From contig CACASI010000002.1 of NCBI GenBank assembly GCA_902535055.1, positions 15,333-79,332 on the forward strand: a stretch of 64,000 nucleotides of DNA, written 5' to 3'. The notes beneath the pieces were generated by a model. It searched no databases. It saw only the letters and a program-made list of their open reading frames with translations, and had not been told where the DNA came from. The stretch's first letter is position 1; every line of letters begins with the position of its first letter. Both the position numbers and the translations under genes were made by a program. The DNA comes from an uncultured Candidatus Actinomarina sp. (GTDB lineage: Bacteria > Actinomycetota > Acidimicrobiia > Actinomarinales > Actinomarinaceae). Of the stretch, positions 1-64,000 are shown piece after piece.

Positions 1-598
1 GCGCTGTTCCTCGGTATATAGATTCAAATTTTTTTGTTAACTCACGACAAACTACTATTTCATTCTGTAAGTCTTTGCTAACAAATTCTTTTAAGTCATT
101 CCTGAGTCTATTTGGTGATGTAAAACAAACTAAAGGATAAGAAGCTTCAGAAATGAGATTATAAAAATTAGTTCTTTCTTTTCCTGACTTAGGTATAAAG
201 CCTAAAAAAGTAAATCTATCTATTTCAAATCCAGACAAGGTTAAAGCAACCAAAACGCTAGAGGGACCTGGGATAGAAACTATCTCATGGTTACCTTCAA
301 TTAATTGTTGAATCAGCATATTTCCCGGATCAGAGATAAGAGGTGTTCCTGCATCTGAAATCAAGGCAACGGATTTATTTTCACTTAACAAATTTGAAAT
401 TTCAGATACTTTCTTATTTTCATTTCCCATAAAGTATGATTTAACATCTTTTTTCAGGTTCAAATGAGATAATAATTTTTTTGCTACTCGAGTATCTTCT
501 GCATAAACAACATCTACTTTCGATAAAGTATTCACTAATCTTTGTGAAATATCTTCTAAATTTCCAATAGGTGTTGGGCAAATATAAAAAGTAGCCAT
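1..598 (-). CDS. rsmI: 16S rRNA (cytidine1402-2'-O)-methyltransferase RsmI, C-terminally truncated by the window edge
   Basis: My minus-strand translation from the ATG at 598..596 gives MATFYICPTPIGNLEDISQRL...YAEDTRV...ISDAGTPLISDPG...IPGPSS...RELTKKFE. These are tetrapyrrole-methylase/RsmI signature blocks. It is missing from the ORF track because there is no stop in the window. Confidence 0.85.
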   Translation of the reverse strand, partial: MATFYICPTPIGNLEDISQRLVNTLSKVDVVYAEDTRVAKKLLSHLNLKKDVKSYFMGNENKKVSEISNLLSENKSVALISDAGTPLISDPGNMLIQQLIEGNHEIVSIPGPSSVLVALTLSGFEIDRFTFLGFIPKSGKERTNFYNLISEASYPLVCFTSPNRLRNDLKEFVSKDLQNEIVVCRELTKKFESIYRGTA

Positions 599-599
599 T

Positions 600-1997
600 T
601 TAAAAATTTGTATTACATATCTGTGATGAACAGTCGCTCAAAAAATTAGTAATGAAATCTAAATCGTTTGAGAGAGCAAGTCTTAAATAATTGCCATCAT
701 TGTAAATCCATAAGTTTGTCTCTCCTTCGTATAGGTTTCCTATCCAATTTCCTTTATCGTTTGATAATTTTGTAAATCTTGTTTGAAAATTAGCCCAATT
801 CATGAATGCTTCTGCAATTTCATTTAACTCGGTTGAATTGTCTCCTTGAATTTTTACAGTCATGAATAATTGATTTTCATCATTTACATAATCAACCCAA
901 GATCCACCTCCAAGTCCAATAGCTGCATTAACGGCATCAACCCGACCAATTGTTGTTTGTAATAAATAAACAATATCGAGAGAATCAAGCTGACCTTCTT
1001 CAAGAAAAGAGAACTCTTCTAATTCAAGTGTCTCAATCTCGACATTGATGTATGGTTCCTCAGAAAAATATTTTTCAGGCGCATAAATTTGCTCAGCAGT
1101 TGGTAATTTATACAATGCTTCGTTCAATGCCTCCATTTTTCCATTGCTATGAATTTGCTTTCCCAATCGACCACCAAAATCATAATAAAGATCATTTGGT
1201 ATATAGAAATAATCAGGTAACGAAACAGCGCATCTAAAATTTGGTCGTTGTGAATTCATTGTTTGTCTATCATAGGAATCTAGATTAGACATCCAATAAG
1301 CTTGAATTAAGTCTGCTTGGGCCTCCATTAGTGCGCGTCTGCCTGGATAATCCATAAAATCATCATTTTCTTTCATGGTGCTGTACCAGTCTGAAAGATC
1401 AATTATTTGACCCTGAAGAGAATGCACTAACTCGTGGACAATTACAGATTGCTCCCAAAGATTTAATTTTGTTTGATTTCGCTTAACAGGAACTCTTAAT
1501 ATTTTATCTAAGAGATTATAAGAACCGGCAGAAGCGCATCTTTGAAACTCTACAATAAGTTCTTTCATTTTTTCAGGTGAAGCCTTTGTTAATCCCCACA
1601 TGTTCTCTGATAAAACAGCTCTCTCCCATTCACCTTCTTCATAATCTTTTTCAAAGTCATCAAGATAAGATGCTGCATTGTAATCTCTGTAACCCTCTAA
1701 GGTGTATAAATTGAATTCAGGATATTCAGTAAACTCCAAGCCTGTCCTTTTTTCAACAAAGGCAATCAACTCATCGAATTGTTCTTTCATTTCTGGACTA
1801 GCTGTGAGCAGTTCAACTCCAAATTCATCTACAATAAATTCTTCATCAACTTTTATTGTTAATGTAGTTGAGGTTGTTTCGGCAACACTTGTTACAGAAG
1901 AGGAAGTTGCATCAACAATTTCAGGTTCAGAGCTTGAACCTGTGGTACAACTTGTGATTAAAAAAATGATTAATAAATAATTTAAGTATTTTCTCAT
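600..1997 (-). CDS. Secreted lipoprotein, putative zinc metalloprotease (HExxH)
   Basis: 465-aa ORF. The N-terminus MRKYLNYLLIIFLITSC has a lipobox-like LITSC. A Ser/Thr-rich linker follows, and there is an HELVH motif (VIVHELVHSLQ). I cannot assign a family with confidence. Confidence 0.55.
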   Translation of the reverse strand: MRKYLNYLLIIFLITSCTTGSSSEPEIVDATSSSVTSVAETTSTTLTIKVDEEFIVDEFGVELLTASPEMKEQFDELIAFVEKRTGLEFTEYPEFNLYTLEGYRDYNAASYLDDFEKDYEEGEWERAVLSENMWGLTKASPEKMKELIVEFQRCASAGSYNLLDKILRVPVKRNQTKLNLWEQSVIVHELVHSLQGQIIDLSDWYSTMKENDDFMDYPGRRALMEAQADLIQAYWMSNLDSYDRQTMNSQRPNFRCAVSLPDYFYIPNDLYYDFGGRLGKQIHSNGKMEALNEALYKLPTAEQIYAPEKYFSEEPYINVEIETLELEEFSFLEEGQLDSLDIVYLLQTTIGRVDAVNAAIGLGGGSWVDYVNDENQLFMTVKIQGDNSTELNEIAEAFMNWANFQTRFTKLSNDKGNWIGNLYEGETNLWIYNDGNYLRLALSNDLDFITNFLSDCSSQICNTNF

Positions 1998-2050
1998 AGG
2001 ATTTAAGAATAATTGTAATCTTAATTATTGAGATACAAATAGGAGGAATC

Positions 2051-2458
2051 ATGATAAAAGAATTTAGAAACTTTATCAATAGAGGTAATGTTGTTGAGCT
2101 TGGAGTTGCATTTGTTATGGGTGCATCTTTTAAGTCATTAGTGGATGTATTTACAAAAAAATTAATTGAGCCACTGATTGGATTAATAATTAATTTGCCA
2201 AATCTTGATAACCTTGGTCTTTTCGGCGATGTTGATCCAAACTCAGGATTGCAATCTGGGAGCTTTGGAGCTTTTTTAGGTGAGATAATTAATTACCTTA
2301 TCATTGCTTTTGTAATGTTTTTAGTTATAAAGGCATACAATCATTTTGAGGATATGGTTGATGATGAAGAGAATGATGAGGTCGTTGCAACAGAATCAAA
2401 AGAGGTAACGCTTTTGAAAGAAATAAGAGACGGAATAAATAACCTTCAAACAAAGTAA
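2051..2458 (+). CDS. mscL: Large-conductance mechanosensitive channel MscL
   Basis: 135 aa. The N-terminus MIKEFRNFINRGNVVELGVAFVMGASF is typical of MscL. There are two TM helices and a strong SD (taggagga) upstream. Confidence 0.9.
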   Translation: MIKEFRNFINRGNVVELGVAFVMGASFKSLVDVFTKKLIEPLIGLIINLPNLDNLGLFGDVDPNSGLQSGSFGAFLGEIINYLIIAFVMFLVIKAYNHFEDMVDDEENDEVVATESKEVTLLKEIRDGINNLQTK

Positions 2459-2464
2459 CATTGA

Positions 2465-4237
2465 TTGATAATGAAACAGAATAATTTAAAAGATCTCTAT
2501 AAATATGCCCAAGAGAATGAAGCAAAAGTTAAAAGAGGAATAATTTACTCAGTTCTAAATAAATTATTTGATCTCGCTCCTCCTGTTTTAATTGGTATCG
2601 CTATTGATATTGTTGTTGAGGGATCAGAATCTTTTATCGGAAATTTTGGTTTTGAAGATAGAAGACAGCAATTAATTATTCTTGCTTTTATCACGTTTGT
2701 AATTTGGGGCTTTGAATCAATCTTTGACTATGTTGCAGCAGTTACATGGAGAAATATAGCTCAAGATCTTCAACATTCAATGCGAACAGAGACGTTTAAT
2801 AAAACATTAGATTTGGATTTATCTTTTTTTGAAAATAAATCATCCGGGAGGTTGATGGCAATACTTAACGATGATGTTAATCAAATGGAGAATTTTTTAA
2901 ATGAAGCTGCAAACAGATTGATTCAAACAGCAACAACAGTAATTGTCATTGGTGCAACGTTTCTTTACATCTCACCTCTTGTTGCAATATTTGCTTTCAT
3001 TCCAATTCCAGTAATCGTTTTTGGTTCCTATAAGTTTGTTCAAAGAATTGGGGAAAGATATTCAAAAATAAGAAATAATGTTGAATCACTGAATGCACAT
3101 TTATCTAATTCCATTACTGGAATCCTGACAGTTAAAAGTTTCAATCGAGAGAAAAAAGAATATAAAAGAATAGATTCAGCTTCAGATGAAGTTAAAACTG
3201 CAAATTATGATGCTATAAAGTTATCAGCTGCATTTATACCAATTATTAGAGTGGCTATATTATTCGGATTTACGGCAACATTATTAATTGGTGGTTTTCT
3301 CGCACTCGATGGTCAGATAAAAGTTGGTATGTATTCAGTTATGCTTTTCATAACCCAAAGACTGCTTTGGCCTCTTACAGAATTAGGTATGATTTTTGAC
3401 TCGTTTCAAAAAGCCATGGCATCTTTCAGAAGAATAATGAATCTACGAGATACAAATCCAACCATTAATGATGGTGAAATAGAATTATTAGAACTAAAAA
3501 ATAAAATCACCTTTGAGAATTTAAATTTTGAATATGTAAAAGATTTTCCAGTATTAAAAAATATAAATATCGAAATTGAAAAGGGAAAAACAACTGCGAT
3601 AGTTGGTAGTACAGGTTCAGGTAAATCAACTTTAATAAAATTAATTTTGAGATTTTATGAAAAGAATGGTGGAAAAATTTTATTTGACGAACATGAAATA
3701 GAATCATTGTCGTTAGAAAGCATAAGAAACAAAATTGGACTTGTAAGCCAAGATGTATTTCTTTTTGAGGGAAGTGTTTTTGAAAATATTGCATATGGAA
3801 ATATTGAAGCAAATAGTGAGGAAGTTTGGAATGCAGCAAGGCTTTCAGAGTCAGATAGATTTATCAATGACCTTCCAAATAAAGAAGACACAATAGTTGG
3901 GGAAAGAGGTCAAAAGCTTTCAGGCGGACAAAGGCAAAGAATTTCAATCGCTAGAGCTATCCTTAAAAACCCAGAAATACTTATTCTTGATGAAGCAACA
4001 TCAGCAGTAGATAATGAAACTGAAGCAGCCATACAAGAATCACTTGAAACTTTAAAAGAAGGTAGAACAGTTATTGCAATTGCTCACAGACTTTCAACAA
4101 TTAGAAATGCTGATTTAATCTATGTGTTAGAAGATGGTGAGATAGTAGAAAATGGAACACATGATCAACTTTTAGGAAATAATAATGTTTACACAAAACT
4201 CTGGGATGTTCAAACAGGAAAATCTAGAAAATATTAA
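2465..4237 (+). CDS. ABC exporter, fused permease/ATPase (MsbA/MdlB type)
   Basis: 590 aa. The N-terminal half has six TM helices. The C-terminal half has Walker A GSTGSGKST, the signature LSGGQRQR and Walker B ILILDEATS. Confidence 0.9.
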   Translation: MIMKQNNLKDLYKYAQENEAKVKRGIIYSVLNKLFDLAPPVLIGIAIDIVVEGSESFIGNFGFEDRRQQLIILAFITFVIWGFESIFDYVAAVTWRNIAQDLQHSMRTETFNKTLDLDLSFFENKSSGRLMAILNDDVNQMENFLNEAANRLIQTATTVIVIGATFLYISPLVAIFAFIPIPVIVFGSYKFVQRIGERYSKIRNNVESLNAHLSNSITGILTVKSFNREKKEYKRIDSASDEVKTANYDAIKLSAAFIPIIRVAILFGFTATLLIGGFLALDGQIKVGMYSVMLFITQRLLWPLTELGMIFDSFQKAMASFRRIMNLRDTNPTINDGEIELLELKNKITFENLNFEYVKDFPVLKNINIEIEKGKTTAIVGSTGSGKSTLIKLILRFYEKNGGKILFDEHEIESLSLESIRNKIGLVSQDVFLFEGSVFENIAYGNIEANSEEVWNAARLSESDRFINDLPNKEDTIVGERGQKLSGGQRQRISIARAILKNPEILILDEATSAVDNETEAAIQESLETLKEGRTVIAIAHRLSTIRNADLIYVLEDGEIVENGTHDQLLGNNNVYTKLWDVQTGKSRKY

Positions 4238-5421
4238 TTCAATATTTTTGATGCGATAGATTCACCAATTGCTAAAGAGGCAGTAGCAGCTGGACTTGGA
4301 GAATTCAATACATGTAAAGAACTACTTCCCTCTTCGAAAAGAAAATCATCTAATAAATTTCCATCTTGATCGACAGCCTGAGCACGTACTCCAGATGGAA
4401 TTTGAATAATATCATCTGAACTAATACCATTTATTAATTTCTGAATCTCTTTAACAAATACTTTTTTATTTAAAGATCTATACATCTCTGATAAACCTGT
4501 TTTTAAATATTTTTTTCCAAGCTTGATCATGCCTGGATAAGTTAAAACTTTTGTTAAGTCAACAAGGTTAATATCTGTCCATTTATAACCCTCCTTTGAA
4601 AAAGCTAAAACGGCATTTGGACCTGCTTCAATCTCTCCATTAGCTGTTTTTGTTAAGTGAATTCCTAAAAATGGTAAATCTGGATCAGCTAGTGGATAAA
4701 TCATATTATTTAAAATTGAATTTTTTGTATCTCTAATTTTGTAATATTCACCTCTAAATGGAATAATCCTAACATTTGGAGACATGCCATCCATTCTTGC
4801 TATTTCATCTGAAAAAAGACCTGCACAATTTATTAAAAATTCACAGCTAAAAGAATTGTTTTTACTCTTTATTTGTTTCAAATTATGTACATTTTCTATT
4901 TCAATAATTTCTTCAATATATTGAATTTCTCCACCCAATTCAATGAATTCATCGGCATACGTTCTTACAACTTCTCCATAATCTACGACACCAGCCTGAG
5001 GTACAAATAAACCTTTTTTAACAACAGAATTTGGTTCAATAGAAAGCAAATCATCATCTTGAACAATATCAACTCCATGCATCTCAAGTTCTTTACTTCG
5101 ACTTTGTAGGTCTTCTAGTTTATCTAAATCGTCATCAACAACTACTTTTCCTTCCTGGCGATAATTAATACCTTTTTCTTTTAAGTATTCAATTAGGAGA
5201 TTTCGACCTCTTATTGAAAGTTCAGATTTGGAAGAATTTGGCTTGTAATAAATTCCAGAGTGAATTACTCCTGAATTTCTCCCAGATTGATGAAGACCTG
5301 GTTTTTTTTCTTTTTCAAGAACTAAAACACTTTTATTCTGTCTTTGTAAGTGAAGAGCTGTAGATAATCCAACAATACCAGCACCAATGATTGCAAAATC
5401 ATATGTATTTTTTTTACTCAT
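4234..5421 (-). CDS. lhgO: FAD-dependent L-2-hydroxyglutarate oxidase/dehydrogenase
   Basis: 395 aa. It has the GAGIVG dinucleotide fold and the LEKE...HQSGRNSGVIHSGIYY block, and is collinear with E. coli LhgO as I recall it. Confidence 0.75.
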   Translation of the reverse strand: MSKKNTYDFAIIGAGIVGLSTALHLQRQNKSVLVLEKEKKPGLHQSGRNSGVIHSGIYYKPNSSKSELSIRGRNLLIEYLKEKGINYRQEGKVVVDDDLDKLEDLQSRSKELEMHGVDIVQDDDLLSIEPNSVVKKGLFVPQAGVVDYGEVVRTYADEFIELGGEIQYIEEIIEIENVHNLKQIKSKNNSFSCEFLINCAGLFSDEIARMDGMSPNVRIIPFRGEYYKIRDTKNSILNNMIYPLADPDLPFLGIHLTKTANGEIEAGPNAVLAFSKEGYKWTDINLVDLTKVLTYPGMIKLGKKYLKTGLSEMYRSLNKKVFVKEIQKLINGISSDDIIQIPSGVRAQAVDQDGNLLDDFLFEEGSSSLHVLNSPSPAATASLAIGESIASKILN

Positions 5422-5437
5422 CGTATTTTAATTATAG

Positions 5438-5775
5438 TGGAGGTGCGGGGAGTCGAACCCCGGTCCTTTTAAGCTACCAAACAGCTTCTCCGAGCGCATC
5501 TGGTGAAATACTATTGAGAGAGTCACCAGAAACAAATTCTCAATAGTTTTTACCTTAAATCTTAAAAGTTAGTCGGTAACCTAACTCAGCATCCCACATT
5601 TCGACGCCGATACTACCCGAGGTGGGAACCCCGGCAGTCGACGAGCAACAATTAAGCTGCTACGGCCAATTTAGGTTTGGCAGTTATCTTTTTTTTCCTA
5701 CGTTTTTAATGAGGCCCTAGGACCCTCAGCTCGCTACTGAGAGGCTCGCTTCAAAGTCGAAGCCAGTTCACCCCC
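5438..5775 (-). ncRNA. ssrA: tmRNA (SsrA)
   Basis: The minus strand starts GGGGGTGAACTGGCTTCGACTTTGAAGCGAGCC and ends GGGGTTCGACTCCCCGCACCTCCA, a tRNA-like acceptor/T-arm. An internal tag ORF GCC AAA CCT AAA TTG GCC GTA GCA GCT TAA (5681..5652) encodes AKPKLAVAA*. The region is GC-enriched relative to its flanks. Confidence 0.9.
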
Positions 5776-5825
5776 ATATCACTATTATGGCTTTACAATA
5801 GTTATTAGCCAAGACAAAATATAAA

Positions 5826-6473
5826 ATGAAAATTAACAACCAAACATTCAATTTAAATGAGGAATTAATTGTTTCAATTGATCAGGAAGACAACGATGGC
5901 CTTATCAATATTCCTAAAAATATAAATTTAGATATAAATATTGTAAATTATTTTGGAAAAATTGTTATTAACAGTATTTCTATAAATCACCTCCAAGATG
6001 AACTATCTTTATCAAAAACTGGTCTTGAGCAATCATTGAGTAATTTGGACATTAAATTATTAGACCGATTTTTGTTTAAACAATTAAGTGACAAAGCAAC
6101 ATTTAATTATTCACCTTTTGATTCTTTTCTTGATTACGACTTCACAATATTTGAAAAATCAAGAAGGATTTCTGATATTGACTGGTCAATGTTTGCTTCT
6201 CTCTATATATTTGCGTGTAATGTCATTCCAGAATCTATAAAGGTGGAGTTAACACTTGCAAAAAAGCTCAGGATTTCTGAAGAAAGTTTTAAAAGATTTT
6301 TGAAGAAGATTCCTGAAACAATATTTAGAAAAACTGGACATTTGGAATCGAGAGGTGGTAATTTAACCTTCGACGCTGAAGAGATAATAAAAAAGAACTT
6401 AACTGATGAACAAAGTGAATTATTTGAAAACAGTCCTTTTTTAAAATTTCATTCAGGATCAGATTTGGCTTGA
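5826..6473 (+). CDS. Hypothetical protein with two possible HTH-like segments
   Basis: A 215-aa ORF is unlikely by chance in AT-rich DNA. I recognise no family. ELTLAKKLRISEESFKRFLKK and LSKTGLEQSLSNL look helix-turn-helix-like. Confidence 0.45.
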   Translation: MKINNQTFNLNEELIVSIDQEDNDGLINIPKNINLDINIVNYFGKIVINSISINHLQDELSLSKTGLEQSLSNLDIKLLDRFLFKQLSDKATFNYSPFDSFLDYDFTIFEKSRRISDIDWSMFASLYIFACNVIPESIKVELTLAKKLRISEESFKRFLKKIPETIFRKTGHLESRGGNLTFDAEEIIKKNLTDEQSELFENSPFLKFHSGSDLA

Positions 6474-6889
6474 GGTCTAACCATTGAAATTATATTGTTC
6501 GTATCTACTTCCCAAATTTCTCTAGATTTAATATCTGCCTCATTCCAGCTCACTCCTGTATCTCTCCTATACGGCTTGCCTGTATATCGATTGGATAAAT
6601 AATCGATATGATCATTTGCACTATCATTATCAATAATATTTTCTACAACACCTCTTATTTCCCAACTTGAATACATTTCACTTGGATGAAATATAACAAT
6701 TGTAAGATTTGGGTTAATACGAATATTTTCAGTTTTTTTTCTTCCTTGTTCAGTATTAATAAGAATTTTATTTTCTTTGTAATCAACCCACATCAGATGA
6801 TTTTGAATAATGTTTTCGTCAATATTTGTGGCTATTGCACAAAATGCATTGTTATCAATTGCTAACTTTAATTCACTTGGTAATTGCAT
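6449..6889 (-). CDS. Pyridoxamine 5'-phosphate oxidase (PPOX)-fold protein, probable F420/FMN-dependent enzyme
   Basis: 146 aa. The pattern AFCAIATN...HLMWVDYKENKILINTEQGRKKTENIRINPNLTIVI...WEIRGVV is typical of the split-barrel PPOX class. Confidence 0.65.
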   Translation of the reverse strand: MQLPSELKLAIDNNAFCAIATNIDENIIQNHLMWVDYKENKILINTEQGRKKTENIRINPNLTIVIFHPSEMYSSWEIRGVVENIIDNDSANDHIDYLSNRYTGKPYRRDTGVSWNEADIKSREIWEVDTNNIISMVRPQAKSDPE

Positions 6890-6919
6890 TATTAATAATT
6901 TTAAGTAAGACTTCTATTT

Positions 6920-7483
6920 ATGGCATTTATAAAATTATTTAATTTTGATGAAGCATCTGGCTTACTGAAAAAAGAATATGAAAAAGGATTGCGAAGAGCT
7001 GGAAGAATTTGGAATGTTCTCACTATACAATCACAGACTCCTCAAATTCTGAAAGATTCAATGAACTTATATGGTTCTACTATGTTTGGAAATTCAAATA
7101 TTTCTCGATTCGATAGTGAGTTACTTGCTGTTGTAACATCTATGTCGAATGAGTGTGAATATTGAATAAGAGCACATTTATTTGATCTCCGGTCGGAGAC
7201 AACAGATCAAAAGTTAGTTGATGAAATCGCGGAAGATTGGAGTACAAGTTCATTAACAAAAACTCAAATGGCAATGTGTAACTTTGCAAAAAAACTAACA
7301 GAAACACCAAGTAAAGTTAATGAAAATGATATTCAAACTTTACGAGATCTGAATTTGACTGACAAAGATATATCTCAAATTGTTCAAATAATTGGTTATT
7401 TTAATTATATAAACAGGGTTGCAGATGGTTTAGGACTTGAACCTGAAGATTTTATTGATAAAAAAGGGTATAAAGCGAAATAA
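6920..7483 (+). CDS. AhpD-like / carboxymuconolactone decarboxylase-family peroxidase-related protein with one in-frame TGA (7163..7165), a candidate selenocysteine; alternatively a pseudogene
   Basis: ORFs 6920..7165 and 7268..7483 are in the same frame. My translation of 7166..7267 has no stop (IRAHLFDLRSETTDQKLVDEIAEDWSTSSLTKTQ). The joined protein reads ...SMSNECEY[TGA]IRAH..., so the TGA sits where the family's N-x-C-x-Y-C-x-x-x-H motif has its second Cys. The C-terminal part (FAKKLTETP...IQTLRD...IIGYFNYINRVADGLG) also fits the family. Confidence 0.6.
7181..7211 (+). promoter_or_regulatory. SECIS-like stem-loop downstream of the in-frame TGA
   Basis: Upper stem TCTCC(7186-7190)/GGAGA(7195-7199) closes a GGTC loop (7191-7194). 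Lower stem is TTTGA(7181-7185)/TCAAA(7207-7211). The loop lies 29-32 nt from the U of the UGA. Confidence 0.4.
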
Positions 7484-7521
7484 ATATTGTTTGAGAGTTT
7501 TTAGAGATATAACATTAAATT

Positions 7522-8445
7522 ATGAACAGTAATCTGAGATTAAGTGTCTTATTAACAATTTTGATATCGATATCAGCTTTTTCATATTTTATTTTCATTA
7601 GAGATACTCAAAATGAACAAGTTGAAATTGAGAATCAAATTCAAACTAGCACGACCATCTCATCAACATCCACAACTTTGAAACCAGAAAATACAACTTC
7701 TACTTCTACTTCTACTTCTACTTCTACAACTACAACTACAACTACAACTACAACTACAACTATTCCACCAAATCAAACGGTAATATATGCAACTGCTCAA
7801 GAGATAAATAGTAGTAAAAAAATATCATATGACTATTTAAAGGGAGGGTGTAAGGAAGATTCAATAGGTGACATTGAAGAAGAATGGGTTTTGCCATACG
7901 AGTTATCTATTTTCGATGAAGAAAAGATAAATTTCAGCCTTAAACTTGATTCCTCATTAGGTCTAAATGTTGAATGTTTGGGCAAACTAATCTCTTCAAT
8001 TTTAAATGATTCAAGAGGTTGGATTAAAGTTACGGATAAAGAATTTCAACTTGTAGATAATTCTGAAAGCGAATTTGAATTCATATTTGCTTCACCAGAT
8101 AAAACAGATGAGTTATGCTTCCCGCTTGAAACTAATGGAATCTATTCATGTAAAAATGAACAACAAATTGTTATTAATTATTTTAGATGGATCAATGGAG
8201 CTATTGATTTTGGATCAGATATGGAAACGTACAGGCTGTATCTTATAAATCATGAAGTTGGACATATTTTAGGTTGGGGTCATGTTGGATGTCCAAAGGA
8301 AGATGCACTTGCACCAGTAATGATGCAACAAAGCAAATCAACTATGGGATGTGTTCCTTACGGATGGCCAATATATGAAATCATCGAAAAAGAATTTGGG
8401 ATAGATACATATTCTTTACTTCCAAAAACTGAAGAAGATAGTTAA
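7522..8445 (+). CDS. Secreted/anchored metzincin-like protein (DUF3152-like) with a Thr/Ser linker
   Basis: 307 aa with an N-terminal TM/signal anchor, a (TS)n(T)n linker and a C-terminal HEVGHILGWGH (HExxHxxGxxH) zinc motif. Confidence 0.65.
   Translation: MNSNLRLSVLLTILISISAFSYFIFIRDTQNEQVEIENQIQTSTTISSTSTTLKPENTTSTSTSTSTSTTTTTTTTTTTTIPPNQTVIYATAQEINSSKKISYDYLKGGCKEDSIGDIEEEWVLPYELSIFDEEKINFSLKLDSSLGLNVECLGKLISSILNDSRGWIKVTDKEFQLVDNSESEFEFIFASPDKTDELCFPLETNGIYSCKNEQQIVINYFRWINGAIDFGSDMETYRLYLINHEVGHILGWGHVGCPKEDALAPVMMQQSKSTMGCVPYGWPIYEIIEKEFGIDTYSLLPKTEEDS
7696..7761 (+). repeat. Perfect hexanucleotide tandem repeats (ACTTCT)x5 followed by (ACAACT)x6
   Basis: Read directly from the sequence. 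They encode TSTSTSTSTS followed by a 12-residue Thr run inside the 7522..8445 CDS. Confidence 0.95.
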
Positions 8446-8513
8446 TTGGTGCCAGCAACAACTAATTTGTAATTTAATTATCACTACTTTTAGATCTTAT
8501 AACAAACGTTTTT

Positions 8514-9443
8514 TTATTTATTTATGACGCTACTTAGATCACCATTCAAAATATCTTTTACATTTTCTGCAGTTTGTTTACCTGCTTTTAGTTGAGCCTC
8601 TTTCGTTGAAGCGCCAAGATGAGGAGTAGTAACAATATTTGAATTTGAGAAAAATTCATCAACTATTGGAGGTTCTTTTTCATAAACGTCGAGGCCTCCA
8701 AAAATTATTTTTTTATCATCTACTAATGCAAAAAGACTTTTCTCGTCAACAATACCTCCCCGAGATGTGTTCACTATGATTCCACCTTCTTTAATCATAT
8801 TTAATGCTTTAGAATCGATTAGATTTTCTGTTTCTTTAGTTTTATTAACATGAATAGAAATTACATCTGAAGTTTTCATTAAATGGTCTAAATCTACTTT
8901 GGTTGCTTCATTTTTAGATTCCTCAATATAAGGGTCGTAAAAGACTATTTTCATACCAAAAGCATAAAGTCTTTTTGCTACCTCATTAGCAGCCTTCCCA
9001 AAGCCAATAAGACCTAACTGCTTGTCATAAAGCTCAGTGCCAGTAAATTTTTGTCTGTTCCATTCGCCTGCTTTAAGTGAGTTATTTGATATGTGGATAT
9101 TTCTGGCTGCAGAAATAATTATTCCAATTGTAAGTTCTGCGACTGAGATGATATTAGCATTTGGAGAGTTAGTTACATAAATATTGTTTTTAGAGGCTTG
9201 TTCTAAATCAATATTATCAACACCAACTCCACATCGAGCAATTACTTTTAATTGTTTCGCAGAGTTTATCAATTCTTTAGTAATTGTTGTGGCACTCCTT
9301 ATTACAACTACTTCCGCGTCTAAAATATTTTTAGATATCTGGTCTTCTTTATTTTCATCATCAGAAATATTTGTTACTTCACCTATTTTACTGAAAATAT
9401 CTATAACATCTTTTTCTAAGCTATCACATATTAAAATTTTCAT
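8514..9443 (-). CDS. D-isomer-specific 2-hydroxyacid dehydrogenase (short D-3-phosphoglycerate dehydrogenase-like)
   Basis: 309 aa with the NAD-binding GLIGFGKAANEVAKR, plus SRGGIVDE and TPHLGAST blocks. Confidence 0.8.
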   Translation of the reverse strand: MKILICDSLEKDVIDIFSKIGEVTNISDDENKEDQISKNILDAEVVVIRSATTITKELINSAKQLKVIARCGVGVDNIDLEQASKNNIYVTNSPNANIISVAELTIGIIISAARNIHISNNSLKAGEWNRQKFTGTELYDKQLGLIGFGKAANEVAKRLYAFGMKIVFYDPYIEESKNEATKVDLDHLMKTSDVISIHVNKTKETENLIDSKALNMIKEGGIIVNTSRGGIVDEKSLFALVDDKKIIFGGLDVYEKEPPIVDEFFSNSNIVTTPHLGASTKEAQLKAGKQTAENVKDILNGDLSSVINK

Positions 9444-9444
9444 T

Positions 9445-10236
9445 TCACTCTGCTCTGAGCTTTTCTAGTGCTAATTCATGCAACCTATTTGATGATGAGG
9501 CTAAAACATATACATTCTTATCACTAAAGTTTAAATTATTGCCTTCCCAATCTGTCATAATTCCACCTGAGCCTTGAACAATCTTAATTAAGGGTAGGTA
9601 GTCATGAGGAGCAGTTAATTTTTCAGCAACAATATCTAAATAACCACTAGCTAATAATCCATAGTTGTAACAATCACTTCCTGTAGTTGTTACTTTTACA
9701 CTTTCTTCTAGAGATTGATATGCCCTCCATTTTTCCATACCAAATTCATGACTTGAAGTTGTAGCCATTACAGAATTTTCAAGTTTATCGATTTCTCTAC
9801 ATTTTGTAATATTGCCATTAACTATTGTTGTGTCATTATCAAATGACATCCATCTTTCTTGTAAAGCCGGGCAATCAATTACCCCTCCAATTATTTTTTC
9901 ATTCTTTACTAATGCAATTAATGTTCCAAAATCAGATTTTCCTGCGACAAAACTTCGAGTTCCATCAATCGGATCAATATACCATGTGTATTCAGATGAC
10001 TTATCAACTATCTCAAACTCTTCGCCAATAATGTTGTGGCCCGGAAAGTTTTTTTCGATTTCCCTTCTAATGACTTGTTCAATTTGCTTATCAGCTAGGG
10101 TCACTGGACTTTCATCACCTTTAATTGTCAAATCTCTTATATCCCTAAAGTAAGTAAGAGCAATTTTTCCTGATAATTCTAAAGTTTCATTACAAAAGTT
10201 AATAAGTGTTTTCGAATCAAGTTTATTTTGTAACAT
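9445..10236 (-). CDS. Inositol monophosphatase-family phosphatase (possibly histidinol-phosphatase HisN-type)
   Basis: 263 aa with IMPase motifs GEE, WYIDPIDGT and a C-terminal WD-containing block. Confidence 0.75.
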   Translation of the reverse strand: MLQNKLDSKTLINFCNETLELSGKIALTYFRDIRDLTIKGDESPVTLADKQIEQVIRREIEKNFPGHNIIGEEFEIVDKSSEYTWYIDPIDGTRSFVAGKSDFGTLIALVKNEKIIGGVIDCPALQERWMSFDNDTTIVNGNITKCREIDKLENSVMATTSSHEFGMEKWRAYQSLEESVKVTTTGSDCYNYGLLASGYLDIVAEKLTAPHDYLPLIKIVQGSGGIMTDWEGNNLNFSDKNVYVLASSSNRLHELALEKLRAE

Positions 10237-10244
10237 TACACTGA

Positions 10245-10505
10245 TTATAAAGAATTAATTTTATTTGTAAGTTCAACATCTGATGGTTCAACCAGAAAGC
10301 TTCCATCATCAAAAACTATAGTTGGGATTCGTGGATTTTGATTTTGAATTTTTTTTGCAATTTCGAATCCTTCTTTGTCATAATCAATATCAATTTCTGT
10401 GAAAGCTATACCTAATTTATCAAAAACTTTTTTTGACCTTACACAATCTCCACACCACTGTGTGCTGTACATGACAATTTTTGGTTGATTATTCATTTGA
10501 GCCAA
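10245..10505 (-). CDS. Glutaredoxin-like protein (mycoredoxin/NrdH-like), CGDC active site
   Basis: 86 aa. It has the MYSTQWCGDCVRSKK motif and an IPTIVFDDG cis-Pro block. Confidence 0.75.
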   Translation of the reverse strand: MAQMNNQPKIVMYSTQWCGDCVRSKKVFDKLGIAFTEIDIDYDKEGFEIAKKIQNQNPRIPTIVFDDGSFLVEPSDVELTNKINSL

Positions 10506-10749
10506 ATGGGTCTGTCAAAACTGATAGTAAATCACTTAATTTTCCCAAATTTTCAAATAAGGGTTCGAGTTGATTAAAATTTTCAATAGCTACTTCTATT
10601 TCTGGTAATACATTTTTCATATCTTCTATCACAACCATCGCAGATGAAACTTGAATAGATAAATCTCCAATTGTATTTTGAACATAAAAAATAAGAAGCC
10701 CAAATAATGCAAGTATTAGAACCTGTAGAACTAATACGATTTTTAACAC
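10489..10749 (-). CDS. Small single-pass membrane protein, unknown function
   Basis: 86 aa with an N-terminal TM helix (LKIVLVLQVLILALFGLLIFYV) and an acidic helical tail. It is wedged between trxA and the grx-like gene and overlaps the latter by 17 nt. Confidence 0.45.
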   Translation of the reverse strand: MLKIVLVLQVLILALFGLLIFYVQNTIGDLSIQVSSAMVVIEDMKNVLPEIEVAIENFNQLEPLFENLGKLSDLLSVLTDPFGSNE

Positions 10750-10751
10750 TA

Positions 10752-11063
10752 TTAACCTAGTGCGTCAATTTTTTCTTTAATGACTTCTTTTGGTTGAACT
10801 CCAACAAATCTCTCTTTAACTTCACCATCTTTTAGGATCACAACTGTAGGAACTCCCATTACTTGATTTTGTCCTGCAATTTGTGGATGTTGATCAACAT
10901 CCAGTTTTACAAATTCAACACCATCTATTTCATCATTCAATTCTTCTAATATTGGACTCAATACTTTACAAGGCCCACACCAAGTGGCATGAAAATCAAT
11001 AACTACCGGAGTTGGGGAGTTAATAATTTCAGCATATTCTTCAGCATTTATTTCTTTTACCAT
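10752..11063 (-). CDS. trxA: Thioredoxin
   Basis: 103 aa with the WCGPC active site and a GVPT cis-Pro block. Confidence 0.92.
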   Translation of the reverse strand: MVKEINAEEYAEIINSPTPVVIDFHATWCGPCKVLSPILEELNDEIDGVEFVKLDVDQHPQIAGQNQVMGVPTVVILKDGEVKERFVGVQPKEVIKEKIDALG

Positions 11064-11126
11064 TTTTTCCTTTAATTTCTTTTAAGTCTATAAATTCTAA
11101 ATTTATAAAAGTAATTTAAAAATAAA

Positions 11127-11561
11127 TTATTTGTAGTTCCTTATTTCTTTTTTGACCCTTTTTTCAGTCATTTTGTTTCTTTTGTCAAAATTTTTCATAC
11201 CTTTTGATAAAGCTATTTCAACTTTTATGAATCCATTTTGTTCAAAAACTTTAGTAGCAATAAGCGTAAGACCCTTTGTTGAAGTTAATCCAATTAATCT
11301 TTTTATCTCTTTTTTGTGTAATAACAACTTTCTAGGAGCTTTTGGATTGTAATCTATTAATTCTGCATATTTGTAAGGTTCAATATTCATTTCTCTCAAA
11401 ATTGCTTCTTCATTTTCAACAGTTGCAAATGCATCAATTATAGAAAGTGCTCCATTTCTTATGCTTTTTGTTTCAGCTCCAGTCAAAACAATTCCTGCTT
11501 CAAAAAATTCAATAAATTCATATGAATTTCTTGCTTTTCTATTTTCTGCAAATACTTTCAT
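11127..11561 (-). CDS. smpB: SsrA-binding protein SmpB
   Basis: ENRKARNSYEFIEFFEAGIVLTGAETKSIRNG and LLLHKKEI blocks. I chose the ATG at 11561 (MKVFAENRKA), which forms an ATGA overlap with the upstream gene's stop. The ORF track offers a longer start at 11576. Confidence 0.88.
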   Translation of the reverse strand: MKVFAENRKARNSYEFIEFFEAGIVLTGAETKSIRNGALSIIDAFATVENEEAILREMNIEPYKYAELIDYNPKAPRKLLLHKKEIKRLIGLTSTKGLTLIATKVFEQNGFIKVEIALSKGMKNFDKRNKMTEKRVKKEIRNYK

Positions 11562-12934
11562 CAATCTAAGAAACAATAAGGATTCATTCTACCTCTAGAA
11601 GTTGGATCTAGGTAGGGAAGACTACAACTGACAGAGTTTGGATTTTTTAAGCGTACTTCAAAGTGTAAATGTGGTCCTGACGATCTTCCTGTATTTCCAA
11701 CTGTTCCAATTACATCACCAGTTACAACTGTCTGTCCAACTGAAGTTCTTATTTCATTCATATGGAAATACAATGTAGTCATACCTCCCCCATGATCAAT
11801 AAAAACTGTTCTTCCAGCTAAGCCGTAATATCTTGCAAGAATAACCACTCCTCCTGCAGCAGCTTTTATTGGAGTTCCTGTTCTTCCAGGAATGTCTATA
11901 GCTCCATGAAAACTTGTAACACCTCTAAATCTTCTCCATTTGTAACCACTTGAAACATAACTACCAGTTATAGGCCAAGTTAACTTGTTTGGAGCTACTC
12001 CACCAAGAGAACTTAATCTATTAATGTCCGCTTGAATAGCATCTTCAAGCTTTTCAAGATTCGCATGTTCTGCATCTAGCTTTGCAAGTTGATTATTTGC
12101 TTCAGTAAGGAGATTCTGTGCTTTTTTTCTCTCTGCTAAAACAGCAGCTTTTTTATTTTCAACTTGTCGTTTCTCTCTCTCTACTCTATTTTTACTTTCT
12201 TCAACTTCTTCAGCATTTTCTTCAGCTTCAATTGATATTTGATTCTTTCTTTCTTCTTCCATTTGTAATGAGGAAATAATTTCTTCCCTTTGCTCTTCGC
12301 GTTCAGATAAAAATTCAGTTTGCGTTTCCGATAAGCTTTCAAAAGAATTTAAGGATTCAATTATTTCATACGCTGTATTCACAATTGCTGATGCATAGCC
12401 CAATGCTGCTAAAAAATCTGATAAATCATTGAGACTTATGAATAAGGCAGTTGCCGGACTCATCACTCCATCTATATACATGTCTACTGCTTTAATCTGT
12501 AACTCATCTTTTGCAGAATTTAAATTTTTTTGTGTCTCAAATAATTCATCTTTAACTTTTGCTATTTCATTTTTAGTTTTCCCTAAAGTCACTTGTTCTC
12601 TAACAATATTTTCCTGAACTGATGCAAGATTATTTAATGATTGATCATATCCCTCTAATGCTTTTTCTAAGGCAGCTTCAGCAATTGCAAGTTTCCGCTG
12701 AACCTCAGCAAGTTCATCATTAACTTTCTTAAGTGCTGTGTCGTTTGCTAAAATATTTTTTTCTAAATCTGTCTTATCACCCTCATATTGTTTTATTTGA
12801 TTAGCTATTGCTATCAACTGCTTTTCTACCTCTTCTAATCTTTCTTCAGCTGTGATTGCATTAGAAGGTTCTATCACGATCGTTTGTAATGTAATTACAA
12901 ATAATATAAAAGATATTAAAGTCTTTTTAATCAT
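11561..12934 (-). CDS. M23-family peptidoglycan DD-metalloendopeptidase with a long N-terminal coiled coil (EnvC-like)
   Basis: 457 aa with a signal anchor and long coiled coil. The C-terminal M23 motifs are HGAIDIPG and GPHLHFEV. It lies directly downstream of ftsE-ftsX. Confidence 0.85.
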   Translation of the reverse strand: MIKKTLISFILFVITLQTIVIEPSNAITAEERLEEVEKQLIAIANQIKQYEGDKTDLEKNILANDTALKKVNDELAEVQRKLAIAEAALEKALEGYDQSLNNLASVQENIVREQVTLGKTKNEIAKVKDELFETQKNLNSAKDELQIKAVDMYIDGVMSPATALFISLNDLSDFLAALGYASAIVNTAYEIIESLNSFESLSETQTEFLSEREEQREEIISSLQMEEERKNQISIEAEENAEEVEESKNRVEREKRQVENKKAAVLAERKKAQNLLTEANNQLAKLDAEHANLEKLEDAIQADINRLSSLGGVAPNKLTWPITGSYVSSGYKWRRFRGVTSFHGAIDIPGRTGTPIKAAAGGVVILARYYGLAGRTVFIDHGGGMTTLYFHMNEIRTSVGQTVVTGDVIGTVGNTGRSSGPHLHFEVRLKNPNSVSCSLPYLDPTSRGRMNPYCFLD

Positions 12935-13802
12935 TTAAGGCTTTTCTAATCCCGACAAAACTTGCAAAGAATCCAAAAAGAACAGTTGATAATAATAAAA
13001 TTAAGGTTAGATTAATCAAATAAGAATCTGAAATAGCAATATCAAAAATACTTTCTGATATAAAAGACGTTTTTGAATACTGGATAAAGCCCCAACCAAG
13101 ACCTACTGCAATACTTGTTCCAATCAAAGACTCAAATATTGCTTCAAATATAAATGGTAGTCTTATGTATGTAGAGGAAGCCCCAATAGTTCTCATAATT
13201 TTTATCTCTTTTTTCTTTGCATAAGCAGTTAGCCTCAATGTGTTAATAATTAAAATAAAAGCAGCAAACGCAATTAATCCAGCAAAAATAGTTGCTGATA
13301 AAACTAATGTATTAGTTAAGCTTAAAAGTCTTTCTATGGCCTCACCAGAAGCTCTAATTTCTTTTACCGCTGGGTTTCCATCCATTCTCTCAATAATTAA
13401 TTCATAGTCAGCAGGATCATTTAAATTTATTCTCAATGATGTAGGAAGAATATCAAGATCTACTTCTTGTAATAATTCTGGTTGGTCTTTAAATAATGAC
13501 TTAAATTCTTCTGATGCTTCAGTTTTTGAAAAATACTCTACCATTCTTACTTCAGGGTAAGTTTCAAGAGTCTCCTGAAGTTGCTTATGCGCTGTTGAGG
13601 TGACTCTATCGTCAAGAAAAATTACAACATGTACTCCATTTTGCCATCGTGAAGTATTATTTTCAACAATAGCTCTTGCAGAAAGTGTTGTGAAAACAAG
13701 AAATGATGAAACTAGTACTGCAAGCATTGTTGCAATAACTAATAGAGGGTTCCTTCTCATATTTATGAAAGTATTCTTTAATACGTAATTTAATTTTTTC
13801 AT
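12927..13802 (-). CDS. ftsX: Cell-division ABC permease-like protein FtsX
   Basis: 291 aa with 4 TM helices and a large first extracytoplasmic loop. It follows ftsE. Confidence 0.85.
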   Translation of the reverse strand: MKKLNYVLKNTFINMRRNPLLVIATMLAVLVSSFLVFTTLSARAIVENNTSRWQNGVHVVIFLDDRVTSTAHKQLQETLETYPEVRMVEYFSKTEASEEFKSLFKDQPELLQEVDLDILPTSLRINLNDPADYELIIERMDGNPAVKEIRASGEAIERLLSLTNTLVLSATIFAGLIAFAAFILIINTLRLTAYAKKKEIKIMRTIGASSTYIRLPFIFEAIFESLIGTSIAVGLGWGFIQYSKTSFISESIFDIAISDSYLINLTLILLLSTVLFGFFASFVGIRKALND

Positions 13803-13808
13803 AAATAT

Positions 13809-14486
13809 CTAAATGTATCTTCCCTGATCTACATCACTCATTAGTTTTCCATCTTTTAATTGCAAAACTCTTTTTTTTCTTCTATTTACGATCGAAGAAT
13901 CATGAGTAGCCATTAATACCGTTGTTCCAGCTCTATTTATTTTTTCTAATAAGGTAAGTATTTGAATACTTAAATCAGGATCTAAATTTCCTGTAGGTTC
14001 ATCACATAAAAGTAACAATGGATTTGAAGCTAAAGCTCTTGCTATACAAGCTCTAGTTTGTTCTCCTCCTGAAAGCTGAGACGGAAATTTGTACATACTT
14101 TCTTGTAAATCTACAAGATCAATAAGGGTACTGGCTTTTTCATCAATTTCTTTTTCATCAAATCCGAGTACTTCAAGAGCGAAACTTACATTTTCAAAAG
14201 TTGTTCTATCTTCTAATAATTGTGGTTCTTGCGTCACAATTCCTAATTTTCTTCTTAATAAAGGTATTTTCCATTTTGGTAAAGTTGTTACGTCCATATC
14301 AACAACTTCAATTTCTCCCTTGGTGGCTGAGTAGTCTTTGTATAAAAGCTTAAGTAAAGATGATTTTCCACTTCCAGAATGACCGATAAGATAAACGAAT
14401 TCCCCCTCTGAAATTTCAGTTGAAACATTAGAAAGTGCAACACTTCCACCTTCAAAAACTAAAGAAACATTGTCTAATTTAATCAT
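13809..14486 (-). CDS. ftsE: Cell-division ATP-binding protein FtsE
   Basis: 225 aa with Walker A GHSGSGKSS, signature LSGGEQ and Walker B LLLCDEPTGNLD. Confidence 0.9.
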   Translation of the reverse strand: MIKLDNVSLVFEGGSVALSNVSTEISEGEFVYLIGHSGSGKSSLLKLLYKDYSATKGEIEVVDMDVTTLPKWKIPLLRRKLGIVTQEPQLLEDRTTFENVSFALEVLGFDEKEIDEKASTLIDLVDLQESMYKFPSQLSGGEQTRACIARALASNPLLLLCDEPTGNLDPDLSIQILTLLEKINRAGTTVLMATHDSSIVNRRKKRVLQLKDGKLMSDVDQGRYI

Positions 14487-15583
14487 TTAATCCCTGTCTA
14501 CGCCATTTTAGGTACTCATTAATAAATATGTTAATATCTCCATCTAAAACTGATTGAATATTTCCAACTTCAATGTTTGTTCTTGAATCTTTTACTTGTT
14601 GGTATGGTTGCATAACGTAAGATCTAATTTGTCTGCCCCATCCTGCTTCAACTTGTTCACCTCTAATCGAATCAAGTTTTTTCATTTTTTCTTCTCTTTC
14701 TAGAATTATAAGTTTTGATTTTAATAGACTCAATGCTCTTACTTTATTTTGTAATTGCGATCTCTCTGCCTGACAAGCAACAACAATTCCAGATGGAATA
14801 TGAGTCACTCTTACCGCAGAGTCAGTTGTATTAACATGTTGACCTCCAGCACCAGATGATCTGTAAACATCTATTCTTATGTCATCATCATTAATGTCTA
14901 GATCTTCTGAGTCTTCAATTAAAGGAACAACATCTACACCAGCAAAACTAGTATGTCTTCTTTTGTTGCTGTCAAAAGGACTAATTCTAACTAAACGATG
15001 GACTCCCCTTTCACTTTCTAGATTTGCATAAGCTCTAAAATTTTCAACTCTTATCGAGGCGGATTTTATTCCAGCTTCTTCACCAGTTGAAATTTCTTCG
15101 ATTTCATAGCTCATTTTCTTATCGTCTAAATATCTCGTATACATCCTCAATAACATTTCTGCCCAATCATGGGCATCAACACCGCCAGCACCTGCATTAA
15201 CAGTTAATACAGCTGAATGATCATCGAACTCGCTTGAATACAAAGATTCTTCTTCTAAATCAATAATTTTTTGTTCAATTTCATCAAATTGAGGTTTTAT
15301 TTCTTCTAATTCAGATGGATTGTCTTTGCTTAATTCAGTCAATTCTTCAAGGTCTTTTATTTCACTATCTAAAGTATTTAATAGCTTTATAACTTTTTCT
15401 AGATTTGAAGCGCTTTTAACAATGTTTTGAGCATTAGGATTTTCCGACCAGAAATTTTCTTTAGAAATTATTTTATTAAGATTTAGAAATTCTTCTCTTT
15501 TATTATCAAAGTCAAAGATACTCCTTGGCAGAAGTTAATCTTTCCCTAAAAGTCTTTATTTTGCTTCGGATTTCTTTATACAT
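14479..15583 (-). CDS. prfB: Peptide chain release factor 2, requires a programmed +1 frameshift
   Basis: The track ORF (14479..15342) contains SPF and GGQHVNTTDSAVR (GGQ) but lacks the N-terminus. My translation from the ATG at 15583 gives MYKEIRSKIKTFRERLTSAKEYL then TGA. Shifting +1 gives DFDNKREEFLNLNKIISKENFWSENPNAQ..., which runs into the track ORF. Confidence 0.9.
15511..15526 (-). promoter_or_regulatory. prfB autoregulatory +1 frameshift site
   Basis: The minus strand reads AAGGAG TAT CTT TGA C. This is an SD-like element three nt upstream of the CTT TGA C slippery/stop context, as in the E. coli paradigm. Confidence 0.85.
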
Positions 15584-18168
15584 TTATCGTCTATTCCACA
15601 TTTTTTATATTTTATACCACAACCTAATGGGCAAGGATCATTTCTACCAATTTTTTCTTTGTTATTTAAACTTACCTCTTTAGGATCTTTAGTTTCTGAT
15701 TTTTCTTTATTATCTTGTTTTGCATTTTCAAAATTCAATAAAAGTCTAACGACGGATAATTTTACATTATCTATTAAATCTTCAAATAAATCATATCCTT
15801 CTTTTTGATATTCAACCAGAGGATCTCTCTGACCCATTGCTCTAAGGCCAATTCCTGATCTCAAATAATCCATCTCTGATAAATGATTTTTCCAAGATTG
15901 ATCTATAAATGAAAGCGAACCTATTCGTGCTAAATTCATAAAATTTTCCTTGTCAGATTCTAAATTTTTTGAATATAAATTTTCAAGAGATAGTCTGATA
16001 TCTAAATTATCGTTCAACTCTAAATCTTTTAACAAATGTTTTTTTATATTGTCAGATAGGAGAAGGCTTAATTCGTCATCTACAAAATTACTAAACTCAT
16101 CAAGACTTTCATATTGTGTTTTATAATTCTCAATACTGTTTTGTACATCTTCAATAACGTCATCTCGCCATTCAAATATCAAATCCTCAATATTTTCTGA
16201 TCTTAAAAGCTGTCTTCTCCATCTATATATAACGTCTCTTTGTTGATTAAGTACTTGATCAAATTTAAGTACATTTTTCCTAATTTCAAAGTTTAAAGAT
16301 TCAACTTGTGCCTGAGCTCTTTCGATACTCTTTGTAACCATGTTTTGCTCTATTTTTTCTTCATCTGGTAAATTTAATTTATCCATTATTGACTGAATTC
16401 GTTCACCCTGAAAGCGTCTCATTAATTCATCTTCAAGGCTGATATAAAATCTAGACTCACCTGGATCACCCTGTCTTCCAGATCTTCCTCTTAATTGATT
16501 GTCAATTCTTCTTGATTCATGACGTTCAGTCCCGATTACGTACAATCCTCCTAAATCTTTAACTTTTTCTTTCTCATCATTTATAGAAGAATCGTACTCT
16601 ATGATTAATTGCCCAATGTATTCTTCATCATCTTCTCTATTTTCTTTTTCTGCTTGGGCATTAGCCATAAATTCGCTGTTTCCACCAAGCTTTATATCCA
16701 CACCTCTTCCTGCCATGTTTGTAGCAACAGTCACAGATTTTAAACGTCCAGCTTGTGCAATAATTGAAGCTTCCTCTAAATGATTTTTTGCATTTAACAC
16801 CGAATGCTTAATACTATTTTTTGTAAGTTCTTTAGAAATTTCTTCGGATGAATCTACAGAAACCGTACCTAATAATACGGGCTGTCCCAATTCATGACGC
16901 TCCTTGATATCTTCAACAACAGCATTTAATTTTGCTTGTCTCGTCTTATAGACAGTATCTTGATTGTCATTTCTTGCAATAGGTAGATTTGTTGGAATCT
17001 CAACTACTTCAAGATTATAAATTTGAATTAGTTCATCTTCTTCTGTTTTTGCTGTTCCAGTCATTCCAGATAGATTTTCATACATCCTAAAATAATTTTG
17101 ATAAGTAATCGATGCTAGCGTTTGATTTTCATCCTGAATCCTCAGATTTTCTTTCGCTTCAATGGCTTGATGAAGTCCATCAGAATACCTCCTACCTTCT
17201 AATACACGTCCTGTAAATTCGTCTACTATTTTTACCTGACCATCAGCATTAATATAATCCACATCTTTTTTATATATTTCTTTTGCTCTTAAAGAAGCCG
17301 TTAAATAATGAATAAAGTTAGTTGCTGTATTTTCATACAAGTTATCAACACCTAATTTTTGTTCTATAAACTCAATACCATCTTCAGTTGGATGGATTTG
17401 TTTTTTTGACTCATCGACTTCATAATGAATATCTTTTTTCATTTGCTTAACAAGCTTTGAAAATTGTAAATACCATTTTGTAGATTCTTCTACTCTGCCA
17501 GAAATAATTAGAGGAGTCCTTGCTTCATCAACTAAGATAGAATCAACTTCATCAATAACAGCATAGAAAAGGTCACCTTGAGTTAATTGATCCGAAGTTT
17601 GGGCCATATTGTCTCTAAGATAATCAAATCCAAATTCATTGTTTGTTCCATAGACGATGTCTTTTTTATATTCTAAAACTTTTTCTTTGTATTCTTGACC
17701 TGAGAAGATAAGACCGACTTCTAAACCTAAAAAGTTATAAATTGGGCTCATCCATTCTGCGTCTCTTTTTGATAAGTAATCATTCACGGTTACAACATGT
17801 ACACCCTTCTGATGAAGTGCCATAAATGAAATAGGAAGTGTTGAAACTAAGGTTTTTCCTTCACCAGTTTTCATTTCGGCAATTTTATTTCTTAGTAACA
17901 CCATCCCGCCAAAAAGCTGGACATCGTAATGACGTTGTCCAATTGTCCTTTTTGATGCTTCTCTGACAAGGGAGAACGCTTCAACCTCATGTTCAAATTT
18001 ATTTTCTGAATTAAGTTTTGTTTTTAATTCTTGAAAGGTATCTTTAATTTCCTGATCTGTAAGTTTTTCAGTTTCAGGTTCTCTTAAATTAATTAACTCA
18101 ACTTTTTTATTTAATTCTTGAGCAAGTTTTCCACTTCCAACAGATAAGACTTTTTTAAAAATACTCAA
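15556..18168 (-). CDS. secA: Preprotein translocase ATPase SecA
   Basis: 870 aa with MKTGEGKT Walker A, a DEAD-like DEVDS box and a C-terminal zinc-finger-like tail CPLGCGIKYKKCG. Confidence 0.95.
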   Translation of the reverse strand: MSIFKKVLSVGSGKLAQELNKKVELINLREPETEKLTDQEIKDTFQELKTKLNSENKFEHEVEAFSLVREASKRTIGQRHYDVQLFGGMVLLRNKIAEMKTGEGKTLVSTLPISFMALHQKGVHVVTVNDYLSKRDAEWMSPIYNFLGLEVGLIFSGQEYKEKVLEYKKDIVYGTNNEFGFDYLRDNMAQTSDQLTQGDLFYAVIDEVDSILVDEARTPLIISGRVEESTKWYLQFSKLVKQMKKDIHYEVDESKKQIHPTEDGIEFIEQKLGVDNLYENTATNFIHYLTASLRAKEIYKKDVDYINADGQVKIVDEFTGRVLEGRRYSDGLHQAIEAKENLRIQDENQTLASITYQNYFRMYENLSGMTGTAKTEEDELIQIYNLEVVEIPTNLPIARNDNQDTVYKTRQAKLNAVVEDIKERHELGQPVLLGTVSVDSSEEISKELTKNSIKHSVLNAKNHLEEASIIAQAGRLKSVTVATNMAGRGVDIKLGGNSEFMANAQAEKENREDDEEYIGQLIIEYDSSINDEKEKVKDLGGLYVIGTERHESRRIDNQLRGRSGRQGDPGESRFYISLEDELMRRFQGERIQSIMDKLNLPDEEKIEQNMVTKSIERAQAQVESLNFEIRKNVLKFDQVLNQQRDVIYRWRRQLLRSENIEDLIFEWRDDVIEDVQNSIENYKTQYESLDEFSNFVDDELSLLLSDNIKKHLLKDLELNDNLDIRLSLENLYSKNLESDKENFMNLARIGSLSFIDQSWKNHLSEMDYLRSGIGLRAMGQRDPLVEYQKEGYDLFEDLIDNVKLSVVRLLLNFENAKQDNKEKSETKDPKEVSLNNKEKIGRNDPCPLGCGIKYKKCGIDDKCIKKSEAK

Positions 18169-18170
18169 AT

Positions 18171-19415
18171 TTAGCTAGTGCCATGCTCCCAGGAGTCGAG
18201 ATAATCAATTTGCTCTTTGGTGAGTATTTCAAGCTCTCCACCCATGAGTTCCAGTTTTGTTGCAGCAATTTTTAAATCTACTTCACTTGGAAGAGTATAA
18301 ACTTTTGGTTCTAGTTGCTCATAATTGTCTTTAATCCATTCAGCAGCCAGTGCTTGATTTGCAAATGACATATCCATTACAGATGCTGGATGACCTGTTG
18401 CAGCTGCTAAATTGACAAGCCTTCCTTCTGCTAAGACCAATATCTCTTTCCCGTTATATTTATAGCTTTCTACATGTTCTCTAACCCTATCAACTTGTGA
18501 ACTATTTTCTTTAAGGGCATTTAAGTTAATTTCGACATCAAAGTGTCCTGCATTAGCTAGGGCAACTCCATCTTTCATTACATCAAAGTGTTGCTTATCA
18601 AGAGCATGCATATTGCCCGTTACAGATACAATTACATCTGCAATCTTTGCTGCATTTATACTTGTTTTAACTTCGTATCCATGCATAAGCGCTTCTAAAG
18701 CACGAACTGAATTTGGTTCTACAATCGTAACTTTTGCACCCATTCCATACGCTCTTTCTGCAACCCCTTTTCCACAATCACCAAAACCTATAACAACGAC
18801 ATCCAAGCCTGCAATCAATAAATCGGTAGCTCTTACTACACCATCCATTGCACTTTGACCAGTTCCAAATCTGTTATCAAATAAATGCTTAGTGTCTGAA
18901 TCATTCACTGCAACGACTGGAAATCTAAGTTTGTTATTTTTTTCCATTGATTTGAGTCTTATTACTCCTGTTGTTGTTTCTTCCATTGAGCCCATTACTG
19001 GTATATCAGATCTCTCAGTGTGTAATAATGAAACTAAATCTGCTCCATCATCCATTGTTATGTCAGGTTTCGTATCTAAAACAGAATTAAGGTGTTTGAA
19101 AAAATCATCGTTAGATACTCCGTGCACAGCATGAACTTCTACATCATTTTCAGAGAGATATGCTGCAACTGAGTCTTTTGTAGATAATGGGTTTGAAGCA
19201 CATAATGAAACATTTGCTCCAGCAGACTTTAAAGTAAGCATTAAATTAGCAGTTTCCTTTGTTACGTGCATACAAGCACCTATGTTTAAACCTTCTAATG
19301 GTTTGTTTTTCATAAAGTCTGATTTTATTTCATCAAGAACTTTCATCTGCCTTGCTGCCCAGTCAACTTCTTGTTGGCCAACATTTGCAAGTTTAATATC
19401 TTTAATTGTTGACAT
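18171..19415 (-). CDS. ahcY: Adenosylhomocysteinase (short form)
   Basis: 414 aa with DDGADL, EETTTG and the GFGDCGKG NAD-binding motif. Confidence 0.9.
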   Translation of the reverse strand: MSTIKDIKLANVGQQEVDWAARQMKVLDEIKSDFMKNKPLEGLNIGACMHVTKETANLMLTLKSAGANVSLCASNPLSTKDSVAAYLSENDVEVHAVHGVSNDDFFKHLNSVLDTKPDITMDDGADLVSLLHTERSDIPVMGSMEETTTGVIRLKSMEKNNKLRFPVVAVNDSDTKHLFDNRFGTGQSAMDGVVRATDLLIAGLDVVVIGFGDCGKGVAERAYGMGAKVTIVEPNSVRALEALMHGYEVKTSINAAKIADVIVSVTGNMHALDKQHFDVMKDGVALANAGHFDVEINLNALKENSSQVDRVREHVESYKYNGKEILVLAEGRLVNLAAATGHPASVMDMSFANQALAAEWIKDNYEQLEPKVYTLPSEVDLKIAATKLELMGGELEILTKEQIDYLDSWEHGTS

Positions 19416-20410
19416 TACCCTCCTAGTAAATCTTTTAATTTTTCAATAGTTGCAATGTTTTCAGGATCAATAGAAAGCTTGTTTGCTAAATTTAAACTAA
19501 CTAAATCACCTAGTAATACTAACTCCAATAGGGTTTTTAGTGTATTTTCTTGATTATCTAAATTTACTTCGAGTACCTTTACTTTGTCGCCAATTAAATC
19601 TTTTGTGAATTCAAATCTTTTTTGAATTTGAGTATGTTCATTTTTATCTCTCAATAAAATTACTATAAAGTTATTTTTACTTCCATCTTTATCTGCATCC
19701 CAAGAAAGAATTTCATTATGATGAACTTCTGGCAAATTACCTACAAAAGCCTTGGATTTTGAATTTTCATTAATTTGAGTTTTCCAACGAGATGATACAA
19801 CTTTGGACATATCAGTACCTGCATAGAGAACAACAGTTTTATTATTAATTGATTCACTAATTTCTAAAGAAAGTTTATTTATTTCTGATTCTTCATTCAT
19901 CCCAGATAAAGTCTCTAAATATTGACTAACTTTCTGAAGTTGAGAAACAAAATTTGACCCATCTAAGAAATCTAATATTTTTGAAACAGCTAATGTAAGA
20001 TATCCAAAAGCCGCTCTTGGTTGCAATCCACCTGGAATTTTGATAAAAGCTTTATCTTGTTTTTTCGCAATATCTATCAACTTTCCACCACTTGAAATAG
20101 CAATCCAATCCAAGTTGTTTTCAATAGCATCAGATATACCCGACAATGTTTCTTCGGTGTTCCCAGAATAAGAAATGAATAAGCAGAGAGGTCGTAAATT
20201 GATAATTTGTTTTGGTATTGAATAGTCTTTTCGAACAATAATGTTCTTATTAGATATTTCATCAGATAAAACTTTCATAACATCACCTGCGACACCGGAA
20301 CCACCCATTCCCATGATTAAAAGATTTTCGTGAGAGAAATTTTCTAAATTACTTGAAAATTCAAGCTTGGATATTATTTGATTTTTAAGATCGAAAGCAA
20401 CATTTAACAT
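19415..20410 (-). CDS. SIS-domain bifunctional phosphoglucose/phosphomannose isomerase-like protein
   Basis: 331 aa with GMGGSG and SYSGNTEET SIS motifs. It lies adjacent to the phosphomannomutase gene. Confidence 0.7.
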   Translation of the reverse strand: MLNVAFDLKNQIISKLEFSSNLENFSHENLLIMGMGGSGVAGDVMKVLSDEISNKNIIVRKDYSIPKQIINLRPLCLFISYSGNTEETLSGISDAIENNLDWIAISSGGKLIDIAKKQDKAFIKIPGGLQPRAAFGYLTLAVSKILDFLDGSNFVSQLQKVSQYLETLSGMNEESEINKLSLEISESINNKTVVLYAGTDMSKVVSSRWKTQINENSKSKAFVGNLPEVHHNEILSWDADKDGSKNNFIVILLRDKNEHTQIQKRFEFTKDLIGDKVKVLEVNLDNQENTLKTLLELVLLGDLVSLNLANKLSIDPENIATIEKLKDLLGG

Positions 20411-21751
20411 TTATAGACTTATTATATTTGAAATTTTAGTTATAAGGTTCTCTAAAGTTTTTTGATCTACGGCTTCAGCATTTAATCGAAGCATTGGTTC
20501 AGTGTTCGATCCTCTGACATTGAACCAAAAATTATCAGAAAAATATGATATGCCATCTAATTTATCAAAATTTCCTTCAAATGAATTTTCAATTTTATCA
20601 AGGCTCATTCCAACATCATTTACAGTGTAATTTATCTCACCAGAGGAAGGCATAAAGTCATACTTCTCTATGAGTTCTCCACTTTTGATATTTTTTTCAG
20701 ATAAAATCTTTAAAAATATAAGTAATGTCAATATCCCTGAGTCAGCATAAAAATTTTCTCTTAAGTAGAAGTGAGCACTATGTTCTCCACCAAAATCTGC
20801 ATCGTTATCTCTCATAATTTTCTTGATGTAAGAGTGGCCAACTTTAGATCTTATTGTCTGAACACCTTTACTTTTTAAATATTCAACTATAGAAGGTTGG
20901 ACGTTAACGTTATGTACTACTTTTATTTCTGTTTGTTTTTCAAGCAACCAATCAGAAATTAAGCAGGTCATTAAACTTCCACTAATTAAATTTCCTTTAT
21001 CATCAATAAAAACTGACCTGTCTGCATCTCCATCAAATGCAACTCCGAAATCAAGATTGTCTGATAAAACTTTAGCTTTAAGATCTGAAAGATTATTTTC
21101 ATCTGATGGATCAGCTGGATGATTAGGGAAATTTCCATCTACATCCATATATAAGCCTTCATAATTCAAATTATAAGTTTTTGACAGATCTTCAATAATT
21201 GAACCAAGTACACCATTCCCTCCATCTATACAAAATTTCACTGTTTCACTAATTTCTGATGTATCTACTATCTTTTTAAAATGTTCTAAATATAAATCAA
21301 TCATATTCTTTTTTGGGGGGAAATCTAAAACTTTAAATTCTTCATTAAAATCTTCAGCAAGTTTTTTTATTTCTCTCAGTCCTGTCTCTTGACCGATTGC
21401 AATCGCGCCATTATTACAAAATTTAAATCCCGTATACTGTTTTGGATTATGAGATGCTGTAATAATTAAACCAGGCAAATTTTTAATTCCTGATAATGTG
21501 TAAACAACATCGGTAGGAACCGTTCCAACATACAAAACTTTTTTATTCATATTTTGAATACCTGAACTTACTGCAGTGAACATTTCTTCATTTGATATTC
21601 GGCCATCATGTCCGACAATAATTTCATCTGAATCTACATATGAAGCAAAAGCAGCGCCTACTTTAAAAGCTATTTCAGGAGTAATTGATTCATTAAATAC
21701 TCCCCTTACATCGTAAGCCTTAAAAATTAAATCTAGTTTATTTTCATCCAC
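20411..21751 (-). CDS. Phosphomannomutase/phosphoglucomutase
   Basis: 446 aa with the active-site TASHNP, the metal site FDGDADR and a GEHSAH block. Confidence 0.88.
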   Translation of the reverse strand: MDENKLDLIFKAYDVRGVFNESITPEIAFKVGAAFASYVDSDEIIVGHDGRISNEEMFTAVSSGIQNMNKKVLYVGTVPTDVVYTLSGIKNLPGLIITASHNPKQYTGFKFCNNGAIAIGQETGLREIKKLAEDFNEEFKVLDFPPKKNMIDLYLEHFKKIVDTSEISETVKFCIDGGNGVLGSIIEDLSKTYNLNYEGLYMDVDGNFPNHPADPSDENNLSDLKAKVLSDNLDFGVAFDGDADRSVFIDDKGNLISGSLMTCLISDWLLEKQTEIKVVHNVNVQPSIVEYLKSKGVQTIRSKVGHSYIKKIMRDNDADFGGEHSAHFYLRENFYADSGILTLLIFLKILSEKNIKSGELIEKYDFMPSSGEINYTVNDVGMSLDKIENSFEGNFDKLDGISYFSDNFWFNVRGSNTEPMLRLNAEAVDQKTLENLITKISNIISL

Positions 21752-21766
21752 TCCATATGTATTGTA

Positions 21767-22507
21767 ATGTTTATGAAAATGAACAACATGATAAATAATT
21801 TTTCAGTTGTAATACCAGTTTTTAATGAAGAGGAAATCTTTATAGATTCTGCAAAAAAAATCTACAATATCTGTAATGAAGTAAATAAACCATTTGAAAT
21901 TATTTTTTCAGAAAATGGATCTACAGACAATACAGTGAATTTAATACAAAATTTTATAAATGATAAAGACAACTGTTTCATGATTAGAAATGAGATAGCA
22001 AATTACGGACTTGCGCTTAAAAATGGATTTAGAAATGCCAAAAACGACCTTATTATTTCATTTGATATAGATTATTTTTCAAAAAAATTTCTTGAACAAT
22101 CTCTAAAATTGAGTGATGAATTTGTAGGTATAGTTGCCTCTAAAAGAATGAGTGAATCCGAAGATAAAAGGACAATTGTTCGAAAACTTGCAACATCAAC
22201 TTTTGTATTGATATTAAAGTTTTTATTCCGAACCTCACTGAGTGATACTCATGGAATGAAAGCGATTAGAAGAGACAACATACAAAAAGAAATTAACAAT
22301 GTCATATCTACACAAGATATTTTTGATACTGAACTTTTAATTAGGATAGAAATGTCAGGATTCAAGATTCAAGAAGTTCCTGCAAAAGTTAATGAGATAA
22401 GACCAAGTGTGTCTGTTATTTTCAAAAGGATTCCAAGAACTCTTAAGAGTTTATTTAAATTAAGATATCAATTATTTAAAGAGTCTTTAAACACAAATAA
22501 TTTATAG
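21767..22507 (+). CDS. GT2-family glycosyltransferase, polyprenyl-phosphate sugar synthase-like (GtrB/Ppm1-like catalytic domain)
   Basis: 246 aa with SVVIPVFNEE and NGSTDNT, plus FDIDY, a DxD-like motif. It has no C-terminal TM helices. Confidence 0.75.
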   Translation: MFMKMNNMINNFSVVIPVFNEEEIFIDSAKKIYNICNEVNKPFEIIFSENGSTDNTVNLIQNFINDKDNCFMIRNEIANYGLALKNGFRNAKNDLIISFDIDYFSKKFLEQSLKLSDEFVGIVASKRMSESEDKRTIVRKLATSTFVLILKFLFRTSLSDTHGMKAIRRDNIQKEINNVISTQDIFDTELLIRIEMSGFKIQEVPAKVNEIRPSVSVIFKRIPRTLKSLFKLRYQLFKESLNTNNL

Positions 22508-22938
22508 ATTATATATTTTATTGGAAGAATAAATCCATGTATCAATATTGTTGCTATCAAAAATTGAATTTCATTGTTTTGAATTGAAGGCCTAGTTAAA
22601 TCGATCAAGAACCAAATAAATAAAGGGACAATTAAGTTAATTAAATTTGTAGCTACAAATTTTGTAAATTCTTTAAAGCCACCATCATTAAAAGATAGTT
22701 TAAAAATAATTTTTCTAGATAAAAAGTATGAAATTATAACGCCAATTGAAAATGCAAAAATGTTTGTTAAGTAAGTTCTCAAAGGCACTTGAATTGCAAA
22801 AAAAACATAAAATTGAAATAAATAAGTTATTCCTAACCCAAAAACTAAGTTTATTGCACCGACTACATAGGTTCTGAATAATTGAGAATAAGTTGAGTTC
22901 CCCGTTACTAATTTGAAAGTTTTAAGTTTTTTAAGCAT
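22468..22938 (-). CDS. GtrA-like small polytopic membrane protein (putative lipid-linked sugar flippase)
   Basis: 156 aa with about 4 TM helices. Its size and topology are typical of the GtrA family. It overlaps the downstream end of the large membrane protein gene. Confidence 0.6.
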   Translation of the reverse strand: MLKKLKTFKLVTGNSTYSQLFRTYVVGAINLVFGLGITYLFQFYVFFAIQVPLRTYLTNIFAFSIGVIISYFLSRKIIFKLSFNDGGFKEFTKFVATNLINLIVPLFIWFLIDLTRPSIQNNEIQFLIATILIHGFILPIKYIIYKLFVFKDSLNN

Positions 22939-25120
22939 TTTGTTTTAATCTAATAAAAATTATTAATGACAAGAGTAACGAAAATATTGAAAAATAGAAG
23001 CTATTTTTCTCTACAACTGTGTTTTCAAATGTAATCTCCACATATTTATTATCTGGAATAACTGACATAAATGAAGGTGATGTTCTAAAGGGTCCTTTAC
23101 CATTAGTGATTTTCCAATTTGGAAAGTACGAAACTTTAATTAAGTGTAATTCTCCTGGACTATCTGTAAAAAAAGAAATTTTGTTATTGGTAATATTTAA
23201 GTCGGTAATTTGCAAATCATTCTTTTTTGATGACACTATATTCATTCCATTACTGACCTCTATTACTCTTTTTTTATCAAGCTCATCAAAGCTTTCATAA
23301 GCTTTGTCAAAAAAATTATTAATATCAGTATCTCGAAGAATCGAGCTTAAAATTCCATCCTGCGTGCTGGCTTTTGAAAAAATTTTTATATCTTGATAAA
23401 TTAATTCAACTTTAGAAGAGTTCACTTTAAAAACTGAAAATGGTTCTGATGAGAAAAGTAAAATAAGCTTTTCAGAATCCATTGCCTTACTCTCAATTTC
23501 TTCTGTGTATGAAATAAAATAATCTACTCCAAGGTGATTAAGGTACTCGACGCCTTTGTCAAATTGATTATTGATGTAAGACAATCCACCAACGGGATTT
23601 GAGGGTCTTTTTGCTAAACCGGACACTGAAATAAAGTGAAATGGAGTTGTAATACTTGAGTCAAAATATAAACCTTCCATACTTGTGTGTTTAGTAAAAT
23701 ATGGAATAGTCATCAAAGTCATTGGGGTTCCATATTTATTCATGTCAGAATTTGGTTCCCACATAATTCTTCCAGGTTTTAAATCATCTAATTTCGTATA
23801 AAGATTTTCAATTTGAGTCCAGTCATTTTTGCCTTCGTAACCAGTGAAATTCCAATTTAGCCAATGTGGAAGGAAAGTCACTGTAGAAAGAACAATTGAT
23901 AAAAGTAGTAAATTAATTTGGATTTCAACATTTCTTAAATTTAAAATTGCAAAAATACTTATCAAAAAAATAATTGGAATATATTGGTTCAAATAAGATT
24001 GATTACTTGACCATTTATCATAAAAAATATACAAGCAGTAGCTCGTTCCAATTAAAAATAAAATTGTTAAAACATTTATTCCTTGTTGATAAAGATTTAA
24101 ATCCTTAACAAAAATTTCAATTGCTTTAAATAATATAAAAATTACTCCAAGGTTGAAAAACGGGACTAATCTCCCATTCCAAAGGGCACCTTCTGGTACA
24201 AAAAAATAAAGAAGAATTGATGAGGTCACAAGATATATTTCAAATAAATTTAAAGATTTATATTCGATTAATTCTTTAAACTTTGCAAATATTAATCCAA
24301 GCAAAATAAAAATAACAGGCAAAATATCTTCTTTAATTAAATCTTCTAGTCTTGTGAATGGGGTGTAGCTCATATTTGTTGTAAATTCTAAATTTATAAA
24401 TAAAGAGATAAACCATCTTGAAACAAGTGCCAAAAATATTGTGATAGAGAGTATTTTTTGATTTATATTCTCTTTTTTAAACAACCAATAAAATCCATAA
24501 ATCGGAATATAAATAATAAAAGGAATTAAATGTGATAGAAGACAAAGTGAAAGAAAGATTGAACTAATTGAAAATCTAAATTTATTATTTGATTTAATTA
24601 GATAAAAGATAGCTAAATTTCCAAATGCTAATGAATAAGCAAAAGAAAATTGTCCAGCTAAAGTTGATGCTAAATTTCCACCATAAATTGTAAATGATTC
24701 TGTAAAAACATAAAATAAGCCTGCGGTAGCACCTATAGATGAAAATTTATTTGAGTCTTTTCTAAATAATTTCTCTAATGAATAAACCATTAGGATTGTA
24801 GAAATCACAACCATTAATTTAAAGGCAACTCCGAAAGGAAAAATTACATCTAAGAAAAAAGTAATAATTGCTGGTAACGGAAAATAGAAATAATATAGAG
24901 GATATCCAGCAAACCAGTCATTTGACCATCCGCTAATCTGAAAATTTGGCATGAAGTCTTTAATAAAGGTATCAATTGCAACAATATGTGCTCCCATATC
25001 GCCACCCGTAGGTGTATTGTTCAGGAATACTAAATCAATTCTTAAAAACAAAATTAGAACAATGAAATAAAATAATTTTTGTGAAATATCTAAATTTATG
25101 TTTTTACTAATTGATTTCAT
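22931..25120 (-). CDS. Large polytopic membrane protein, GT-C-like glycosyltransferase candidate
   Basis: 729 aa. There are about 12-13 TM helices in the first 430 aa or so, with a GGDMGAH motif in the first loop. A roughly 280-aa soluble domain and a C-terminal TM anchor follow. I assigned the function from architecture and gene context, not from recognised catalytic residues. Confidence 0.5.
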   Translation of the reverse strand: MKSISKNINLDISQKLFYFIVLILFLRIDLVFLNNTPTGGDMGAHIVAIDTFIKDFMPNFQISGWSNDWFAGYPLYYFYFPLPAIITFFLDVIFPFGVAFKLMVVISTILMVYSLEKLFRKDSNKFSSIGATAGLFYVFTESFTIYGGNLASTLAGQFSFAYSLAFGNLAIFYLIKSNNKFRFSISSIFLSLCLLSHLIPFIIYIPIYGFYWLFKKENINQKILSITIFLALVSRWFISLFINLEFTTNMSYTPFTRLEDLIKEDILPVIFILLGLIFAKFKELIEYKSLNLFEIYLVTSSILLYFFVPEGALWNGRLVPFFNLGVIFILFKAIEIFVKDLNLYQQGINVLTILFLIGTSYCLYIFYDKWSSNQSYLNQYIPIIFLISIFAILNLRNVEIQINLLLLSIVLSTVTFLPHWLNWNFTGYEGKNDWTQIENLYTKLDDLKPGRIMWEPNSDMNKYGTPMTLMTIPYFTKHTSMEGLYFDSSITTPFHFISVSGLAKRPSNPVGGLSYINNQFDKGVEYLNHLGVDYFISYTEEIESKAMDSEKLILLFSSEPFSVFKVNSSKVELIYQDIKIFSKASTQDGILSSILRDTDINNFFDKAYESFDELDKKRVIEVSNGMNIVSSKKNDLQITDLNITNNKISFFTDSPGELHLIKVSYFPNWKITNGKGPFRTSPSFMSVIPDNKYVEITFENTVVEKNSFYFSIFSLLLSLIIFIRLKQNA

Positions 25121-25361
25121 TTAAAATTTTTCCAAGATATTTTGTATTTCTTTTTCCATTTTCTGACCATTCAGCATACCAATATGGACCATGAGGGCAA
25201 CTGTTACATGACTCCCGCCCACACTTAATAGACTTTTGTCTATAAGATATTTTTTGTTCATTAATTGCGGTACCAAGTTTATTATCAATTAAAATTCTCA
25301 ATCTTTTCAGATCTGATTCACCTAATTCAGAGATTGCTTCTAGAATTTCTCTATCTACCAT
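25107..25361 (-). CDS. Small Cys-rich (zinc-ribbon-like) protein
   Basis: 84 aa with the motif KCGRESCNSCPHGPYWYAEW. Its stop overlaps the start of the large membrane protein gene by 14 nt. Confidence 0.5.
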   Translation of the reverse strand: MVDREILEAISELGESDLKRLRILIDNKLGTAINEQKISYRQKSIKCGRESCNSCPHGPYWYAEWSENGKRNTKYLGKILNEIN

Positions 25362-25401
25362 TATTAAAATGTTAATGGAATATTGGTAAGAGTAACTAAG
25401 T

Positions 25402-26298
25402 ATGAAAAAAATTGTTTATTTATCTGGTGGAATTGGTGGAGCAAAGCTTGCTAAAGGTTTTTATAGTTTAAATGATATTGACTTAACAATCATCGTAAAT
25501 ACAGGTGACGATGAAACTATACATGGAGTAAGACTATCACCCGATATAGATTCCGTAATTTATGCGTTAGCTGGAATTGAGGGTCAGTTTGGATGGGGAC
25601 AAAAAAATGATACTTTTTTAGTTAACGAAGAATATAAAAAATATATTCCACAAGAATTTAATCTTGGCGATAAAGATCTTGCTTTAAATCTATTTAGAAA
25701 TCAACTATTTTCGCAGGGAAAGTCTTTAACTCAGATAACAAACATCATTGCAGATAAATTTGATTTAAATTGTAAAATTTTGCCAATGTCTGATAATTTA
25801 GTAAGTACGAAAATTAAAACCTCAAGTGGTAAATTATTAGACTTCCAAGAATATTTTGTTGAATTAAAATCTGAACCGGAATTAAGTGACGTGATATATT
25901 CAGAATCTGAAAAAGCAAAGATAACAAAGGAAGTATCAAATGCATTAGATCAAGCTGACAAAATAGTTGTAGGTCCCTCAAATCCTATATTGTCTATTGG
26001 CCCAATTCTTGCAATTCAAAATTTGAAAGAAAAATTAACAAATAGTAGTTCAACATATGTTGTGAGTCCGTTTATTCAAAATAATGCTATTAAAGGCCCT
26101 TCAAAGAAAAATTTTGAAGATCTTGGTTATAAAAGTGATATAACTGGAATTAAAGAATTTTATAACAATATCGGCAATTACTACATAGTTCAGTCAGGTG
26201 ATACAGACAAAGCTGAAAATACGATTGAAAAAAATATATTATTTAAGTCCACAGAAGATTCAACTAATTTAGCAAGGTATATTGTTGATCATGAATAA
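25402..26298 (+). CDS. cofD: 2-phospho-L-lactate transferase (F420 biosynthesis, CofD/FbiA)
   Basis: 298 aa with the LSGGIGGAKLAKG N-terminus, TGDD and a GPSNP block. Confidence 0.85.
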   Translation: MKKIVYLSGGIGGAKLAKGFYSLNDIDLTIIVNTGDDETIHGVRLSPDIDSVIYALAGIEGQFGWGQKNDTFLVNEEYKKYIPQEFNLGDKDLALNLFRNQLFSQGKSLTQITNIIADKFDLNCKILPMSDNLVSTKIKTSSGKLLDFQEYFVELKSEPELSDVIYSESEKAKITKEVSNALDQADKIVVGPSNPILSIGPILAIQNLKEKLTNSSSTYVVSPFIQNNAIKGPSKKNFEDLGYKSDITGIKEFYNNIGNYYIVQSGDTDKAENTIEKNILFKSTEDSTNLARYIVDHE

Positions 26299-26989
26299 TA
26301 TATCTATCATTCCAATAAATAATCTACCTGAATTTGAACCAAAGCATGATCTTGCAGATGAGATAGTTAAAAGTTTCAGTAGTAATAATTTTGTTCTTGA
26401 AGATAAAGATATAATCGTAATAACTCAAAAGATAGTTTCAAAAGTAGAAGATAGATTGATTAAAAATGATAATGAAAGTATTGAAAAGTTAATTCAGCAA
26501 GAATCCTTAGAAATTTTAAGAAAAAGAGGTGATACGGTAATCGCAAGAACAAAACATGGTTTTATTTGTGCAAATGCTGGTATTGATAAGTCAAATATTG
26601 AAAAAGGATCATTTTTACTGTTACCTGAAGATCCAGATAAGACATCTAGAGATATAAGAAAAAAAATTGAACATGTATTAAATAAAAAAATTAGCATAAT
26701 CATATCTGATACTTTTGGTAGAGCATGGAGAAAAGGTCAAACTAATATTGCTATAGGATCGTCAGGTATTCAACCTTTAGAAAGCTATATAGGTGAAAAG
26801 GATGCTTTCGATAATGAATTATTTGCTACTGAAATAGCAATTATTGATGAACTAGCTGGAGCTGCAGAATTAGTTATGAAAAAATCTGATAACATACCCG
26901 TTGCCATTATTAGAGGAGTTAATTATAAATATTCAGATTTAGGAGTAAAAGAATTAATTAGAAAAGAAGATGAAGATTTTTTTCTCTAA
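26282..26989 (+). CDS. cofE: Coenzyme F420-0:L-glutamate ligase (CofE, single-domain form)
   Basis: 235 aa with ITQKIVSKVE, ANAGID.SN and SDTFGRAWR blocks. It follows cofD immediately. Confidence 0.85.
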   Translation: MLIMNNISIIPINNLPEFEPKHDLADEIVKSFSSNNFVLEDKDIIVITQKIVSKVEDRLIKNDNESIEKLIQQESLEILRKRGDTVIARTKHGFICANAGIDKSNIEKGSFLLLPEDPDKTSRDIRKKIEHVLNKKISIIISDTFGRAWRKGQTNIAIGSSGIQPLESYIGEKDAFDNELFATEIAIIDELAGAAELVMKKSDNIPVAIIRGVNYKYSDLGVKELIRKEDEDFFL

Positions 26990-27011
26990 AAGTTGAAGAT
27001 AAACAAATTTT

Positions 27012-27947
27012 TTATTCATTTTTAAACCAGTCTACTAATTCTTCAATACCTCTATTTAGATTATATTCCGGCTTCCAATTCAAACTTTTCTTGGCCTTTT
27101 CGTTATTCAAAACACTTCTGAGTAGCTCACCTTCTCTTTGTGGTTTGTAATCTGGTTCTCCCTCCCATGAAGTGATCGATCTAATTATTGACACCAATTC
27201 GTTCACACTTGTTTCTTTACTAGTTCCTATATTTAAAAATAAATTGTCATCCATTTCTGATGATTTTATTAATGCATTTACGACATCTGTAACAAAAATA
27301 TAATCACGTGTTTGGTTTCCATCACCATAAACTATTGGTGTTTCATTATTAAGCATTCTGCCAGTAAATATTGACATCACACCTGCTTCACCGTGTGGAT
27401 CTTGTCTTGGGCCGTAAACATTTGCTAAATTTAAAATTGAATAAGACATATTTTTTTCTTGTAGCATCAATTTTATAAAATCGTTAAGCTTCTTTTTTGC
27501 AACTCCATATGGTGATACTGGCTCTCCTGCATAATCTTTTTCAGATGTTGGTATAACATTAGGTTCACCAAATATTGTTCCCCCAGAAGAGCTAAATACG
27601 AATTTTTTACAATCTGTATTTATTAGTTTCTGTAATAACTTAATTGGTTGTAGAAGATTATGCTCAAAATCTAACAGTGGATCTTCTACAGAAATAACAA
27701 CTGAAGATTGAGCAGCTAAATGAAAACAGACATCAGGGTTGAATGTTTCAATTGCCATTAATGATGCATCAGAACCTAGATCATCATAAATTGTTTCTAC
27801 ATTATCTAATTTATCAATATTTGATTTTTTTCCAGTCAGTAAGTTATCAACAACTAATACTTTCACATTATGTTTTAAAAGTTCTTCAACCAGATGGGAT
27901 CCAATGAATCCGGCACCACCAGTTACTAAAGCTTTTTCAAATTTCAT
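27012..27947 (-). CDS. NAD-dependent sugar-nucleotide epimerase/dehydratase (SDR extended family)
   Basis: 311 aa with the GGAGFIGSH Rossmann motif and the YGVAK (YxxxK) catalytic motif. Confidence 0.85.
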   Translation of the reverse strand: MKFEKALVTGGAGFIGSHLVEELLKHNVKVLVVDNLLTGKKSNIDKLDNVETIYDDLGSDASLMAIETFNPDVCFHLAAQSSVVISVEDPLLDFEHNLLQPIKLLQKLINTDCKKFVFSSSGGTIFGEPNVIPTSEKDYAGEPVSPYGVAKKKLNDFIKLMLQEKNMSYSILNLANVYGPRQDPHGEAGVMSIFTGRMLNNETPIVYGDGNQTRDYIFVTDVVNALIKSSEMDDNLFLNIGTSKETSVNELVSIIRSITSWEGEPDYKPQREGELLRSVLNNEKAKKSLNWKPEYNLNRGIEELVDWFKNE

Positions 27948-28807
27948 GATCTAATAATCTCATCATATAATATGGTGCCATCTTCAATAATTGTTTTATC
28001 ACAAATTATTGAATTTTTAATTTGTACATTATTCCCAATAGAAGAGGATCCTAAAATTACACTGTTTTCAATAGTTACATTTTTCCCTGTACTCGCTGAT
28101 TCAGATATCCAATTACTCTGATTTTCTGTATGAGCATATATATATGACTCCCTAGTTCCTACATCTAACATATTGCCCTCGACAATGAAACAATCTAATA
28201 AATTGTTAGCTGCTAAATTAGGAAATACATTTTTCTCAAATGAACAAGGTATTTCTAATTTATCTTTTATTTTTTTAATATCTTTTTTGTGAAGACAATA
28301 TACCCCAAGGCTTATATTATTTCCGTATTTCATATCTTCTGGTTTTTCAATAAAATTGATAATCTTTGTTCCATCTAATTCAAGGACTCCATACCGTGAA
28401 GGATCATCAACTGGTATAGAGCAGATAGTTGAATTCTTTGAATTGTTTGCAACTTCTAAAAATGAGTCAAAATTCATTTCAATTAATAAGTCCCCATTCA
28501 TACACAAAAATTTATCACTGAAATTGTTTATGTTTTGAACTACAAAACCAGCTGTGTCTAATTTTTCATGTTCAAAATGTAAGTTCACATTAAATTGAGA
28601 ATTTTTTTTATACTCAAGCCAAAACTTTTCATGCTTAATTGAACATATTAAATTAATGTTTTCTATATTTGATTTATCTAAATTTTTAAGAATTAAATCA
28701 ATTAGTAATTTTCCCTTGATAGTAAGTAAAGCTTTTGGAATCCCCTCAGATAAAGGTCTTAACCTTGTGGCTTCTCCGCCAACTAATAGATATATATCTT
28801 TAATCAT
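27944..28807 (-). CDS. Sugar-phosphate nucleotidyltransferase with a C-terminal left-handed beta-helix
   Basis: 287 aa with the LVGGEATRLRPLS...PKALL motif and hexapeptide-like repeats at the C-terminus. Confidence 0.75.
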   Translation of the reverse strand: MIKDIYLLVGGEATRLRPLSEGIPKALLTIKGKLLIDLILKNLDKSNIENINLICSIKHEKFWLEYKKNSQFNVNLHFEHEKLDTAGFVVQNINNFSDKFLCMNGDLLIEMNFDSFLEVANNSKNSTICSIPVDDPSRYGVLELDGTKIINFIEKPEDMKYGNNISLGVYCLHKKDIKKIKDKLEIPCSFEKNVFPNLAANNLLDCFIVEGNMLDVGTRESYIYAHTENQSNWISESASTGKNVTIENSVILGSSSIGNNVQIKNSIICDKTIIEDGTILYDEIIRS

Positions 28808-30176
28808 TATTCAAAATATTTAATAGTTCTTCAAATTCAGATTGTATATCGATTTGTAATATGTTTTCCCATAAATTATTTGCTTCTTCTTTTAAATAAG
28901 GAAATGCATTCTTAATAAATTTCTCTTTAAGAAAAGGGACGGCTTCATTCCGTCTATTTGGATGACCAATTGGAGTCTCTACTTTCTCTTTAATAGATAA
29001 TGATCCATCTTTATATTTAAAATAGATTTCATTAGATATATGCCTTTTAGAGATTTCATAATAATTTTTAGTGAACTCTTTATTCTCTAATACTTTTATT
29101 TTTTTTCTTAAGGCATTGACTTCATCTATTCCATGAAAATTATCACTATATGTATCTGATGTAATCTCTTTAAAAATTAATGCAGCAGAAACCATAAATT
29201 CAAGGGAATGGTCTCTGTCTGAAGAATTATTAAGATCTTTTTTATTACTAATAATTCTTAAAGCTGGCTCATGAGTTTCAATGATTATTTCATCAATATC
29301 TTTTTTAGTTTCATTAAATAAATCTGATAATTTAAAAGATGCTTCTACTGCTGATTGACCATGAAATTCTGCTGGATACAAAACTTTATATAATATATTT
29401 TGAATTACCCAATCGTTAAGATCTTTACCAAACAATAAAATTTCATCATCTAAAAATACTTTATTAAATCCCCATATTTGATCATCTTGTATATTTTCAT
29501 AAGTGTTGTCAGGAAACTGGCTTATTTCAGCAAGCTCAATACCTCTCGAAACTGCATCTCCTGCTGCCCAGCTTTTTCTTTTACCAACATTTGGGGCTTG
29601 TCTATAAGATCTTAAATTAACACCATCTTGTAAAACATTATTTACTGTTCTTGATATTGATTCGGTATTTTTATCTGATAATAAAGAAGAATATACCGCT
29701 CCAGATGCAAGCTTTACATAGAAGACATGATCGTAACCCTTTTTGTTTAATGATGTACCTAAAGCCAAGCTGCCTTGGATTTCATACATTTGAATAATTG
29801 ATTGTAAAAATTGTGAAATATTTTTTTCTTTGTGATTTATAAAGTAAGCAAATGCTGTTCCAATATTATCAGACGGATGAGCCCACTCTTTGGCAAGAAA
29901 AGTATCGTTATAATCAAACCACCGTGTCAAAATTGAAAAATACCGAGCTATTTCATTGGATGATTGCATATCTCCCAAAACTTTAAATGGATTTGTGTTG
30001 GAACCATAAACGTCTCTGGTGGCAAATCTCATTGGATCTTCGTATGTTGAAGCATTATAAATGCAACCCAAAGTGTCTAAAAGTGATAATTTCACAGCAA
30101 ATATATTTTCCTCAGAAAATTTAATATTTTTTGAAAGATAGTTTGAAATTACTTTATCAATATTTTGTTGATCCAA
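28800..30176 (-). CDS. prpD: MmgE/PrpD-family dehydratase (2-methylcitrate dehydratase-like)
   Basis: 458 aa. Its length and blocks are collinear with PrpD, and it is adjacent to a citrate synthase-family gene. Confidence 0.7.
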   Translation of the reverse strand: MDQQNIDKVISNYLSKNIKFSEENIFAVKLSLLDTLGCIYNASTYEDPMRFATRDVYGSNTNPFKVLGDMQSSNEIARYFSILTRWFDYNDTFLAKEWAHPSDNIGTAFAYFINHKEKNISQFLQSIIQMYEIQGSLALGTSLNKKGYDHVFYVKLASGAVYSSLLSDKNTESISRTVNNVLQDGVNLRSYRQAPNVGKRKSWAAGDAVSRGIELAEISQFPDNTYENIQDDQIWGFNKVFLDDEILLFGKDLNDWVIQNILYKVLYPAEFHGQSAVEASFKLSDLFNETKKDIDEIIIETHEPALRIISNKKDLNNSSDRDHSLEFMVSAALIFKEITSDTYSDNFHGIDEVNALRKKIKVLENKEFTKNYYEISKRHISNEIYFKYKDGSLSIKEKVETPIGHPNRRNEAVPFLKEKFIKNAFPYLKEEANNLWENILQIDIQSEFEELLNILNND

Positions 30177-30179
30177 AAA

Positions 30180-31229
30180 CTAATCTCTTTCTTCAACTCC
30201 AATATATTTTGCAGCTGGTCTAATTAAGGTATCATCAGCTCTTTGTTCAAAATAATGCGCAGCCCAACCAACTGACCTTCCAGCAACAAAAATAGGAGTG
30301 AATAAATTTACATTAAAATTTAACTCGGACAACAATAATCCACCGTAAAAATCCACATTTGGAAATAGTTTTTTTTCCTGGTCCATAATTTCATCAATCT
30401 TTTTTGCAATTTCAAATCTTAGTTTTGCATCATCATCAGAAATTAGTTTTTCTACCCAGCTTTTTACTACGGGGCTTCTGGGATCTTGAATTTTATAAAC
30501 TCCATGTCCAAATCCCATAATTTTTTTCTTTTCATCAAGCATTTTCATTACACCAACAGTTGCATCTTCAACATCTTGAAATGAGTTAATTAACTCTACC
30601 GCTCTTTCATTTGCTCCACCGTGTAGTTCTCCTTTGAGAGTGCCTATTCCAGATACAATTGAACTGGTTAAATCAGACCTAGTTGAACCAGTAACTCTTG
30701 TAGCAAATGTAGAAGCATTAAATCCATGTTCCGCATAAAGAATTAAGATGTCATCTAGTGCTTGTAGTTGATCTTTTGATGCTTCATCACTTAACATTGA
30801 ACTAGCAACTGTATACTCATCATTTAATTCGCTAGTTTTGCTGTCGTTGTAACTAGCTATAACATATGCAACAGCGGCAGAAATTTGAGTAGTCGCTTCT
30901 AAATCAGATTTTTTTTCTGACTCACCAATGTAAGAAACAATTGTTCTAATAACGTCCATTGGATGTAGTCTTGATTTAATTTGTTCTAAAAGATTATTGA
31001 TATCTTTGTCACTATCTAATTCTGTATAGTATTTTTGGAAAAATGCTGTGAAATCAGAACCGTCCAGATTATCATCGATTATCAGAGATGCGACATCTTC
31101 ATAAGTATGTGTGTCTGTAAGCTTAATTGCATCATATCCACGATATCTTAGTGAGGTACCCTCCATGCCAACGGTGGATATTTTAGTTTCTCCTGCAATT
31201 ACTCCTCTTAATCCTGGTGAATATTCCAT
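30180..31229 (-). CDS. Citrate synthase-family enzyme (citrate or 2-methylcitrate synthase)
   Basis: 349 aa with GLRGVIAGET, HGGANE and GFGHGVYK..DPR catalytic blocks. Confidence 0.85.
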   Translation of the reverse strand: MEYSPGLRGVIAGETKISTVGMEGTSLRYRGYDAIKLTDTHTYEDVASLIIDDNLDGSDFTAFFQKYYTELDSDKDINNLLEQIKSRLHPMDVIRTIVSYIGESEKKSDLEATTQISAAVAYVIASYNDSKTSELNDEYTVASSMLSDEASKDQLQALDDILILYAEHGFNASTFATRVTGSTRSDLTSSIVSGIGTLKGELHGGANERAVELINSFQDVEDATVGVMKMLDEKKKIMGFGHGVYKIQDPRSPVVKSWVEKLISDDDAKLRFEIAKKIDEIMDQEKKLFPNVDFYGGLLLSELNFNVNLFTPIFVAGRSVGWAAHYFEQRADDTLIRPAAKYIGVEERD

Positions 31230-31305
31230 AGCTAACTAAGTCTACAGGCAAATTAATAAATTAGACTATTACAATTTTGAATTTTATGAATACTAAAATC
31301 TTTTC

Positions 31306-34266
31306 ATGGCGCAAATTCACGACTTAGAATCTAAATCAAGATTTGGGACAAGGTATATTGTCGGAACTATATTGGCTATCTCAACTTTATTAATAGCTGG
31401 TTGGATTGGGTTTTTTGTTTTTCTTCCAATTAAATCAGGCATGAGTACGGTATATGAATTAGAAGAAAGATTTTTACCACGAGCTGAGGGTATGGTTCTT
31501 GATTTCGTCTCTTTGTCAGAACCTTCAATCATCATAACTAGTGATAATATAATTTTAGACGAGTTGCATGATGGACTAAATAGAGATCCGATAAAACTGT
31601 CCGAGGTACCTCCATTTGTAATAAATACTTTATTAGCTGCTGAGGACAGCAATTACTACCAGCATGAAGGTGTAGATTTTATTGCAATATTAAGTGCTGT
31701 ACTTGACAATTTAAGAGGAGTAACAAGAGGAGGCTCAACTATTACCTCACAAGTGGCAAAACAATCATTTGTTGGCGATGAAATTTCAATTAGGAGAAAA
31801 GTTGCTGAAGCAGTTGTAGCAGCAGAACTTGAAAGAAGATATACAAAAGATCAAATTCTGGAATACTATATAAATTCAATTTACTGGGGATCAGGAGCAT
31901 ATGGACTTCAGTCAGCAGCATATGAGTATTTCAATAAAGAAGTTTCTGAACTTACGTTGGACCAAGCAGCAACCTTAGTAGTTATCATTAGAAGTCCCGC
32001 ATATTACAACCCAAGAAAATATCCAGACAGAGTACTTGAAAGAAGGAACAATGTTTTAGATATTATGCTAAAAGAAGGATTTATAGTTGATATCCAGCAT
32101 AGATCAGCAAAGCTTGCTCCTTTAGTTATTTCGGAACAAAATAATATTGAAAACAATGCTGAGCATGTATCTGCTGAAGTAAAAAGACAACTACTTAATG
32201 ATCCTCAATTTGCTTTTTTAGGAAATACAAAAGAGGATAGAAAGAAAAAATTATTTGGTTGCCCATCAGATGATACAAGCTGTACCGGTGGTGGAGGACT
32301 AAAAATTTATATAACTGTAAATCTTGCATTACAAGAGCATGCAAATTCAATACTCAATAAATGGGTACCTTCTTCGGATGAGGAGGAAACTGAAGATTTG
32401 GATGAGCCAAAGCCTACAGGTGTCATAACTTTATTAAATAATTTTACAGGAGCGATAGAAGTTATGGCCTCAGGAATTCCTTTTGATGAAGAGCAGTATA
32501 ACCTAGCAACTCAAGGTAAGAGAAATCCAGGGTCTGCATTCAAACCAATTACTCTTCTTGCGGCTTTAGAAACTGGCTCTCAATTGTATAGTTACAGAGA
32601 CTCGAGATCACCTACTGAAATAGACTGTGGGTATCCTTGTGCCCCAGATGGGATTGGAACAAATTGGGTTGTTAGAAATTATGGAACATCAATAAAAGCT
32701 GATAGATACATTAATCAAATTTCTGCTCAAGATAGAGCTATTGAACTTGAGTGTGTTGGGTATCACATAGAAGATATAAAGAATAAGGACTTCATTGAAC
32801 AATTTCCAATTGTTGAAGGACTTGATGATTTGGAAGATGAAAATGAAAAATTGTTAGCAATTGGAAGAGCTCTGAATCAATATGATGAAGAAGGCAATCC
32901 TATAATTTACACAACTAATGAAAATATTGATACTGATGAAAATCAATTAGTTATCAACGATGAACAGTTAATAGAGGAACAAAATAATTTAATACAAATA
33001 GATTTAGAAAAAGAAAATCAATATATTTACAAACCGTGTCAGGATAAATCTGAATATAACAGGTCAATAAAATTGTTAGATACATCAGGGATGGTTTCAC
33101 TAGAAGAAGCAACTAGACGATCTATAAATACAGTTTTTGCACAATTAGCTTCCGAGATTGGTGGGGAAAAGCTTGCAAGTACTGCTAAAAGAATAGGAAT
33201 TGAATCAGAACTAGAACCAGTTATTTCTTTAACTCTTGGGGCAGGTGCAGTTACTCCAATTGAGTTGGCATCAGCCTACTCATCTTTTGCCACAAATGGA
33301 AAATTAGCACCACCATATATAATTGAAAAAATTGTAGATTCAAATGGACAACTTTTGTACAAACATATAATTTCAACGAGAACAAGTATTCCAGATCCTG
33401 CTGCAGCCGCTGCAGTAAGAAAAACACTTGAAGTAGCTGCTCAATTTGGAACGGGGACTCGAGCTGTCTTAAATGATAGGCCAATAGCTGGAAAAACTGG
33501 TACACATCAAGGCTTTAGAGAAGCATGGTTTATTGGATTTATTCCTCAATATACTTCCTCTGTTTGGATAGGTTTTGCTGAAGAACAATTACCACTTACT
33601 GATGTTCAAATTAATGGTGAGTTAATTAAGAATGTTTCAGGTGGAAGAGTTCCTGCTCCAATTTGGAAAGAATTTATGGAAGAAGTTGTTAAAGACTTAC
33701 CAATAGAAAATTGGCCGGAAGATCCTCTTGATATAGAAAGATACTATGAAATTCCTAAAATAGAGATTCCAGAATTAGTTGGATTAAATGTACTAGATGC
33801 TGAAGAAATTGCATTTTCAGGCTATATTTTACCAACCATCAACTTGGTTGATTCAGAAGAAGCTCCTGGATTGGTCTTAAAACAAAACGTGCTCAACTGT
33901 GATAGAGATGGAAATGGAAACCAAGATGAAACTGAGGCTTCGGAAAATTCTTCAAATGAAGAAGATGATTGTATTGGTGTTGAAATGCCAGAAGGAACTG
34001 AAGTTATTTTAGAAGTATCAGGTAAAAAATTCACAGGTAATTTGCCAAATATTCCCCCTTGTTCTTTGACAGGTGAAGAGGCCGAAAATTTAGTAAAAGA
34101 GTTTATGAGAGAATCAAATGTAATTTTGTTCTTAAAAAACTCATTTGAATTAACAGAACTAGAAAATTGTGAAGGAAAAGTAATTGGGACAAACTTTCCC
34201 CAAGGAGGAAGTGTTTCAACTGGAGATAGCTTAATTTTTATAATTGGAAGTAAAAATGAAGATTAG
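31306..34266 (+). CDS. Class A penicillin-binding protein (GT51 transglycosylase + transpeptidase + PASTA-like C-terminus)
   Basis: 986 aa with a TM anchor. GT51 motifs are AAEDSNYYQHEGVD and RGGSTITSQ. Transpeptidase motifs are SAFK, SIN and KTGT. The C-terminus has repeats beginning IPELVGL. Confidence 0.9.
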   Translation: MAQIHDLESKSRFGTRYIVGTILAISTLLIAGWIGFFVFLPIKSGMSTVYELEERFLPRAEGMVLDFVSLSEPSIIITSDNIILDELHDGLNRDPIKLSEVPPFVINTLLAAEDSNYYQHEGVDFIAILSAVLDNLRGVTRGGSTITSQVAKQSFVGDEISIRRKVAEAVVAAELERRYTKDQILEYYINSIYWGSGAYGLQSAAYEYFNKEVSELTLDQAATLVVIIRSPAYYNPRKYPDRVLERRNNVLDIMLKEGFIVDIQHRSAKLAPLVISEQNNIENNAEHVSAEVKRQLLNDPQFAFLGNTKEDRKKKLFGCPSDDTSCTGGGGLKIYITVNLALQEHANSILNKWVPSSDEEETEDLDEPKPTGVITLLNNFTGAIEVMASGIPFDEEQYNLATQGKRNPGSAFKPITLLAALETGSQLYSYRDSRSPTEIDCGYPCAPDGIGTNWVVRNYGTSIKADRYINQISAQDRAIELECVGYHIEDIKNKDFIEQFPIVEGLDDLEDENEKLLAIGRALNQYDEEGNPIIYTTNENIDTDENQLVINDEQLIEEQNNLIQIDLEKENQYIYKPCQDKSEYNRSIKLLDTSGMVSLEEATRRSINTVFAQLASEIGGEKLASTAKRIGIESELEPVISLTLGAGAVTPIELASAYSSFATNGKLAPPYIIEKIVDSNGQLLYKHIISTRTSIPDPAAAAAVRKTLEVAAQFGTGTRAVLNDRPIAGKTGTHQGFREAWFIGFIPQYTSSVWIGFAEEQLPLTDVQINGELIKNVSGGRVPAPIWKEFMEEVVKDLPIENWPEDPLDIERYYEIPKIEIPELVGLNVLDAEEIAFSGYILPTINLVDSEEAPGLVLKQNVLNCDRDGNGNQDETEASENSSNEEDDCIGVEMPEGTEVILEVSGKKFTGNLPNIPPCSLTGEEAENLVKEFMRESNVILFLKNSFELTELENCEGKVIGTNFPQGGSVSTGDSLIFIIGSKNED

Positions 34267-35606
34267 CTTAAGCTTTTAAAGTATTCATAAAGAGACAAAA
34301 CACCAAAACCTGTCGCTCCTTTTCTATTATCTGATCTTGCAGGACCAGCTATATCAAGATGCATCCATTTATTATCTCCAATAAACTCTTGTAACAATAA
34401 AGCGGCAGTTATGGCTCCACCAAATCTTCCACCAGTATTTTTCATATCAGCTATTTCAGAATCGATTAGTTTTCTATATTTTGAATATAAAGGGAGCGAG
34501 TGGAAATCTTCATATGTGTTTTTTGCAGCCTCAATGAATTTTGATTCCACATCTTTGTTATTTGAAAAAACAGCTCCAACATCTAATCCTAATGCAACAT
34601 ATGATGCCCCAGTTAAAGTAGCGATATCACAAATTAAATCTGGATTTGATTCTGCCGCAAAAGCTAAGGCATCTGCCATTATCAACCTTCCCTCGGCGTC
34701 GGTGTTTAAAACTTCTATAGTTTTTCCATTTCTAGCTTTTAAAACATCACCAGGTCTGATAGCTGAACCACTAACCATATTTTCAACAATTGGTGTGTAT
34801 ACAGTTAATCCAATATCTTGGTTGGTCCTTGCGACTAAATTAATTACTCCCCATGCACTTGCTGCACCTGACATATCGGTTTTCATAGTTTCCATACCAG
34901 CTGGGCTTTTTAGAGAGTAGCCTCCTGAATCAAAAAGTACACCTTTTCCAATTAGGGCAATCTGATATTTAGCTGTTTCATTATATTTTCCAACGACTAA
35001 ATAAGGGGCTCTATCGGATCCTTTTGCGACTCCCAAAACGCCTCCAAAGTTGTTTTCTTCAAGCCACTTTTGATCAAATACTTCGACATTGACATCAGAA
35101 GATTCAACTAAATTATTCACATTTTGCATAAATTCTTCTGGAGATTTATCTAAAGCAGGTGTATTAATTTGGTTTCTTACCCAAAAGATTGAACTTTGTT
35201 TTATATTGTTTTCAGTTGTATCTTCATTATTAAATGTGATCTTGTTAATACCCAAATCATCTGCGGACTTGTAGTCATTGAATTTATACTGTGCATAAAG
35301 AATTCCATCAATTACTGGAACAATGTTGATATCAATATTTAGGAAATCAACCTCGACATCTTCTTTAATTTTTGAACCTATATTTATTCCTAGCTCATAC
35401 AGTTCCTGATTATCTTCTATTTCACCGATGCCAACCAAATAAGTTCTGTTTTCTTTTTTAGAATAAGATGATGGCATAACAATTATTTGATTAGCTTTGC
35501 CTTCAAAAGAATGTGTAACACAGTATTCTTCGAATAGACTTGAATCATTTATAAAATCTTCAGATCCTTTTAAATCAGAATCCAAAAATAAGATATCAAT
35601 TTTCAT
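34263..35606 (-). CDS. pepA: Leucyl aminopeptidase (M17)
   Basis: 447 aa with VGKGVLFDSGG-like, NTDAEGRL and DIAGP blocks. Confidence 0.9.
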   Translation of the reverse strand: MKIDILFLDSDLKGSEDFINDSSLFEEYCVTHSFEGKANQIIVMPSSYSKKENRTYLVGIGEIEDNQELYELGINIGSKIKEDVEVDFLNIDINIVPVIDGILYAQYKFNDYKSADDLGINKITFNNEDTTENNIKQSSIFWVRNQINTPALDKSPEEFMQNVNNLVESSDVNVEVFDQKWLEENNFGGVLGVAKGSDRAPYLVVGKYNETAKYQIALIGKGVLFDSGGYSLKSPAGMETMKTDMSGAASAWGVINLVARTNQDIGLTVYTPIVENMVSGSAIRPGDVLKARNGKTIEVLNTDAEGRLIMADALAFAAESNPDLICDIATLTGASYVALGLDVGAVFSNNKDVESKFIEAAKNTYEDFHSLPLYSKYRKLIDSEIADMKNTGGRFGGAITAALLLQEFIGDNKWMHLDIAGPARSDNRKGATGFGVLSLYEYFKSLS

Positions 35607-36145
35607 TTACTTGGTGTCCAATCATTTTCAAACTCTCTAGCTAACATCCATAATAGGTCTGAAAGTCTGTTCAAATAAACAATTACCTCAGAATCATTAA
35701 TTTCTAGATGCTTATGCCATCTAACACATTTTCTTTCTGCTCTTCTCGAAACTACTCTTGCCCAATCAAATTTTGCTGATAGTTCATTTTCACCGGGTAC
35801 AACAAAAAACTCTGGGATACCATTTTTCTCTTCAAGAAAATCAATATCCTCCTCAAGCCTTAATACCATCTTCTCCTCAACTAACGTTTCGTTTGGTTTT
35901 AATTTTTTTCTATTTTCTTTTGTTGTAGCTAGTTCAGCTCCAACAATAAATAATTCACGCTGAATACGAAGAACATTTTCTTTAACTTCAATTGGTAAAT
36001 TTTTGTCAGCTCTAATCAATCCTAATGCAGCAACAAGTTCATCTACTGACCCATAGGCATCTGGAGCAAGATCATCCTTTGATACTTTATCACCAAAAAG
36101 CATCCTTGTTTGACCTTTATCTCCTTTTTTCGTATAAATTTTCAT
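35603..36145 (-). CDS. PduO-type ATP:cob(I)alamin adenosyltransferase
   Basis: 180 aa with the N-terminus MKIYTKKGDKGQT and a YGSVDEL block. Confidence 0.85.
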   Translation of the reverse strand: MKIYTKKGDKGQTRMLFGDKVSKDDLAPDAYGSVDELVAALGLIRADKNLPIEVKENVLRIQRELFIVGAELATTKENRKKLKPNETLVEEKMVLRLEEDIDFLEEKNGIPEFFVVPGENELSAKFDWARVVSRRAERKCVRWHKHLEINDSEVIVYLNRLSDLLWMLAREFENDWTPSK

Positions 36146-36161
36146 AATTATAAATATAGTC

Positions 36162-36815
36162 TCAGGCCAAAAGTAACAGACCTCCAGAAGCTCCTAGAGA
36201 TACAATTAAAGATAGATAACTAAGACCTGTTGATGCCATAACTCCTGTATAAGATTTTTCTCCAAGTGATTTGAAGGATGCAAAGGATAAGATTGAAGTT
36301 GATAAATATAAGAATAAAATCACATTTTTGAACAAATTGTCAATATCTTCTCCAATAAATTCGAAAAAAACTATTGGAATCATAGTTAAAGATTGAAGAG
36401 TGCAAAATAATGCGATTCTCTTCATTCCTTGTTTTGATATTGTAGGATCTACTAAGAACCAATGACCTATCATCATTGATGAAAAGACTCCACTTATCAA
36501 AGATATTGGAAATATATTACTCAATAATAAATTGAAGAAACTTAAATCTAAATCGACCATGAGCTGATAATTTAGAATTGTAAAACTCATCCCATATAAA
36601 TATTTGTAATATTGTTTGTTATCAATAAACAAGCTAAGGATTAAAGGAAGAATGCCAATCAAACTCAATATGCTAAATTTTAAAATTGCTACAGACGAAA
36701 TTATAGAAATAAATAGGATGCTGAATCCTTTTCGAGGTTGGATACGAAAATTTGAATACAACAAATAAGGTATGCAAAATATCAACAAAACATAAACAAA
36801 TAGGTTCAATTCCAT
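36162..36815 (-). CDS. Polytopic membrane protein, unknown function
   Basis: 217 aa with about 6 hydrophobic helices. No recognised family. Confidence 0.45.
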   Translation of the reverse strand: MELNLFVYVLLIFCIPYLLYSNFRIQPRKGFSILFISIISSVAILKFSILSLIGILPLILSLFIDNKQYYKYLYGMSFTILNYQLMVDLDLSFFNLLLSNIFPISLISGVFSSMMIGHWFLVDPTISKQGMKRIALFCTLQSLTMIPIVFFEFIGEDIDNLFKNVILFLYLSTSILSFASFKSLGEKSYTGVMASTGLSYLSLIVSLGASGGLLLLA

Positions 36816-36837
36816 ATATCTTTTACAATAACAATAT

Positions 36838-37179
36838 ATGTTAAAGAATATAAATCTTGAAAAAGTTTTAAAAGCAATGGCTATTGCTTTTTCTTTTATC
36901 TTTATAACAAATATTATGGCCGACGGAAAAACTCTTTTTACTCAAAACTTCTTGATTTCACTTTTAATTTATTCAGTTTTAAGTTTTGTGGCCCTGTATG
37001 GCTTTGAGTTAAACAAATTTTTAGGTCTTATACTATTTTTATCAATTTCATTATTATCTCCTGATTTATATCCAAATTTTGATGGGGAATTGTTTCCTAT
37101 TACTTATGTTGTATTTGCTCTATTTTTAACATATATACTTGGTATAAAGATGTACGAAACATGGAAAACAAGCTTATAA
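36838..37179 (+). CDS. Small polytopic membrane protein, unknown function
   Basis: 113 aa with 3-4 hydrophobic helices. It is divergent from the previous gene with only 22 nt between the start codons. Confidence 0.4.
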   Translation: MLKNINLEKVLKAMAIAFSFIFITNIMADGKTLFTQNFLISLLIYSVLSFVALYGFELNKFLGLILFLSISLLSPDLYPNFDGELFPITYVVFALFLTYILGIKMYETWKTSL

Positions 37180-37216
37180 ATTAAATAAAGCATGAAGGGT
37201 TGGTTAGAATAGAATA

Positions 37217-40177
37217 ATGTTACGGGGCATTCTAAAAAACGTAAGTTTTATGTTCTTTTTTGCTATATTTATATCTTTTTTTGGTCAATCGGAAGCTCAT
37301 TCAAAGACAATAGTAAGATACGATATAAATTTTAGCTGTGCCGATAATGCTGTTGCCCCACTTAATTCAATCAAAGACATCCAAACATTTTTAAATTGTA
37401 ATGGATTCAGTCCAGGACCTATTGATGGTGTTTCTGGAGGAAGAACTGAAGCTGCAATAAAAAGTTTTCAAGCATCCGTCGGACTTTCTGCAGATGGGGT
37501 TGTCGGTCCAGCTACTAAACAGGCAATGAGAAGTTATAGTTCGGTTTCATTTACTTTCACAGGTAGTGGATGGGGCCATGGTGTAGGTTTAAGTCAATAT
37601 GGAACAAAAGGTCTTACAGAACTTGGTGCGCAATTTTGTAGCAACACAAGTTCCTGTACCTCAAATGAGGTTGTAAATTATTACTTTCAAGGAACAAATG
37701 TAAAAAATTTAGGAGAAATTTCTTTATCCTCACCAGATATTGGCACAAGCAATAATGCCCTTTGGGTAGGTTTGGCAAGAAATGCAAAAAATATAACTTT
37801 AACAACTCTTCCATCTTCTAGCCCACCAACCCTCCAAATTTGTCAGGACGGATTATCAAATACTGCAGGTGTGCAGCTATTTTTAACTTCGAGAGGTTTT
37901 GAGCCAGGACCAATTGATGGTGCTTATGGAGATAAAACTGCTGATGCCATCAGGAGTTACCAGGCCTCTGTTGGCTTGGGTCAAACTGGATCGATTGATG
38001 ATGAACTAATCAACAAAGTTAAATCTGATGCGACATCGGATGGTCCGTGTGAGTCGGTTTGGGGACCTTTGAAAATCGGTGGTGGCGCAACTATAAGTAT
38101 TATAAGTGGAGGAAATGGATGTTACATGACAGGTCATCCTCTTGTTCCAAAGATTAGTGCTAGCTGCAATATGAGTGTCAAATGGTCTGATGGCGGACGA
38201 ATTAGAGTTGGCCCTAGAGAACATAAACATGGGATTCTAAAATTAAGGTCCAAAAATGTCTCATCAGGTTTTCATGTAGTATTAGCTGTTAATTTAGAAA
38301 AATATCTTTATGGCTTAGCAGAAATGCCTTCTCACTGGAATGTAAAAGCTTTAGAGGCCCAAGCTTTAGTCGGCAGAAGTTATGCAGTTTTTCACTATCT
38401 TGATGAAAACATACCATCCTCTGCAAACAACTTAGATGCAGGCCTAAGTGAAAAGCAAAAAGCATATTGCTGGTGTCATATTGGATCCACTGCATCAAGT
38501 CAATATTATTACGGGTATCTAAAAGAAATTGCAGGTCCTAATTGGGTTCAGGCAGTAAATAATACTTCTGGAAAAGTTATCACATATGATGGTTCATATA
38601 CAAGAAGCGGAGTAATACAAGCATTTTATTCCTCGTCAACTGGTGGAAAAACCAACACAAATGTTGTAGGTTTTGGATCTGCGACACCATGGCCTTATTT
38701 GAAGACTGTTGATGATCCATGGTCAATAGACAATCGAGTAGGCAACTCTAAAGCTGCATGGTCTTTTGACTTTAATACTTATCAACTATCAAAAAATATC
38801 CTGTGCGGCGATACTCCTTGTTTTGATGCTCTTACTGATATTTATGTTTCGTCAGTTGCTGAATCTGGTGCAGCTCTAGAAGTTACAATGAAAGGATTTA
38901 AAAATGGAGCAGCAAAATCAGTTACAAAATCTGGAAGAAATATAAAGTCTCAGCTAGGCTTTAGATCACACTATTTTAAAACATCAAGCTCATCTGACGT
39001 ATCAAATCTTGCTGTAGGTCCAGTACAAGCTAATACATCATCAAGTGCAAATGGATCCTCTGAAAATCTTTCTGCTGGTGAAACTGCACAATATGCAACT
39101 TCAAGCTCAGGCCTTTCAAATTTAGCGAAAGCAGGATTAATAAATAAATGTGATGGAAACTCTTCTGGATGCCAAGCTAAAACTTTAACTAGAGAAGAGG
39201 CAGCAGCAATTATTACAGTAATTGGAGGTATTCCTCAGGATTCTCCAAATGCTTATAGCGATGATGACCAGAGTATTTATCAAACAGCAATTAATGGTTT
39301 GCCTTATTATGGAATGCAAGTTTGCTTTGGTAGCCCCTTTGAAATTTTACCAAAGGAAACAGTCGCAAGAGATGAGTTTGCTTGTTTGATAGTTAGATCT
39401 ATAAAAGCAGGAAGTACAACAAATTTATCGGGTTCTGTTGATAAATACTCCGACGAGGGAGCAAGTAAATGGACAAATGAGATAAATACACTAGCTGCAA
39501 ATGACGTTATTCCTGCATGTAGTTCAATTAGTGACAAATTCTGTCCAAGCAGAAAAATTTCAATTGGAGAAGTTTCATATATTGTTGATAAGCTCGTGAG
39601 TAAATCTTTAATATCTACAAACCTCTTTAATACTTCACCATTTAACAATTCATGGGAGCCTTCTGGTGGAGAAGTTGAAAATGCTGCTGATACAGCTGTT
39701 TCAAATCCAAATGCGGGAAATGATGCGTGTGTAGGAAAAGACAATTCAGCTGTTACAATCAATTCGGTTCTCGATATTCAGCAATACCTTGTAAATAATG
39801 GATTTAACCCTGGCCCAATTGATGGACAATCAGGGCCTAAAACAAAAGCTGCTATTAAAGCATTCCAACAAAAAAATGGTCTTTATGCAGATGGGGTTGT
39901 GGGGCCTAAAACAAAAGCAGCAATGAAAGCTTATACAGGGTGTGAGTCTGGAAATACATGTAAAGCAAGAGATAACTCAAATGCAAATTTAAATAGCGTA
40001 TCTGGTATTCAAACATTTTTAGCAAATAATGGTTTTAATCCTGGAATTATTGATGGTGAAATGGGTTCTTATACTAGGGAAGCAATTAAAGCATTCCAAA
40101 GAAAAGTTGGTTTAATACCGGATGGAGAAGCTGGAACAAGAACAAAATCAGCAATGAAGTCCTATACAGGTTGTTAA
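37217..40177 (+). CDS. Secreted multidomain cell-wall protein: SpoIID/LytB-like domain, four PG_binding_1-type modules and SLH-like repeats
   Basis: 986 aa with a signal peptide. SpoIID-like motifs are GSGWGHGVGLSQYG, ALEAQALVGRSYA and FYSSSTGGKT. Four modules match GF.PGPIDG..G..T..AI..FQ...GL..DG..G..T. TREEAAAII and ARDEFACLIV are SLH-like segments. Confidence 0.8.
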   Translation: MLRGILKNVSFMFFFAIFISFFGQSEAHSKTIVRYDINFSCADNAVAPLNSIKDIQTFLNCNGFSPGPIDGVSGGRTEAAIKSFQASVGLSADGVVGPATKQAMRSYSSVSFTFTGSGWGHGVGLSQYGTKGLTELGAQFCSNTSSCTSNEVVNYYFQGTNVKNLGEISLSSPDIGTSNNALWVGLARNAKNITLTTLPSSSPPTLQICQDGLSNTAGVQLFLTSRGFEPGPIDGAYGDKTADAIRSYQASVGLGQTGSIDDELINKVKSDATSDGPCESVWGPLKIGGGATISIISGGNGCYMTGHPLVPKISASCNMSVKWSDGGRIRVGPREHKHGILKLRSKNVSSGFHVVLAVNLEKYLYGLAEMPSHWNVKALEAQALVGRSYAVFHYLDENIPSSANNLDAGLSEKQKAYCWCHIGSTASSQYYYGYLKEIAGPNWVQAVNNTSGKVITYDGSYTRSGVIQAFYSSSTGGKTNTNVVGFGSATPWPYLKTVDDPWSIDNRVGNSKAAWSFDFNTYQLSKNILCGDTPCFDALTDIYVSSVAESGAALEVTMKGFKNGAAKSVTKSGRNIKSQLGFRSHYFKTSSSSDVSNLAVGPVQANTSSSANGSSENLSAGETAQYATSSSGLSNLAKAGLINKCDGNSSGCQAKTLTREEAAAIITVIGGIPQDSPNAYSDDDQSIYQTAINGLPYYGMQVCFGSPFEILPKETVARDEFACLIVRSIKAGSTTNLSGSVDKYSDEGASKWTNEINTLAANDVIPACSSISDKFCPSRKISIGEVSYIVDKLVSKSLISTNLFNTSPFNNSWEPSGGEVENAADTAVSNPNAGNDACVGKDNSAVTINSVLDIQQYLVNNGFNPGPIDGQSGPKTKAAIKAFQQKNGLYADGVVGPKTKAAMKAYTGCESGNTCKARDNSNANLNSVSGIQTFLANNGFNPGIIDGEMGSYTREAIKAFQRKVGLIPDGEAGTRTKSAMKSYTGC

Positions 40178-42087
40178 TTAATTAAATTTTTTATTTGATT
40201 TGCAATTTTTTCTGCTGCAAAATCAAATTCGTTAACTAAATCTTTAATTGGAGCTGATTTTCCAAATGAATTAATTGAAAAAGACTTTTTAATATTCTTT
40301 ATGTAAGAATCCCATCCAACTGATCTCCCAAGTTCAATTGTAAATATTTCAGAATTTGGATTTAATAAATTTAAAGTCTCATTATCTAATTTATCGAGTA
40401 TTGGCACGCTGATAATCTGAATTGATAAATCATCAAGGATATTACTGACCTCTTTAGCAATTTCTAATTCAGATCCTGTTGCAAATATAGTGATATCTTT
40501 ACCTGGAGAAAACTCATATGCTCCCTTAATAAACTCTTCGTATTGTAAGTTGTTTTCTAAATATTTCATATCTTGTCTTGAAAGAACAATTACAGTTGGA
40601 TTATTTTTATTTTCAAAAGCAAATCTATACGCATAAAGAATCTCATTATTGTTTGCTGGTCTAATCACCTCGAGGCCTGGAATGAGCCTTAAAGACATAA
40701 GATGTTCTATTGGTTGGTGTGTTGGGCCATCTTCACCTAAAAAGATTGAATCGTGTGTAAATATAAATACAGAATTTGTCTTCATCAATGAAGCAAGTCT
40801 TATGCTCGGTCTCATGTAATCTGAAAATACTAAAAATGTAGATCCATAGGGCATCAAGTTGCTATGTAAAGCAATACCATTAACGATTCCACCCATGGCA
40901 TGTTCTCTTATACCAAACTCAATAGTATTTCCACTATAATTTTCAGATCCAAAAACTTTATCACTTACAATTTGCTTTGTTGAAGCTGCAAGATCAGCTG
41001 ACCCACCAATGATAAATTTATTTGATTTGCCTATTTCATTTAAAATTTTTCCGCCAACCACTCGTGAAGCTTGATCGTCAGACCATTCAAGTGATAGAGA
41101 TTGAAAATCAATATTATTAAACTCCTCCCACAGAATTTTAAAATTTTCATCATCGCTTATTTTTTTGTCTAAATTTACTTTCCATTCCTGAAATGTCTTA
41201 TTATCTCTTTCTCTTTCATTGTTGAAGTAATCGTATATATCTGAGCTATGAGCAAATGGATCACCAGAATGACCAATATTTTCTAAAAATAGTTCAAATT
41301 CCTCCTCCCCTAAAGGAGAGCCATGAACACCACTAGAATTTGCTTTATTGGGTGAGTATTTTCCAATCGTTGATTTTGCAATAATTAATGATGGCTTGTC
41401 AGTGATCTTTTGTGCATGTTTAATTGCATCAATTATTTCTGATTCTTGATGTCCATCTATTTCGAGAACGTCCCAGCCCATGGACAAAAACTTGTTTTTT
41501 TGATTTGTAATTGAAACTTTCGTTACGTTTCCATCTATGGAAATATTGTTATCATCAAAAAAATAAATTATTTTTCCAAGTTTCCATAGGCCTGCAAGCT
41601 CTGCAGCTTCTGTAGATATTCCCTCCATCAAATCACCATCGGAGATAATTCCATAAATATAATGATCGATAATATCTTCTCCAAGAACACTAGAAAGGTA
41701 TCTTTCAGCTACCGCTAAGCCAACACCATTTGCAAAGCCTTGACCAAGTGGGCCTGTCGTGGTGTCAATACCAAGTTGAAAATCTTTTTCAGGATGTCCT
41801 GCAGTGACAGATCCTAGTTGGCGAAAATTTTTTATGTCATCCATTGAAATATCAAAACCATTGAAGTGTAGAAGGCTATATAAAAGCATAGAACCATGTC
41901 CTGCACTTAATACAAATCTATCTCTATTTATCCAATCTGGATTTTTGTTTGAAGCTTTTAATGCATTTTTATAAATTGCAACACCAACATCAGCCATTCC
42001 TAACGGCATACCGGGATGACCTGAATTTGCTTTTTCTACTGCTGCAGCAGAAAGGACTCTCACAGACTTTGTTACATTGTCAAACAT
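40174..42087 (-). CDS. tkt: Transketolase
   Basis: 637 aa with SGHPGMPLGMADV, GDGDLMEG-like ISDGDLMEG and EDGPTHQPIEH blocks. Confidence 0.92.
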   Translation of the reverse strand: MFDNVTKSVRVLSAAAVEKANSGHPGMPLGMADVGVAIYKNALKASNKNPDWINRDRFVLSAGHGSMLLYSLLHFNGFDISMDDIKNFRQLGSVTAGHPEKDFQLGIDTTTGPLGQGFANGVGLAVAERYLSSVLGEDIIDHYIYGIISDGDLMEGISTEAAELAGLWKLGKIIYFFDDNNISIDGNVTKVSITNQKNKFLSMGWDVLEIDGHQESEIIDAIKHAQKITDKPSLIIAKSTIGKYSPNKANSSGVHGSPLGEEEFELFLENIGHSGDPFAHSSDIYDYFNNERERDNKTFQEWKVNLDKKISDDENFKILWEEFNNIDFQSLSLEWSDDQASRVVGGKILNEIGKSNKFIIGGSADLAASTKQIVSDKVFGSENYSGNTIEFGIREHAMGGIVNGIALHSNLMPYGSTFLVFSDYMRPSIRLASLMKTNSVFIFTHDSIFLGEDGPTHQPIEHLMSLRLIPGLEVIRPANNNEILYAYRFAFENKNNPTVIVLSRQDMKYLENNLQYEEFIKGAYEFSPGKDITIFATGSELEIAKEVSNILDDLSIQIISVPILDKLDNETLNLLNPNSEIFTIELGRSVGWDSYIKNIKKSFSINSFGKSAPIKDLVNEFDFAAEKIANQIKNLIN

Positions 42088-42108
42088 TGCTTTAAGTATA
42101 TTTATTAA

Positions 42109-43755
42109 TTAAATAGAGGCAAAGGAATCTTTTGCGTGATATGAAGATCTTACAAGTGGACCAGATTCAATATGTGGAATCCCTAGCTCTTGACCAATAA
42201 TTTTGTATTCTTCAAATTCTTCTTTAGGTGCATATCTGTGGATAGGTCTGTGCCTTTGTGTAGGTCTTAAGTACTGGCCGATTGTTACAATATCAATGTC
42301 AATTTGAGATAAATCTTTTAAAACTGCAACAACTTCCTCAAATTCTTCACCCATTCCTACAATTAAGCCTGTTTTCGTCTTGCCAAGAAAGTGAGAATCT
42401 TTTGCATATTGAAGCAAAGAGAGTGATCGTCCATATGAAGCTGCAGTTCTTATTTCTCTTTGTAATCTTGGGACCGTCTCAAGATTATGGTTTAATACTT
42501 CTGGGTTAGCATTAATTATGTTCTCTATCGCTCCTCTGTCTCCTTTAAAGTCTGGTATTAATACTTCAACTGAAGTTTGAGGATTCATTAACTTTACTTC
42601 ATCTATTGTTTTTGCAAAGAAATTTGATCCACCGTCTTGAAGGTCATCCCTATTTACTGAGGTAATTACTGCATGAGTAAGCTCCATAATTTTTACACTT
42701 TCAGCAACTCTATACGGCTCATCCATATCAAGATCTGTGGGTTTACCAGTATTTACATCACAAAATCCACAGGCTCTTGTACATGTTTCACCCATAATCA
42801 TAAATGTTGCAGTGCCCATGGACCAACATTCGTATATATTTGGACATGAGGCTTCTTCACAAACTGTATTCAATCGTTTTTCTTTAATCAAACTTTTGAG
42901 TGATAGATAATCTTTTCCTAAGTTTGCTTTCACCTTCATCCATTCAGGCCTCTCGGGTTCGTTTTTAATACTTGACTTAAAGGAAACTGGAATTGCATTC
43001 TTAGAAGAATTAAATACACCTTTTTCAACTAATTGATCAATGTCAAATTCCTTCTTTTTCTTTAGTTGTCGTGGTGTAAATTGTGAAAATTGTTCATCAA
43101 CTTTTTTATACTCAAATATTTCTGAAAATTTTTTTGAAATTACATCGGTTACTTCTTTAAATGAAATATTCTTGTCATAATTTTGAATTGCGACAATTCT
43201 TTCTTCACTGTCTCCACAGGGATTTATGAAATCGTAACCTTTCGTATTATCTGTAATATTTAATGAAAAGCCATGGAATGTAGTCCATTTGCTAACCTTA
43301 ATTCCAATTGACGCTATTTTTCCTTCATTTGTCCAAACGCCTGTATCGTCATGTTTTGAGAAAGCAGAAATTGAAAATGTTGACAATGTATCGATTATGA
43401 CTTTCTCAATTTTTCTAACAAACGGAATTACTTTTTTTGGATCATCTAATCTAATTATTGGATACCCAATTAATTGTCCATCACCATGAAAAGTAATGTC
43501 ACCACCTCTATCGGTTTCATAAAATTCAATATTATTTTTATTTAATGTATCTTCGGTAACTAAAAGATTATTCTTATCACCTGATCTTCCAATAGTGATT
43601 ACATTGTTGTGTTCTAGTAAAAGCAAGTAATCGTAATTAGATTTCTCAGAACTTACTGATGAATGTAGTCCTTTTTGAAGGTCAATTGCTTCTTTATATG
43701 GAAGTTTTCCCAGCCATCTAATATTTAATTCTCTCAAGATATTTCCTGAGACCAA
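42109..43755 (-). CDS. lipB/lipA: Fusion protein: octanoyltransferase LipB (N-terminal) + lipoyl synthase LipA (C-terminal)
   Basis: One uninterrupted 548-aa ORF. LipB motifs are RGGDITFHGDGQ, KIASIGIKVS, HGFSLN and NPCG. LipA motifs are CEEASCPNIYEC and the radical-SAM CTRACGFC. Confidence 0.85.
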   Translation of the reverse strand: MVSGNILRELNIRWLGKLPYKEAIDLQKGLHSSVSSEKSNYDYLLLLEHNNVITIGRSGDKNNLLVTEDTLNKNNIEFYETDRGGDITFHGDGQLIGYPIIRLDDPKKVIPFVRKIEKVIIDTLSTFSISAFSKHDDTGVWTNEGKIASIGIKVSKWTTFHGFSLNITDNTKGYDFINPCGDSEERIVAIQNYDKNISFKEVTDVISKKFSEIFEYKKVDEQFSQFTPRQLKKKKEFDIDQLVEKGVFNSSKNAIPVSFKSSIKNEPERPEWMKVKANLGKDYLSLKSLIKEKRLNTVCEEASCPNIYECWSMGTATFMIMGETCTRACGFCDVNTGKPTDLDMDEPYRVAESVKIMELTHAVITSVNRDDLQDGGSNFFAKTIDEVKLMNPQTSVEVLIPDFKGDRGAIENIINANPEVLNHNLETVPRLQREIRTAASYGRSLSLLQYAKDSHFLGKTKTGLIVGMGEEFEEVVAVLKDLSQIDIDIVTIGQYLRPTQRHRPIHRYAPKEEFEEYKIIGQELGIPHIESGPLVRSSYHAKDSFASI

Positions 43756-44996
43756 TCGGTACTTTCAATTCTTGTTTTAATTGAATTTAAAAATAACAGA
43801 GCAGTAGAACCATCAAAAACTCTATGATCCCATGTCAAACTCAGTATCCCAATATGCCTAATTGAAATTGAATCTGATCCATCTTCCATCTCAATCACAA
43901 CTGGGCGCTTTTTCACTGATTCTGTTGAAAGAATAGCAACGTTTGGTTGATTGATTATTGGTGATGTTAAAAATGAATTGAAAGAGCCATTGTTTGATAT
44001 CGTAAATGTACTTCCCGACACATCATCTAGATTGTAACTTCCATCTCTAAGAAGAGTTGAAATCTCAGATATCTTTCTAGCAGTGCCTGTAAGATTATAA
44101 GAATCAGCCTCCTTTATTGTTCCAACAAGTAATCCATTTTGGTTTATGTCGACTGCAATACCCAATTGAATATTCTCATGAATCAAATGAACATTTTTAT
44201 CTATATCAAAAGAGCTATTAACAACAGGAAATTCGCGTAAGGCACTTACTACAGCTTTTGCAATAAATGGAAGATATGTAAGTGAAAAATTGTTTTCATT
44301 TTTAAAATTATCTTTAACTTTACTTCTTAAATTCTCTACGTTTTCAAAATCAACTTCAACTGAAGTCATTACATGCGCAGAAGTTTGCTTTGAGTGAATC
44401 ATGTTTTCAGCAATTTTCTTACGTAATCTAGGTATTTCACCTGTATTTGTTGACTTATTATTATCAGTAACTTCCTTCGGTTTTTGGTGACCATTATTTA
44501 AATACTTATCTATATCTTTTCTTGTAACTCGACCATCTTTTCCTGTGCCAGTAACTTGAAGTAGATCTATATTATTTTCTGAAGCAAGTTTTCTTACGAC
44601 AGGTGAGACTTTGCCTAAGGCTTGAGTACTTTGTATATTTTTGGTTTCAGTTACAGTTTGTTCGTTTTCAAAAATTTCTTGAGCAGGTTCTTCTATTTTT
44701 TCTATTTTGACTTCTTGTTCTACTGATTCAGTTGCTTCAGCATTTAAGTTTTCAGTAGAAGTACCGTCTAACACTAATAATGGAGACCCCACTTCAACTG
44801 TCTCACCCTCTTCTACTAATAAAGAAGAAACAGTTCCACTAAAAGGACTTGGTACTTCAGTATCAACTTTGTCTGTTGAAATCTCTAAGATTGGATCGTC
44901 TTCTTTAATTTCATCACCAACTTTTACAAGCCAGCGCAGAATAGTTCCCTCAGTAACAGTTTCTCCTAGTTGTGGCATTGTGATGCGTTCACTCAT
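43734..44996 (-). CDS. Dihydrolipoamide acyltransferase (E2) of a 2-oxoacid dehydrogenase complex
   Basis: 420 aa with a lipoyl domain (EISTDKVDTEVPSP), a PSBD (SPVVRKLASENNIDL) and a catalytic DHRVFDG. Confidence 0.9.
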   Translation of the reverse strand: MSERITMPQLGETVTEGTILRWLVKVGDEIKEDDPILEISTDKVDTEVPSPFSGTVSSLLVEEGETVEVGSPLLVLDGTSTENLNAEATESVEQEVKIEKIEEPAQEIFENEQTVTETKNIQSTQALGKVSPVVRKLASENNIDLLQVTGTGKDGRVTRKDIDKYLNNGHQKPKEVTDNNKSTNTGEIPRLRKKIAENMIHSKQTSAHVMTSVEVDFENVENLRSKVKDNFKNENNFSLTYLPFIAKAVVSALREFPVVNSSFDIDKNVHLIHENIQLGIAVDINQNGLLVGTIKEADSYNLTGTARKISEISTLLRDGSYNLDDVSGSTFTISNNGSFNSFLTSPIINQPNVAILSTESVKKRPVVIEMEDGSDSISIRHIGILSLTWDHRVFDGSTALLFLNSIKTRIESTDWSQEIS

Positions 44997-45000
44997 AATT

Positions 45001-47007
45001 TTATTGTAATTCTTTTATGGCATTTACAACTTTTTGAGCGCTTGGAATAAATGCATCTTCAAGTACTGGCGCGAAAGGTATATGTGTATTTGGTGATGTT
45101 ATTTTTATAATTGGATTGTCTAGATCCCAAAATCCTTTCTCAGCAATTAGAGATGATATTTCTGAAGCTACCGATGAGAAAGGGACGTCTTCTTGTAAAA
45201 TACAAACATTTGATGTCTTTGCTACAGATTTCAATATAATTTCTTCATCTAATGGGACAATTGTTCTAATGTCCACAATTTCAACTGAAATATCTTCTTT
45301 TTCAAGAATGTTTGCTGCTTCTTCAGCAACAGAAACCATTCCTGACCAGGTAACAATTGTTATATCCGATCCTTCTTTGACTACTCTACCTTTACCAATT
45401 TCGACTTCATATAGCCCAATTGGAACATCCATTTTTAGGTCTGGTTTTCTATAAAGTTTTTTATGTTCAAGATACATGACAGGATTTGGATCATTAACAG
45501 CTGCAACAAGTAGCCCTTTTGCATCATATGGGTTTGATGGAGCAACAACTTTTATACCCGGATGGTGTGCAAGTAATGACTCTGGGCTAATTGAATGAAA
45601 AGGTCCCGAACGTGTACCAGCACCAGTTGGACCTCTCACAACCATTGGAACAGCTTTGCCAGCTTTCCAATGATATTTTGCTGCTTCAGTAGTTAATTGA
45701 TCAAGCGCAGGGTAAACAAAATCATAAAATTGTAATTCAACAATTGGTTTTTGGCCAGCTAATGCAGCTCCCACTGCTGCACCTGTAAATCCACCTTCTG
45801 AAATTGCTGTATCTATAACTCTAAATGGACCATATTTTTCAAAAAGCCCTTTTGTTGCTTTGAAAGCCCCTTCAAAAACACCTACATCTTCTCCCATAAT
45901 GAAAACACCTTCATCATTTTTCATCAATTCATCTAGTCCATTATTTATGGCTTCTATAAAGTTCATTGTTTGTAAATTATTTTCTGTATTTTCAATTACA
46001 GGGATAGTTCTCTTAGCGAACATATCATTTAATTCATCTTTTGGATCTGGCTCCTCTTGGGTTTTAGCCCACTCAAGAGTTTCCTTTATTTCAGTTTCTA
46101 AATTACTTTCTAATTGAATAAAATCATCCTCACTAAATAATCCCTCAGTTAAAAGGGAGTCTTCAAATCTTGCAATCGGATCTCTTTTCATCCAGAAATC
46201 TCTTACTTCATCTTCAACATAATCTGCAGGATCATGACCAGCGTGTCCATAATGTCTAAAAGTAACTAATTCGATTAAAGTTGGACCTTTACCTTTTCTA
46301 GCATTTTCACATGCTTCATGGATTGAATCGATAACGTCATAGATATCATTACCATCAATAATTAGTGACGGAATACCATAACCTGCTCCTCTATCTGCAA
46401 CATTTGGTGTCCCAAACTCAGTTTCATTGGGTGATGAATAGGCAAATTGGTTATTTTGAACTGTAAAGACAACTGGTAAATTTAATACTCCAGCCATGTT
46501 TACACTTTCATGCCATGTGCCTGTCGCAGTTGCACCTTCTCCACAATTAGCTATAGCAACCACTCCACTTCCCTGTTGTTGTGATGCAAGCGCCCAACCA
46601 ACTGCAACTGGTGCTGAGTCAGGTAATGGGGATACAACCATCAAGGTCCCCTTGTCAACTACACCAAAGTGACTATTACCATCTCGTCCTTTTGAAGGTC
46701 CGTCTTTTTTTCCAAAAAAATTAAGTGCAACTTCTTTTAGTGTTACCCCTTTCATTAATTGAACTCCAAGATCTCTATGAGTGCCGCCAAAAATATCTTT
46801 GTCATCCATTCCAGCACCAATACCAGCCATCGAGGCTTCTTGTCCTATTCCTGGATATACAGCTCCACTTAGTTGTCCCCCTTTATACATTTTTAATAAT
46901 CTGTCTTCAAGAAGTCTCTGAGTTTTCATAGACTTATAAATTTCCCACAACTGCTCATTAGTAAGTTCTGATGAATATCCTTTTCTAACAATCTTTTCAA
47001 TTTGCAT
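45001..47007 (-). CDS. Fused E1 alpha/beta subunit of a TPP-dependent 2-oxoacid dehydrogenase
   Basis: 668 aa. The N-terminal half is the alpha (TPP-binding) subunit, with GEGATATG...NLPVVFTVQNNQFA. The C-terminal half is beta, with MNFIEAINNGL...GEDVG...IDTAISEGGFTG. Confidence 0.85.
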   Translation of the reverse strand: MQIEKIVRKGYSSELTNEQLWEIYKSMKTQRLLEDRLLKMYKGGQLSGAVYPGIGQEASMAGIGAGMDDKDIFGGTHRDLGVQLMKGVTLKEVALNFFGKKDGPSKGRDGNSHFGVVDKGTLMVVSPLPDSAPVAVGWALASQQQGSGVVAIANCGEGATATGTWHESVNMAGVLNLPVVFTVQNNQFAYSSPNETEFGTPNVADRGAGYGIPSLIIDGNDIYDVIDSIHEACENARKGKGPTLIELVTFRHYGHAGHDPADYVEDEVRDFWMKRDPIARFEDSLLTEGLFSEDDFIQLESNLETEIKETLEWAKTQEEPDPKDELNDMFAKRTIPVIENTENNLQTMNFIEAINNGLDELMKNDEGVFIMGEDVGVFEGAFKATKGLFEKYGPFRVIDTAISEGGFTGAAVGAALAGQKPIVELQFYDFVYPALDQLTTEAAKYHWKAGKAVPMVVRGPTGAGTRSGPFHSISPESLLAHHPGIKVVAPSNPYDAKGLLVAAVNDPNPVMYLEHKKLYRKPDLKMDVPIGLYEVEIGKGRVVKEGSDITIVTWSGMVSVAEEAANILEKEDISVEIVDIRTIVPLDEEIILKSVAKTSNVCILQEDVPFSSVASEISSLIAEKGFWDLDNPIIKITSPNTHIPFAPVLEDAFIPSAQKVVNAIKELQ

Positions 47008-48371
47008 TAATGTAATCCTTTCCCAGTTAAGCCAAGTAACGATTCGCCAACTGCCTCGCTTAATGTTGGATGTGCATGAATAAATTCTGCTGCCTCTTCT
47101 GGCAAAGCTTCCCAGCCAACCATATACATTATTTCATGTATCATTTCTCCAGCTGAAGGACCACATATACTTGCTCCAACTATTGGGCCTTTTTTTTCTG
47201 AATAAACTTTTACTAGTCCTTGATTTTGCTCAGTAATCATTGCTCTACCGATGCCAGCAAAGCTATGTTGTGATTGATCAATTTCGATATCATTTAACTT
47301 TGCTTTTTCGGCATTTAAACCAACCTCTGCCAGTTCCGGCCTTGTATAAACAACATATGGAATAGCGTTGTAATCAAGTGGCTTCTTGTCACCAGTTGCA
47401 ATAAATGTGACTGCAGAAATTGACTCTGCAAATGCTGCGTGAGCTAATTGAGGTGTATTAGCGACAATATCTCCTAAAGCAAAAATATTTTCTTCTGAGG
47501 TTTGAAACGTTTCTAGGTCAACATTTATAAAACCATTTTCAGTAACAATATTTACGTTGTCCAATCCAATATTTTCAGTCAATGGTGATCTACCAATAGC
47601 AACCAAAACAGAATCATATTCTTTAGTTTCGTTATCTGAAAAACTAACTTGTTTGTCATCAATCTTTTCAATTGAAGTATTTAATTTAAATTCAACTCCT
47701 CGTTTTGAAAGCTGTTTTCTTAACTCACCAGATGTTCTTTTATCTAATCCTGGAAGGATCTCTTTGGCAATCTCTACAACGGTAACTTCTGAACCAAGAT
47801 CATTAAGCAAGCTTGCAAATTCACAACCAATTGCACCGGCTCCAACAATACAAACTCTTTTGGGTGGCTCATCCCAATTAAGAGCACTGTCAGATGTAAC
47901 TATAAAGTTTTCATCAATTTTAATATCGGGCAGCTCTCTTGGTTTTGAACCTGTAGCAAGCAAGATATAATCACTTTCTACTTTTTCAGTTGAGCCATCA
48001 GATTTATTTACTAAGACGGTATTTTTATTTTCAATAGAGCCCCAGCCTTCAATAACTTTTACTTTTTTACCGTTTAAAAGTGTCTTAATTCCAGAAACTA
48101 GTTTATCAATTACCTCAATTCTTTTTAACGAGGTTTTTTTCCAATCAATTGTTTTATTCTCAATATTTATTCCATAGTTGCTAGAGTTGGATATTTCATG
48201 ATTTAACTCAGCAACATGAAGCCAATATTTTGCAGGAATACAGCCACGATTTAAACAAGTTCCCCCTAAAACATCGGATTCAATTAAGGTAATTTCTAGA
48301 TCAAAGTTGTGAGCATATAATGCTGCGGCATAACCAGCTGGGCCACCGCCAATAATTGTTAATTTTTTCAA
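47007..48371 (-). CDS. lpdA: Dihydrolipoyl dehydrogenase (E3)
   Basis: 454 aa with GGGPAGY, the redox-active GGTCLNRGCIPAK disulfide and a C-terminal HAHPTLSE. TTG start with an AAAGAGG SD. Confidence 0.92.
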   Translation of the reverse strand: MKKLTIIGGGPAGYAAALYAHNFDLEITLIESDVLGGTCLNRGCIPAKYWLHVAELNHEISNSSNYGINIENKTIDWKKTSLKRIEVIDKLVSGIKTLLNGKKVKVIEGWGSIENKNTVLVNKSDGSTEKVESDYILLATGSKPRELPDIKIDENFIVTSDSALNWDEPPKRVCIVGAGAIGCEFASLLNDLGSEVTVVEIAKEILPGLDKRTSGELRKQLSKRGVEFKLNTSIEKIDDKQVSFSDNETKEYDSVLVAIGRSPLTENIGLDNVNIVTENGFINVDLETFQTSEENIFALGDIVANTPQLAHAAFAESISAVTFIATGDKKPLDYNAIPYVVYTRPELAEVGLNAEKAKLNDIEIDQSQHSFAGIGRAMITEQNQGLVKVYSEKKGPIVGASICGPSAGEMIHEIMYMVGWEALPEEAAEFIHAHPTLSEAVGESLLGLTGKGLH

Positions 48372-48535
48372 ATTACCTCTTTCAAGATAGGGTCGCTATC
48401 AAATCGAGATAATAACTGCAATACATTAAGGGGTTCCCTGTATGTATTGGTCAAAGTTATTGTCACTATTAAATCTAATGGAAAAGATGCTTACATCCAA
48501 CTCAGGATAACTCATTAATCAGATACAATATTGCT

Positions 48536-48622
48536 ATGCAAACAAGACATCTTATAATTGCTTCTTTAGTTACCGCAATTGTAATTGTTGTTGCATTTGG
48601 TGTTTGGGTCATGACTAATTAA
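48536..48622 (+). CDS. Possible 28-aa single-TM micro-protein
   Basis: My translation is MQTRHLIIASLVTAIVIVVAFGVWVMTN*. It ends 1 nt before the TTG start of the MBL gene. It is too short to support strongly. Confidence 0.2.
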   Translation: MQTRHLIIASLVTAIVIVVAFGVWVMTN

Positions 48623-48623
48623 G

Positions 48624-49580
48624 TTGAAGAACTTTAATCTTGGTCATGGAATTTTACATTTTCCATTAAAACTCCCCTGGAGTCCACCCGGGTTTGTAAA
48701 TATTTATCTTATTGAGGATGATGATGGCTACATCATGATTGACTGTGGTGTAAATGGAGATGAATATTTTGAAGATCTAAAAATGAATTTAAACAATCTA
48801 AACATACAGCTTTCAGATATTAAATTACTAATCGGAACACATTTACATTCTGATCATGTCGGGCTTTCAACTGTTTTAAGAAATGAAGGAATAAAATTCG
48901 GCCTATATAAAAACGCACCCGATTTTATTCCACGTTACAATGACTGGTCATCTCGTTTCAAAGCAATAGAAGAATATGCAAAAAAACAAGGAGCACCAAA
49001 AGAGTTTTTAGACGACATGAACTCTATAACTACTCCAACTACAACTGGAAAAATTACTCACCCAGAAATACTATTTGATGAAGGAAAAATTAAAAATATA
49101 GATCGGGATTTACAAGTTATATTTACACCTGGTCATGACATATCAGAAATTTCATTGCTTGATACCTCAAGTAAAATTATTTTTTCTGGTGACCATATTC
49201 TTCCACGAATAACTCCATTTATCCCTTTTCATGACGAAGATACAGATATGTTGTCTAACTATGTAAATTCTTTAGAAAAAGTAAACAGTATTGATCATGA
49301 AAAAATTGCTCCTGGGCATTTTGAAGTAATTGACAGCCCTCAAAATAGAATTGAGCAAATTCTTTTACATCATGAGAAAAGATCAAAAAAGATCATTGAT
49401 ATTTTATCAAATGGGGATTTAACAGGATGGGAAGTAACCCAAAGTTTGTTTTCAAGACCACTTGATTCTTGGAATTTACGTATGGCTTTTCAAGAAACAA
49501 TGGCTCATCTGAAATATATAGAGTCTCAAGGATTAATTAAACAAAACGGATCGAAAACGATTACTTGGGAAGTTATTTAA
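48624..49580 (+). CDS. MBL-fold metallo-hydrolase
   Basis: 318 aa with the HLHSDHVG (HxHxDH) motif and a C-terminal winged-helix-like tail. Confidence 0.8.
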   Translation: MKNFNLGHGILHFPLKLPWSPPGFVNIYLIEDDDGYIMIDCGVNGDEYFEDLKMNLNNLNIQLSDIKLLIGTHLHSDHVGLSTVLRNEGIKFGLYKNAPDFIPRYNDWSSRFKAIEEYAKKQGAPKEFLDDMNSITTPTTTGKITHPEILFDEGKIKNIDRDLQVIFTPGHDISEISLLDTSSKIIFSGDHILPRITPFIPFHDEDTDMLSNYVNSLEKVNSIDHEKIAPGHFEVIDSPQNRIEQILLHHEKRSKKIIDILSNGDLTGWEVTQSLFSRPLDSWNLRMAFQETMAHLKYIESQGLIKQNGSKTITWEVI

Positions 49581-49779
49581 AAGGTTTATAGCTTCTATTC
49601 ATTGCTTCCTCGAGAGAATCAGGAGCAAATGATTGCAATTGATTATTCTGGACCAACTGTTTTTCTTCTTCAAGTGACTGAAGAATTTTAAAATGATCTT
49701 CATTGTCGCAATCGTAAACTTTCATATTTTTGCGATAACCAATAAATCTATAATTCTCAAATTTTGAAAGTCTTGGCAA
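49573..49779 (-). CDS. Small hypothetical protein
   Basis: 68-aa ORF directly downstream of the acyl-CoA dehydrogenase gene on the same strand. No recognised motif. Confidence 0.35.
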   Translation of the reverse strand: MPRLSKFENYRFIGYRKNMKVYDCDNEDHFKILQSLEEEKQLVQNNQLQSFAPDSLEEAMNRSYKPFK

Positions 49780-49781
49780 TT

Positions 49782-50903
49782 TTATAAACTAAGAAGTCGA
49801 GCAACATCATTTCTGGCAGATTTAGAAGTGCCAAAAATTAAGGAGTCCGACTTTGCCTTTTTAAAGTATAGATGTGCAGGATGTTCCCAAGTGAATCCAA
49901 TACCACCATGAACTTGAATTGTATCGCCTGCAACTTTATTAAAAACTTCAGAGCAATATGCTTTAGCCATCGAGGAGCTCATCTCAAGTTCTATTGGGTC
50001 ATCAATATCCACTCTCACAGAACTGTAAGCTATGGATTTTGCACTTTCAATCTGTAAAACCATATCGGCACACATATGTTGAATAGCCTGAAACGATCCA
50101 ATTGGTCTTCCAAACTGTATTCTTTCTTTTGCATATTCTGTAGACATATCCAAGCATGCTTGAGCGCCACCAACTTGTTCCATTGATAGAAATGATAGGG
50201 AGATATGTTTTACTTTATTCCATAAATTATTGTCTTCAGTAATTTCAAACATAAAATTATCTTTACTTATTTCTACATCTTGAAAATTGATTTCTGTCAT
50301 TGGTCTCGATTGGTCCAAAGAAGTTGTCTCTTTTATTGAAATACCAGGAGTTTCTTTTTCAACTAACAAAAATTTAAATCCATCAGTCCCTTTTGCAAGA
50401 ACAGCAATTAAATCTGATGAGTCGCCAAACATAACGTAGCTTTTATTTCCATTCAACAAATAACCCTTCTCACTTGTTTCGAATGTAGTCTCAATATTTT
50501 GTTCATTAATTTCATACTTATCATTTTCATAAATAGCATAAGTTCCAATTTTTGATCCAGTTATTATATCTTGTAGAAATTTAGTTTTTAAATCATCTTC
50601 GGAATGAAGTAAAAGCTGTTTGAAAACTACTCCGGAACTAAAAAATGGAACTATGGGCATATAGTAACCAAATACTTCAGACAGAATTGAAGAGTCGATT
50701 TGTGAAAATCCTAACCCGCCATCTTGTTCAGGTACATCAAGGCCTAACCAACCTTGCTCATTAATAAGCTGCCATAATTCAGTATCAATTCTTGTATTGT
50801 CATCAAACTTCTTAATCAGTTCAAGTAAATCTACTTTTTCAGATAATAACTTCGTAGCATTTTCTTTAATTTCGTTTTGTAAATCTGTAAGACTAAATTG
50901 CAT
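49782..50903 (-). CDS. Acyl-CoA dehydrogenase-family protein
   Basis: 373 aa with three-domain ACAD architecture and C-terminal blocks QFGRPIGSFQAIQH and QVHGGIGFTWEH. Confidence 0.85.
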   Translation of the reverse strand: MQFSLTDLQNEIKENATKLLSEKVDLLELIKKFDDNTRIDTELWQLINEQGWLGLDVPEQDGGLGFSQIDSSILSEVFGYYMPIVPFFSSGVVFKQLLLHSEDDLKTKFLQDIITGSKIGTYAIYENDKYEINEQNIETTFETSEKGYLLNGNKSYVMFGDSSDLIAVLAKGTDGFKFLLVEKETPGISIKETTSLDQSRPMTEINFQDVEISKDNFMFEITEDNNLWNKVKHISLSFLSMEQVGGAQACLDMSTEYAKERIQFGRPIGSFQAIQHMCADMVLQIESAKSIAYSSVRVDIDDPIELEMSSSMAKAYCSEVFNKVAGDTIQVHGGIGFTWEHPAHLYFKKAKSDSLIFGTSKSARNDVARLLSL

Positions 50904-50978
50904 TACTTTATTCTAATTTTGTTTTCAAATTTGACTAATCAAATGTCATTTGTTTTTTAATAGAATTAATATGGATAT

Positions 50979-51704
50979 GTGTTAGAAATTGAAAATTTAC
51001 ATGCATCTGTAGAATCAACTCCAATCATTAAGGGAGTCAACTTAGAAATAAACCCAGGGGAAGTTCATGCAATTATGGGACCTAATGGTTCTGGGAAATC
51101 AACACTTGCAAATGTCTTGATGGGTAATCCAGTTTATGAAATTACAGAGGGAAAAATTACATTTAGTGGAGAAGATATCACAGAAGAACCAGTAGATAAT
51201 CGTGCAAAGAAAGGTATGTTTCTTGCTTTTCAGTATCCAGAGTCAATACCTGGTGTGACAATTGTAAATATGCTCAAAACTGCTCTTACTAATATCGAAG
51301 AAACTGAATACACCACTGTGGAACTTAGACTAAAAGTTGCAGAAGCAATGAAAGACTTGGGTCTTTCACCAGATTTTGTTGATAGATATTTAAATGATGG
51401 TTTCTCAGGTGGAGAACGAAAAAGAAATGAGATTTTACAACTTGCAGTTTTAAACCCTAAACTTGCAATTTTAGATGAAACTGATTCAGGGCTTGATGTT
51501 GATGGTTTAAGAATTGTAGGAGAAGGAATTAGTAATTTAAGAACGCCAGATCGTGGTTACCTTGTAGTAACTCATTACCAGAGATTATTGGAATATGTTA
51601 AACCAGATTATGTTCATGTATTTGTAGATGGAAATATTGTAGAAACTGGTGGCACAGAGTTATCTGATAAGCTAGAAAAAGAAGGGTACGAATCTTACCA
51701 ATGA
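50979..51704 (+). CDS. sufC: Fe-S cluster assembly ATPase SufC
   Basis: 241 aa with GPNGSGKST, FSGGERKRNEILQ, LDETDSGLD and a VTHY block. GTG start. Confidence 0.9.
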   Translation: MLEIENLHASVESTPIIKGVNLEINPGEVHAIMGPNGSGKSTLANVLMGNPVYEITEGKITFSGEDITEEPVDNRAKKGMFLAFQYPESIPGVTIVNMLKTALTNIEETEYTTVELRLKVAEAMKDLGLSPDFVDRYLNDGFSGGERKRNEILQLAVLNPKLAILDETDSGLDVDGLRIVGEGISNLRTPDRGYLVVTHYQRLLEYVKPDYVHVFVDGNIVETGGTELSDKLEKEGYESYQ

Positions 51705-52924
51705 GCAAATTTAAAAATATCAAAAAAGATTTTCCAATATTTGAAAGAGATATCAATGGTAACAAGTTAACTTACTTGGATTCAGGAGCAACCTCACAAA
51801 AACCAAACTCCGTGATTGATAAAATGACGGAGATCTATAAATTTAATAATGCAAATGTTCACAGAGGAACTTATGTTCTTTCAGCTGAAACGACTCAAGA
51901 ATATGAGTCTGTACGATCTAAATTTCAATCTTTTTTAAATGCATCTCAATCGGATGAGATAATTTTTACAAAAGGCACAACCGAAGCTCTCAATTTCTTA
52001 GCTAACTCAATAGCAAATAAGTTTATGAGTGAAGGTGATGAAATTATTTTGTCAGAAATTGAACATCATGCGAATATTATTCCTTGGCAAATGGTGGCTG
52101 AAAAATATAAATTAAGCATTAAGTATGTAAAAGTTAATGAAGACTTTTCTCTAGATCTTGATGATTTATCCTCCAAACTTTCTTCAAAAACAAAAGTCGT
52201 TTCAATTGTCGGTGAATCAAACCTATCGGGAATGCTTCCTGATATTAAAGAGATAAATAATCTAGTAAGAGCAAATTCTGAAGCGTTATTAATTATTGAT
52301 GGTGCACAATTGGTTCCTCATAGAAAAGTTGATGTCCAGGATTTGGGAATTGATTTCCTGGTATTCTCTGGACATAAGATGTTGGGTCCAACTGGTATAG
52401 GTGTAGTTTGGGGTAAAAAAGAACTTCTAAATTCTCTTGACCCTGTTTACGGTGGCGGCGATATGATTGAGGAAGTTCATTATGATAAAGCGACTTGGGC
52501 ACCAGTTCCTCATAAATTCGAGGCAGGTACTCCCCCTTATGTTGAAGCAATTGGTCTTGGAGCAGCCGTAGATTATTTACAAGATCTTGGGATGTCTGAA
52601 GTTGAAAAACACTCAGATGAATTGCGTGAATATGGAAGGAAAGTTCTTTTAGATATTGATGGAGTAAATGTCATCCATTCTCAAGAAACTATTGCAGGAT
52701 GTACTTTCGGGATGTATGTAGATGGTGTTCATGCGGCAGATCTTTCTTTAATGCTGGATACACATGGGGTCGCTGTAAGAGCAGGTCATCATTGTGTACA
52801 ACCATTTCATAGAAAATTAGGTATAGATGCAACAATTAGATCGACAGCTTACATTTATAACGATAAAGAAGATATTGATACATTAAAGTCAGCACTTATA
52901 TCAAGTGTCGAAATGCTGAGATAA
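51701..52924 (+). CDS. sufS: Cysteine desulfurase SufS (class II)
   Basis: 407 aa with the PLP-lysine FSGHKMLGPTGIG and the active-site RAGHHC block. Confidence 0.9.
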   Translation: MSKFKNIKKDFPIFERDINGNKLTYLDSGATSQKPNSVIDKMTEIYKFNNANVHRGTYVLSAETTQEYESVRSKFQSFLNASQSDEIIFTKGTTEALNFLANSIANKFMSEGDEIILSEIEHHANIIPWQMVAEKYKLSIKYVKVNEDFSLDLDDLSSKLSSKTKVVSIVGESNLSGMLPDIKEINNLVRANSEALLIIDGAQLVPHRKVDVQDLGIDFLVFSGHKMLGPTGIGVVWGKKELLNSLDPVYGGGDMIEEVHYDKATWAPVPHKFEAGTPPYVEAIGLGAAVDYLQDLGMSEVEKHSDELREYGRKVLLDIDGVNVIHSQETIAGCTFGMYVDGVHAADLSLMLDTHGVAVRAGHHCVQPFHRKLGIDATIRSTAYIYNDKEDIDTLKSALISSVEMLR

Positions 52925-52926
52925 AA

Positions 52927-53340
52927 ATGTCTATAAGAGAAAAAGTCGATGAGTACAAAAAAATACTTGAAATATTCCCTAACGATCAGGAGAAGTATCA
53001 ATATTTAATTGAGAAAGCTAAAGAAAATGACTCATTTCCTTCAGAATTAAGATTAGATAATTTCAAAGTAAATGGTTGTCAAAGTCAAGTTTGGCTTGTC
53101 CCTGAAGAAAAAGATGAAAAACTTTTCTTTAATAGTGATTCAGATGCTCTCATTGCAAAAGGATTAGTTACTTTGATTGCATCTATTTATTCAGACGAAA
53201 AGGCTGAAGATATCGTTTCAAATGAAATAGATTTAATGGAAGAGTTTGAATTAGGTGTGATTTTAAGCCCTGCTCGAAGAAACGGTGCTTATAGTATGCT
53301 CAAAACAATTAAAGAATATGCAAAAAAACTAATTACTTAG
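52927..53340 (+). CDS. sufE: Sulfur acceptor SufE
   Basis: 137 aa with the VNGCQSQVWL active-site Cys loop typical of SufE/CsdE. Confidence 0.85.
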   Translation: MSIREKVDEYKKILEIFPNDQEKYQYLIEKAKENDSFPSELRLDNFKVNGCQSQVWLVPEEKDEKLFFNSDSDALIAKGLVTLIASIYSDEKAEDIVSNEIDLMEEFELGVILSPARRNGAYSMLKTIKEYAKKLIT

Positions 53341-53818
53341 CTTTTTCTTCCCACCAGGACTCGTGTGGGAAATCAATCCAAACGTCCGCTGTATCTTTTG
53401 CTAGATCACGTATAAAATAATGTGGTTTGAATTCACATTCGTTGTTCCACCATAGTGAAGCAAATCTAACATCACACTCAAAATTTATATTGTCTCTTAT
53501 ATATTCTGATAGCCTTACAAATGTCTCACCACTATCACATATGTCATCGACAATTAAGATTTTTTCATCTTTAGGTTTTGGAAGATAGTTTTCCCAATGA
53601 GGGAAGTCTCTTGTTGAGGCGTGAACTGGCTTAAATGGAATTTCTAATTTGTGTGAAATCATAACACCAGGAATTAACCCACCTCGACTGATACCAACAA
53701 CAACATCAGGTATAAATTGATCAGCCTCCAACTGATCACACATTTTGTTTGTGTCATCAAATTGTTCATCCCAGGTATAAAAAAGTTTTTCCATAATAGT
53801 AAGTGCTAATTCTATCAA
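53333..53818 (-). CDS. Purine phosphoribosyltransferase (xanthine-guanine PRT-like)
   Basis: 161 aa with the GISRGGLIPG and ILIVDDICDSGET PRPP-binding motifs. It resembles E. coli Gpt as I recall it. The true start may be the internal MEKLFYTWD. Confidence 0.7.
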   Translation of the reverse strand: MIELALTIMEKLFYTWDEQFDDTNKMCDQLEADQFIPDVVVGISRGGLIPGVMISHKLEIPFKPVHASTRDFPHWENYLPKPKDEKILIVDDICDSGETFVRLSEYIRDNINFECDVRFASLWWNNECEFKPHYFIRDLAKDTADVWIDFPHESWWEEKAK

Positions 53819-53922
53819 AATTTTTTACCATGGAGTTCTTTTATCTCATAAAAAAATAAAACTAAATGAAATGTTCTAAATAACTCAGTGTCTATACTTG
53901 AAAATATGAAAAGGAGGTAAGG

Positions 53923-54951
53923 ATGCGCAGAAGTTGGGCAGTAGGCCTAATAATTATCAGTATTCTTACTATGGCCTGCGGTGGAGCCGCAGACGTAGAT
54001 GATTACAAAGCTGCTTTTGTTTATCTAGGATCCGCAAATGACGGAGGATGGACACAGGCACATGACGAAGGACGTCAATATCTTGTCGAAGAGACCGGGA
54101 TAGAGACAGCTTTCACAGAAGATGTTCCCCCAGATGCAACAGAATTTAGAACAGTTGCAGAAGCATATATTGAGCAAGGCTACAATATAATCTTTGGAAC
54201 AACTTTCGGCTATCTAGATATCATGGAGGAAATGGCATTGGAATATCCTGATGTTACGTTCCTTCACTGTTCTGGATATAAATCTAATGACTCAAACTAT
54301 ACAAATTATTTTGGAAAAATATATGAAGCAAGATATTTGTCAGGCTTGGCAGCTGGTTCACTAACTGAATCAAATAAGATTGGCTATGTAGCTGCATTTC
54401 CAATACCAGAAGTTATTAGAGGAATAAATGCTTTTGCAAATGGTGTGAAAGAAGTAAATCCTAATGCAACTGTTGAAGTTGTATGGACAAATACATGGTT
54501 TGGTCCAGAGGAAGAAACACAAGCTGCAAACGCTCTCTTAGAAGCTGGGGCTGATGTTCTTACGCAACATCAAGATTCTGCATCTACAGGAATTGCCGCA
54601 GAGGCCGCTGGAGCTAAGTGGATTGGCTACCACACAGGTTATGGTCAAGAAGCAGCTCCAAATGCATTTGTTACTGCACCAGTATGGAACTGGGGACCAC
54701 TTTATACTGAAATGGTAAACGCAGTAGTTAACGACGAATTTACAACAACTCCATATTGGACAGGGATGTCTGATAATGTTGTTGATTTATTTGAAGTATC
54801 TGATGACGTATCGAGTGATATAAAGACACTCATCGAGGACAGAAAACAAGAAATTATTGACGGAACTTTTGAAATTTTCGAAGGTTCAAGTGATGGTGAC
54901 TTGTTGGGCATGTTCTACTTTGTTGACAACGTTGTAGGTACATTAGATTAA
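53923..54951 (+). CDS. BMP-family (PnrA/Med-like) lipoprotein, substrate-binding component of a nucleoside/purine-type ABC importer
   Basis: 342 aa with the lipoprotein signal LTMACGG and BMP blocks GDGGW-like NDGGWTQAH and FPIPEVIRGINAF. It has a strong SD (aaaggaggtaagg). Confidence 0.85.
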   Translation: MRRSWAVGLIIISILTMACGGAADVDDYKAAFVYLGSANDGGWTQAHDEGRQYLVEETGIETAFTEDVPPDATEFRTVAEAYIEQGYNIIFGTTFGYLDIMEEMALEYPDVTFLHCSGYKSNDSNYTNYFGKIYEARYLSGLAAGSLTESNKIGYVAAFPIPEVIRGINAFANGVKEVNPNATVEVVWTNTWFGPEEETQAANALLEAGADVLTQHQDSASTGIAAEAAGAKWIGYHTGYGQEAAPNAFVTAPVWNWGPLYTEMVNAVVNDEFTTTPYWTGMSDNVVDLFEVSDDVSSDIKTLIEDRKQEIIDGTFEIFEGSSDGDLLGMFYFVDNVVGTLD

Positions 54952-54960
54952 ATGTTTATA

Positions 54961-54998
54961 TTACAGCACCTCTTAATTGAGGTGCTGTAATTTTTTTT
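54961..54998 (+). terminator. Rho-independent terminator/attenuator between the SBP and ATPase genes
   Basis: A perfect 12-bp stem TTACAGCACCTC / GAGGTGCTGTAA with a 6-nt loop, followed by T8. It directly abuts the ATG at 54999. Confidence 0.8.
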
Positions 54999-56495
54999 AT
55001 GAGTAATAAATTTTTAGAAACCAGGAATGTAACCAAAACTTTTGGAAAAATAAAAGCTTTAGATGACGTAAATTTTAACTTATATAAAGGCAAAATCCAT
55101 GGGTTGCTTGGTGAAAATGGAGCTGGAAAATCATCTCTTATGAATGTATTGTCTGGTATATACCAACCTGAAAAAGGATCAATCTATCTTGATGGCCAAA
55201 AAGAAAAAATCTTAAGTCCCGATATTGCATCCCAACTAGGAATCGGAATGGTTCATCAAGAGTTTCGATTAGTTGAGAGCTTCAGTATTAAAGATAATTT
55301 AACCCTTTCTAAATCAAATATTTACAAAGATAATTTCTTAAAATCTTTTAAAAAATATTCTGAAATTTTTGCCCTGAACGTAAATGAAAATGAAATAATT
55401 TCAGATTTGTCGGTAGGAGAAAAACAAAAAATTGAAATAATGAAATTAATTTTTAATGACAGCAACATAATGCTCCTTGATGAACCTACAGCTGTTCTTA
55501 CTCCTCAGGAAACTTCTCAACTTAAAAATTCTCTTGTGACTTTAGCACAAGAAGATATGAAAACGATTGTGTTGATTACTCATAAATTAAAGGAAATCAA
55601 AGAATTCACTGAAATTGTTTCAGTTATGAAAAATGGAAAGATGGTTGCTAAAGATTTGGCAACAAAAGATGTGACAGATAATCAGCTTATTGAACTGATG
55701 ATGGGCACTGTAAAAACATCTACTGTTGATAAAGATAATAAAATTGGACAAATTAAATTAAATGTTGAGAATATAAATTTTATAGATGAAGTTAGCAATA
55801 TAAAAAAACTAGAAGAGATTAATTTCCATGTAAAATCAGGAGAAATTTTAGGTTTAGCTGGGGTGTCAGGAAATGGTCAAGTGGAGCTTGCAAATATTAT
55901 CTCAGGAATTGAAAAAATATTTGAAGGAAAAATAATTATTAATAATAAAGATGTTTCTAATAAAGGAGTGAGGTCTAGAAAGAAGCTTAATTTATCCTAT
56001 ATTCCTGAAAATAGACTTGGGGTTGGACTAGCTCCTGGTGTTTCAGTGATAGATAATTCAATAGTTAGAGATTATTTTCATACAAAACTTGGTCCACATT
56101 TATCAAAAAACAAAACATCAAATTTTCTGGAAAGCTTAATAAAACAATTTTCAATAAAAGCTCCTAATCCAAAAGCTGAAATTTCTACATTATCTGGAGG
56201 AAATATGCAGAAGTTGTTGATGGGTAGAGAATTAGTTGGAGATCCCGATGTAATAATTGCCTCCCAACCAACAAGAGGTCTAGATGTAAATGCAGTTGAT
56301 GCAATTCATAATTTATTGATTGACCAAAGAAATAAAGGTTCGGCAATTTTTTTAATTTCTGAAGATCTAGATGAATTATTTAAGTTATCTCACCGATTAT
56401 TAGTTATCTTTGAAGGAAAAATTGTAAAATCTTTCAACACCACAGATGCAAATATTAATGATGTTGGTTTAGCTATGGCGGGTGCTAGTGAATAA
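54999..56495 (+). CDS. ABC importer ATPase with duplicated ABC domains
   Basis: 498 aa with Walker A GENGAGKSS in the first domain, plus GVSGNGQ and LSGGNMQK in the second. Confidence 0.9.
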   Translation: MSNKFLETRNVTKTFGKIKALDDVNFNLYKGKIHGLLGENGAGKSSLMNVLSGIYQPEKGSIYLDGQKEKILSPDIASQLGIGMVHQEFRLVESFSIKDNLTLSKSNIYKDNFLKSFKKYSEIFALNVNENEIISDLSVGEKQKIEIMKLIFNDSNIMLLDEPTAVLTPQETSQLKNSLVTLAQEDMKTIVLITHKLKEIKEFTEIVSVMKNGKMVAKDLATKDVTDNQLIELMMGTVKTSTVDKDNKIGQIKLNVENINFIDEVSNIKKLEEINFHVKSGEILGLAGVSGNGQVELANIISGIEKIFEGKIIINNKDVSNKGVRSRKKLNLSYIPENRLGVGLAPGVSVIDNSIVRDYFHTKLGPHLSKNKTSNFLESLIKQFSIKAPNPKAEISTLSGGNMQKLLMGRELVGDPDVIIASQPTRGLDVNAVDAIHNLLIDQRNKGSAIFLISEDLDELFKLSHRLLVIFEGKIVKSFNTTDANINDVGLAMAGASE

Positions 56496-57546
56496 ATATA
56501 CATTATCAAAGCGCCAAGTTGTAAATGAACTCTCTACCTTTTATTCTTTTTTAGCAGGTTTTTTAATTGCCCTAATAATTGGTTCAGTCATTTTGTTAAT
56601 TCAGGATAAGAGCCCTATTGATACTTTTTCGCTTATGTTTAAATTATCAATTGGAAGTGTCAACAGCCTTAGCTCATCTTTAAATAAAGCTACTCCTCTA
56701 ATACTCGCGGGATTAGGAATAGCAATAATAAATACAGTGAAGCTTTGGAATATTGGTGCAGAAGGCCAAATCTTCATGGGTGCTATTGGTGTAAATCTAA
56801 TTTATATAAATTTTCAATTAACCAGCTCAACATCATTTATTTTTTTACTTTTAGTTTCTGCATTTGTAGGAGGTGCAGTTTGTATTTTAATTCCTGCTGT
56901 TGCAAAGGTGCTATTTGGGGTTAATGAAATAATTACAACTTTATTGACAAACTATATCGTTATAGGTCTAACAATATATCTCGTAAATGGACCGTGGAAA
57001 GACCCTGGGTCATTAAATTTTCCAGCTGCAGCCTATGTAGGAAAGGAAGTATATTTGCCAACTATTTTTGGCAAATTAAGTTATGGATTCTTAATTTGTA
57101 TATTATTTACTGCTTTTGCACATTATCTTAAAAATAGTTCTGTTTTTGGGTACGAAATGAGGATTGCCGGTGGATCAGAAATGACTGCAATTTATGCAGG
57201 AATTAATGCTAAACAAAAAGCTTTTTTTGCAATGTTAATAGGAGGTGGGTTTGCAGGATTAGCTGGTGGAATAGAATTATTAAGCCAAACCCATCGTGTT
57301 TCTACAGGTATTTCACAGGGATTTGGATACACAGCAATAATTGTGGCCGCTATAACTGGAATGCGTCCTATCGGTATTTTTTTGGTTGGATCTCTATTTG
57401 GAGCATTATCCATTGGAGGTTCTGTTATTCAAACAATAGGTGTAAGCACATATATTGCGGATATAATTCAAGTCTCTACTCTATTTGGTGCATTAGTAAT
57501 TCAGTTTTTTTTCAATTATCAATTAAAAAGAGCTGATGATGGTTGA
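56482..57546 (+). CDS. ABC importer permease
   Basis: 354 aa and polytopic. It is operonic with the BMP SBP. Confidence 0.85.
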   Translation: MLVNKYTLSKRQVVNELSTFYSFLAGFLIALIIGSVILLIQDKSPIDTFSLMFKLSIGSVNSLSSSLNKATPLILAGLGIAIINTVKLWNIGAEGQIFMGAIGVNLIYINFQLTSSTSFIFLLLVSAFVGGAVCILIPAVAKVLFGVNEIITTLLTNYIVIGLTIYLVNGPWKDPGSLNFPAAAYVGKEVYLPTIFGKLSYGFLICILFTAFAHYLKNSSVFGYEMRIAGGSEMTAIYAGINAKQKAFFAMLIGGGFAGLAGGIELLSQTHRVSTGISQGFGYTAIIVAAITGMRPIGIFLVGSLFGALSIGGSVIQTIGVSTYIADIIQVSTLFGALVIQFFFNYQLKRADDG

Positions 57547-58462
57547 TATTCAATTTCTTGGATTGTTAAATGCAACATTACAAGCTGCAACACTCTTATT
57601 TATAGCTTCGCTTGGAGAATTGATTACAGAAAAATCTGGAATTCTTAATCTTGGAGTTGAAGGAATGATATCAATAGGAGCAGTTGCAGGATTTATGACA
57701 GCGGTAAATACCAACAATATTTTTCTCGCTATAGTTGTAGGAATTCTATCATCATCAATCTTTGCATCTATTCATGCAATTGTGACAGTAATTTTAAAAC
57801 AAGATCAAACAGTTTCCGGTTTAATATTAACAATACTTGGTTTAGCTGTTTCCTCATTGCTTGGGAAAAATTATGTAGGTAGAAAGCTTGAAACAAAGCT
57901 TGAAAGTATTTTCTCTATAGAGAATCCATCTAATGTTTTAGAAGTTTTTTTAAATCAAAACATAATTTTTTATCTCGCAATTATATTTACAATAACAATT
58001 TCTTACATACTTAAGAACACAATGTTTGGTACAAGATTTCAAGCTGTTGGAGAAGATTCAAAAGCAGCTGACTCAATGGGACTTAATGTTACAAAGACTC
58101 AGTTTATTGCCACTTGTATTGGTGGAGCATTCGCCGGACTTTCAGGAGTTTATTTAACATTAAGTTACGTACCATATTGGACTGATAATATGACTGCCGG
58201 TAGAGGTTGGATAGCACTGGCATTAGTAATTTTTGGAGGATGGAAGCCTTATAGAACTGCCCTAGGTGCTCTTTTATTTGGTTTTCTTGAAGCTTTAGTT
58301 CCAAGATTGCAAACATATGGTTTTGAATTAAATCCTTACATCGTAAAGATTGCTCCTTATGTCATAACAATTCTAGTTCTAGTTTTGCTCACAATTTACA
58401 AAGGTGGAAAAACTGGAGCTCCCAAAAATATTGGAATTTCATTCTTTAGAGAAAATAGATAA
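57536..58462 (+). CDS. ABC importer permease
   Basis: 308 aa and polytopic. It overlaps the previous permease gene. Confidence 0.85.
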   Translation: MMVDIQFLGLLNATLQAATLLFIASLGELITEKSGILNLGVEGMISIGAVAGFMTAVNTNNIFLAIVVGILSSSIFASIHAIVTVILKQDQTVSGLILTILGLAVSSLLGKNYVGRKLETKLESIFSIENPSNVLEVFLNQNIIFYLAIIFTITISYILKNTMFGTRFQAVGEDSKAADSMGLNVTKTQFIATCIGGAFAGLSGVYLTLSYVPYWTDNMTAGRGWIALALVIFGGWKPYRTALGALLFGFLEALVPRLQTYGFELNPYIVKIAPYVITILVLVLLTIYKGGKTGAPKNIGISFFRENR

Positions 58463-58538
58463 ATAATAATAATTACAAATCTTATTTGCTAATATAAATA
58501 TAGCTTTAAACAATGTCTGTGAGCATTGAAAGGATAAA

Positions 58539-59015
58539 ATGACAATAGATAAAATTCTATTCCGACTCAGTAAAGAAATCATTGAATCAAATATCTTGAA
58601 TCCTTATTTATTAGGCATTCCTAAAAGAGGTGACCTTTTAGCGCAACGGATATCAAATAATTTATTAGCTGAAAACTTTAAACATGATATTGGCAAAGTA
58701 GATTATTTACCATTTAGAGATGACTTGGACAAAAATGTCGAAAAAAATATTCTAGAAATATCACCTGAAGATAGAGACATAATATTGATTGACGATGTTA
58801 TCTATACCGGAAGAACATTGAGGGCATCTATTGAAGCTGTAATGTACTCTGGTCGACCAAAATCTATTTCTCTTTTATGCCTTATTGACAGAGGACACAG
58901 AGAACTTCCTATCAGCCCTAAATTTGTAGGTAAAAATATTCCAACAAATCAAGATGAATATGTTTCCGTATTTTTGAAAGAAATAGATAGTGAAGATAAG
59001 GTCGAGGTAACGTAA
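58539..59015 (+). CDS. pyrR: Pyrimidine operon regulator / uracil phosphoribosyltransferase PyrR
   Basis: 158 aa with LLGIPKRGDLLAQRI and the ILIDDVIYTGRTLRA PRPP motif. It lies immediately upstream of pyrB. Confidence 0.85.
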   Translation: MTIDKILFRLSKEIIESNILNPYLLGIPKRGDLLAQRISNNLLAENFKHDIGKVDYLPFRDDLDKNVEKNILEISPEDRDIILIDDVIYTGRTLRASIEAVMYSGRPKSISLLCLIDRGHRELPISPKFVGKNIPTNQDEYVSVFLKEIDSEDKVEVT

Positions 59016-59017
59016 GA

Positions 59018-59896
59018 ATGAGACATCTTTTAGATTTTCAAGATGTAAATAAAAATCATTTAGAAAATCTAATTGAAGAATCAAGATCTCTAAAAATTAA
59101 ATCAAAAAATTTAGATACTCTAGCTCTTTTAAAGTTTGACGAACCTTCAACAAGAACACGACTTTCATTTGCTATTGCAGCTGAAAAACTTGGAATAAAA
59201 ACTTTTGAATCGTCAGATGTTATATCAGCAAAACAAAAAGGAGAAATGCTTCAACACGAATTAGAGACATATATTTCTATGGGAATCGAAATATTAGTAC
59301 TTAGGACAAAAGAAAATAATATTAATGACTACAAAGAATTTAAGGAAATTGGAATTATTAGTGGAGGATTTGGAAACAAATCTCATCCGACTCAAGCACT
59401 AATTGACATCTCAACACTTTATACCTTTGATAAACTCACTGATACATCTACCCCGGTGACTTACGTGGGTGACGTAAAACATTCGAGGGTATTTGAATCA
59501 GGAAGACAGCTTTTAAATTTACTAGGATACAAAGTTGGTGTCTTTACAGATCAGAAGCTACTTCCAGACAACAAAAATGGTCTTGAAATCTATGAATCAT
59601 GGGGTGAAGTTTTTGAAAATTCTAATTCGGTAGAACTTCTAAGAGTACAAAAAGAAAGAATGCTAGATATTGAAAAAATAAATTTCGATAATTACATAAA
59701 GAATTATCAACTTACAAAAAAGATCTTAGATAAATCTCAAAAAGATTTAATTGTTCTTCATCCAATGCCAATCAATATTGGTATTGAGATTTCAGAAGAT
59801 GCAATTGAAGATACAAAAATAAAATATATCGACCAACTTTCACATGCGATACCTTCAAGAATTGCAGCATATAAATATGTGAAAGGAGAAATATGA
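59018..59896 (+). CDS. pyrB: Aspartate carbamoyltransferase catalytic subunit
   Basis: 292 aa with the STRTR motif (EPSTRTRLSF), an HPTQ block and an HPMP block. Confidence 0.9.
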   Translation: MRHLLDFQDVNKNHLENLIEESRSLKIKSKNLDTLALLKFDEPSTRTRLSFAIAAEKLGIKTFESSDVISAKQKGEMLQHELETYISMGIEILVLRTKENNINDYKEFKEIGIISGGFGNKSHPTQALIDISTLYTFDKLTDTSTPVTYVGDVKHSRVFESGRQLLNLLGYKVGVFTDQKLLPDNKNGLEIYESWGEVFENSNSVELLRVQKERMLDIEKINFDNYIKNYQLTKKILDKSQKDLIVLHPMPINIGIEISEDAIEDTKIKYIDQLSHAIPSRIAAYKYVKGEI

Positions 59897-60948
59897 TTGA
59901 AATTCCTGGATTTATAGATCTTCATACACATACAAGATATCCTGATACCGATAAATTTCCATACAATGACATAGATGAATCAGCAATTAATGGTGGATTC
60001 TCAACTTTACTTGCAATGCCAAATTCAGAAATACCAATTGATTCAATAAAAAATCTCAAGATTGCAGAGGAAATAGATAAAAAATTAAAAACAAAGGTAC
60101 ATCGTGTCGGCGCATTAACTAAAGATTTAGACGGAAAGGAACTAGTAAATTATAAAGAATTCATTGAAAACGGTATCACAATTTTTTCAGATGATGGAAA
60201 GTCATTAATTGATGATAACTTAGCTGATGAGGCATTTAAAATAATAAGTGCGCTTGGCGGTGCGATCTTTCAACATTGTGAAAAAAGTTGTCACTCTAGA
60301 CCTGGTGATATAGCTCCTCCAAATGCTGATAATGACTTAATTCCAATAAACAATGATGAGGAATTGGAAGTTCTTGCAAGAGATTTAAATTTATCTGAAA
60401 AGTATGGAACAAGATATCACGCACAACATCTATCAACTTACGAGAGCGTACAGCTTATCAAAAAAGCGAAACAAGAAGGTCTTCCTGTCACTGCTGAAGT
60501 AACACCTCATCACATACTGCTTAATAATGAGAATTTGGATACAAATAATGGACTTTATAAAATGTACCCACCCATCAGAACTGAAAAAGATAGAGAAGGA
60601 CTGGTTGAAGGTTTACAGTCTGGAGTAATAGATGTGATTGCTACGGATCATGCACCCCATAAATTAGAAACGAAAACTGTTCCTTTTAAAGATGCAAATC
60701 GTGGTGTTGTAGGACTTGAATCAGCATTTCCTCTCATATACAGTTCAAATATTTTTGAATTAGACCAAATTTTAAAATTTTTGGTAACAAATCCTTTGAC
60801 AATACTTGAAGAACTTGGATACGAAATACCAAAAATAGTGAACACATGGAAGAAGTCAAAATCAGTATTTATCACTAAATCAAAATATAAAAATTCATTA
60901 TTTGAAAATGAAAATATTGAAATTCAAAGGGTTCTATCAAATGTATAA
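59893..60948 (+). CDS. pyrC: Dihydroorotase (short form)
   Basis: 351 aa with DLHTH at the N-terminus and an ATDHAPH block. Confidence 0.85.
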   Translation: MIEIPGFIDLHTHTRYPDTDKFPYNDIDESAINGGFSTLLAMPNSEIPIDSIKNLKIAEEIDKKLKTKVHRVGALTKDLDGKELVNYKEFIENGITIFSDDGKSLIDDNLADEAFKIISALGGAIFQHCEKSCHSRPGDIAPPNADNDLIPINNDEELEVLARDLNLSEKYGTRYHAQHLSTYESVQLIKKAKQEGLPVTAEVTPHHILLNNENLDTNNGLYKMYPPIRTEKDREGLVEGLQSGVIDVIATDHAPHKLETKTVPFKDANRGVVGLESAFPLIYSSNIFELDQILKFLVTNPLTILEELGYEIPKIVNTWKKSKSVFITKSKYKNSLFENENIEIQRVLSNV

Positions 60949-62041
60949 AAAGGCTTTACTTCTTAACCAAAATGGTGATGAATTTTTAGGATGGACAACT
61001 GAATTATTTCAACCTGCTACTGGAGAGCTCATATTTAATACAGCAATGACAGGTTTTGTAGAAATATTAAGTGACCCGTCATATATTAATCAAATAGTTA
61101 CTTTCACTTCTTCTCACGTGGGCAACTATGGAATGTCCCAAAGAGATTTTGAATCTAACATGCCAAAAATTGAAGCAGCTATCGGAAATTCTTTTACTGA
61201 CTTTCCTTCTTCTTGGAGATCTGAAAAATCAATAACGTCATGGCTAAAAGAATATGACATACCTTACAGTGGCGGGTTTGATGTTAGAAATATTACAAAA
61301 TATTTACGAGATAACGGTTCGAGCATGTTTGCACTTGGCGTAGATATTGATATTAAAGATTTAAAAGACATTTTACATAAAGCAAAAGATATTCTTGGCG
61401 ACAATTCAGCAATGACAGCAGGCAATCAAGAAGATAGGGATACATCTACTGATGGAAAAATCGGCATCATGGATCTTGGAGCAAAAAAAAGCATTGTAAA
61501 TGTACTTGAGGACCATGATTACAAAGTTGTTATGATTTCACCTACAACAACGTCAGATGAGATATTGAAGATGAACTTAAGAGGCCTTTTAATTTCGAAT
61601 GGACCAGGAGATCCAAGATCATTGCTAACAGTGATAAATACAATAAAAGAACTCATTGGAAAACTTCCAATATTTGGGATTTGTCTTGGTCATCAGATCC
61701 TTGGTTTAGCTTGTGGTCTTAAAGTTAAAAAAATGCAATTTGGTCATCATGGTTCAAATCATCCAGTAGAAATAGATGGAGTAAAAAAAGCCCTGATAAC
61801 TGCTCAAAATCATGGTTTTTCTATTGAGGAATTTGGAGATAGTTATAAACATAAGAATTTTGGAAATATAAATGTTTTTGCAAAAAACTTGAATGATGGA
61901 TCAAACGAGGGAATTAGTCTTTGGGACTCTATGGCTTATTCTGTTCAATTTCACCCAGAATCTGGCCCTGGCACAACTGATGGCCTACAAATTTTTAATC
62001 CTTTTTTTGAAATGATAGAGAATAATTATGCCAAAAAATAA
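60941..62041 (+). CDS. carA: Carbamoyl-phosphate synthase small (glutaminase) subunit
   Basis: It has [17 protein letters not shown] and the catalytic GICLGHQ and H..E triad blocks. I preferred the in-frame ATG at 60941 (MYKKALLL...), which overlaps the pyrC stop and aligns with the E. coli CarA N-terminus. The ORF track starts at 60902. Confidence 0.88.
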
Positions 62042-64000
62042 AGATATCAAAAGCATTTTGATAATTGGATCAGGGCCAATTGTCATTGGTCAAGCTTGTG
62101 AGTTTGATTACTCAGGATCTCAAGCAGCAAAAGCACTTAAAAAAGATGGATATCGAGTGATACTCGTAAATTCAAATCCTGCAACTATCATGACGGATCC
62201 AGAAATGGCGGATGCAACATATATTGAGCCTTTGACCTTTAATTATTTAAAAAGAATAATTGAAATAGAAAAACCGGATGCAGTGCTTCCAACACTTGGA
62301 GGACAAACTGCTCTTAACTTATCCATGGAGCTCGAACAAAATGATGTTTTGAAAGAAAATAATGTAGTGCTTTTGGGAGCTTCTGCCAGTGCTATAGAGA
62401 TTGCAGAAAACCGTTGGAAATTCAAAGAAGCAATGGACAGTGTTGGAATCAAAACACTTAAGGCCACTTATGCTAAAACTTTTGAAGAAGGAATGAATGC
62501 AAGCACAGAAATAGGTTTTCCATTAATGCTAAGACCTTCTTTTATTCTTGGAGGAGGTGGTACAAGCGTTGTAAATAATGAAGAAGATTTTCAATCAAAA
62601 CTAAATGACGCGTTTAATGCATCTCCTACTCAGGAAGTTTTAATTGAAGAATCAATATATGGATGGAAAGAGTTCGAACTAGAAGTAATGAGAGATAGTG
62701 ATGGTAACGGTGTAATTGTTTGTGGAATAGAAAATTTTGATCCTATGGGTATTCATACCGGAGATTCAATTACTGTTGCCCCTATTCAAACCTTATCTGA
62801 TAAAGAGTATCAAATTATGAGAGATGAGGCATTGCTTTGTCTAGATACAATTGGAATAGCAACTGGTGGTAGCAATGTACAATTTGCTGTGAATCCAAAA
62901 AATGGTGATCGAAGAATAATTGAAATGAATCCGAGGGTTTCACGATCATCTGCTCTTGCTTCAAAAGCAACTGGATTTCCAATAGCAAAGTTCGCTGCTT
63001 TATTAGCAGTAGGTTATAACTTAACTGAACTTGAAAATGATATTACTGGAACAACGCCTGCAAGTTTTGAGCCGGTACAAGATTATGTGGTAGTAAAAAT
63101 TCCAAGATTTGATTTCCCAAAATTTCCTTCAACTGACGATATTCTAGGTACATCAATGCAAAGCGTTGGTGAAGTAATGTCAATTGCTTCAACTTTTACT
63201 GAAAGCTTAACTAAAGCAATAAGGTCCCTTGAAATAGGAAAATCAGGTATAAGAAATATAGATAATAGATTTATAGGAATGCCAAAAGAAATATTACAAG
63301 ATGAAATTAGAACACCCAGACCCAGAAGAATATTTGCAATTCTTGAAGCAATTAGAAGGAACTGGCCACTTGAAGACATAGCAAAAATATCTTCTGTAGA
63401 TATATGGTTTTTACAAGAAATTGAAAAAAGCTTTAATGTGGATCCAATAAATACACCCTCCTCTGTATTAAAGATGCTTGGATGGACTGAAGAAGATCTT
63501 GATAATAAAGAGTCTAAAAATGAATTAGAAAATAACAGAGTTTATAAGCTAGTTGATACGTGTTCAGCTGAGTTTCAATCAAAAACGCCTTATTTATATT
63601 CAACTAATGGTGTAAGTAATGATGACATAACTACTGAGAAAAAGAAGGTAGTAGTTATTGGATCGGGACCAAATAGAATTGGCCAGGGAATTGAGTTCGA
63701 TTATTGCTGTGTCCATGGAATAAGTTCGTTAAAAGAGAATGGATTTGAAGCAATAATGATCAACTCAAACCCTGAAACTGTTTCAACAGATTACGATACC
63801 GCAGACAAACTTTATTTTGAGCCCCTTACATGGCGAGAAGTCAAATCTGTATTAAACAGGGAAAAACCAGATTCTGTAATCATTCAACTTGGAGGACAAA
63901 CTCCATTGAAATTAGCAGAGAATATATCAAAAGAAGGCTTTAATATTGCTGGTTCGTCATTAGATGTAATCGATAAAACAGAAGACAGAGATCTGTTTCA
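62028..64000 (+). CDS. carB: Carbamoyl-phosphate synthase large subunit, 3'-truncated by the window edge
   Basis: My translation from the ATG at 62028 gives [30 protein letters not shown]..., a classic CarB N-terminus. It stays open to the end of the window, and the second ATP-grasp half starts near [20 protein letters not shown]. Confidence 0.95.

Follow-up and report, generated by a model that had tools for sequence, protein, structure and literature searches.

A stretch of the genome of an uncultured Candidatus Actinomarina, previously read as two small open reading frames (ORFs), very probably contains one selenoprotein gene. On the evidence of sequence comparison, the ORFs 6920..7165 and 7268..7483 would together encode a 187-residue AhpD-like thiol/selenol oxidoreductase (TIGR01926/COG2128), in which UGA at codon 82 is decoded as selenocysteine (Sec) and a hairpin lying just downstream, within the coding sequence, serves as the SECIS element. 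The find is correct but ordinary, ocean metagenomes having yielded this family of CxxU selenoproteins as early as 2005. Throughout, 'the window' refers to the whole stretch of DNA that was analysed, 64,000 nucleotides in length; the positions of the features are collected in the table.

A single reading frame and its active site

Inspection of the frames bears out the initial annotation, which had described two ORFs in the same frame parted by one TGA and no other stop. The joined ORF runs from an ATG at 6920 to a TAA at 7481..7483, its only internal stop is the TGA at 7163..7165, and the product around that codon reads ...VVTSMSNECEY-TGA-IRAH.... The intervening sequence, 7166..7267, contains no start codon and yet is conserved at the protein level (IRAHLYDLRSET... 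in alignment A1). There are eight same-frame ORF pairs in the uncovered regions of the window, of which this pair alone is protein-like. The assignment to the AhpD/CMD 'peroxidase-related' family, also made at the outset, holds: the joined protein scores 134.9 bits against the TIGR01926 "peroxidase-related enzyme" profile (cutoff 81.8) over residues 4-177 of its 187, passes the Pfam CMD cutoff as well, and has homologues in the PDB (3c1l, 6k40, 2oyo, 2pfx and 2prr) with E-values from 1e-19 to 1e-24, the best being 6.6e-24. Membership of NF041238, 'AhpD_rel_CFYUT', was considered and rejected, since the protein reaches 50.4 bits against a cutoff of 175 and matches only the C-terminal domain of the model (positions 214-339 of 357).

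Table. Features of the candidate selenoprotein gene, in window coordinates
Feature	Position	Strand	Details
AhpD-like/peroxidase-related selenoprotein gene (predicted), complete	6920..7483	+	187 codons including Sec82, then TAA; TIGR01926 and Pfam CMD; full-length orthologues in 80 genome loci
Active-site segment with AhpD proton-relay residues	7118..7177	+	E67 7118-7120; C79 7154-7156; Y81 7160-7162; U82 7163-7165; H86 7175-7177
TGA, predicted to be read as Sec82, second Cys of C-x-x-C (C79-E80-Y81-U82)	7163..7165	+	TGA in 80/80 loci; Cys in homologues
Putative SECIS core, conserved: 5-bp UCUCC/GGAGA stem, GGUC tetraloop	7186..7199	+	TCTCC 7186-7190, GGTC loop 7191-7194, GGAGA 7195-7199; four core pairs in 81/81; covariation; low synonymous entropy and rare codons
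Extended hairpin with lower stem TTTGA/TCAAA	7181..7211	+	TTTGA 7181-7185, TCAAA 7207-7211; present in window, not conserved

The TGA occupies precisely the column of the second Cys in the N-x-C-x-Y-C-x-x-x-H motif, as had been proposed. Cys is aligned to it in the PDB homologues 3c1l and 6k40, which read NHCYYC and NRCVYC, and in the more distant Acidimicrobiia relatives P0046-P0052. Alignment A1 shows almost no variation at E67, Y81 and H86, and the spacing of E67/C79/Y81/U82/H86 is identical to that of E36/C48/Y50/C51/H55 in Pseudomonas aeruginosa PA0269, the counterparts in Mycobacterium tuberculosis AhpD being E118/C130/H132/C133/H137 (PMC3141380). The alignment shows the predicted Sec82 in place of the second Cys of C-x-x-C, within the full proton-relay set of AhpD.

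Orthologues were compared at 80 related loci, made up of 30 Actinomarina species genomes and 50 high-GC loci, mostly from Acidimicrobiia, the labels of the latter being Acidimicrobiia, Actinomycetota, Chloroflexota/Anaerolineae, Acidobacteriota and one Kiloniellales. (The window's own host has a GC content of 32%.) It had been left to such a comparison whether this column would hold TGA or TGC/TGT in related genomes, and TGA is found in all 80; the frame beyond it continues for 104-123 codons without additional stops or frameshifts, one locus running off its contig. Median dN/dS is 0.055 upstream of the TGA and 0.145 downstream, which contradicts the suggestion, raised initially as grounds for doubt, that the region past the TGA might be unconserved. 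No Cys variant was seen at this column among database matches of at least 60% identity. Instead, 46 database proteins show 'W' there, including every column-spanning match at or above that identity, and in the four W proteins whose DNA was checked (P0001, P0004 on two contigs, and P0025) the DNA either has TGA at this position or has no table 11 translation; a single relative has AGA (Arg). None of the close orthologues is annotated as a selenoprotein in any source, and the name 'peroxidase-related enzyme' is attached to Cys-type relatives only.

The hairpin downstream of the TGA

The initial annotation had drawn a hairpin in two parts, an upper stem closing a GGTC loop and a lower stem beneath it, and the two parts have fared differently. 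In the window the lower stem begins at the 16th nucleotide after the TGA, the upper stem follows after 20 nucleotides and the loop after 25. Four pairs of the upper, core helix are intact in 81 of 81 sequences, and RNAalifold, applied to 31 Actinomarina sequences, returns the 5-bp upper stem alone. The lower stem is shared by the window and its two closest relatives (L001 and L002) only, most orthologues having TATGA...ACCAA or ATCAA in the flanks instead, and it probably lies outside the functional element. Since the TGA is present in every locus and the core helix unbroken in every sequence, the observation as a whole is far beyond chance.

Conservation of the upper hairpin wherever the TGA is present is accompanied by compensatory change, both of which the initial annotation had named as a check. 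At pair 30:43 of alignment A2, 41 sequences have C-G, 38 have U-A and two have U-G, and none breaks the pair; it covaries within the high-GC set taken separately (Fisher p = 3.6e-7). The covariation score of 0.221, against 0.135 for shuffled alignments, was reached in none of 500 shuffles, and slid registers gave lower scores, these counts being uncorrected for phylogeny. At the level of codons, the change links the third base of an Asp codon to the first base of a Thr, Val or Ile codon (GAC-GTN 41, GAT-ACN 31, GAT-ATC 7 and, as a wobble pair, GAT-GTC 2), while the combination GAC-ATC is absent from the 81 sequences. In the six-base loop segment the second base (A2 column 35) is a G, invariant across these sequences and followed by G or U; the GGUC loop itself is identical in 31/31 Actinomarina sequences, and in the high-GC relatives a stem of 7 bp carries a 6-nt loop such as CGGGAU. 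The Actinomarina hairpin is spelled in part with very rare codons: within their synonymous families the window uses CTC at 3.6%, CGG at 1.6%, TCG at 4.4% and GAG at 20.5%, a product of about 5e-6, and CGG, TCG and GAG are each fixed in 30/30 Actinomarina genes. Synonymous entropy over codons 88-93 is 0.18 bits against a mean of 1.04 for the gene, and is the lowest of any such segment within it. Part of the nucleotide conservation in the hairpin is nevertheless due to conservation of the peptide that it encodes, D-L-R-x-E.

Thermodynamically, the element is unexceptional. A 63-nt segment from the window folds at -9.6 kcal/mol, with z = -0.37 relative to shuffled sequences, and the minimum-energy fold of a 60-nt segment is a competing structure rather than the hairpin; for these two reasons single-sequence folding was dropped as a criterion. 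Among 25 distinct Actinomarina sequences, the minimum-energy fold contains the hairpin in 11. When the helix is enforced, energies of -7.5 kcal/mol or below are obtained in 11 of the 25 (median -7.3) and in 48 of 48 high-GC sequences, and a 33-nt stretch of the window gives -8.2 kcal/mol.

In the published bSECIS model an apical loop of 3-9 nt, with G among its first two bases and usually then G or U, lies 16-37 nt from the UGA on a stem of 4-16 bp, and the minimum free energy is -7.5 kcal/mol or less (PMC13188914). In loop, stem and spacing the Actinomarina element falls within this description, having a loop of 4 nt beginning GG, a stem of 5 bp and a distance of 25 nt. The SECIS models of Rfam gave no match over the whole window at the gathering threshold, nor over 7100-7300 at E-values up to 10, a result that says little because Rfam covers bacterial SECIS elements poorly. 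A comparison with Escherichia coli fdhF, also made in the initial annotation, stands in part. The fdhF SECIS is a 17-nt stem-loop 11 nt from the UGA, with an essential bulged U17 and critical G23 and U24 in the loop (PMC8659212), and what the Actinomarina element shares with it is the position of a hairpin within the ORF, 3' of the UGA, and a GGUC apical loop with its G-U dinucleotide. In contrast, its stem starts 20 nt after the UGA, placing the G-U about 7 nt further downstream, and its helix is perfect and without a bulged U, both in Actinomarina (5 bp) and in the high-GC relatives (7 bp). It departs from the fdhF type in spacing and in the bulged U and agrees with it in the G-U of the loop.

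Alternative readings of the TGA

Were the TGA an inactivating nonsense mutation, 6920..7165 and 7268..7483 would be the remnants of a pseudogene, or else independent small ORFs. It is true that gene calling under table 11 breaks the gene in two at this point and that the window itself is without Sec machinery. However, the same codon recurs in 80/80 loci across several phyla, the frame being otherwise free of stops and frameshifts, dN/dS beyond it is only 0.145, and 7166..7267, which could not be translated from a start codon of its own, is conserved as protein. The recurrence of the TGA together with the low downstream dN/dS effectively refutes a pseudogene or split gene, to which we attach practically no weight.

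A UGA that is decoded might still be decoded as something other than Sec, whether as Trp under code 4, as Gly under code 25, or through near-cognate read-through (Trp, Cys or Arg) stimulated by the hairpin. Seawater is poor in selenium, and bacteria are known to decode UGA with near-cognate tRNAs; the W in 46 database proteins, and the Arg codon in one relative, would also fit a reading other than Sec. Against this, TGA terminates 12 of the 51 long ORFs in the window, among them the minus-strand gene ending at 11561..11563 that had been cited from the start as an example of TGA in its normal role, and coding density under table 11 is 0.90; code 4 reassignment was rejected on these figures. The same TGA occurs in high-GC Acidimicrobiia, which are not known to use code 4. 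Furthermore, homologues have their catalytic Cys in this column, and a Trp or Gly there would abolish the redox centre; the hairpin agrees with SECIS rules, and Sec machinery has been reported for the genus, all of which makes decoding as another amino acid very unlikely. The UGA might otherwise act as a selenium-dependent switch, mostly terminating translation to leave an 81-residue fragment with a role of its own, and yielding the full-length protein only when the cell has selenium at its disposal. Insertion of Sec tends to be inefficient, bacterial selenoproteins are often accompanied by truncated products, and the hairpin is weak in Actinomarina. Yet the fragment would have neither the nucleophile nor H86, nor any of the fold's C-terminal half, which the PDB homologues conserve, and nothing points to its functioning independently; we consider such a switch extremely improbable, and it would be compatible with the Sec explanation rather than an alternative to it.

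The initial inference that the gene is translated through the UGA as Sec is supported by the constancy of the TGA, by the Cys of homologues, by the conserved hairpin and by the reported presence of selA, selB, selC and selD, and the in-frame TGA almost certainly encodes selenocysteine. The genes selA, selC and selD, with a divergent selB, are reported from 84/84 complete Actinomarina genomes, together with approximately five predicted selenoproteins per genome (bioRxiv 10.64898/2026.04.03.716425), and the Sec competence of the window's own genome rests on this preprint about related genomes. In our own data, no tRNA-Sec was found in the window or in 60 fetched loci (about 20 kb per genome), and tblastn gave no match to SelA or SelD in the window and 83 loci (also about 20 kb per genome, with approximate E. 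coli queries); with coverage of only some 20 kb per genome, these nulls are uninformative.

Relatives and a possible lipoyl link

AhpD-like selenoproteins from marine metagenomes had been mentioned in the initial annotation, and the literature agrees: the Sargasso Sea selenoproteome of 2005 has 27 sequences under the name 'AhpD-like protein' (PMC1088965), the GOS data of 2008 have 299 under the name 'AhpD-like 1' (PMC2398784), and a published list of selenoprotein families includes 'AhpD-like protein, TIGR01926, CxxU' (PMC13188914). The present protein resembles these in its family (TIGR01926/COG2128), in a CxxU motif whose predicted Sec takes the place of the second Cys, in a putative SECIS within the ORF just downstream and in its origin from marine surface water. 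Nothing essential sets it apart from the Sargasso and GOS family, although a host, Ca. Actinomarina, can now be named where the metagenome papers could not assign one. With regard to orthology with the published sequences, the NCBI contigs that we recovered carry the prefixes CESM and CEVE, against AACY in the example given in PMC1088965. The NF041238 proteins and the PF02627 CMD-domain CxxU selenoproteins ('AhpD-like 2') likewise carry a CxxU motif together with an AhpD/CMD domain akin to the present one. Novelty is low because AhpD-like CxxU proteins are an established and abundant marine family, and current understanding of selenoproteins is unchanged. What is gained is a named and interpretable member of the set of about five selenoproteins recently predicted per genome for Actinomarina, which is among the most abundant and smallest free-living bacteria of the ocean. 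A selenol peroxide/disulfide reductase would suit a sunlit, oxidising habitat and may be part of the reason that the Sec machinery persists in a genome of about 1.1 Mb. Since such genes are otherwise split under table 11, or given Trp at the catalytic position as in 46 public clusters, Sec-aware annotation is needed.

By sequence, the protein belongs to the all-helical CMD/AhpD fold family alongside M. tuberculosis AhpD (AhpC/AhpD/DlaT/Lpd), PA0269 (2o4d), Mlr4105 (3c1l) and Deinococcus radiodurans DR_1765 (6k40). It has the Glu/Cys/Tyr-or-His/Cys/His relay of M. tuberculosis AhpD and the solved AhpD-like proteins with identical spacing, and differs from them in having the predicted Sec where they have the second Cys. 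DR_1765, the nearest solved homologue, is itself only 12% identical to M. tuberculosis AhpD, which is reduced via a lipoamide protein (PMC8945050).

We propose a mechanism in which the UGA at codon 82 is recoded, as its conservation suggests, when the 5-bp/GGUC hairpin 20 nt past it acts as a bacterial SECIS within the ORF and recruits SelB with Sec-tRNA(Sec) to the ribosome. If M. tuberculosis AhpD is a guide, Sec82 would then be the attacking nucleophile and would form a selenenyl-sulfide either with Cys79 or with a partner, for instance a peroxiredoxin or a peroxide. Both the identity of the oxidant and the lipoyl-dependent step that follows are matters that we infer: the oxidised centre would probably be re-reduced by dihydrolipoamide on the E2 of a 2-oxoacid dehydrogenase, together with Lpd. 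A lipoamide-linked redox role is supported by the position of the gene directly after a lipoyl-E2 gene in most high-GC relatives, where it appears to be translationally coupled to the end of the E2 gene; this arrangement echoes the lipoamide-dependent reduction of M. tuberculosis AhpD and suggests a reductant that is testable. Pfam confirms both E2 and E1 in the high-GC loci with an adjoining E2, and no ahpC was seen among the neighbours examined.

A broader reading, which we put forward tentatively and regard as somewhat doubtful, would join these strands. The element may be a stripped-down SECIS, consisting of a 5-bp stem and GGUC loop 20 nt from the UGA without lower stem or bulged U, that is read by the divergent SelB of the genus; and 2-oxoacid dehydrogenase complexes may have in this selenoprotein subfamily a dedicated outlet that depends on selenium, passing electrons from dihydrolipoyl-E2 to peroxide detoxification, hard-wired as an E1-E2-AhpD(Sec) operon in Acidimicrobiia and uncoupled in the streamlined Actinomarina. 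Of the 44 high-GC loci with enough flanking sequence to judge, 31 have an E2 gene whose end lies no more than 10 nt upstream. The adjacency to E2 is absent in Actinomarina itself, and the window elsewhere encodes the genus's own cluster of E3, E1, E2 and a LipB-LipA fusion.

The UGA codon as probable selenocysteine

The AhpD-like gene is a single frame interrupted only by TGA at codon 82, as the initial annotation had proposed from two ORFs sharing a frame; no other stop precedes the terminal TAA (see table). The joined product of 187 residues reads ...VVTSMSNECEY-U-IRAHLFDLRSET... and, with Cys put at the TGA, scores 134.9 bits against NCBIfam TIGR01926 ('peroxidase-related enzyme'; cutoff 81.8) and also passes the Pfam CMD PF02627 threshold, which bears out the family assignment made earlier. 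TGA is an ordinary stop codon in this genome, terminating 12 of the 51 long ORFs of the window, where coding density is 0.90 with table 11, again as first noted.

Coordinates of the features discussed (window positions, unless a locus is named)
Feature	Position	Strand	Remark
AhpD-like gene	ATG 6920, TGA 7163-7165, TAA 7481-7483	+	single frame, no further stop
Hairpin upper stem	7186-7190 with 7195-7199	+	as first described
Hairpin GGUC loop	7191-7194	+	
Hairpin lower stem	7181-7185 with 7207-7211	+	in window, conservation absent
tmRNA gene	5435-5775	-	Rfam 152 bits; tag peptide AKPKLAVAA
PNPOx-like protein	6449-6889	-	divergent immediate neighbour
DUF3152 protein	7522-8445	+	immediate downstream neighbour
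smpB	11127-11576	-	5 kb away
LipB-LipA fusion (apparent)	42109-43755	-	548-aa ORF, directly downstream of E3-E1-E2 cluster
E2	43734-44996		
E1	45001-47007		single 668-aa alpha-beta fusion
E3	47007-48371		
Example E2	L031:7843-9168		high-GC locus
Example E1 alpha	L047:6743-7759		high-GC locus
Example Peptidase_S10-like	L074:7867-9345		high-GC locus

A scan with one genome per species returned 80 related loci, 30 from Candidatus Actinomarina and 50 of high GC (45-74%). The best relatives are Actinomarina single-cell genomes and MAGs (AG-343-O04 at 97% amino-acid identity) with a GC of about 32%, as in the window, and the Actinomarina loci keep local synteny; the high-GC loci are mostly Acidimicrobiia, together with MAGs labelled Chloroflexota/Anaerolineae, Acidobacteriota and one Kiloniellales. 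The codon is TGA in 80/80 loci, within N-x-C-x-Y-TGA-x-x-x-H, and 104-123 further codons follow before an ordinary stop, except that one locus is cut off by the end of its contig. Median pairwise dN/dS among Actinomarina orthologues is 0.055 upstream of the TGA and 0.145 downstream, which shows that selection keeps both halves as protein in this frame; these observations together rule out a pseudogene or two independent small ORFs. Close relatives (identity at least 60%) in a 5.8-billion-cluster protein database include no Cys variant, while Cys occupies the column in more distant Acidimicrobiia relatives (45-48% identity) and in the solved structures 3c1l and 6k40, so that the orthologue comparison comes out in favour of the original reading. 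We consider it very likely that UGA encodes Sec in this gene.

No tRNA-Sec, selA or selD was found in the window or any of the loci compared, which says little, as each genome is represented by only a small part of its sequence. According to the 2026 preprint 'Actinomarina, resolved', each of the 84 complete Actinomarina genomes carries selC, selA, selD and a divergent selB; selenouridine synthase is reportedly absent, and deep-Sep predicts about five selenoproteins per genome, mostly unnamed. The term AhpD appears nowhere in the preprint (bioRxiv 10.64898/2026.04.03.716425).

Every column-spanning match of at least 60% identity in the protein database carries 'W' at this position. Trp is given for TGA in 46 clusters of public metagenome gene calls (among P0001-P0044, P0053, P0055, P0057 and P0060), and P0037 and P0038 have an internal gap over the region instead. 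Three W proteins (four contigs; loci L083-L086) cannot be translated from their DNA under table 11, and the codon in L083, inspected base by base, is TGA. The 'W' thus comes from code-4 gene calling, an artefact that is systematic for this family and presumably arises where short AT-rich contigs are handled with genetic code 4. A separate case is P0054, a 43-50% identical relative encoded in two independent samples (L081:3001-3582 and L082:638-1219), where AGA (Arg) replaces TGA and the hairpin GACCUCCGGGCUGAGGUC is still kept; the pattern suggests that Sec at a catalytic position has recently given way to Arg. The protein P0045 also has R at the column.

The candidate SECIS hairpin

In an ungapped alignment of 81 sequences (A2), the four-pair core (columns 30-33 with 40-43) is paired in 81/81. 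The upper stem and GGUC loop first described are present in the window, and the lower stem proposed beneath them is not conserved. Pair 30:43 links two codons: its 5' base is the silent third position of Asp, and its partner opens a Thr, Val or Ile codon. No sequence breaks this pair, which occurs as C-G (41 sequences), U-A (38) or U-G (2). Among high-GC sequences GAC accompanies GTN in 41 cases, and GAT accompanies ATC in 7 and GTC in 2 (wobble), with no GAC-ATC (Fisher p = 3.6e-7, uncorrected for phylogeny). In high-GC relatives the stem has 7 bp (CGACCUC/GAGGUCG) and the loop 6 nt; in Actinomarina a 5-bp stem (UCUCC/GGAGA) closes a GGUC tetraloop that is the same in 31/31 sequences.

The Actinomarina hairpin is built from codons that the genome avoids, judged by their shares of synonymous families in the window (CTC (Leu) 3.6%, CGG (Arg) 1.6%, TCG (Ser) 4.4%, GAG (Glu) 20.5%), and CGG, TCG and GAG are nonetheless fixed in 30/30 genes. 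Codons 88-93 are the synonymous entropy minimum of the whole gene (0.18 bits versus a mean of 1.04), unlike those of Arg84 and Ser76, which vary freely. Such patterns indicate that selection on this stretch acts on the RNA, beyond the peptide alone.

The hairpin matches the published bacterial SECIS model in loop size, stem length, loop G and a spacing of 25 nt from the UGA (PMC13188914). The suggested likeness to the E. coli fdhF SECIS extends to the shared GGUC, but not to the 11-nt spacing and bulged U17 of fdhF (PMC8659212). Stability in Actinomarina is marginal: the median constrained energy is -7.3 kcal/mol, only 11 of the 25 distinct sequences include the helix in their minimum-energy fold, and the 60-nt minimum-energy fold of the window itself is a competing helix. 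Rfam holds no model matching the hairpin.

Proposed catalysis and electron supply, and the known family

The second Cys (C133) of M. tuberculosis AhpD is the attacking nucleophile, and by analogy Sec82 would take this role, cycling via a selenenyl-sulfide with C79. Residues E67, C79, Y81, U82 and H86 align at the same spacing as the PA0269 proton-relay set E36/C48/Y50/C51/H55, their M. tuberculosis counterparts being E118/C130/H132/C133/H137 (PMC3141380). Of the high-GC loci, 44 extend far enough upstream to show the preceding gene, and in 31 of these (within L029-L079) an E2 (dihydrolipoamide acyltransferase) gene ends at most 10 nt from the AhpD-like start on the same strand, with an E1 gene further upstream and a Peptidase_S10-like (S10 carboxypeptidase-like) gene downstream; the Sec-containing gene is apparently the final redox member of an E1-E2 operon. 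In M. tuberculosis, a lipoamide-bearing E2 and lipoamide dehydrogenase re-reduce AhpD (PMC8945050); taken with the E2 adjacency, this route supports a putative lipoyl-dependent electron supply. The arrangement is absent from the Chloroflexota loci and from Actinomarina; in the window E3, E1, E2 and LipB-LipA genes are encoded, with the AhpD-like gene not adjacent.

By every sequence-level measure the gene belongs to the AhpD-like TIGR01926 CxxU selenoprotein family. The Sargasso Sea study introduced that family among its new ones, with 27 sequences (COG2128; PMC1088965), and in GOS, as 'AhpD-like 1' with 299 sequences, it was fourth most abundant (PMC2398784), in line with the marine metagenomic reports first noted; it is also listed in a 2026 review (TIGR01926, CxxU; PMC13188914) and has a separate entry in BSepDB. 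The kind is therefore already known: the inference of Sec is supported and its discovery value is small. The modest additions are Actinomarina as the host, the recognition that public protein sets systematically mistranslate the codon as 'W', and the apparent E2-AhpD(Sec) operon in Acidimicrobiia.

Other genes of the window

The PNPOx-like and DUF3152 neighbours give no further functional clue for the selenoprotein. The DUF3152 protein has an N-terminal hydrophobic segment, a long Ser/Thr-rich low-complexity linker (TSTSTSTSTSTTTTTTTTTTTT) and an HExxH-like motif, HEVGHILGWGH. The apparent LipB-LipA fusion combines lipoyl(octanoyl) transferase (LplA-B_cat) and lipoyl synthase (LIAS_N plus Radical_SAM) domains. 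ORF 5826..6473 (+), which has no Pfam match, converges on the PNPOx-like ORF with a 25-nt overlap of 3' ends (6449-6473), both stopping at TGA. The tmRNA gene lies about 1.1 kb upstream of the selenoprotein gene in the window, and its position, about 1.4 kb upstream across the Actinomarina loci, is kept in all of them; between loci its tag differs at a single residue, which is V, L or I.
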